24,221 nt of DNA, taken from NCBI GenBank assembly GCA_041557055.1, contig JBFFHG010000001.1, positions 1 through 24,221 on the forward strand. Reading direction: 5' to 3'. The stretch is from Desulfosarcinaceae bacterium. Its GTDB lineage: Bacteria > Desulfobacterota > Desulfobacteria > Desulfobacterales > Desulfosarcinaceae. Below the pieces are notes generated by a model. The model saw only the letters and a list, made by a program, of their open reading frames with translations. It had not been told where the DNA came from and did not search any database. The position numbers were made by a program, and so were the translations under genes. Positions 1 through 24,221 of this stretch are shown here, piece by piece (positions within the stretch are counted from its first letter, which is position 1; the number at the start of each line of letters is the position of its first letter).

Positions 1-132
1 GACCGATCCATTTTCAATCCCGGTTGCATCCATATCCAGGGGGTGTAGCCCTTAATGCCGTCACCACGCTTTAAGGCCTTCCAAGCCTGCGTTGATGCGG
101 ATTTTGGGTTGGCACGTCAAAATGCTATCAGA

Positions 133-187
133 CCCGGGCACGCTTCGGCGGCCGATAGCCGAACGCGGCCGCCGAGGCGTGCCCGGG
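133..187. repeat. 22-bp GC-rich inverted repeat (REP-like or terminator-like stem-loop) just 3' of the kinase gene
   Basis: Left arm CCCGGGCACGCTTCGGCGGCCG (133-154), 11-nt loop, right arm CGGCCGCCGAGGCGTGCCCGGG (166-187). 21/22 positions are complementary; the remaining one is a G-U pair on the + strand. No clear U-tract on either side. Confidence 0.85.
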
Positions 188-196
188 GATGGATGC

Positions 197-1612
197 TCAA
201 GAGATCCTGGGTTGTACTTCTATTTGAGGGTTTTGCGATGGGGCGGCGCCGCAAACAGCACGCACATAATTGGGGGCGCTGAAATCCTGCCAGCCAACAA
301 AGCCCAGATCGAGGTCCGCATAGTAAGCATACAAGAATGACCGGCGGTCAATACTCCAGATGCGGCGCTGGGTCACATCAAATACGGGTGCGATGCATAA
401 CGCCTCCCCTTGGGGATTGGGCCTGAGCAAGGTGAGCAATTCGTCGATGGTGGGCAAGCGCCAGTTGTGGCGTTCGCCGAATCTCTCCGAATTGAGTTGA
501 CGGATGTACTGGTGTGCTTGTTGCCAGGTGCGGGGATAAGCGCTCCCCGCCTGCTGCCAGAGCAGCCCGCTGGCGTGATCCATGACGGTATGGCCGTTTT
601 GAATATCAAACCGGTTGTCAAGATAGACTTTGGGACGCCACAATGGATCAACGCCAAACAGCTCCGCCGCTTGCCGCGGTCCTGATTTGATGGGAAGGTA
701 GCGCGGTCTCGCCGCCCCAACAGCCTGGGCCGGGCGATCAGGCTGTTGATGGTCTGTTTGGGGCATGCGGCAGCTTCTCTCTTTGTGGCGCCGCCAATGT
801 TTTTCCAACTCTTTCAGCGCACCGCGCATGGCCGGGGCATTTGGAAAGCGTTGTTCCGGTTTTGCGGCAATGGCGCGCCTGATAAATGCATCCCAATGGT
901 GATCCAGATCTGAATTGAATCGGTCGGTGGGTTCGTATGCTGCCGGCGAAGCGTCCATATTTGGAAGCCGTCCGGTGAGCATGCGGTAGAGCATGATGCC
1001 CACTGGATAGAGATCCGCGCGCATATCCACACTGTCGGGGTCTCTTTCCTGCTCCGGGGCGGCGTAGTAGGGCGACCCCACGTTGAGGTTTGAAGGGCCG
1101 CAAAAAGTCTCGCCTCGCAATTTGGAAAGACCGAAGTCACAAATTTTGACGGTATCCTGATCGGTAACCAGCAAGTTGAACGGTTTGATGTCCCGGTGAA
1201 GAATGTTTGCGTCGTGAAGGCTGCTGATGCCGTTAAGGGTTTGCCGGACATAGTTGAGGGCTTTATCCGCGTGAATGATCCGGGAGGGATTCTCCATGAG
1301 GTAGGATTCGCCCATCATGACCCCAAGGTTGTTGGCAAAAAAATCCATGACATAAAACGGGTTGCCGTTATCTTCATCAAAATCGTGGATCTCGACGATA
1401 TTGGGGTGTCGAAGTCCGGCCATGGTGACGGCTTCTTTGATGAACAAAGTACGAAGTTGCCCGATTCCCATGAGTTTGATCAGCAGAGGGTCGGGATCGA
1501 GCAGTTTGAGAGCGGCGATTTTTCCGATGGGGGGCAGTTCAACCTTGTACACTTTTCCCATGCCGCCCCGGCCCAACAGGCCTCGTATGATATAACGGCC
1601 GATTCTTTTCAT
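197..1612 (-). CDS. Hanks-type Ser/Thr protein kinase with C-terminal DUF1566 (Lcl-C)-like domain
   Basis: GRGGMGKVY Gly-loop, ALK, HPNIV, HRDIKPFN, DFG, GSPYYAAPEQ, DLYPVG. The C-terminus has VMDHASGLLWQQ...W..A..Y...LN...WRLPTIDEL, typical of DUF1566. Confidence 0.92.
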   Translation of the reverse strand: MKRIGRYIIRGLLGRGGMGKVYKVELPPIGKIAALKLLDPDPLLIKLMGIGQLRTLFIKEAVTMAGLRHPNIVEIHDFDEDNGNPFYVMDFFANNLGVMMGESYLMENPSRIIHADKALNYVRQTLNGISSLHDANILHRDIKPFNLLVTDQDTVKICDFGLSKLRGETFCGPSNLNVGSPYYAAPEQERDPDSVDMRADLYPVGIMLYRMLTGRLPNMDASPAAYEPTDRFNSDLDHHWDAFIRRAIAAKPEQRFPNAPAMRGALKELEKHWRRHKERSCRMPQTDHQQPDRPAQAVGAARPRYLPIKSGPRQAAELFGVDPLWRPKVYLDNRFDIQNGHTVMDHASGLLWQQAGSAYPRTWQQAHQYIRQLNSERFGERHNWRLPTIDELLTLLRPNPQGEALCIAPVFDVTQRRIWSIDRRSFLYAYYADLDLGFVGWQDFSAPNYVRAVCGAAPSQNPQIEVQPRIS

Positions 1613-1652
1613 GCCGGATCTTCAATGTTTCGATTTTTATTGAACACTGAAC

Positions 1653-2378
1653 CTACCATAACCGGTTGGCGTGATTTTCCGGCATCCCGGCGGCCTTTAT
1701 TTTGGCTACTGTCGCGGCGATGTCGTAGGGGATAAATCTAATCTCAAGTTGGTTGCGTCTTGAATCGTAAATGGCATATTTGGCGTTGTTGTTGCCATCC
1801 CGGGGCTGGCCCACGCTACCCACATTGATAATACAGCGATGGCGCGGATCGAGTTTAATGCGACCTTGTTTCAAAGGATGGCGTTCAATCCCGCGTCCGT
1901 TGAATGAGACAATTTCAAGGTCATGGGTGTGGCCCACGAAGCAGATCGGCTGATTCATGGTTTTCAAAGTTCCCATGAGCGCTTCAGGTGATTTTTGAAA
2001 CAGGTAGGTCCGAACCGAATCCGGTGGATAGCCATGTACACAAAGGGATTGGGCCACGACCATGCTGATGGGCAGTTGTTGAATGTGGGCCACGGATGCC
2101 GGGCTTAACATGGTGATGGTTTTTTTCAGCGAGGCCCGGGCCAGTGGGTTGAACCACTCCAATTGGGGGCGGTTGCAAACAGCCTGTTCGTGATTGCCGA
2201 TGATGGTGGGAATTTTACGCCGTCGAATCTCGGTTATGACAGCTTCGGGTTCGGGACCATAGCCGATGCAGTCGCCAAGGCACACCGTATCGTCGGCACC
2301 GATGGTTTCGATGTCGGCTAAAACCATGCGCAAGGCTTCAAAATTACCGTGAATATCCGAGATGATCGCCAGTTTCAA
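1653..2378 (-). CDS. Calcineurin-like metallophosphoesterase (putative protein phosphatase or Ap4A hydrolase-like)
   Basis: Motifs SDIHGN, GDCIGYG, GNHE, HG, GHTH, NVGSVGQPRDG. TTG at 2378 preferred (gives MKLAIISD, with AGGGTGG upstream); ATG at 2396 is the alternative start. Confidence 0.9.
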   Translation of the reverse strand: MKLAIISDIHGNFEALRMVLADIETIGADDTVCLGDCIGYGPEPEAVITEIRRRKIPTIIGNHEQAVCNRPQLEWFNPLARASLKKTITMLSPASVAHIQQLPISMVVAQSLCVHGYPPDSVRTYLFQKSPEALMGTLKTMNQPICFVGHTHDLEIVSFNGRGIERHPLKQGRIKLDPRHRCIINVGSVGQPRDGNNNAKYAIYDSRRNQLEIRFIPYDIAATVAKIKAAGMPENHANRLW

Positions 2379-2408
2379 AAAAGCCACCCTATCCATAAAC
2401 CCAATGGG

Positions 2409-3179
2409 TTAGAGCAGATTGAAATACCACTCAATGAGGCCCGGCCCTAAAAAGAGGTAGGCAATGGCGCCGATGGCCAGAAACGGACCAAAGGGCAGGG
2501 CCATTTTCATGCCTTTGCCGGCTCTCAACATTAAAATAATCCCAACGATGGTTCCGATCAGGGATGACGTCATGATGGTGAAACACACGCCCTTCCATCC
2601 CAGAAAAGCGCCGATCATGGCCAGCAGTTTTATATCACCGCCCCCCATGCCGTCTTTGCCGGTAAAAAACTGATAACCCCATGCAATCGCCAGCAGGCTG
2701 CCCCCGCCCACGCCTATTCCGATCAGTGAATCTGACCAGGTGATCTGGGGCAGGGCCAGGCTGGCCAGAAATCCCAAAGGGATTCCGGGCAGGGAAATGA
2801 TATCCGGAATGATGCGATGATCGATATCGATAAAGGTGATGACAAGCAGGGCGGCGATAAAGATAAAGTAGACCGGCGCCGGCACACCGAATCCGAATTG
2901 CAGCCATGTGATCAGCGCAAAAAGACCGCAGAGCAGTTCCACAAGGGGATATCGAATCGATATGGCGGTCCGGCAACCCCGGCACCTTCCGCGCAGGATG
3001 ATATAGCTGATCAATGGAATGTTATCATACCAGCCAATGGCTTTGCCGCACACGGGGCATGATGAGGCCGGGCGCACGATGGATTTTCCAATGGGCAGGC
3101 GGTGGATGCAGACATTCAAAAAACTGCCGATGCACATTCCAAGAAAAAAAATATACCAATTAAGCAGCATTGATGTCAT
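2409..3179 (-). CDS. pilD: Type IV prepilin peptidase / N-methyltransferase (A24A)
   Basis: GSFLNVCIHRLP, two Zn-binding CxxC (CPVC, CRGC), catalytic Asp motifs FIDID and GGGD, PFGPFL at the C-terminus, multiple TM helices. Start is 3170, 3179 or 3185; the ORF-track extension to 3380 looks non-coding. Confidence 0.95.
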   Translation of the reverse strand: MTSMLLNWYIFFLGMCIGSFLNVCIHRLPIGKSIVRPASSCPVCGKAIGWYDNIPLISYIILRGRCRGCRTAISIRYPLVELLCGLFALITWLQFGFGVPAPVYFIFIAALLVITFIDIDHRIIPDIISLPGIPLGFLASLALPQITWSDSLIGIGVGGGSLLAIAWGYQFFTGKDGMGGGDIKLLAMIGAFLGWKGVCFTIMTSSLIGTIVGIILMLRAGKGMKMALPFGPFLAIGAIAYLFLGPGLIEWYFNLL

Positions 3180-3362
3180 ATTCACAGCCTGGTAAATGAA
3201 TTGCCGTATTTTGCGCAACACCGACTCAACACATGGCTGCACAATCAGCAGATCCCGGAAGATGGTGTGCGAAGTGTCAATGGCTTTACACAACGCCATG
3301 TTGTTGACGGTTGTAGGGGGATTTAAGGAAAAAATCAAGTTAGATGTTGTCAAGTTGGGGTT

Positions 3363-3380
3363 TTGTCTTATACTAGACAA
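3363..3380. promoter_or_regulatory. Palindromic operator-like site TTGTCT-N6-AGACAA centred on a candidate -10 box
   Basis: Perfect 6-bp inverted repeat whose spacer is TATACT (3369-3374); TTGTCA lies 16 bp upstream (3347-3352). In the pilD/lon divergent intergenic region. Confidence 0.45.
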
Positions 3381-3449
3381 CTAATATCATTTGGAAATCG
3401 ATCAGTGTTGATTGAAATCCGGCATGAAACCGGAATATCAGTGAAAATC

Positions 3450-3478
3450 CTGACCTCGATATTACAAAGTGGTATACT
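3450..3478 (+). promoter_or_regulatory. Candidate sigma70 promoter for lon (extended -10)
   Basis: CTGACC-N17-TATACT with TGn directly before the -10 (TGgTATACT), about 90 bp upstream of the lon ATG. Confidence 0.45.
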
Positions 3479-3567
3479 TTTGGAAACGAGACCGGCCGCT
3501 GGCTGACGGGCCGATAGGGATTTGATTGATAATTGTAAGGTGGCTCGAACTGAAATAGGGAGCAGAG

Positions 3568-6009
3568 ATGGCCGAATCGGATAAAGATGACCTCATCAGT
3601 ATTATTGAGGAGGATATAGGAGATACTGAAATTCCCACGTCGTTGCCTTTGTTGCCGGTGCGTGATGTGGTGATTTTTACAGATATGCTGTTGCCGTTAT
3701 TTGTGGGAAGGGAAAAGTCCATAAAGGCTGTGGAGACGGCTGTTGCAAAAGACCGCTTTCTCTTTGTCGCCACCCAGAAAGACCCGGCCATTGAGAATCC
3801 AAAACCTGAAGATATTTTCGCGGTAGGTACCATCAGCCGAATTTTGCGTATGCTGAAACTGCCCGACGGACGTGTCAAAGCCTTGGTTCAGGGGTTTGCC
3901 AAAGCCAGAATTAAAAAGTATCTCCACAAACGGTCCCACTACCGCGTGGCGGTCGATATTCTGGATGAGCCCGAAATGCATATACCTGGGCTGGAGATTG
4001 AGGCCCTGATGCGCAATGTGCGGGAATATTCCGAAAAAATACTGGCGTTGCGCGGTGAGTTCAGCGGCGACGTGGGCAGTATTCTGGAAAGCATTGAAGA
4101 GCCAGGAAAACTGGCCGATCTGGTCGCTTCCAACCTGCGCCTCAAGATCGACGAGGCCCAGGAGGTTATCGAATTGATCGATCCGGTGGGGCGCCTTCGC
4201 AAGGTGCATGATCTGCTCTCCCGCGAGGTGGAGCTTTCCGCCATGCAGGCCAAAATCCAATCGGATGTCAAGGATGAGATTTCCAAAAGCCAGCGGGACT
4301 ATTTTTTGCGGGAGCAGGTTCGCGCCATTCACAAGGAGTTGGGCGAACTGGATGACCGGGGCCAGGAGGTCGAAGAGTATAAAAAACGAATCAAACGCGC
4401 CCGGATGCCCAAGGCAGCCGATGACGAGGCCAAAAAGCAGCTGCGCCGGCTGGAGCAGATGCATCCTGATTCGGCTGAATCCTCAGTGGTGCGTACCTAT
4501 TTGGATTGGTTGACCGAAGTGCCCTGGAACAAAAACACCAAAGACTTGCTGGATATTGAAAAAGCCCAGGCGGTGCTCAACCACGATCATTTCGGACTGG
4601 AAAAAATCAAGGACCGGATACTGGAATACCTCAGCGTGCGCAAGCTGAACCCTGATCTGAAGGGGTCCATTTTATGTTTCGTGGGACCGCCGGGGGTGGG
4701 GAAAACCTCATTGGGCCAGGCCATTGCCAAAGCCTTGCGGCGCAAGTTCGTTCGAATTTCTCTGGGCGGCATTCGCGACGAAGCCGAAATCCGGGGGCAT
4801 CGGCGGACATACATCGGCGCCATGCCAGGACGAATTATCCAGGGGTTGAAAACATGCAACACCAACAATCCTGTCTTTATGATGGATGAGATCGACAAGC
4901 TGGGGGCGGATTTTCGCGGTGATCCCTCCTCCGCATTGCTGGAGGCCCTTGATCCCGAGCAAAATGATGCTTTTTCCGACCATTATCTGAATTTGCCCTT
5001 TGATCTGTCAAAGGTCATGTTCATTCTGACCGCCAACCTCACGGATACCATTCCATCGGCCCTGCTGGACCGTATGGAGGTGATCAATCTGTCGGGCTAC
5101 ACAGAAGATGAAAAGGTCGCCATTGCGGAAAAACATTTGATTCCGCGGCAGTTGAAAGAGAACGGGCTTAAATCCAAACAGTTGGTAATCAGCCAGCAGG
5201 CGCTGCGGCAGATGATCAATGAATACACATCGGAAGCCGGGTTGAGAAATTTGGAGCGTGAGATCGCCTCCCTGTGCCGGAAGGTGGCGCGCAAAATCGC
5301 CGAAGGCAAAAAAGGTCCATTTAATATCAGCCGACAGAATATGCAGAAATATTTGGGGGTCCCAAAGTTCTACCCCGAAATGGACCAGGAACAGAGCCAG
5401 GTGGGGTTATCTACGGGACTTGCCTGGACCCAGGCCGGCGGCGAAGTCCTATATGTGGAAGCCAGTTTGATTCGGGGCAAAGGGGAGTTGATCATTACCG
5501 GTCAGATTGGAGAGGTGATGCAGGAATCGGCCCGGGCTGCCCTGAGTTATGCCAGAGCCTATCTGGACACGGTGGGCGTCAAGCCACAGATTTTTGAGAA
5601 TCTGGACATCCACATTCATGTGCCTGCCGGCGCCATCCCCAAAGACGGACCTTCGGCCGGTATCGCCATGGCCACGGCGTTGATATCGGTCGTGACCCAT
5701 CGACCCGTCAATAAGGATGTGGCCATGACCGGTGAAATCACCCTGCGGGGCCGGGTTCTGCCCATCGGCGGTTTGAAAGAAAAAGCCCTGGGAGCCCTGC
5801 GGGCCGGCATTAAAACCGTCATCATTCCGGGCAAGAACAAAAACGAGCTTGAGGAGATACCTGCGACCATCAAACGTAAGCTGAAGTTCGTGCCGCTCCA
5901 GAATATGGATGAAGTGTTGGATATCGCTTTGCTGGCGCCTGTAAATAATCCAACACGCAAAACCGGCCGCTCATCCAGGACCCGGGCAGCATCGAACAAG
6001 TCGTCCTGA
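3568..6009 (+). CDS. lon: ATP-dependent Lon protease (endopeptidase La)
   Basis: LON N-domain LPLLPVRD, Walker A GPPGVGKT, Walker B DEIDK, catalytic PKDGPSAG and GGLKEK; SD-like GGAG upstream. Confidence 0.98.
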   Translation: MAESDKDDLISIIEEDIGDTEIPTSLPLLPVRDVVIFTDMLLPLFVGREKSIKAVETAVAKDRFLFVATQKDPAIENPKPEDIFAVGTISRILRMLKLPDGRVKALVQGFAKARIKKYLHKRSHYRVAVDILDEPEMHIPGLEIEALMRNVREYSEKILALRGEFSGDVGSILESIEEPGKLADLVASNLRLKIDEAQEVIELIDPVGRLRKVHDLLSREVELSAMQAKIQSDVKDEISKSQRDYFLREQVRAIHKELGELDDRGQEVEEYKKRIKRARMPKAADDEAKKQLRRLEQMHPDSAESSVVRTYLDWLTEVPWNKNTKDLLDIEKAQAVLNHDHFGLEKIKDRILEYLSVRKLNPDLKGSILCFVGPPGVGKTSLGQAIAKALRRKFVRISLGGIRDEAEIRGHRRTYIGAMPGRIIQGLKTCNTNNPVFMMDEIDKLGADFRGDPSSALLEALDPEQNDAFSDHYLNLPFDLSKVMFILTANLTDTIPSALLDRMEVINLSGYTEDEKVAIAEKHLIPRQLKENGLKSKQLVISQQALRQMINEYTSEAGLRNLEREIASLCRKVARKIAEGKKGPFNISRQNMQKYLGVPKFYPEMDQEQSQVGLSTGLAWTQAGGEVLYVEASLIRGKGELIITGQIGEVMQESARAALSYARAYLDTVGVKPQIFENLDIHIHVPAGAIPKDGPSAGIAMATALISVVTHRPVNKDVAMTGEITLRGRVLPIGGLKEKALGALRAGIKTVIIPGKNKNELEEIPATIKRKLKFVPLQNMDEVLDIALLAPVNNPTRKTGRSSRTRAASNKSS

Positions 6010-6011
6010 TC

Positions 6012-6707
6012 ATGGCAAAGGCGATGCTGGCCGTTGATACCGCCACCGAAAGTTGTGGCGTTTGCATTGTTGCCGATGGCCGGGTTCAGACCGAATTGTG
6101 CCTGAACCATGGCGAAACCCATGCCCGGCATATTCTCCATGCCGTTGATGCCGTGCTTTCGCTGAGCCGAATGTCATTGGCGGACATTGATGCCTTTGCG
6201 GTGACCAAAGGTCCGGGGAGTTTTACAGGTTTGCGGATCGGTATCAGCACGGTGAAGGGGTTGGCCTTTGCCGCGGGCAAGCCTGTGGTGGGCGTTTCAA
6301 GTCTGGAGATCCTCGCCCGCCAGGCCGGATACGGTACACAACTGGTCTGCCCCATGATGGATGCCCGGCGAAAGGAGCTTTATTGGCGCATTTACCGCCG
6401 GGAGGGTGATGACTTGGTTTCCCAAACCAATGAACAGGTGGGGCCTTTGGACCGACTGACGGGTCAAATCGACGGTTCGTGTTTGTTTATCGGCAACGCA
6501 ACGGCGCTTTATGCCACCCAAGTGGCCCGACGGTTGAAGCATAATGCCCAATGGGCGCCCGCAAACGATAACGACATCCGCCCCGCGGTGCTGGCCCGAT
6601 TGGCCTGGGATCTGTTTCAGCAGGGGCGATGTGTTGATGCGGAAACTTTTGTTCCGGTCTACCTGAGAAAATCCGATGCCGAACTCAATCGCAAACACCT
6701 GAGTTGA
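6012..6707 (+). CDS. tsaB: tRNA t6A37 threonylcarbamoyltransferase complex subunit TsaB
   Basis: LAVDTAT, HARHIL, GPGSFTGLRIG, MDARRKELY, PVYLRKSDAE; begins 2 bp after the lon stop. Confidence 0.96.
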   Translation: MAKAMLAVDTATESCGVCIVADGRVQTELCLNHGETHARHILHAVDAVLSLSRMSLADIDAFAVTKGPGSFTGLRIGISTVKGLAFAAGKPVVGVSSLEILARQAGYGTQLVCPMMDARRKELYWRIYRREGDDLVSQTNEQVGPLDRLTGQIDGSCLFIGNATALYATQVARRLKHNAQWAPANDNDIRPAVLARLAWDLFQQGRCVDAETFVPVYLRKSDAELNRKHLS

Positions 6708-7020
6708 ATGGTTGATCAGCTCAGTCTGCGACTGTGGGCCATGTTATCTTTGTCCATACCGGCCGTGAATAATGGGCTTTTTATTGACACCGCATTTTAA
6801 AATAGATATTGCTAACACATTTTTAGGATAGTTGCTTTTGTTGCGGCGCAGCCCATCAGAGTCGTTTTCCCGATTGGCGCGATCCATTGGGGGCCCTTAT
6901 CATCACTTTCAGGTTTTATCGGCTCGCCTTTCGGCAGACTGTTTGGTGGCTCCGGGAGAACAATCAGAGGTCAAGTTTAGAGTCATAAATACCGATTAAA
7001 AAAAATCCAGAATAAAATCG

Positions 7021-7051
7021 ATGGCCAAGGTCACAGGGTTGGCTGTTTTTT
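7021..7051 (+). terminator. Candidate intrinsic terminator or attenuator in the greA leader
   Basis: Stem ATGGCCAA (7021-7028) / TTGGCTGT (7039-7046), 8 bp with two G-U pairs and a 10-nt loop, running into T6 (7046-7051); 62 nt upstream of greA. The stem is weak. Confidence 0.35.
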
Positions 7052-7113
7052 GATGGCGGCCCGGATCTGAATGGGTCGAACACAACCACATTTACTAAAA
7101 AGGAGAGAGCGGT

Positions 7114-7581
7114 TTGGAAAGAATTCCCATTACCCGCCCCGGCTATGAGAATTTGCATAAGGAGTTGCGGCATCTCAAAACGGTGGAGCGCCCCAACGTC
7201 ATCAAGGCCATTGAAGAGGCGCGCGCCCATGGCGATTTGTCTGAGAATGCCGAGTATGAAGCAGCCAAAGAGCGACAAGCGTTTGTTGAAGCGCGGGTGA
7301 ACGAGTTGAGCTTTAAACTGAACAATGCGGATGTTATCGATCCCGACAACTTGCCCAAGGATCGAGCTGTCTTTGCAAGTCGCGTCCTGCTTGAAAATGT
7401 GGATACAGGTGAGGATGTGGAGTATCAACTGGTCGGTCCGGAAGAGTCGGATATCAACCAGGGGCGCATTTCCATTGCTTCGCCTTTAGGCAAAGCCATT
7501 GTGGGGCGCAGACCCGGTGACGAGATCGTATTACAGGCGCCGGGAGGCAAACGGGTTTACGAATTGGTGGAAATTCTTTGA
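7114..7581 (+). CDS. greA: Transcription elongation factor GreA
   Basis: EARAHGDLSENAEYEAAKERQ, IS.ASPLGKA, APGG; TTG start with strong SD AAGGAG. Confidence 0.97.
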   Translation: MERIPITRPGYENLHKELRHLKTVERPNVIKAIEEARAHGDLSENAEYEAAKERQAFVEARVNELSFKLNNADVIDPDNLPKDRAVFASRVLLENVDTGEDVEYQLVGPEESDINQGRISIASPLGKAIVGRRPGDEIVLQAPGGKRVYELVEIL

Positions 7582-7598
7582 TTTGTTGGAGGTTTATC

Positions 7599-7802
7599 AT
7601 GGCACGAATTACCCTTGAAGATTGTTTGAAACGCGTGGAAAACCGGTTTATACTGGTTCATATGGCCGCGGCGCGGGTGCGCCAGATTCGGGAAGGATCT
7701 GAATATCTGGTCAGTTCACCCAAAAATGAAGATATCGTTGTCGCCCTGCGTGAGGTGGCTGCCGGTAAAATCATTGAAAAAAGACAACTTGAAGAGGCTT
7801 AA
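7599..7802 (+). CDS. rpoZ: RNA polymerase omega subunit
   Basis: MARITLEDCLKRVENRFILVHMAAARVRQ...ALREVAAG; SD GGAGG before ATG 7599 (the ORF-track start at 7578 is too early). Confidence 0.95.
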   Translation: MARITLEDCLKRVENRFILVHMAAARVRQIREGSEYLVSSPKNEDIVVALREVAAGKIIEKRQLEEA

Positions 7803-7828
7803 AGGGCAAGAACCGAAGCTGTGCAGCA

Positions 7829-8560
7829 TTGACGCCTTACAGTCGCACATACACTTTGCTCAACCGCAATTTGGGAAAAGCCCTGAACCGATATCGCATG
7901 ATCCATGACGGCGACAGGATCGCCGTGGGCGTTTCAGGGGGAAAGGACAGTTGGGCGCTCTTATGGCTGCTGGCCGACTTGCAGCGTCGCGCTCCGGTTC
8001 AATTCAAGCTTTTTCCCATATACATCGATCCCGGTTTTGAAGGGGGACCGGCCGATGTGATTGCCGAGCAGGGACATGCTCTGGGTTTTGATGTGCGTAT
8101 CGAGCACACTGAGCATGGATTGGTGGCACACAGCGACAAGAACAGGAAGAATCCCTGCTTTTTATGTTCCCGGTTGCGACGCAAGAATTTGTTCGAGATT
8201 GCCCGCGAGTTGGAATGCAGCAAACTGGCCCTGGCCCATAACAAAGACGACATCATCGAAACCCTGTTTCTCAATATGTGCTATGCTGGCGAGATCAGTA
8301 CCATGGTGCCCTATCAGCCCTTTTTTAATGGTCGCTTGACAGTGATTCGACCGCTGGCCTATGCAGATGAAGAGGCCCTTGAACGCTTTGCCCAACAGAT
8401 GCAGTGGCCGATAAAAGAGAACCCCTGTCCCAGCGCCGGGCGCTCCAAAAGGGCTGAAATAAAAGCACTGTTGCGGAAACTCTATGCCGCCAACAGAAAA
8501 ATTAAAGGGAACATTTTCAGGTCCTTGCGGCATGTCAAGCTGGAGTACCTGCTTAAATAG
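7829..8560 (+). CDS. ttcA: tRNA 2-thiocytidine(32) synthetase TtcA-family PP-loop ATPase
   Basis: PP-loop SGGKDS, CFLCSRLRR, AHNKDD, IRPL, NPCP; TTG start. Confidence 0.85.
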   Translation: MTPYSRTYTLLNRNLGKALNRYRMIHDGDRIAVGVSGGKDSWALLWLLADLQRRAPVQFKLFPIYIDPGFEGGPADVIAEQGHALGFDVRIEHTEHGLVAHSDKNRKNPCFLCSRLRRKNLFEIARELECSKLALAHNKDDIIETLFLNMCYAGEISTMVPYQPFFNGRLTVIRPLAYADEEALERFAQQMQWPIKENPCPSAGRSKRAEIKALLRKLYAANRKIKGNIFRSLRHVKLEYLLK

Positions 8561-8601
8561 CCCCTATGGCCGCCCCTGAAGGACCTGGAAGAGCGAATGC
8601 C

Positions 8602-9384
8602 ATGAAAGATGTGCAGAATCAACGCGACAACCGGAATCTCCCCATCGATAAGGTGGGGATTAAAAATTTACGCTATCCCGTCACCGTTCGGGACCGCAGG
8701 GAAGGCCGCCAGCACACGGTTGCCACGGTCAATATGTATGTGGATCTGCCCCATGAATATAAAGGCACCCACATGAGCCGTTTTGTGGAGTTGCTTCATC
8801 TGCTCAAAACCGAAGTGTCACTGCAGAAGTTCTCTGAACTCCTTGATCAGATGAAAAACCATCTCAATGCCGCTTCCGCCCACATCGAGATCACCTTTCC
8901 TTACTTTATTGAAAAAAAAGCCCCTATCAGCGCCGCCCCCGGCTTAATGGATTACACCTGCCGCATCATGGGGGCGAGCAATTCCCATAACCAGATCGAT
9001 CTGGTGTCCGAGGTCAATGTGCCGATCACCTCGGTGTGCCCCTGCTCCAAGGAGATCAGTGATCACGGCGCCCACAATCAGCGTGGTGAAGTGAAGCTGC
9101 AAACCCGTTTTAACCGGTTTATCTGGCTTGAAGACATGATTGAGCTGGTGGAGTCGTGTGCTTCCTGTGATGTCTATTCCGTGCTTAAACGGGTGGATGA
9201 AAAACACGTTACCGAGCAAAGCTATGACAACCCCAAATTTGTGGAAGATATCGTGCGAGATGTGGCCGCCTGTTTGATGCAGGATGAAAATATCACTTGG
9301 TTTTCAGTGAGCGCTGAAAATTTTGAATCCATTCACAACCATAGCGCCTACGCCCATATTATCAGCGGGGACAAGCCCATCTAA
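8602..9384 (+). CDS. folE2: GTP cyclohydrolase IB (FolE2)
   Basis: MKDVQ, IDKVGIK, KGTHMSRF, TSVCPCSKEIS, GAHNQR, NPKFVED, ESIHNHSAYA. Start 8602 preferred over 8566. Confidence 0.96.
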   Translation: MKDVQNQRDNRNLPIDKVGIKNLRYPVTVRDRREGRQHTVATVNMYVDLPHEYKGTHMSRFVELLHLLKTEVSLQKFSELLDQMKNHLNAASAHIEITFPYFIEKKAPISAAPGLMDYTCRIMGASNSHNQIDLVSEVNVPITSVCPCSKEISDHGAHNQRGEVKLQTRFNRFIWLEDMIELVESCASCDVYSVLKRVDEKHVTEQSYDNPKFVEDIVRDVAACLMQDENITWFSVSAENFESIHNHSAYAHIISGDKPI

Positions 9385-9865
9385 AAATATCAACTGTCAA
9401 AGTCCAATGGATTCTGACATTTTTTATCTTTGAATGCAGCGCAACGTTCAACAACCCCAAAAAACATATACGATTGCCCTGGCTCACCCCACCTCCTCTG
9501 TTGACATACCATGCGGATTTTGAAATAAATTATTTATATCGGCACACGTTCCGGATTTTAATCAATTCAATCTCATCTTAGTCCGTTTGCTGTAGCCAAA
9601 TTGTTCCGTTGTCCGTCTTGGCCGCAGTGACGGTAGTAGTAAGTGCAGGCCCAGTGCCCGCGATATTTTTCTATTGTGTGTGTGGTAGAAGTGGTTTCAA
9701 AGCCTTCCACCGGCTTTTTGATCAAAGCGGGGCAAAGCGCACCGCCGCAGGAATGCATCCGGCATTTTGAGGATCAGACCGCTTGCCCTGATGCTGGTAT
9801 GGGGCTTGACGTCAGGTTTTGAAACCATTGCCAAGGCCTTCATGACGCGTCATAGAGGAGGCCCC

Positions 9866-12130
9866 ATGTTCCATCGTTTACCTGTGGTGTGGTTTTGGAT
9901 TTGTATCGGCACTGGGCTGTTGGGCGCCATTGGCAGTCGCATGCCCTTGCTATCGAACGCGGAGGAGAGCCTTGGCCTGCACTTGCTGTACATGTTGCGT
10001 GGACCCGAGCAAACGAAGGCCGACGTTGTTATCGTGGCCATTGATCGGCAATCGGCCAAAGCTTTAAATCTTCCGGCGGCACCCCATAAATGGCCGAGGA
10101 CGCTCCATGCCCGGCTATTGGAACGGCTGACCGCCCGGCAAGCGGCCGTTATTGTTTTTGACCTGATTTTTCATGAACCACAGGAGACGGTCAACGACAA
10201 AACCTTTGCGACGGCCATGCACAATGCCGGCAATGTCATTTTAACCCAAACCATCGACAGGCAGGCAATGCCCCTCTCCGATCGGAAGGGCGTCCCGGCA
10301 ACCCGGTTGAATATTGAAAGAATGGTATCGGCCATTCCCGTTCTGGCAGACGCGGCCATCGGCCAGGCGCCATTCCCTTTGCCCAAGGTGCCCATCAAAT
10401 TGAGTCAATACTGGTGTTTCCGCTCCGGGTCCGGTGATGTGCCCACCCTGCCCGTGGCGGCCTTTCATGCCTTTGATGGAGAAGCTTTTAACGGTTTCAT
10501 TCAATTGCTCAGAAAAGCCGATCCTGCCCTTATGGCTTCTTTTCCCGACCCCAGGGATGGAAAATACTCCCTGCGCCATGTTATCAGGACAATCCGGCCG
10601 CTGCATGCCTTGTTTGAAAAAGATGCCACTCTGGCGCCAAGGATGATTGAAGCGTTGGACCGTCATCCGCCCCAACAAATGGCCGGGCACACCATCAGAC
10701 GGATTAGATCGCTCATCAGCCTCTATGGGCATGGCAACAGCCGCTATCTCAATCTTTACGGCCCGTCTGGAACCATCCCAACCATATCCTACCATCGTTT
10801 CGTGACCGAAACCCATACAAGTGAAAACAGTGGCAAGCTGCCGCCCCTGAAGGGCAAGGCGGTCTTTGTGGGGCAGACCGAAAGTGCCTGGTTCAAGGCC
10901 AATGACGGCTTTTACACGGCCTTCACCCAAAAGTCGGGCGTGGACATCAGCGGGGTGGAAATCGCAGCCACCGCCTTTGCCAATTTACTGGAGGACAAAG
11001 CCGTCTATCCCTTGGAACCGAATATCTCTTTTGCATTTTTTCTGGGTTGGGGTATCCTCTCGGCTTTTATCGCTCTTCATTTTTCCACCAGCGCTTGCGC
11101 AGCCGGTCTTTTGCTTCTTAACGGCATTTATATCGCTGTGGCTCATATTCAATTCAAATCCGGCGGTATTTGGTTTCCCCTGGTCGTTCCCATCCTGATT
11201 CAAACGCCGGCGGCATTCATCGTCGGTTTGGCATGGAAATACCGCAACGCCAATACCGAGCGTCAAAACATCCGCAAAGCCTTTGGCCATTACCTGCCCG
11301 ACGAGGTGGTGGATCGGCTGTCCGCCAACATAAAGGAGCTGCGCGCCGGTGGGCAGGTCCTTTATAGCATTTGTCTTTTCACCGATGCCCAGAATTACAC
11401 GACGCTTTCAGAAACCATGGACCCGGAAAGTCTGACCCAATTGATGAATACTTATTATGAGGCTGTTTTCAAGCCCGTCAAGGCCAACGGCGGACTCGTC
11501 CTGCAGGTGATCGGAGATTCGGTTCTGGCCCTTTGGACCGCCCCGGAAGTCAAAAGCGAACTAAAAAAAGCGGCCTGCCGGGCTGCTATCGAGATAACCG
11601 CTTCGGTAAATCGTTTCAATGCACAAGCTGTTCCTTATCTGCTGCCCACCCGAATCGGCATTCACGCCGGTGAAATCCTGTTGGGCAACATCGGCGCCAT
11701 GGACCACTTTGAATACCGGCCGGTGGGCGATATCGTCAACACCGCTTCACGCCTGGAGGGATTGAACAAGTTTTTAGGCACTCGCATGCTGGCTTCCCAG
11801 GAAGCTTTTGCCCCGGACAACGGATTTTCAGCACGGCCGGTGGGACGGTTTGTGTTCAAGGGCAAGTCTCACCCGGTCCAGGTGCATGAACTGCTGCCTC
11901 AAGATAAGCTCTCGCCGGAGCTGCAGACCGCGGTGGCCCGCATCTTTGCATCCGGTTTGAATGCTTTCGAACACCAACGCTGGGATCAGGCCGATGATTT
12001 TTTCAACCGGGTACTGCAAATTGATGACACCGACGGACCGTCACGGTTCTATCTCAGGCTTTGCCGTGAATATCGGCAGCGGCCGCCGGGCAGCGAATGG
12101 GACGGGACCGTGCATCTAAAACAGAAGTAG
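9866..12130 (+). CDS. Membrane-bound class III nucleotide cyclase: TM - CHASE2 - 3 TM - cyclase - TPR-like tail
   Basis: CHASE2 motifs VVIVAID, WPRTLHARLL, VFDLIF, GKAVFVG, GVEI.A; three TM helices follow; cyclase FTD, IGD, RIGIHAG, GDIVNTASRLE, KGK; tail DGPS..Y...WDG. ATG 9866 has SD GGAGG (the ORF track starts at 9767). Confidence 0.92.
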   Translation: MFHRLPVVWFWICIGTGLLGAIGSRMPLLSNAEESLGLHLLYMLRGPEQTKADVVIVAIDRQSAKALNLPAAPHKWPRTLHARLLERLTARQAAVIVFDLIFHEPQETVNDKTFATAMHNAGNVILTQTIDRQAMPLSDRKGVPATRLNIERMVSAIPVLADAAIGQAPFPLPKVPIKLSQYWCFRSGSGDVPTLPVAAFHAFDGEAFNGFIQLLRKADPALMASFPDPRDGKYSLRHVIRTIRPLHALFEKDATLAPRMIEALDRHPPQQMAGHTIRRIRSLISLYGHGNSRYLNLYGPSGTIPTISYHRFVTETHTSENSGKLPPLKGKAVFVGQTESAWFKANDGFYTAFTQKSGVDISGVEIAATAFANLLEDKAVYPLEPNISFAFFLGWGILSAFIALHFSTSACAAGLLLLNGIYIAVAHIQFKSGGIWFPLVVPILIQTPAAFIVGLAWKYRNANTERQNIRKAFGHYLPDEVVDRLSANIKELRAGGQVLYSICLFTDAQNYTTLSETMDPESLTQLMNTYYEAVFKPVKANGGLVLQVIGDSVLALWTAPEVKSELKKAACRAAIEITASVNRFNAQAVPYLLPTRIGIHAGEILLGNIGAMDHFEYRPVGDIVNTASRLEGLNKFLGTRMLASQEAFAPDNGFSARPVGRFVFKGKSHPVQVHELLPQDKLSPELQTAVARIFASGLNAFEHQRWDQADDFFNRVLQIDDTDGPSRFYLRLCREYRQRPPGSEWDGTVHLKQK

Positions 12131-12144
12131 AAAGGTGAGGGGGA

Positions 12145-15100
12145 ATGATGCTGGGACGGGCGATTATCGGGATCACATTGTGCATTTTGGGCGCCGGAAT
12201 CCATGGGGCGCCGCCGGCGGCCCAGGCTGACGGATCGGATACATCCTGGGTCAGCAGGATTGTCTCCATTCAGGGAAACGTACGGGTCAGGTCGCAGGGG
12301 GAATTCGACTGGCGGCCGGCGAACCTGGACGAGGCCCTCTTTGCCGGCGATCAGATCCGCGTGGAGGCCAACAGCCGCGCCGGCATCGTATTGTGCAATG
12401 ATGCCGTTCTGCGCCTGGATCAAAACACCACGTTGGTTTTCACCGAGATCGAGCAGGAGACAACCTTTATTATTAAACTCCTCAGGGGCGCCGCCAATTT
12501 TTTCAGCCGCAGGCCGCGCAGCCTGAAAATCGTCACCCCTTTTGTCAACGGTGTGGTTGAAGGCACGGAATTTTACGTTCAGGTCGATGACGGCCAGACC
12601 CGTATCGACCTGTTTGAGGGGCGCATCATGGCCCGCAACGCTTTTGGAACGGTTTATCTGGCAAAAGGGCAGGGCGCCGTGGCATCGGCCGGCAGCGCCC
12701 CCCAAAGCTGGCTCCTCGTTCAACCGCGGGACAGCGTGCAATGGGCCCTCTATTATCCGCCCGTACCGGCCCCGGGGCCCGATGATGGGCCGGCTGAAAT
12801 CAGAGAATCCATCGCATTGTTCAATCAAGGCAAAATCCTCGCGGCCATCGACACTCTGGCGCAAATCAAAGGGGCTGCGCAGGATTCCCGGTTTTTTGCC
12901 TATCGGGCCGGCTTACTGGTCCACATGGGCCGTGTATCCGAAGGCCGGTCCGATATCCAACACGCCTTGGCAATGGACCCCTCAAATGGTGACGCCCTGG
13001 CCTTAGAGGCGGTTGTCGCAGTGGTTCAAAATCAAAGGCAGGCGGCCCTGGCGGCCGCTCAAAAGGCGGTGCGGTCCGCCCCTGGCTCGGCGGCCGCCCC
13101 AATTGCCCTCTCATATGTCCATCAGGCCGGCTTCAATCTTGCCCAAGCACTTCAGGCCGCTCAAGCTGCGGTGGTCAACGCGCCTGACAACGGTACGGCT
13201 TGGGCCCGTCTGGCTGAGTTGCGGCTCTCCACAGGTGCGCTGGCTCAGGGCATTCAAGCCGCCCAAACGGCTGTCAGGCTGAACCCTCACGTTGCCCACG
13301 GGCACACCATCCTGGGGTTCGCCTATTTGACCCAAATCAAGACCGAAAAGGCCCGTCATGCTTTTAATCGAGCCATTGCCCTGGATTCCGCAGCCCCCCT
13401 GCCGCGCTTGGGCCTCGGACTGGCCGAAATCCGCGACGGCGATTTGGAACAGGGCCGGTCGCAGATGGAAATCGCCGTGGGCCTGGACCCCGGCAATGCC
13501 CTGATCCGCAGTTATCTGGCCAAAGCCTACTTTGATGAAAAACGCGGCCCGCTGGATGAGCAGCAGCTCGAAATCGCCAAAACCCTGGACCCCAACGACC
13601 CCACCCCCTGGTTCTACGACGCCATCCGCAAGCAGACCCTCAACCGGCCGGTGGAGGCCCTTCAGGATATTCAAAAATCCATGGAACTCAACGACAACCG
13701 CGGCGTATACCGCTCCCGCTTGCTGCTGGACCAGGATCTGGCGGCCCGCAGCGCCAGCCTTGGAAGAATTTATAACGATTTGGATTTCCAACACCTTGCG
13801 CTGATGCAGGGGTATGGATCGCTCAATGCGGATTCCACCAATTACTCGGCCCACAGGTTGTTGGCGGACACCTATGCGGCCAAGCCCCGCCATGAGATAG
13901 CAAGGGTGAGTGAATTGCTTCAATCACAACTTTTTCAACCGTTGAATTTGACACCGGTCCAGGCCCATCTGGCCGAATCCGAAACCAATGTGATTGCAGG
14001 CGCAGGACCTGCCGACCTCTCTTTCAATGAGTTTAACCCCCTGTTCACGCGCAATCGGGCCGCGTTCCAGGCCGGCGGCATCAGAGGAAACAACAACACA
14101 TGGGGCCATGAGATCACCGGGTCCGGACTGCTGGACCGTATCTCCGGCAGCATCGGTTCCTTTCATTATGAGACCGATGGTTTCCGCCAAAACAATGATG
14201 ATGCCGATGACCTTTTTAATCTTTTTGTGCAGGGCAGTCTGACGCCGGATACAAGCCTTCAGGCCGAATACAGATATTCGGAAAGTGAATCGGGGGATCT
14301 TTCGCAGAATTTTGACGGTTTGTTTTCCGCTGATCAGCGGGATGAAGAGGACATCATAAAAACAAGGATTGGCGCCCACCATCGTTTTTCGTCACAGTTT
14401 GAGATGGTTGCATCCTACATTCATTCTGATGTGGCTTTTGAAAGAAATAAGACTTTCTCCGGATACCCGGGAACGTTGAAAAGAGATATTGATGGCGATC
14501 TGTATGAGGTTCGAACCGATTATCGTCAAAATCGATTCGGACTCATCACAGGATTCAGTTACATGGATGGCGCAATTCACCAGGATTGGCGAATTTCCCC
14601 TTTCCCAGGCGTTGAGGTGCCCCTTCTGGACCATGAAAAGGCCGATTTTTTTAAAGATAATATCTATGCTTATTCAAATCTGACTTTTTTGGACAAGGCC
14701 GACCTGGTGATCGGGCTCGGTGCCGCCTCAATGAAAGCCGGGTCCCAGATAGAAAAGAAGCAGTTGAATCCCAAATTTGGATTAACCTTGCAGCCATTTT
14801 CAAACACCAGGCTGCGATTGGCCGCGTTTCGGGTTTTGAGCAGCACATATGTCTCCACACAAACGACCGAACCCACGCAGGTGGCCGGTTTCAGCCAGTT
14901 TTTTGACGATCTCGATGCCTCTGACGTCAGATCATACGGGATGGCGATCGATCAGAAATTTTCAAAGCGGTTATTCGGCGGCATTGAATACCTTCGAAGG
15001 GATCTTGATGCGCCCGAATTTAATATCGGTTCGGAAGTTGAGGCCGAGTATTCAAAATGGAAGGAATATACCGGGATTGCCTATCTCTACTGGGCGCCCA

Positions 15101-15498
15101 GTGACGCCATTGCATTGCGTGCCGAATATCAATATGAACAGTTCGACCGCAGAGACAATCCGATGACGTTTGATATCGTTGATATTGAGACCCACCGCGT
15201 TCCATTGAGCCTTAGATTCTTCAGCCCCTTGGGTTTCTCTTTCAGGGTTGCGACAACCTATTTTTACCAGCAAGGAGAATTTGCAGCGACCGATACAAGG
15301 GAGATCTATTCTGACAGCGACAGCTTTTGGATAATAGACACTGAAGTCGCATTTCGATTGCCAAAACAATGGGGCATTCTCTCTTTCGGCGTAAAAAATC
15401 TTTTAGATGAGCAATTCAACTACACAGACACTGATCCATCGAATCCTGCCGTGGTTCCCGGTGTTTTTGCATTTGGCAAAATTACGTTGTCTTACTAG
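12145..15498 (+). CDS. Outer-membrane protein: signal peptide, FecR domain, TPR repeats, C-terminal TonB-receptor-like beta-barrel (NsrA-like architecture)
   Basis: Signal peptide ending AQA; FecR-like GDQIRV...RLDQNT...TP...VEGTEF; Ala-rich TPR helices (A..A...DP.N); alternating aromatic beta-strands from about aa 637; C-terminal beta-signal-like KITLSY. Confidence 0.85.
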   Translation: MMLGRAIIGITLCILGAGIHGAPPAAQADGSDTSWVSRIVSIQGNVRVRSQGEFDWRPANLDEALFAGDQIRVEANSRAGIVLCNDAVLRLDQNTTLVFTEIEQETTFIIKLLRGAANFFSRRPRSLKIVTPFVNGVVEGTEFYVQVDDGQTRIDLFEGRIMARNAFGTVYLAKGQGAVASAGSAPQSWLLVQPRDSVQWALYYPPVPAPGPDDGPAEIRESIALFNQGKILAAIDTLAQIKGAAQDSRFFAYRAGLLVHMGRVSEGRSDIQHALAMDPSNGDALALEAVVAVVQNQRQAALAAAQKAVRSAPGSAAAPIALSYVHQAGFNLAQALQAAQAAVVNAPDNGTAWARLAELRLSTGALAQGIQAAQTAVRLNPHVAHGHTILGFAYLTQIKTEKARHAFNRAIALDSAAPLPRLGLGLAEIRDGDLEQGRSQMEIAVGLDPGNALIRSYLAKAYFDEKRGPLDEQQLEIAKTLDPNDPTPWFYDAIRKQTLNRPVEALQDIQKSMELNDNRGVYRSRLLLDQDLAARSASLGRIYNDLDFQHLALMQGYGSLNADSTNYSAHRLLADTYAAKPRHEIARVSELLQSQLFQPLNLTPVQAHLAESETNVIAGAGPADLSFNEFNPLFTRNRAAFQAGGIRGNNNTWGHEITGSGLLDRISGSIGSFHYETDGFRQNNDDADDLFNLFVQGSLTPDTSLQAEYRYSESESGDLSQNFDGLFSADQRDEEDIIKTRIGAHHRFSSQFEMVASYIHSDVAFERNKTFSGYPGTLKRDIDGDLYEVRTDYRQNRFGLITGFSYMDGAIHQDWRISPFPGVEVPLLDHEKADFFKDNIYAYSNLTFLDKADLVIGLGAASMKAGSQIEKKQLNPKFGLTLQPFSNTRLRLAAFRVLSSTYVSTQTTEPTQVAGFSQFFDDLDASDVRSYGMAIDQKFSKRLFGGIEYLRRDLDAPEFNIGSEVEAEYSKWKEYTGIAYLYWAPSDAIALRAEYQYEQFDRRDNPMTFDIVDIETHRVPLSLRFFSPLGFSFRVATTYFYQQGEFAATDTREIYSDSDSFWIIDTEVAFRLPKQWGILSFGVKNLLDEQFNYTDTDPSNPAVVPGVFAFGKITLSY

Positions 15499-15514
15499 TT
15501 AAAGGAGGTTTTTT

Positions 15515-16171
15515 ATGAAGGGCTTACATTTAAAAAAGGGTGTTTGGAATGTTCTCTGGATCTTGCTTGGGGTGTTCGTGTTAGCCGGATGTGCTGGATG
15601 GTCATACAGACCAAGCCCTCCTTTCCCGGCGCCGGTGCCTGAAGATGCCAAGATTACAAAGAATTACAACTCAAAAGGCCAATTTTTCTTTGCGGATCAA
15701 AAGGGGGAGGTCGTTTCAACCAAACCGATGCCTTTTGGCGTGTTGCTGCAAAAATCGGATACAACGGAGCCGAACTGGATGAAGGTTCTCGGATGTTTTA
15801 CGGTTTATCGCATCCCCAATCACAGCAATGTGTGGCTGTGTGACAAAGATTCCCGATGCCTTGAAGGCACTCCCGCAGATAAAGCCAATGGCGCTGTTTT
15901 CAGCGTTAATTTTGACGGCAAAAAGCTGTTTATAGCCGACGCGTCGGGCCGCAGCATATCCGAAAAGGATCTAAAGAAGTTTGCTTCATTGGTTCGAGAT
16001 ACTGATCCTGACTCGCGGGCAGGCATAAGATTGTTGGATACCTTTACAATATACAAAATTAAAGGTTCTATCAGGATCGCGGATTGTTGCGAAAATATTT
16101 GTTTTTGCACATGTTTCGATGAAACAACCTGGCACCAGAGCGCGTGTGATAGACACGGTGCTTGCCCCTGA
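15515..16171 (+). CDS. Hypothetical lipoprotein with a two-fold internal repeat and Cys-rich C-terminus
   Basis: SD AAGGAGG; basic N-region, hydrophobic stretch, lipobox LAG-C26; Ala at +2; 10 further Cys, 7 of them in the last 28 aa. Confidence 0.85.
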   Translation: MKGLHLKKGVWNVLWILLGVFVLAGCAGWSYRPSPPFPAPVPEDAKITKNYNSKGQFFFADQKGEVVSTKPMPFGVLLQKSDTTEPNWMKVLGCFTVYRIPNHSNVWLCDKDSRCLEGTPADKANGAVFSVNFDGKKLFIADASGRSISEKDLKKFASLVRDTDPDSRAGIRLLDTFTIYKIKGSIRIADCCENICFCTCFDETTWHQSACDRHGACP

Positions 16172-16275
16172 TCAGGCCCGGGTTTATATTCCCGGTGTTC
16201 GGAAATCAGCATATAAACGTTTAGGGATCGCCAACGACCTGAAATAAGGCATTTTAAGAAAAATTTGGAGCATTC

Positions 16276-16911
16276 ATGTTAGAACGGGTTTCCCTTTTTT
16301 CGAATTTGAAAGCGCAGGAGATTGCCCAACTGGAGACCATCGGCCATGAGCGGTCGGTGGCCAAGAACAGTGTGGTGATCAATGAAGGCGACAATACGGA
16401 CTCGCTTTACGTTGTTGTAAAAGGCAAGGCCCATGCCCTGCGCAGTGATGAATCGGGCAGGCAGTTCATCGTCAATCGCTTCGGCCCCTATGATTATTTC
16501 GGTGAGATGAGTTTTTTCGATCGCAATGTGCGTTGTGCAACGGTGATTACAAAAGAGAAGTGCATCTTGATGGTTCTGCCGCGCAACGCCTTTTTCGATT
16601 TTGCCGCCAAACATCATGAGATCTACTGGAACGTCATTCGGGCCCTGTTGGAAAAACTCAGAAAGGCCACTGAGCAAATCGAGCAACTGGCCTTTCTGGA
16701 TGTTTATGGGCGCCTGACCCGTTTTCTGATCGAAAATCAGAATGAGGATGGGGTAATTGAGGAAAAGCTGACCCAACAGGAGCTGGCCGATTTGGTGGGG
16801 GCATCACGGGAAACGGTCAACCGTATTTTCAATGAACTGGTCGGCGGCGGTTACATAACCAAGGAAAAGGGGCGCATCAAGATTCATAAAAAGCTCCCCT
16901 ACAGCTTTTGA
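16276..16911 (+). CDS. CRP/FNR-family transcriptional regulator, CRP-like with cNMP pocket
   Basis: cNMP domain FGEMS...VRCATV, hinge LAFLDVYGRL (E. coli CRP LAFLDVTGRI), HTH TQQELADLVGASRETVNR; no FNR N-terminal Cys cluster. Confidence 0.93.
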   Translation: MLERVSLFSNLKAQEIAQLETIGHERSVAKNSVVINEGDNTDSLYVVVKGKAHALRSDESGRQFIVNRFGPYDYFGEMSFFDRNVRCATVITKEKCILMVLPRNAFFDFAAKHHEIYWNVIRALLEKLRKATEQIEQLAFLDVYGRLTRFLIENQNEDGVIEEKLTQQELADLVGASRETVNRIFNELVGGGYITKEKGRIKIHKKLPYSF

Positions 16912-17028
16912 GTTCGTTGCCCTTTTGCCCTGTCTGTTTGTTTGTGATTCAGTATTTCCTCTGTCCGGTGTGAGACTCGACCCATGGCTTGAGGGATGGG
17001 GCCGGGGCAACGGGCCCCGCGCCGCTGA

Positions 17029-18264
17029 TCAAGGAAAACCTTTCAGATGCTTTTCAATCGTATTCATAATGTTGTTCGTGTTTTTGCCTGGTGTGTTGAT
17101 CAGGACCACAAACGGATAGAGGCCGCCATCTGCACCGGACAAGAAACCGGCCCTGGTTCGAATGCCGTTTAAATGGCCGGTTTTATAAAACTGACGGCCT
17201 TCCCGGCGCATCAATGTGTGGTAGGGTTTATATCGCTGCAGGATTTTCAGCATGGCCTGCGCCGTGATCCGATTGTCCCGAGAAATGCCTGAAGCTTCTA
17301 CAATTCGGCCGGTTTTGATTTTCAACTCCTCCTGGTAGTATTTTTTCAATACATGCAACCCCTTATCGACTGTCGCGGGCGCTCCTGAAATCTCTGCCCC
17401 CATGACCAGCAGGATCTGATTGGCCATGAAATTGTTGGAATACTCAAGAAGGTCGGCAACCACTTTACGCAACTGGTGACGGGATTGATAAGGCCAGATT
17501 AATCGATCTGTTTCGGGGGCTGCCCGGCCTTGGCTTATGTCCCCTTTGACTTGTAGTCCAGCCTGATCAAAAAAGAACTTAAACAACTCACCTGTATACT
17601 GGAGGGCTTCGATACTATCGGCTGCCAGGGTAATTCGTCCCCGCGTCAGGCCGGATGCCATGATTTTGGGAAGCACGGAAGGCAGCAGGGGGGTTTGGCG
17701 TTCACCGGTTGTCCAGCGTCCGTTTTTGCGATTGAAGGCCACTGTATTGAAATTGACGCACAGCGCGCCGTTGGGGGCATCGTAGGGTTCTGCGGAGCTG
17801 CCGCGGCCGGGAATTCGGACGGGTCGGTTAAAATAGGAACTATCCAGAATCAGGTTGTTTACAAATGGTATTTGGGTCGCCAAATGTTCAGCCATTGTTT
17901 TCAATTCTTCGGAGATCAGCAAGGGGTCGCCGTAGCCCTTTATTTTCAGGTTGTTTTGGGCGTCCATATAAAAATTCGTTCTGAAGCGGTAATCGGGACC
18001 AAGGATATCAAGCGCCGCCAGGGCTGTAAGCAGTTTAAGGGTTGAAGCTGGAATCAGGGCAAGGTCAATGTTGACCCCGGCGAGGATACGCCCATCCGGG
18101 GCCGCCACCAGGACGGCATCCCCGGCGCCTGTCAGACTCTCCAGTTTTTGGCCCAGAGCATGCGCCGTCTTCCTTTCGGCGGCCCATGGAACGTTGCCCT
18201 TTAGAGCTGCAAGGTTTAGCAGCATAACAATTAGGAAAATATGAAATTTTTGTTGTGAACTCAT
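17029..18264 (-). CDS. dacB: D-alanyl-D-alanine carboxypeptidase/endopeptidase (peptidase S13, PBP4)
   Basis: SxxK (PASTLK), SxN (YSNNF), KTG, plus GYGDP and NFN; hydrophobic N-terminal signal. ATG 18264 preferred over 18324. Confidence 0.9.
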   Translation of the reverse strand: MSSQQKFHIFLIVMLLNLAALKGNVPWAAERKTAHALGQKLESLTGAGDAVLVAAPDGRILAGVNIDLALIPASTLKLLTALAALDILGPDYRFRTNFYMDAQNNLKIKGYGDPLLISEELKTMAEHLATQIPFVNNLILDSSYFNRPVRIPGRGSSAEPYDAPNGALCVNFNTVAFNRKNGRWTTGERQTPLLPSVLPKIMASGLTRGRITLAADSIEALQYTGELFKFFFDQAGLQVKGDISQGRAAPETDRLIWPYQSRHQLRKVVADLLEYSNNFMANQILLVMGAEISGAPATVDKGLHVLKKYYQEELKIKTGRIVEASGISRDNRITAQAMLKILQRYKPYHTLMRREGRQFYKTGHLNGIRTRAGFLSGADGGLYPFVVLINTPGKNTNNIMNTIEKHLKGFP

Positions 18265-18390
18265 TCTGTTGCCCAAATTATGGTGATTGCATTGAAAACA
18301 GCCGTCTCTCCTTTTTTGTGGCACGGAAGTGAATATTTATCAAGATGAAGGAACATTGTCCGATAATAAGGATGAAAGGAAACATCGTTG

Positions 18391-19755
18391 ATGGACAGTA
18401 AGGAGACCCGTCAGTTTTCATTGTTGCTGGTGGACGACGAACCCGCCATTCTGGCATCCTTGAAGCGCGTCTTTTGCAAAGCACCCTACCAGATCCATAC
18501 AGTGGAAAACGGCCGGATGGCTATGGAGATATTGCAGCAGACACGGATCGACGCCGCCTTGGTGGATCTCAAAATGCCGGAAATGGACGGCTTGGAATTG
18601 CTGGAGCGGGTCCGCAGCAAATGGCCTTGGGTGCAAGTGGTGATTCTGACCGGTTTCGGTGGTGTCAAAGAAGCCGTGAAAGCCATTCAGATAGGGGCGG
18701 TGGACTTTCTTCAGAAACCTTTTGAGCCTGAAACCATTGAGGCCTGCATGAATCAGATCTATCACATCTGGTACCTGGAGCAGGAGAACCAGCGGCTCAA
18801 GGAGAAGATCCAATTTCAGTTCGGTTATGATCAATTGATCGGCAATTCAACGGCCATGCTCAAGCTAAAAAGATTGATCCTGCAGGTATCCGGATCGGAT
18901 GCATCGGTATTGATCCAGGGAGAAACAGGTACCGGTAAAGAGCTTGTGGCGCGCGCCATTCATTTCCATAGCCTTCGCAGGAATCATCCCTTTGTGCCTG
19001 TTGATTGCGCCAGCATCAACGAAAACGTGATGGGCAGTGAATTGTTCGGGCATGTCAAAGGCGCTTTTACCGGCGCCCATGAATCCACCAAAGGGTTAAT
19101 CCGTTCGGCTGATAAGGGGACCCTTTTTCTGGATGAGGTGGGGGAGCTGCCTTTGGCCATGCAGGTTAAGTTGTTGCGTTCCATTCAGGAAAAAGAGGTG
19201 CGCCCGGTGGGTGCAAGCCAGAATTACAACGTCGATGTGCGCATCATTGCCGCCACCAATCGAAATCTGGAGGAAGAGGTGGCTCAGGGACGATTTCGGC
19301 AAGATCTTTACTTCCGGTTGAATGTCGTGGTCCTGGGGGTGCCGTCACTCAGCAGCCGGTTGGAAGATATCCCTCTGCTGACGCGTTATTTCATCAATCA
19401 ATTCGGCACGCCGATCAGTTCGGTGGCCCATCTTTCCAATGAAGCGCTGGCCTATCTGAATGCCTATGATTGGCCCGGGAATGTGCGCGAACTTGAGAAT
19501 GTCATTCGCCGGGCCGTGGCCATGGGGCAGAATCGAGCCATTATGCCAGGCGACCTGCCCGAAAATATATACGCCGGCAACAATTTGGCCGGCTGCTCCA
19601 ATGGCATAAGCGGGGAAAGTCTGGCCGCCTACGAAGTGTCGGCCATTCGTAACGCCCTGCTCAAGTGCAACGGCCACCGCAAGAGAGCCGCCGGACTGCT
19701 TGGTATTGGAGAGGCCACATTATACCGCAAGCTGAATAAGTATCATATCGAGTGA
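18391..19755 (+). CDS. Sigma54-dependent response regulator (REC - AAA+ - Fis HTH, NtrC/AtoC family)
   Basis: REC LVDDE / VDLKMP / LTG / KP; GETGTGKE, GAFTGA, FLDEVGE, AATNR, FRQDLYFRLNV, WPGNVRELEN, ATLYRKL. Start 18388 (TTG) or 18391 (ATG). Confidence 0.96.
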   Translation: MDSKETRQFSLLLVDDEPAILASLKRVFCKAPYQIHTVENGRMAMEILQQTRIDAALVDLKMPEMDGLELLERVRSKWPWVQVVILTGFGGVKEAVKAIQIGAVDFLQKPFEPETIEACMNQIYHIWYLEQENQRLKEKIQFQFGYDQLIGNSTAMLKLKRLILQVSGSDASVLIQGETGTGKELVARAIHFHSLRRNHPFVPVDCASINENVMGSELFGHVKGAFTGAHESTKGLIRSADKGTLFLDEVGELPLAMQVKLLRSIQEKEVRPVGASQNYNVDVRIIAATNRNLEEEVAQGRFRQDLYFRLNVVVLGVPSLSSRLEDIPLLTRYFINQFGTPISSVAHLSNEALAYLNAYDWPGNVRELENVIRRAVAMGQNRAIMPGDLPENIYAGNNLAGCSNGISGESLAAYEVSAIRNALLKCNGHRKRAAGLLGIGEATLYRKLNKYHIE

Positions 19756-19775
19756 TGGCGGTATCCGACGCCCGA

Positions 19776-19979
19776 TCAATCTGGTTTCCTGCTTTTGAGA
19801 AACAGTGAAAACGTCTCTGTTACATCATTTTTTAACAAACACTGGGTACAATCCAAAAAAAGATCTTCAAGGGCGGCCCGATTTAAGCACCGATCGTAAT
19901 CCGCACATTGATAATTACGGAAAAACTGGCTGTTGTTGATTTTTTTACCGGGTCTGTAATAGAGGGGGAATGGTTCCAT
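19776..19979 (-). CDS. Small hypothetical four-Cys protein (C-x5-C-x12-C-x2-C), possibly metal-binding
   Basis: 67 aa from ATG 19979 with SD AAAGG; RNYQCADYDRCLNRAALEDLFLDCTQC; converges on the sigma54 regulator with a 20-bp gap. Confidence 0.65.
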   Translation of the reverse strand: MEPFPLYYRPGKKINNSQFFRNYQCADYDRCLNRAALEDLFLDCTQCLLKNDVTETFSLFLKSRKPD

Positions 19980-20381
19980 ATTGAAAACCTTTCTAAGGTT
20001 GTTTGGGTTTTGGAACAATTTCGGTGATGCTCCAATACAGATTTTGGGCCCGGGCAGGGTGGTTTGCGGCCTGTACGGATGGCGGTGATCCAGTCGGCAA
20101 AAGGGTTTTACTGTTTGATATTGTACTGGGTGTAGAAGTAAATATCCACGGAAAGGGCGGCAGAAGTCAAAATTGATTTGGCCCTGTTTCAGGTGTTTTT
20201 CAATTTCTTGCCTTGCAATGGGGATAACTTCTTGTTTCGTTGGATGATAATGGATGGGGAAACCGCTAATACATTCGAAACATAGTAAAAATCAGCGGAG
20301 CTGGTTTTTTGTGCCATTTTAAATGGTTGCTGAAGTTATGAACAAATTGTGAACAATTCGGAACGGTGAAAAACGCTCGTT

Positions 20382-20397
20382 TGCGATCCATTTCACA
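20382..20397. promoter_or_regulatory. CRP-type binding site
   Basis: TGCGA-tccatt-TCACA, 9/10 match to TGTGA-N6-TCACA; intergenic; best such match found when checking TGTGA/TCACA occurrences in the window by eye. Confidence 0.55.
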
Positions 20398-20428
20398 GCT
20401 TTGGTTTGCGCGGTCAAAACTTCATGCG

Positions 20429-20872
20429 TTACACTGGCGTCTCCAGAACCAAAGTGACCGGCCCCTCGTTGGTCAGTAAGACCTGCATCTCGGTGCGGAA
20501 CCGGCCGGTGGCGGTCGCCACGCCCATTTGCCGGACTTTTTGGATAAAGCGGGTATAGAGCACTTCGGCTTTCTCGGGCGGTGCGGCCGCCGCAAAGGAG
20601 GGGCGGCGGCCCTTACGGCAGTCTCCCAGGAGCGTAAATTGGGAGATCACCAGCATGCTGCCGCCCGTATCCAGCAATGAGCGGTTCATCTTGCCGTTTT
20701 CATCTTCAAAAATACGCAGATGGACAATCTTTTCGGCCAGATAATCGACCTCTTGTTCCGAGTCGTCGCGGGCAACCCCCAGCAGAACCGCCATTCCCCG
20801 ACCGATGGAGCCCACCGTATGATTGTCCACCAAAACCTCGCAGTTGCTGACACGTTGAATGACGGCTTTCAC
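20429..20872 (-). CDS. dtd: D-aminoacyl-tRNA deacylase
   Basis: (M)[40 protein letters not shown]; GTG start at 20872, 4 bp after the tex stop. The ORF-track N-terminal extension overlaps tex. Confidence 0.96.
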
Positions 20873-20876
20873 GGCA

Positions 20877-23153
20877 TCAGGATTTTTTAAGTTTGGCCAG
20901 GGCTTCGGCCAACGGGTTGTGAAAGGGCTGCTTGGCACCGGATCCCGGTTTTTTCCCCTTGCCTTTAGGCTGCGGTTTGGCCGGCTTCCCGGCGGCAGGC
21001 TGTGACGACGATGACTTTTGGCCGCTTCGCATGGAGAGGCTGATGCGTTTGCGGGCCATGTCCACCTCCAGGACCGTGACTCTGACTTTTTGCTGAACCT
21101 TGACCACCTCGTTGGGATCGTTGATAAAACGATCGGCCAGTTCGCTGATGTGGACCAACCCGTCCTGGTGCACGCCGATATCCACAAAAGCGCCGAATTT
21201 GGTCACGTTGGTCACGATGCCGGGCAGTTGCATGCCCGGTTCAAGGTCCTTCATTTCGGAGACATTTTCGTCAAAAGCAAATATCTCAAAGGTCTTGCGC
21301 GGGTCGCGGCCCGGTTTGGCCAACTCTTTCACGATATCGGTGAGGGTCGGAACACCCACGGTATCGGTGACGTAATGTTGAATATCGATCTGTTTGCGCA
21401 CGTCGGGTTGCTGCATCAGGTCCATCACGGTGCAGCTAAGATCCGCCGCCATAGCGTCAACGATGGCGTAGCTCTCCGGGTGCACGGCGCTGGCGTCCAG
21501 AGGATTGGCCGCATCCGTTATGCGCAAAAAGCCGGCGGCCTGCTCAAAAGCTTTAGGTCCCAGACGGGGAACCTCTCGCAAAGCCGCGCGGCCTGAAAAA
21601 GGGCCGCTGGCATCGCGATGGCTGACAATATTGCGGGCCAGTTGGGGACCGAGCCCGGAAACATAAGCCAGCAGTTGCGCACTGGCGCGGTTGACATCCA
21701 CCCCCACAGCATTCACGCAGCTTATGACCACATCATCCAGAGTGTTTTTAAGTTCGGTTTGGTCCACATCGTGCTGATACTGACCCACACCGATGGATTT
21801 GGGGTCGATTTTCACCAGTTCGGCCAGCGGGTCCATCAACCGGCGGCCTATGGAAACGGCGCCGCGGACAGTCAGGTCGTGGTCGGGAAACTCTTGCCTG
21901 GCAACCTCCGAGGCTGAATAGACTGAGGCGCCGCTTTCGTTGACCATCAACACAATAATGTCCTTGGGTAGTTCCAGGGCGCGAACAAAAGCTTCGGTTT
22001 CCCGTCCGGCGGTGCCGTTGCCGATGGCAATGGCTTCGACCTTGAAGTCCCGGCATAATTTTTGAACCTCTGCCTTGGCCTTTTCCAGTTGGGCCGCCGA
22101 GGTGTGAGGATAGAATGTGCTGTTGTGCAGCAGTTTGCCCTGACGGTCCAGGCAGACCAGTTTGCAACCAGTCCGAAAACCCGGATCGATACCCATCACC
22201 CGCTTGGCGCCCAGCGGTGGCGCCAGCAGCAGTTGGCGCAAATTGTCGGCAAAGACCGCAATGGCCTCTCTGTCGGCCCGGACCTTGGAATCGAGGCGCA
22301 ATTCGGTCTCCAGAGATCGGGAAAGCAGTCGTTTGTAGCTGTCCCGCAGGGCCATGGCCACTTGTTCCGAATCGGCCCCCTGACCTTTTATGAATAATTT
22401 TTCCAGAATTTCGGTTGATTCCTCTTCGGGCGGCTGCATGTTCAAGGCTAAAATCTCTTCGCGTTCCCCCCGGCGCATGGCCAGGATGCGGTGGGAAGGC
22501 GCCTGGGAGACCGTTTCTTTCCAATCAAAATAGTCTTTGAATTTGCTGCCTTGTTCCTCTTTGCCTTCAATGACGGTGCTTGTGACAATGGCTTTTTGCT
22601 GGAACAGGGCCCGTAACCGCGCCCGGGCGATCTCATCTTCATTGATCCATTCAGCGATAATATATCGGGCCCCCTGAAGGGCGTCATCAACCGTGGGCAC
22701 CTCTTTTTCCGGATCGATAAACGGCTGGGCAGCCGCCAGGGGATCGCCTCCGTTTTGGGAAAAAATAATCTGGGCCAAAGGCTCCAATCCTCTCTCCTTG
22801 GCGATGGTGCCCTTGGTGCGCCTTTTGGGCCGATAGGGAAGGTAAATATCCTCAAGCACGGCGATTGTGTCGGCCGCCGACACCTTCTCTTTGAGTTCAT
22901 CGGTCAGATGCCCGTGCTTTTCCAGGCTGTTGAGAATGGTTTCGCGGCGGCTGTCCAGTTCGGCCAGTTGGTTGATCCGGTCGCGGATAGCCATAATCTG
23001 GATTTCGTCCAGGCTACCCGTGGCCTCCTTGCGATAGCGGGCGATAAAAGGAACGGTGGCGTCCTGGGAAAGCAATTCCCGGACCGCCTCTATTTGCTGC
23101 GAGCCGATGTTAAGTTCCTGGCTGATAATGGTTGTGTGAGCGATTTGGGTCAA
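20877..23153 (-). CDS. tex: Tex-family RNA-binding transcriptional accessory protein (YqgF-like, HhH and S1 domains)
   Basis: [58 protein letters not shown]1 domain [17 protein letters not shown]; TTG start with SD AGGAG. Confidence 0.96.
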
Positions 23154-23293
23154 TGGAAAACTCCTGGCTAAAAGTTAGAAACCGTTTCGATCAACAGGGC
23201 AGTTTCATTTTTACAGAACAAAATAAACGCTTGGGGCCTTTTTCATGCTGGATGACTTAGCATTCAGGCTGGCCCCATGGCAAGTGCAAGGCT

Positions 23294-23322
23294 CTAATAT
23301 GCGCTGGCCAGCGGATTGTCAA
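23294..23322 (-). promoter_or_regulatory. Candidate sigma70 promoter for tex-dtd
   Basis: TTGACA-N17-TATTAG on the minus strand about 140 bp upstream of tex; perfect -35, but the -10 lacks the final T. Confidence 0.35.
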
Positions 23323-23369
23323 GGCTTGTCCTCAGATATCGCTATAGTCTATAATTACGGTTGATTATA

Positions 23370-24173
23370 CCCTGACGTGGCATAAAAAAGATGGCGAAGG
23401 GATTTAACAGCGTTATGCGTATTGAAACATCGTGATTATGGAACAGTTGCATTTGATATTATTTTGCGGCATTTGCCGCGACCAGGCCAACAATCCAAAG
23501 AGAGATATGCGATGGCACGGGCGCTATGGATTCCAAGATCCGCGATTGGTAAGGAAATTTAGGTGAAAATCAATGATAAAACAAACCGTGCTACCATTCA
23601 AAATAGAAGAGACGAAAAATCTGATCACAGCGCATGCCGGACTGGCTCTTTTGGGGGAATTTGCGGTCGGCCTGGGCCTATTGAATGCTCTGGACAAAAA
23701 TTTGCCGACACCAGGCAGTGGCGCAGGCTACCGTGCAAGCGAACACGTATTTACGCTTATTCCAATGCTCAACGGTGGCGGCAGAAGTTTGGAAGATTTA
23801 CGGCAGATCAGAGATGATGATGGTCTGTGCCAAGTTTTGCCGCTGCATAGACTGCCTTCATCGGCTGCCCTGCGGTCAGTTTGAGGCCAATGCGGTATTT
23901 TTTCGCATCGGTTGTTTGGCTTACAACGTTGTCCGGCTATTTGTGCTCAAAACGCCGGACAAGTCTTGGCACCGGCACCAGGTGCAAACACTACGATGGA
24001 AGCTGTATGCGACAGCAGGCAAGATTGTTTTTCGCGGCCGCTATGTTTGGTTGAAGGTCCGGTGACATCTGCGCGGCTTTTTTTTGCTCAGATCCGGGCG
24101 GACAGTTGGCGGTTTGCAAACACTTAGGGCTCGCGCAAAAATAACTTCACATTTTATGCATCACTGCTTCAGG
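23370..24173 (+). mobile_element. Degenerate, internally deleted IS1380-family element (ends uncertain)
   Basis: Transposase fragments as above. Tentative left end CCCTGACGTGGCATAAAA (23370); a gapped inverted match TTTTATGCATCACTGCTTCAGG lies near 24155-24177. No target duplication found; the true right end may be outside the window. Confidence 0.55.
23573..24127 (+). pseudogene. IS1380-family transposase remnant (N-terminal ~97 aa joined out of frame to the C-terminal ~85 aa; catalytic core absent)
   Basis: N-part ITAHAGLALLGEF...GG.SLEDLRQIRDD.GL...LPS; C-part RLPCGQFEANAVFFRIGCLAYNVVRLF...TLRWKLY..AGKIV; junction near 23861-23865; TGA at 24063 and an apparent frameshift in T8 at 24078-24085. 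Confidence 0.85.
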
Positions 24174-24221
24174 TCGTCTTTGCACGATCTGCGACTGCGT
24201 CTGATCTTGGCTTTGGCCTCA

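Follow-up and report, generated by a model that had tools for sequence, protein, structure and literature searches.

A Desulfobacteraceae-type gene cluster that probably encodes an NsrA-CyaK-Clr-type trans-envelope pathway with a small lipoprotein partner

A compact four-gene cluster in a 24,221-nt stretch of DNA (the window) from a marine Desulfobacteraceae-type bacterium is probably this lineage's version of the NsrA-CyaK-Clr-type trans-envelope pathway, with a small lipoprotein that most likely partners its receptor physically. In the pathway that we propose, the outer-membrane receptor would present its 22-strand barrel, which lacks a plug, at the cell surface while its TPR and FecR domains face the periplasm, and would relay a signal from outside the cell or from the envelope to the CHASE2 domain that an inner-membrane class III cyclase carries in the periplasm, after which the resulting cyclic nucleotide would be read by a CRP-type regulator encoded at the cluster end. 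The relay from surface to CHASE2 to cyclic nucleotide to CRP put forward in the preliminary description of this DNA is thereby supported, with the direction of signal flow presumed from homology to the Sinorhizobium system. To our knowledge, CHASE2, one of the commonest bacterial sensor domains, has no known ligand, and NsrA is the only studied case of an outer-membrane protein feeding it.

The ORF list of the window confirmed four co-oriented plus-strand ORFs at 9866-16911, separated by the 14-, 16- and 104-bp gaps originally reported. They encode a CHASE2 cyclase (9866..12130; 754 aa, reading frame open from 9767), an NsrA-type FecR-TPR-barrel receptor (12145..15498; 1117 aa), a Cys-rich lipoprotein (15515..16171; 218 aa) and a CRP-family regulator (16276..16911; 211 aa). 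The Shine-Dalgarno sequence AGAGGAGG precedes the cyclase ATG at 9866, and the Shine-Dalgarno-like sequences GGTGAGGGGG and AAGGAGG lie close 5′ of the barrel and lipoprotein genes; judged by sequence, the start sites of the cluster genes look sound. Housekeeping genes flank the cluster, with folE2 upstream and an S13 peptidase gene downstream on the opposite strand. The 481-bp intergenic region 5′ of the cyclase gene (9385..9865, plus strand), read here as the presumed promoter or regulatory region, contained only weak sigma-70-like matches, and Rfam returned 0 matches over the whole window including this region. A CRP-box scan (TGTGA-N6-TCACA, ≤2 mismatches) gave 7 matches against 7.6 expected by chance, supporting no specific target. 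The sequencing runs found to contain the cluster sequence were DNA runs of marine metagenome, with none among RNA runs.

The cyclase matched Pfam CHASE2 (1.4e-29) and Guanylate_cyc (1.9e-13), with an N-terminal TM helix followed by a periplasmic CHASE2 domain (about aa 40-398), further TM helices and a class III cyclase domain (aa 504-668). In the alignment, the cyclase retains the Asp residues for metal binding (FTD, IGD) as well as the Asn and Arg in VNTASR, and the base-specifying positions are occupied by Gln (LQVIGD) and Arg (EYRPVGD), a pair that departs from the Lys plus Asp/Thr/Ser expected of adenylate cyclases and is conserved among close orthologues; the S. meliloti cyclase CyaK has Lys and Ser there. 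Because both residues are non-canonical, the nucleotide that the putative enzyme would make is uncertain and may not be cAMP, and the conserved pair poses the question of which nucleotide this branch of cyclases makes. Since the same genome encodes further cyclases, another CHASE2 protein and additional CRP/FNR members, the components need not be wired one-to-one.

The receptor is a single polypeptide within the ~1100-1200-aa size range of its type, in which a signal peptide is followed by a FecR beta-sandwich (37-190), a TPR array (217-597), a linker (598-637) and a C-terminal beta-barrel (638-1116), with Pfam matches to FecR (5e-12) and several TPR families. The C-terminal half had at first only been guessed to be a barrel, a guess borne out by the AlphaFold2 (AF2) model (pLDDT 79, pTM 0.78), which places 22 strands across 638-1116, and by Foldseek, which retrieved TonB-dependent transporters (E about 1e-16 to 1e-12), among them FhuE, FpvA, FecA and BtuB (4e-16 to 1e-12). 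The chain ends in an aromatic residue (...TLSY). The receptor shares the 22-strand barrel with TonB-dependent transporters and lacks their N-terminal plug and TonB box; the Plug family was absent from a Pfam search at E ≤ 0.01, and in the AF2 model the barrel is preceded by the TPR helices and a 40-residue linker devoid of secondary structure. More than 3600 homologues have the same FecR-TPR-barrel architecture, and the species genomes that contain relatives number at least 528 and span many phyla.

The function of NsrA, CyaK and Clr has been published (PMC7529298, PMC13001267): Sinorhizobium genetics tie NsrA, whose barrel portion lies at residues 600-1200, to cyclase signalling, and the system responds to an added protein signal (PMC7529298). 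The analogy to this system drawn in the preliminary description is supported by the comparison. A tblastn search of the receptor against the Sinorhizobium locus matched FecR and TPR, and a family profile built from 42 receptor homologues, with the rhizobial sequence left out, matched a 1209-aa S. meliloti pSymB ORF (L007:6893-10522) collinearly at E 1e-41. The homology covers FecR (4e-25), TPR (3e-15) and the barrel, the last in two segments (1e-5 and 4e-4), and a CHASE2 cyclase gene follows the ORF. The ORF agrees with the NsrA layout in the literature (PMC7529298), and from its replicon, size and CHASE2-cyclase neighbour, we infer that it is NsrA.

The regulator encoded by the fourth gene matched Pfam cNMP_binding (2.6e-23), HTH_Crp_2 (7.2e-15) and Crp and has an RETVNR recognition helix; in NCBIfam it scores highest against CRP, with 111 bits, under the equivalog cut-off of 266. 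The preliminary description had set beforehand that failure of the four genes to co-occur in other genomes would count against the relay. The search did not bear out such a failure: the same genes recur in the same order in L004 and L009/L010, where the flanks are unrelated, and in L011, where they are syntenic. In L009 the lipoprotein gene overlaps the barrel gene by 4 bp; a further locus, L012, has three of the four genes, the CRP gene being the one missing. The contigs in which the full set recurs are Desulfobacteraceae-type, and the nearest named relatives of the host are Desulfobacteraceae MAGs, in agreement with the non-alphaproteobacterial host suspected earlier. In a wider survey sampling 80 species genomes, the cyclase gene lay directly upstream of the barrel gene on the same strand at 38 of the 64 loci that could be evaluated, with 15 further loci having it elsewhere within 6 kb, a small-family member (see below) lay directly downstream at 25/76, and a CRP gene was present at 12 of 47 loci. 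By gene neighbourhood, the cyclase and barrel are a widespread core and CRP is an optional neighbour, linked in part of the family. Identity among related modules is graded, at 66-83% for the CRPs adjoining the module in related genomes, 48-69% for cyclase and barrel and ≤51% for the small protein, which is often undetectable by BLAST; the small-protein family is fast-evolving.

The lipoprotein had been noted as a component unrecognised from described systems; it indeed falls outside the described NsrA system and matches no family in Pfam or NCBIfam, nor do the small proteins related to it (Pfam at E ≤ 1). It has the signal peptide ending in a lipobox Cys that defines bacterial lipoproteins (L-A-G-C26, in ...FVLAGC26AGW), and this Cys is invariant among 7 homologues. 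In E. coli, the residue at +2 governs lipoprotein sorting; by this rule, the Ala found here suggests sorting to the outer membrane. The AF2 model is confidently globular (pLDDT 82), and structural searches gave no meaningful relative: Foldseek against the PDB reached a best E of 0.035, with TM no higher than 0.25; TM did not exceed 0.15 for AFDB clusters or 0.36 for the ESM Atlas searched by shape; the ESM Atlas searched by features returned unnamed clusters with scores of 0.81 or less; and VIA-align against 48,161 chains reached a best Z of 4.5, under the usual noise of 7-8.

A profile restricted to the short forms matched the lipoprotein twice, at residues 1-118, signal peptide included (i-E 6.5e-12), and at 124-206 (3.7e-12), identifying it at the sequence level as a tandem duplication of a roughly 80-aa Cys-containing domain. 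Single-domain forms of 71-180 aa are encoded directly 3′ of the barrel gene in Desulfobacterota, Nitrospirota and Gammaproteobacteria, and the short-form profile also retrieves the long forms. From a pool of 8481 ORFs, 231 of which occupy the position directly after a barrel gene, an iterative profile converged on 44 ORFs, all but one of them (43/44) directly downstream of a barrel gene. The aligned family is marked by a pair of conserved Gly within a hairpin motif at the N-terminus and by the signature (G/N)(S/P)xC...G...C at the C-terminus. Two divergent subgroups were joined to it by hhalign at 95.8% and 87% probability, and the small ORFs of subgroup D (L022, L024, L028, L030) reached 13% against the short-form profile; the iterative profile later recruited L028 and L030 and left out L022 and L024. 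With its two domain copies and its gene directly after the barrel gene, the window lipoprotein belongs, by these profile matches, to an unannotated small-protein family encoded right after NsrA-type barrel genes in many phyla. Because the family is genetically coupled to these genes across phyla, the lipoprotein most likely associates physically with the receptor. An alignment-free complex prediction of the barrel (598-1117) with the mature lipoprotein (27-218) scored 0.00 in a run without controls and counts neither way.

How the two proteins might fit together is suggested by analogy. LptE-LptD and RcsF-OmpA/C/F are pairs of a small lipoprotein and an outer-membrane barrel, and RcsF, which contains disulfides, reports to an inner-membrane signalling protein. 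We hold weakly that the window lipoprotein may sit inside the plug-less barrel, close it as a lid or serve as a surface co-sensor, in a logic comparable to that of LptE in LptD or RcsF in OmpA/C/F. A more far-reaching proposal, which we entertain tentatively and regard as well short of likely, is that NsrA-type receptors have the small Cys protein as an obligate third subunit, which occupies or caps the barrel and is the surface-exposed, fast-evolving element that binds the signal. Were this so, the duplication in the window lipoprotein would create a two-headed sensor, the thousands of uncharacterised FecR-TPR-barrel systems would represent a general three-part outer-membrane sensing machine, and a lipoprotein-in-barrel design would have evolved independently of LptDE and RcsF-OMP.

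Three other explanations were weighed against a receptor-partner pathway. The resemblance of the barrel to siderophore and cobalamin transporters, the top Foldseek matches, together with the label 'TonB-dependent receptor' on some database entries for receptor homologues, could mean that the protein is a nutrient transporter, and weak, sub-threshold NCBIfam TPR matches to PgaA and PrsT could instead point to an export pore resembling BcsC or PgaA; in either case the products of the other three genes would be unrelated neighbours. However, the plug and TonB box are absent, with only the 40-residue linker before the barrel, the window contains no gene for TonB/ExbBD, a polysaccharide synthase or an ECF sigma factor, the cyclase gene directly adjoins the barrel gene in most relatives across phyla, and Sinorhizobium genetics link a homologue to cyclase signalling (PMC7529298), all of which make a transporter or pore very improbable. 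The same parts that make up the proposed pathway, with a small disulfide-type lipoprotein coupled to an outer-membrane barrel, would also serve a module that senses the cell's own envelope stress, such as stress of the outer membrane or of lipoprotein trafficking, in an RcsF-like manner rather than an external ligand, the lipoprotein being the stress-sensitive element whose place in or beneath the barrel is relayed to CHASE2; the module turns up across many phyla in free-living bacteria for which no host signal is evident, which fits such a role. We nevertheless consider it distinctly unlikely, given that the lipoprotein resembles RcsF neither in sequence nor in fold, that its fast divergence is more typical of surface-exposed or ligand-specific parts, and that the Sinorhizobium homologue answers to an added protein signal (PMC7529298).

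The small protein itself leaves room for a further explanation, in which it is a separate product that merely shares the operon: a signal or cargo that is secreted or made by the cell for itself, or an inhibitor that acts in the periplasm on the contact between FecR and CHASE2. Several family members of 71-90 aa, with a Trp/Cys-rich C-terminus, have no signal peptide, and a role confined to the periplasm or outer membrane is difficult to reconcile with family members, among them the 71-aa Nitrospirota forms, in which no signal peptide is recognisable. Clear lipoboxes or signal anchors in the window copy and in many other members, and the confidently globular AF2 model, which speaks against a processed peptide, nevertheless render a separate product rather doubtful. 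We favour the NsrA-CyaK-Clr-type pathway with the lipoprotein as receptor partner.

Because NsrA-type systems are already in the literature and very widespread, the advance made here is an incremental and not a fundamental one. The window places NsrA-type machinery in a marine sulfate-reducer lineage, transcription factor included, in one compact cluster whose four genes suit reconstitution, and the small Cys family tied to the receptor gene across phyla offers experimenters a defined third candidate component.

Among known systems, the LptE-LptD and RcsF-OMP pairs are likened to the cluster by a small lipoprotein paired with a barrel, a pairing proposed for the window from gene position, and the window lipoprotein showed no sequence or fold similarity to either lipoprotein. 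FecA-FecR-FecI and other TonB-dependent transporters share the 22-strand barrel and the use of a FecR-type domain in signalling across the periplasm. Unlike FecA, however, the window receptor has no plug, TonB box or N-terminal signalling domain, its FecR domain sits on the outer-membrane protein rather than on an inner-membrane anti-sigma factor, and the output is a nucleotide cyclase rather than an ECF sigma factor. Iron signalling of the FecA/FecR/FecI type was rejected for want of a plug and an ECF sigma factor, and a BcsC/PgaA-type export pore for the absence of synthase genes and the conserved cyclase linkage.

A further known system is a cluster of Campylobacterota that comprises a CHASE2 adenylate cyclase, a FecR-domain outer-membrane protein, a TPR protein and a phosphodiesterase, and has been read as one pathway spread by horizontal transfer (PMC9239204). 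There, as in the window, a CHASE2 cyclase is genetically linked to FecR and TPR envelope proteins. FecR and TPR, however, lie on separate proteins in Campylobacterota and are both fused to the barrel in the window, where the cluster has no phosphodiesterase and includes a CRP as well as a small lipoprotein.

The likeness from which the proposed pathway derives is to the NsrA system of S. meliloti, in which a receptor of ~1100-1200 aa likewise combines FecR, a TPR array and a C-terminal barrel, its gene likewise adjoins that of a CHASE2 class III cyclase, and a CRP-family protein acts as nucleotide receptor, as the window CRP presumably would. The two receptors are only about 22% identical overall, and the gene order differs, with the cyclase gene before the barrel gene in the window and nsrA before cyaK in S. 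meliloti. A small Cys lipoprotein gene follows the window barrel gene, whereas none of that family was found at the S. meliloti nsrA-cyaK locus, and the lipoprotein partner is therefore not universal. The cyclases also differ at their specificity residues (Gln/Arg against Lys/Ser in CyaK). The CRP gene lies inside the window cluster, whereas clr is elsewhere in the S. meliloti genome, and the hosts are a marine Desulfobacteraceae-type bacterium in the one case and a plant symbiont in the other.

The four co-oriented plus-strand genes of the preliminary description, separated by gaps of 14, 16 and 104 bp, were recovered exactly in the ORF list. By Pfam and NCBIfam, gene 1 (9767/9866-12130) encodes CHASE2 and Guanylate_cyc domains, gene 2 (12145-15498) carries FecR and TPR families in its N-terminal half, and gene 4 (16276-16911) matches cNMP_binding, HTH_Crp_2 and Crp, while the product of gene 3 (15515-16171) matched no family in either library and has an N-terminal signal peptide with the lipobox LAGC26 at its end. 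The sequence AGAGGAGG directly precedes the cyclase ATG at 9866, and GGTGAGGGGG and AAGGAGG lie upstream of genes 2 and 3, respectively. Housekeeping genes flank the cluster on both sides, with Lon, TsaB, a PP-loop protein and folE2 upstream and an S13 peptidase, a sigma-54 response regulator and Tex downstream. Also in the window, on the minus strand, are genes for a Ser/Thr protein kinase whose C-terminus carries an Lcl_C domain (197-1612), for a calcineurin-like phosphoesterase (1653-2396) and for a prepilin peptidase whose N-terminus is unusually long (2409-3380).

An AlphaFold2 model of the gene 2 product, built with 42 homologues in the alignment (pLDDT 79, pTM 0.78), comprised a signal peptide, a FecR β-sandwich (residues 37-190), an array of TPRs (217-597), a linker of 40 residues lacking secondary structure and 22 β-strands (638-1116). 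A Foldseek comparison with the PDB retrieved the TonB-dependent transporters FhuE, FpvA, FecA, BtuB and OprC (E 4e-16 to 1e-12). Given that Pfam found no Plug domain and that nothing in the modelled stretch from TPR to barrel could make a plug, the protein is predicted to be a plug-less barrel resembling those of TonB-dependent transporters, with its FecR and TPR domains in the periplasm. The GC content falls inside this gene, from ~0.59 at 12-14 kb to 0.46-0.49 at 14-17 kb, and the drop at ~14,000 coincides with the TPR-to-barrel boundary (about residues 600-640); the amino-acid composition of the Ala-rich TPR part may explain it without a swapped cassette.

The FecR-TPR-barrel architecture is shared by more than 3600 proteins in a search with the barrel region alone, and a scan of species-representative genomes placed relatives in at least 528 genomes of Desulfobacterota, Nitrospirota, Gammaproteobacteria (Methylococcales, Nitrosococcus), Rokubacteria, Brocadia, Binatia, Dadabacteria, Poribacteria and others. 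The nearest named relatives are Desulfobacteraceae MAGs, and the sequence runs containing the window sequence were marine metagenomes only. The proposal that the four genes form a set held up in the synteny comparison, as the same order recurred in the relatives' loci L004, L009/L010 and L011, with different flanks in L004 and L009/L010 and the same flanks in L011; a further locus, L012, contained genes 1-3 without the CRP gene. Across 20 genomes belonging to the same family, the cyclase-then-barrel order was nearly universal, often with a CRP gene next. The survey was then widened to the 80 best loci of all phyla. Of the 64 that were evaluable for the cyclase gene, 38 had it immediately upstream in the same orientation and another 15 had it elsewhere within 6 kb. 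A CRP gene was found in 12 of 47 loci; in Desulfobacteraceae it sits downstream, and in Nitrospirota and Gammaproteobacteria, Nitrosococcus oceani ATCC 19707 among them, it is upstream and divergently oriented. The core thus consists of cyclase and barrel, with CRP a frequent but optional neighbour.

With gene 3 as a single-sequence query, only two close relatives were detected among 5.8 billion clusters, and a profile of seven long forms, run against 1.84 billion representatives, retrieved 13 full-length clusters together with a few proteins of 114-156 aa. Two motifs present in both halves of the window lipoprotein recur in these short proteins and in the small ORFs that N. oceani and Desulfosarcina BuS5 carry after their barrel genes: h-x-h-x-x-D-G-x-h...D-x-x-G at the N-terminus and (G/N)(S/P)-x-C...G...C at the C-terminus of the small domain. 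When the profile was made exclusively from short forms, it matched the window lipoprotein twice, at residues 1-118 including the signal peptide (i-E 6.5e-12) and 124-206 (i-E 3.7e-12); the lipoprotein is therefore a tandem duplication of the small domain, and its tail has extra Cys residues. Six separate stretches of a 1523-aa protein of the representative library (P0146) were also matched by the lipoprotein profile, so the small domain exists as a long repeat array as well.

Iterative profile searching of a pool of 8481 ORFs, drawn from all retrieved loci, converged at 44 ORFs. Of these, 43 immediately follow a barrel gene, a position occupied by only 231 of the 8481 pool ORFs; the 44th overlaps the end of a barrel gene. 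By this conservative profile, 25 of the 76 evaluable loci, which come from many phyla, contain a member, and many other loci have an unassigned small ORF in the same place with a Cys/Trp-rich C-terminus whose likeness was judged by eye only. Of three divergent subgroups, hhalign supported two (95.8% and 87% probability) and left the third unsupported (13%). Members matched no Pfam or NCBIfam family and carried no name beyond "hypothetical protein". The lipoprotein AlphaFold2 model, built from seven sequences, was confident (pLDDT 82, pTM 0.76) and had no structural relatives in the PDB, AFDB clusters or the ESM Atlas. Identity between the window and its relatives is 66-83% for CRP, 48-69% for cyclase and barrel and at most 51% for the small protein, often below BLAST detection, marking the latter as by far the fastest-evolving part of the cluster. 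A secreted 247-aa protein without a Pfam family follows the barrel and 134-aa partner genes of N. oceani ATCC 19707 (L013:12357-13100), and secreted Cys-rich proteins of 200-470 aa occupy the downstream position in several further loci (L025, L026 and L027).

In the cyclase-domain alignment, the window enzyme has lost neither of its two metal-binding Asp residues nor the transition-state Asn and Arg, and it is probably active. Its base-specifying positions hold Gln (LQVIGD; codon 11504-11506) and Arg (EYRPVGD; codon 11717-11719) rather than Lys and Asp/Thr, so the nucleotide produced is uncertain and cAMP cannot be assumed. The Gln/Arg pair is conserved among close orthologues; distant module cyclases pair Asp, Asn or Ser with Arg, which is present in most module-linked cyclases. 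CRP retains the G-E...R-x-A phosphate-binding cassette, with Cys replacing Ser83 in E. coli CRP numbering, and has the recognition helix R-E-T-V-N-R. The same genome (82% complete) encodes at least three further class III cyclase domains, only distant CRP/FNR paralogues (23-28% identity) and a second CHASE2 protein, in an 848-aa open frame (G000:C124:3111-4259, minus strand). TGTGA-N6-TCACA with up to two mismatches occurs seven times in the window against 7.6 expected by chance; the one-mismatch matches lie at 20382-20397 and at 9322-9337, the latter within the end of folE2 and ~530 bp before the start of the cyclase gene.

In Sinorhizobium, the outer-membrane receptor NsrA, whose barrel spans residues 600-1200, is required together with CyaK to perceive a protein signal (PMC7529298), in a chain from NsrA through a CHASE2 cyclase and cAMP to Clr (PMC13001267). 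A tblastn search of plasmids matched rhizobial megaplasmids only, and on pSymB-type replicons of S. meliloti the match fell within a 1209-aa ORF, presumed to be NsrA, followed by a CHASE2 cyclase gene. A family profile from which the rhizobial ORF was left out aligned collinearly with it over FecR, TPR and two barrel segments (full-sequence E 1e-41), at ~22% identity to the window barrel protein. The Sinorhizobium analogy of the preliminary description therefore reflects true, distant homology.

Homology and conserved synteny argue for an NsrA-type relay as the best-supported reading, in which the barrel would signal through TPR and FecR to CHASE2, the cyclase, a cyclic nucleotide and CRP. For the small protein, we favour a physical partner of the barrel, acting as filler or cap or as co-sensor, because the barrel is plug-less and the protein is lipid-anchored here, Cys-rich, position-coupled and fast-evolving; in its strong form, we regard this proposal as rather unlikely. 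Members lacking a signal peptide do not fit it easily. By contrast to the window member and many others, which are lipoproteins, the 71-aa Nitrospirota forms (L051:9347-9562, L070:9287-9502 and L081:9317-9532) have no hydrophobic N-terminus or lipobox, begin with MPKVVMRLAVMDNG, end with NPCTWVNALGTWYYICW and contain two conserved Cys.

The system type is already published and common, and the literature already links CHASE2 to FecR-type envelope proteins. New in the window are the compact, all-in-one form of the cluster in a lineage of Desulfobacteraceae, a profile-level link between the duplicated lipoprotein and the small partner family, and the conserved non-canonical specificity pair of its cyclase, Gln and Arg, where CyaK of S. 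meliloti carries Ser beside the canonical Lys.

Follow-up and report, generated by a model that had tools for sequence, protein, structure and literature searches.

Class III nucleotidyl cyclases are usually annotated as adenylate cyclases, and two positions of the catalytic domain are read as a code for the base, with Lys at position 1 and Asp, Thr or Ser at position 2 for ATP, and Glu at position 1 and Cys or Gly (or Ser, Thr or Ala) at position 2 for GTP. Rv0386 (Gln/Asn) and Rv1900c (Asn/His) of Mycobacterium tuberculosis are active adenylate cyclases with GTP conversion as a side activity only. To our knowledge, few bacterial cGMP systems are documented, i.e., Cya2, GcyA/CgrA of R. centenum, XC_0250/XC_0249 of Xanthomonas, and recent defence cyclases.

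In guanylate cyclases, the exocyclic amine of guanine is read by Glu and its carbonyl by Cys at these same two positions (PMC2576301). Cya2 (sll0646) from Synechocystis PCC 6803 (PDB 2W01; E488K fusion, 6FHT) is a CHASE2-regulated guanylate cyclase with Glu at position 1, and the exchange E488K alone converts it to an adenylate cyclase (PMC5995499). In S. meliloti, NsrA (SMb20775) is linked to the cyclases CyaK, CyaD1, and CyaD2 and to the regulator Clr, and the NsrA-CyaK-Clr pathway uses cAMP (PMC13001267, PMC5498481).

The window, i.e., the whole stretch of 24,221 nucleotides that was analysed, belongs to a relative of marine sulfate-reducers. It is contained in marine metagenome DNA runs, and no RNA run occurs among the sequencing runs listed. 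It encodes a membrane sensor enzyme followed by an NsrA-like gene, a lipoprotein gene, and a crp-like gene:

9866..12130, + strand: receptor cyclase gene (754 aa, P0002), its ATG at 9866 preceded by a GGAGG ribosome-binding site
9983..11059, + strand: CHASE2 sensor domain (Pfam PF05226, residues 73-431 of P0001)
11375..11869, + strand: class III nucleotidyl cyclase catalytic domain (Pfam PF00211, residues 537-701 of P0001)
11870..12127, + strand: C-terminal extension, about 85 aa, which follows the cyclase core and is conserved (columns F694, A709, D723, and W745 in A1)
12145..15498, + strand: NsrA-like partner (1117 aa) with signal peptide, FecR, and TPR repeats (Pfam FecR and TPR), its C-terminal part resembling an outer-membrane barrel
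16276..16911, + strand: Crp-type regulator P0269 (211 aa; Pfam cNMP_binding and HTH_Crp_2)

The reading of 754 aa coincides with the gene call of the sequence collection itself (P0002, 100% identity), and an upstream in-frame TTG at 9767 would give a longer protein of 787 aa (P0001). CHASE2 is matched with 103.8 bits (E 1.5e-29). One hydrophobic segment precedes this domain in the translation and three follow it, from which we infer that CHASE2 is periplasmic; an N-terminal CHASE2 domain, flanking membrane segments of this predicted topology, and an output domain make the protein a CHASE2 receptor cyclase. The output domain matches Guanylate_cyc with 50.8 bits at a cut-off of 21.9, which places it in class III, and a scan of the organism's own genome locates it at 11375-11872. 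Its sequence matches in the PDB are CyaB, Cya2, bPAC, and RhGC (best E 4e-19), and none of the NCBIfam models matches the cyclase. The residues on which the following argument turns are:

11384..11386, + strand: first metal-binding Asp, D507 of P0002 (GAT in F-T-D)
11504..11506, + strand: Gln at base-reading position 1, Q547 of P0002 (CAG in L-Q-V-I-G-D), opposite Lys of CyaB and Glu488 of Cya2
11516..11518, + strand: second metal-binding Asp, D551 of P0002 (GAT in L-Q-V-I-G-D)
11717..11719, + strand: Arg at base-reading position 2, R618 of P0002 (CGG in E-Y-R-P-V-G-D), opposite Thr of CyaB and Gly of Cya2
11738..11752, + strand: transition-state Asn and Arg, N625 and R629 of P0002 (V-N-T-A-S-R; AAC 11738-11740, CGC 11750-11752)
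11864..11866, + strand: phosphate Lys, K667 of P0002 (K-G-K motif in F-K-G-K-S)

The class III residue set is thus complete (D507, D551, N625, R629, and K667, in P0002 numbering). The two metal-binding Asp and the Asn and Arg of the transition state are invariant in 120/120 close homologues and also in A1, where G666 and K667 are invariant as well; K667 we take, from what is known of the family, to be the triphosphate contact of class III cyclases. The loop between β1 and α1 is altered, T-D-A-x-x-Y-T replacing D-I/L-x-G-F-T, and so the mode of binding may deviate beyond what a two-residue code captures.

Residue equivalences were taken from alignments to CyaB of P. aeruginosa (3r5g; HMMER, E 4e-19) and to Synechocystis Cya2 (2w01). 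In the CyaB alignment, Gln corresponds to Lys of ..IDKFVGD and Arg to Thr of ..DYTIIGR, and both motifs are free of gaps. The first-pass annotation had described an intact catalytic core in which Lys is replaced by Gln at CAG 11504 and Thr by Arg at CGG 11717, so that the pair would fall outside both the ATP and the GTP code. The translation and the homologues agree with the former statement, and the alignments to solved cyclases bear out the latter, Gln/Arg standing in place of Lys and Asp/Thr/Ser as well as in place of Glu and Cys/Gly.

Is this pair a local accident? Among the 120 closest homologues, which are of the Desulfobacteraceae type, position 1 is occupied by Gln in 112 and by Asp in 8, and Arg occupies position 2 in 119. 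Measured as the percentage that the most frequent residue of a column accounts for, conservation averages 72% over the columns of the close homologues, and retention of the pair against this background suggests that it is under selection. In the cultured Desulfosarcina variabilis Montpellier (locus L007) the orthologue has Gln/Arg, and in the orthologue of cultured D. ovata (P0075) position 2, the one that was read individually, is Arg. A wider sample, consisting of the best 150 of 885 representatives of 50% clusters at E<=1e-30, contains Lys at position 1 in 0/150 and Glu in 2/150; the homologues in total number 74,467. The pairs encountered among these best 150 are Asp/Arg (93), Asn/Arg (18), Asn/Ala (8), Gln/Arg (7, a count which takes in the window's own row), and Asp/Thr (7), and position 2 is Arg in 121/151 aligned domains, i.e., the best 150 representatives plus that of the window. 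Conservation in close homologues and in these wider representatives therefore argues against a local accident. The alignments show a base pocket rebuilt across a large family, with Asp, Asn, or Gln instead of Lys at position 1 and usually Arg at position 2, of which Gln/Arg is, judged by the sequences sampled, the Desulfobacteraceae form, the charge-reversed Asp/Arg being commonest and Asn/Arg next. This Lys-less family comprises hundreds of 50%-identity clusters from Thermodesulfobacteriota, Nitrospirota, sulfur-oxidising Gammaproteobacteria, Rokubacteria, and others. A tblastn search against plasmids matched only canonical Lys-type CHASE2 cyclases, and a literature search for assayed members of the Lys-less family found none.

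In the family tree, Lys-type CHASE2 cyclases, represented by CyaK and two enzymes of Azospirillum, are set off from the Lys-less family by a branch with 99-100% support. The deepest supported split within the Lys-less family is a 96% branch, and of 25 Gln-first enzymes sampled, 24 fall on the same side of it; the pair marks a clade, a point that the first-pass annotation had raised as a question. Of the reference enzymes named there, CyaK and Cya2 were compared, and the pair is absent from both (Lys/Ser and Glu/Gly, respectively); the R. centenum guanylyl cyclase is set apart by its description as being of a different type.

The NsrA-like gene starts 14 bp 3' of the cyclase gene, and in 56/61 related loci such a gene lies directly 3' of the cyclase. 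Its product is collinear with the FecR protein encoded upstream of S. meliloti cyaK, with similarity in the FecR part (E 3e-17) and the TPR part (E 1e-9) and weak similarity in the barrel part. An adjacent FecR-TPR-barrel gene homologous to S. meliloti NsrA makes this locus, by gene linkage, a candidate NsrA-type module. A complex prediction for CHASE2 (A1, residues 26-385) and FecR (A2, residues 30-210) gave a score of 0.00, which speaks neither for nor against binding. When all ORFs of 80 loci were clustered, recurrence was limited to the cyclase, Crp, and the NsrA-like gene; whatever else clustered consisted of shadow ORFs.

A Crp-like gene adjoins the cyclase in 13/80 related loci, and P0269 probably reads what the cyclase makes. 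Among proteins of solved structure, P0269 is nearest to M. tuberculosis Crp, GlxR, Vfr, and CAP (E 1e-24 to 5e-20), with Clr at 1e-13, and it keeps the G-E...R phosphate-ribose motif and a Thr at the position of CAP Ser128. At the position of CAP Thr127 or Clr Thr140, which contacts the adenine amine (PMC10127613), the Crp neighbours of Lys-less cyclases possess Ala or Leu in 14/14 cases. The neighbouring Crp is not diagnostic of the cyclic nucleotide. A search of the same genome (an 82%-complete assembly) for a contrasting cAMP-type Crp identified weak paralogues only. Crp sites of the form TGTGA-N6-TCACA with <=2 mismatches were matched 7 times at 7.6 expected, so that a Crp box cannot be claimed for the operon.

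We tentatively favour a reading in which the enzyme would prefer GTP and make cGMP, or would at least have lost strict ATP selectivity. The class III nucleotidyl cyclase would be active and signal-gated, with the periplasmic CHASE2 sensor receiving a signal, probably from the NsrA-like FecR-TPR outer-membrane protein, and activating a cytoplasmic cyclase homodimer, whose cyclic nucleotide product would be read by the Crp-type regulator two genes beyond. In the pocket, the carbonyl or carboxylate at position 1 could accept hydrogen bonds from N1-H and N2-H of guanine, and Arg at position 2 could donate to O6 and N7. In adenine this pattern is reversed, N1 being an acceptor and N6 a donor. The first-pass annotation had likewise pointed to cGMP or another non-cAMP nucleotide, which makes chemical sense. 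The proposal of GTP and cGMP follows because the donors and acceptors of the pocket suit guanine, adenine being the opposite; its basis is confined to this hydrogen-bond logic and the precedent of Cya2. Gln can serve as donor or acceptor, so that in the Gln form the pocket leaves room for adenine as well. Lined up with cGMP are the intact enzyme, the selected pair, the family pattern, the separate lineage, the Cya2 precedent, the use of the same two positions by known guanylate cyclases, the canonical cyclases encoded in the same genome, and the Ala/Leu neighbours of the Crp type; opposed to it are the absence of Arg at position 2 from described GTP codes, the closeness of P0269 to cAMP-activated CRPs, and the cAMP signalling of the homologous S. 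meliloti pathway. Somewhat less likely is the generalization that all NsrA-coupled CHASE2 cyclases lacking Lys would be guanylate cyclases, with Asp/Asn/Gln plus Arg as a new guanine code and the Ala/Leu-Thr Crp neighbours as cGMP receptors.

A less likely explanation, although one with substance, is that the enzyme is still an adenylate cyclase, whose Gln/Arg (and Asp/Arg) pocket binds adenine with a shift in position or with lower specificity, and that the locus is a cAMP module like NsrA-CyaK-Clr. The architecture of the module is indeed that of the S. meliloti cAMP pathway (PMC13001267), and the relatives and conserved residues of P0269 given above fit a cAMP reader. Such an enzyme has to be reconciled, however, with the lack of Lys in all of the best 150 representatives and the dominance of Asp at position 1, where a carboxylate facing N1 of adenine and an Arg facing its N6 amine would both be unfavourable. 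Rv0386 and Rv1900c are active despite their non-canonical pairs, and most of the tested bacterial class III cyclases make cAMP. Against this, CyaK itself is of the Lys/Ser type, about 30% identical, and beyond the 99-100% branch, and Lys/Thr and Lys/Ser cyclases are already encoded in the genome of the window, so that the odd pocket is retained beside ordinary ones.

We consider it improbable that the product is a pyrimidine or other unusual nucleotide (cUMP, cCMP, or cIMP) or that the enzyme is broadly promiscuous. The donor/acceptor pattern of uracil N3-H and O4 equals that of guanine N1-H and O6, and the UTP-reading residues of BcPycC (Y50, D94, and R97) include Asp and Arg (PMC11224242). 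EaPycC uses R142 and Q144, located 4 and 2 residues before the second metal Asp D146, which puts R142 at the Lys position (PMC11224242). However, the PADLOC models for PycC reach 66 bits with this protein, as against 87-92 bits with Lys-type cyclases of the canonical kind, and since the latter score higher, the hit is a generic one. There is also no Pycsar effector (TIR or TM plus a cNMP-binding domain) nearby, the Crp partner carries Thr at the position of CAP Ser128 and not the uracil-reading Asn of PycTIR (PMC11224242), and the CHASE2/NsrA build suggests envelope signalling rather than phage defence. Membership in a Pycsar system was rejected on these scores and on the identity of the neighbouring genes. 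Highly improbable, finally, is a pseudo-enzyme that signals through protein contacts only, for in spite of the altered phosphate loop and a Pfam score below the 75-98 bits of three other full-length matches in the genome, a dead enzyme would lose the metal Asp and the Asn and Arg, which are invariant in the 120 homologues and across phyla, as would be the case for the K-G-K lysine invariant in A1, and a cNMP-binding regulator recurs next to the gene.

The kind of enzyme described here is already known; what is new is the Lys-less pocket, here with Gln/Arg, of a large and phylogenetically broad family that may make cGMP. If the cGMP reading is correct, the family would provide a new specificity code and a widespread second-messenger pathway coupled to an outer-membrane receptor, and thousands of annotations would need correcting. 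If it holds family-wide, many sediment and anaerobic bacteria would signal from the envelope through cGMP, contrary to the 'dearth of bacterial guanylate cyclases' that has long been assumed. If cAMP is the product, the two-residue code breaks down for an entire family.

Compared with known systems, the cyclase shares with PycC of Pycsar, in which Asp, Arg, and Gln near the Lys position read the base, a class III-like fold, but it yields generic HMM hits only and lacks a Pycsar effector and a defence context. Rv0386 and Rv1900c resemble it as class III enzymes in which an amide residue replaces the base-reading Lys, but they are soluble or otherwise regulated, lack Arg at position 2, and are unrelated to the CHASE2/NsrA module. 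Of the solved structures, that of CyaB (PDB 3R5G) is nearest in sequence, and its catalytic motifs can all be aligned gap-free, but CyaB is an adenylate cyclase with Lys/Thr and a sensor other than CHASE2. Cya2, by sequence no nearer than CyaB (E 4e-15 for the cyclase domain), has the same order of CHASE2, transmembrane region, cyclase, and extension at about the same length (756 aa; both near 755 aa) and likewise no Lys at position 1; it differs in its Glu/Gly pair and in its C-terminal extension, which Cya2 requires for activity and for which no sequence match to that of the window's enzyme was found, and we know of no NsrA-like partner of Cya2. In the S. meliloti system the gene order is reversed, nsrA being located upstream of the cyclase, CyaK retains the canonical Lys/Ser, and Clr has Thr-Thr where the Crp of the window has Ala-Thr, but in both organisms the gene of a CHASE2 cyclase adjoins that of a protein with FecR, TPR, and barrel parts (some 1100-1200 aa), and a Crp-type regulator serves as reader, in the window's organism a probable one.

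The receptor cyclase is encoded by a single ORF, which likely starts at ATG 9866 behind a GGAGG ribosome-binding site, and the 754-aa gene call in the protein collection (P0002) agrees with this start. Its N-terminal part matches CHASE2 (E 1.5e-29) and its class III cyclase domain reaches 50.8 bits against a cut-off of 21.9 (both Pfam). Since CHASE2 is flanked by one hydrophobic segment on its N-terminal side and by three on its C-terminal side, the sensor is predicted to be periplasmic and the cyclase domain cytoplasmic.

Features of the receptor cyclase in the window, residues as read from the codons
9767/9866-12130, + strand, receptor cyclase, single ORF holding the Gln/Arg pocket
GAT 11384, + strand, first metal Asp (F-T-D)
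CAG 11504, + strand, Gln at position 1
GAT 11516, + strand, second metal Asp (I-G-D)
CGG 11717, + strand, Arg at position 2
AAC ... CGC 11738-11752, + strand, transition-state Asn ... Arg
11864, + strand, phosphate lysine of K-G-K

Base-reading position 1 carries Lys in adenylate and Glu in guanylate cyclases, position 2 Asp, Thr or Ser versus Cys or Gly. The first-pass annotation had located the codons for the metal Asps, Gln, Arg and Asn...Arg correctly, and its equation of Gln with the Lys and of Arg with the Thr position is borne out by two alignments. In the HMMER alignment to Pseudomonas aeruginosa CyaB (3r5g; E 4e-19, both motifs gap-free), Gln pairs with the Lys in I-D-K-F-V-G-D and Arg with the Thr in D-Y-T-I-I-G, and with Synechocystis Cya2 (2w01) Gln aligns with Glu488 and Arg with a Gly; in 6fht, an E488K fusion protein, the column of the Gln contains Lys. 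The enzyme departs from the canonical codes of both adenylate and guanylate cyclases, in agreement with the claim that the pair fits neither. The canonical code coexists with this odd pocket in the same organism, as two further cyclases of the genome read V-D-K-F-I-G-D / E-Y-T-V-I-G-D and L-D-K-F-I-G-D / S-Y-S-V-I-G-D. Another cyclase of this genome (locus L086, contig C173; long open frame of 1143 aa in the genome scan, 776 aa inside the fetched locus) has Arg at position 1 (V-E-R-I-L-G-D) and Leu at position 2 (F-D-L-S-G-D), a second non-canonical pocket and one of another type.

Among the 120 closest homologues (53-100% identity across the cyclase part; named members from Desulfobacteraceae, Desulfosarcina ovata and Desulfatitalea), 112 carry Gln and 8 Asp at position 1, 119 carry Arg and one Leu at position 2, and every one retains all four catalytic residues, at a mean column conservation of 72% (measured as the fraction of rows with a column's most frequent residue). 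When 1.84 billion cluster representatives were searched exhaustively with HMMER, 885 clusters matched at E<=1e-30, and none of the best 150 of these has Lys at position 1. These 150 together with the window's own domain comprise Asp/Arg (93 of 151 rows), Asn/Arg (18), Asn/Ala (8), Gln/Arg (7, one being the window), Asp/Thr (7), Asp/Ala (4) and a few others, a tally which defines a Lys-less family with Asp, Asn or Gln first and usually Arg second. Its pocket varies among members, and its commonest pair, Asp/Arg, is the canonical Lys...Asp with charges reversed. Several Asp/Arg members (cyclases of loci L011, L019, L020, L024, L025, and L060) carry a Lys two residues past position 1 (S-D-V-K-G-D), where CTP-specific EaPycC has Gln144. 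Throughout our alignment of homologues the β1-α1 loop (window 11375-11400) reads C-L-x-T-D-A-x-x-Y-T with an invariant Tyr, where canonical enzymes have D-I/L-x-G-F-T, and therefore the nucleotide-binding mode may differ beyond the two base-reading positions.

An IQ-TREE phylogeny of 119 domains unites 20 Gln-first rows, the window among them, in a core with 100% support. A branch with 96% support sets the Asp/Asn-first remainder (92 rows) apart, which leaves 24 of 25 Gln-first rows on its opposite side. The idea that Gln/Arg defines a clade is thus largely upheld, but one Gln/Arg row is nested within the Asp/Asn group, which indicates a second origin. A long branch (99-100%) divides the whole family from three Lys-type CHASE2 cyclases (Sinorhizobium meliloti CyaK and two Azospirillum enzymes); rooting on these makes the Gln-first lineages appear basal, but the root falls elsewhere with FastTree.

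Scanning one genome per species brought up 589 relatives, of which 80 loci were kept; these belong to Thermodesulfobacteriota, Nitrospirota, sulfur-oxidising Gammaproteobacteria, Rokubacteria, Deferrimicrobiaceae, and Syntrophales. The gene directly 3' of the cyclase, on the same strand, encodes a homologue of the 1117-aa FecR-TPR-barrel protein of the window (42-55% identity over about 1100 aa) in 56 of the 61 loci with room for it, and 13 of 80 have a Crp-type regulator within about 1 kb, as does the window (16276-16911). From these counts, cyclase and NsrA-like receptor make up the conserved core, and Crp is a frequent third component. The FecR-TPR-barrel protein of the window aligns collinearly with NsrA, the 1197-aa FecR protein whose gene lies immediately upstream of cyaK in S. 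meliloti and which serves as outer-membrane component of a plant-signal-to-cAMP pathway (PMC13001267). The enzyme is a class III cyclase and a CHASE2 receptor cyclase within an NsrA-type module. On Azospirillum sp. B510 plasmid pAB510c (locus L002, 6611-11200), a small hypothetical protein, a Lys/Thr CHASE2 cyclase and a ShlB/FhaC-type outer-membrane protein are consecutive, and therefore CHASE2 cyclases are paired with more than one kind of outer-membrane partner. Between the NsrA-like gene and crp, the window encodes a lipoprotein-like protein of 218 aa (P0270, 15515-16171) with a signal peptide, a lipobox-like Cys and a Cys-rich C-terminal tail, which has no match in Pfam, NCBIfam or PADLOC and no counterpart in the 80 loci. 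G+C is about 0.60 at 12200-13800, where the receptor gene encodes its FecR-TPR part, and drops to about 0.45-0.49 at 14000-16600, a stretch that takes in the barrel-coding part, the lipoprotein gene and the beginning of crp. The upstream genes (3568-9384: Lon protease, TsaB/TsaD-family protein, PP-loop ATPase, GTP cyclohydrolase FolE2) are ordinary housekeeping genes, none of them conserved beside the cyclase in related loci.

Our tentative reading, slightly short of probable, is a GTP-preferring or non-selective purine cyclase. With an acceptor at position 1 facing guanine N1-H/N2-H and Arg at position 2 donating to O6/N7, the hydrogen-bonding pattern would fit GTP, and Asp, predominant at position 1 of the family, is a poor partner for adenine N1. 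The Crp neighbours may point the same way: all 14 (the window's and those of L010, L028, L033, L049, L055, L058, L061, L066, L068, L070, L071, L072, and L076) have Ala-Thr or Leu-Thr in place of CAP Thr127-Ser128 and Clr Thr140-Thr141, thus Ala or Leu at the residue contacting the adenine amine (CAP Thr127/Clr Thr140; PMC10127613). The window Crp has R-C-A in place of R-S-A in its phosphate-binding cassette. Hydrophobic residues at CAP position 127 weaken discrimination between cAMP and cGMP. A strict adenylate cyclase, which we consider rather unlikely, would accord with the ambivalence of Gln, with a window Crp whose nearest matches are cAMP-activated CRPs and which retains Thr where CAP has Ser128, and with the S. 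meliloti pathway working through cAMP. Rv0386 (Gln/Asn) and Rv1900c (Asn/His) also count for ATP, being adenylate cyclases with GTP merely a side activity. A pyrimidine or other nucleotide product is improbable: PycC enzymes do read UTP or CTP with Asp, Arg and Gln residues close to this site (PMC11224242), but PycC models score canonical cyclases above the receptor cyclase and a Pycsar effector is absent. An inactive enzyme is the least credible of all, because the catalytic residues are invariant.

No description of Arg at position 2 or of the Lys-less family was found in the searchable literature, which covers bacterial guanylate cyclase work incompletely, so that an earlier one is possible; the nucleotide product of this enzyme bears on a question about a very large family. 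The pattern proposed for a GTP-preferring or non-selective purine cyclase would mirror the way in which known guanylate cyclases use Glu and Cys at these two positions (PMC2576301), and in Cya2, which has the same architecture as the receptor cyclase, one Glu-to-Lys change at position 1 switches the enzyme from GTP to ATP (PMC5995499).
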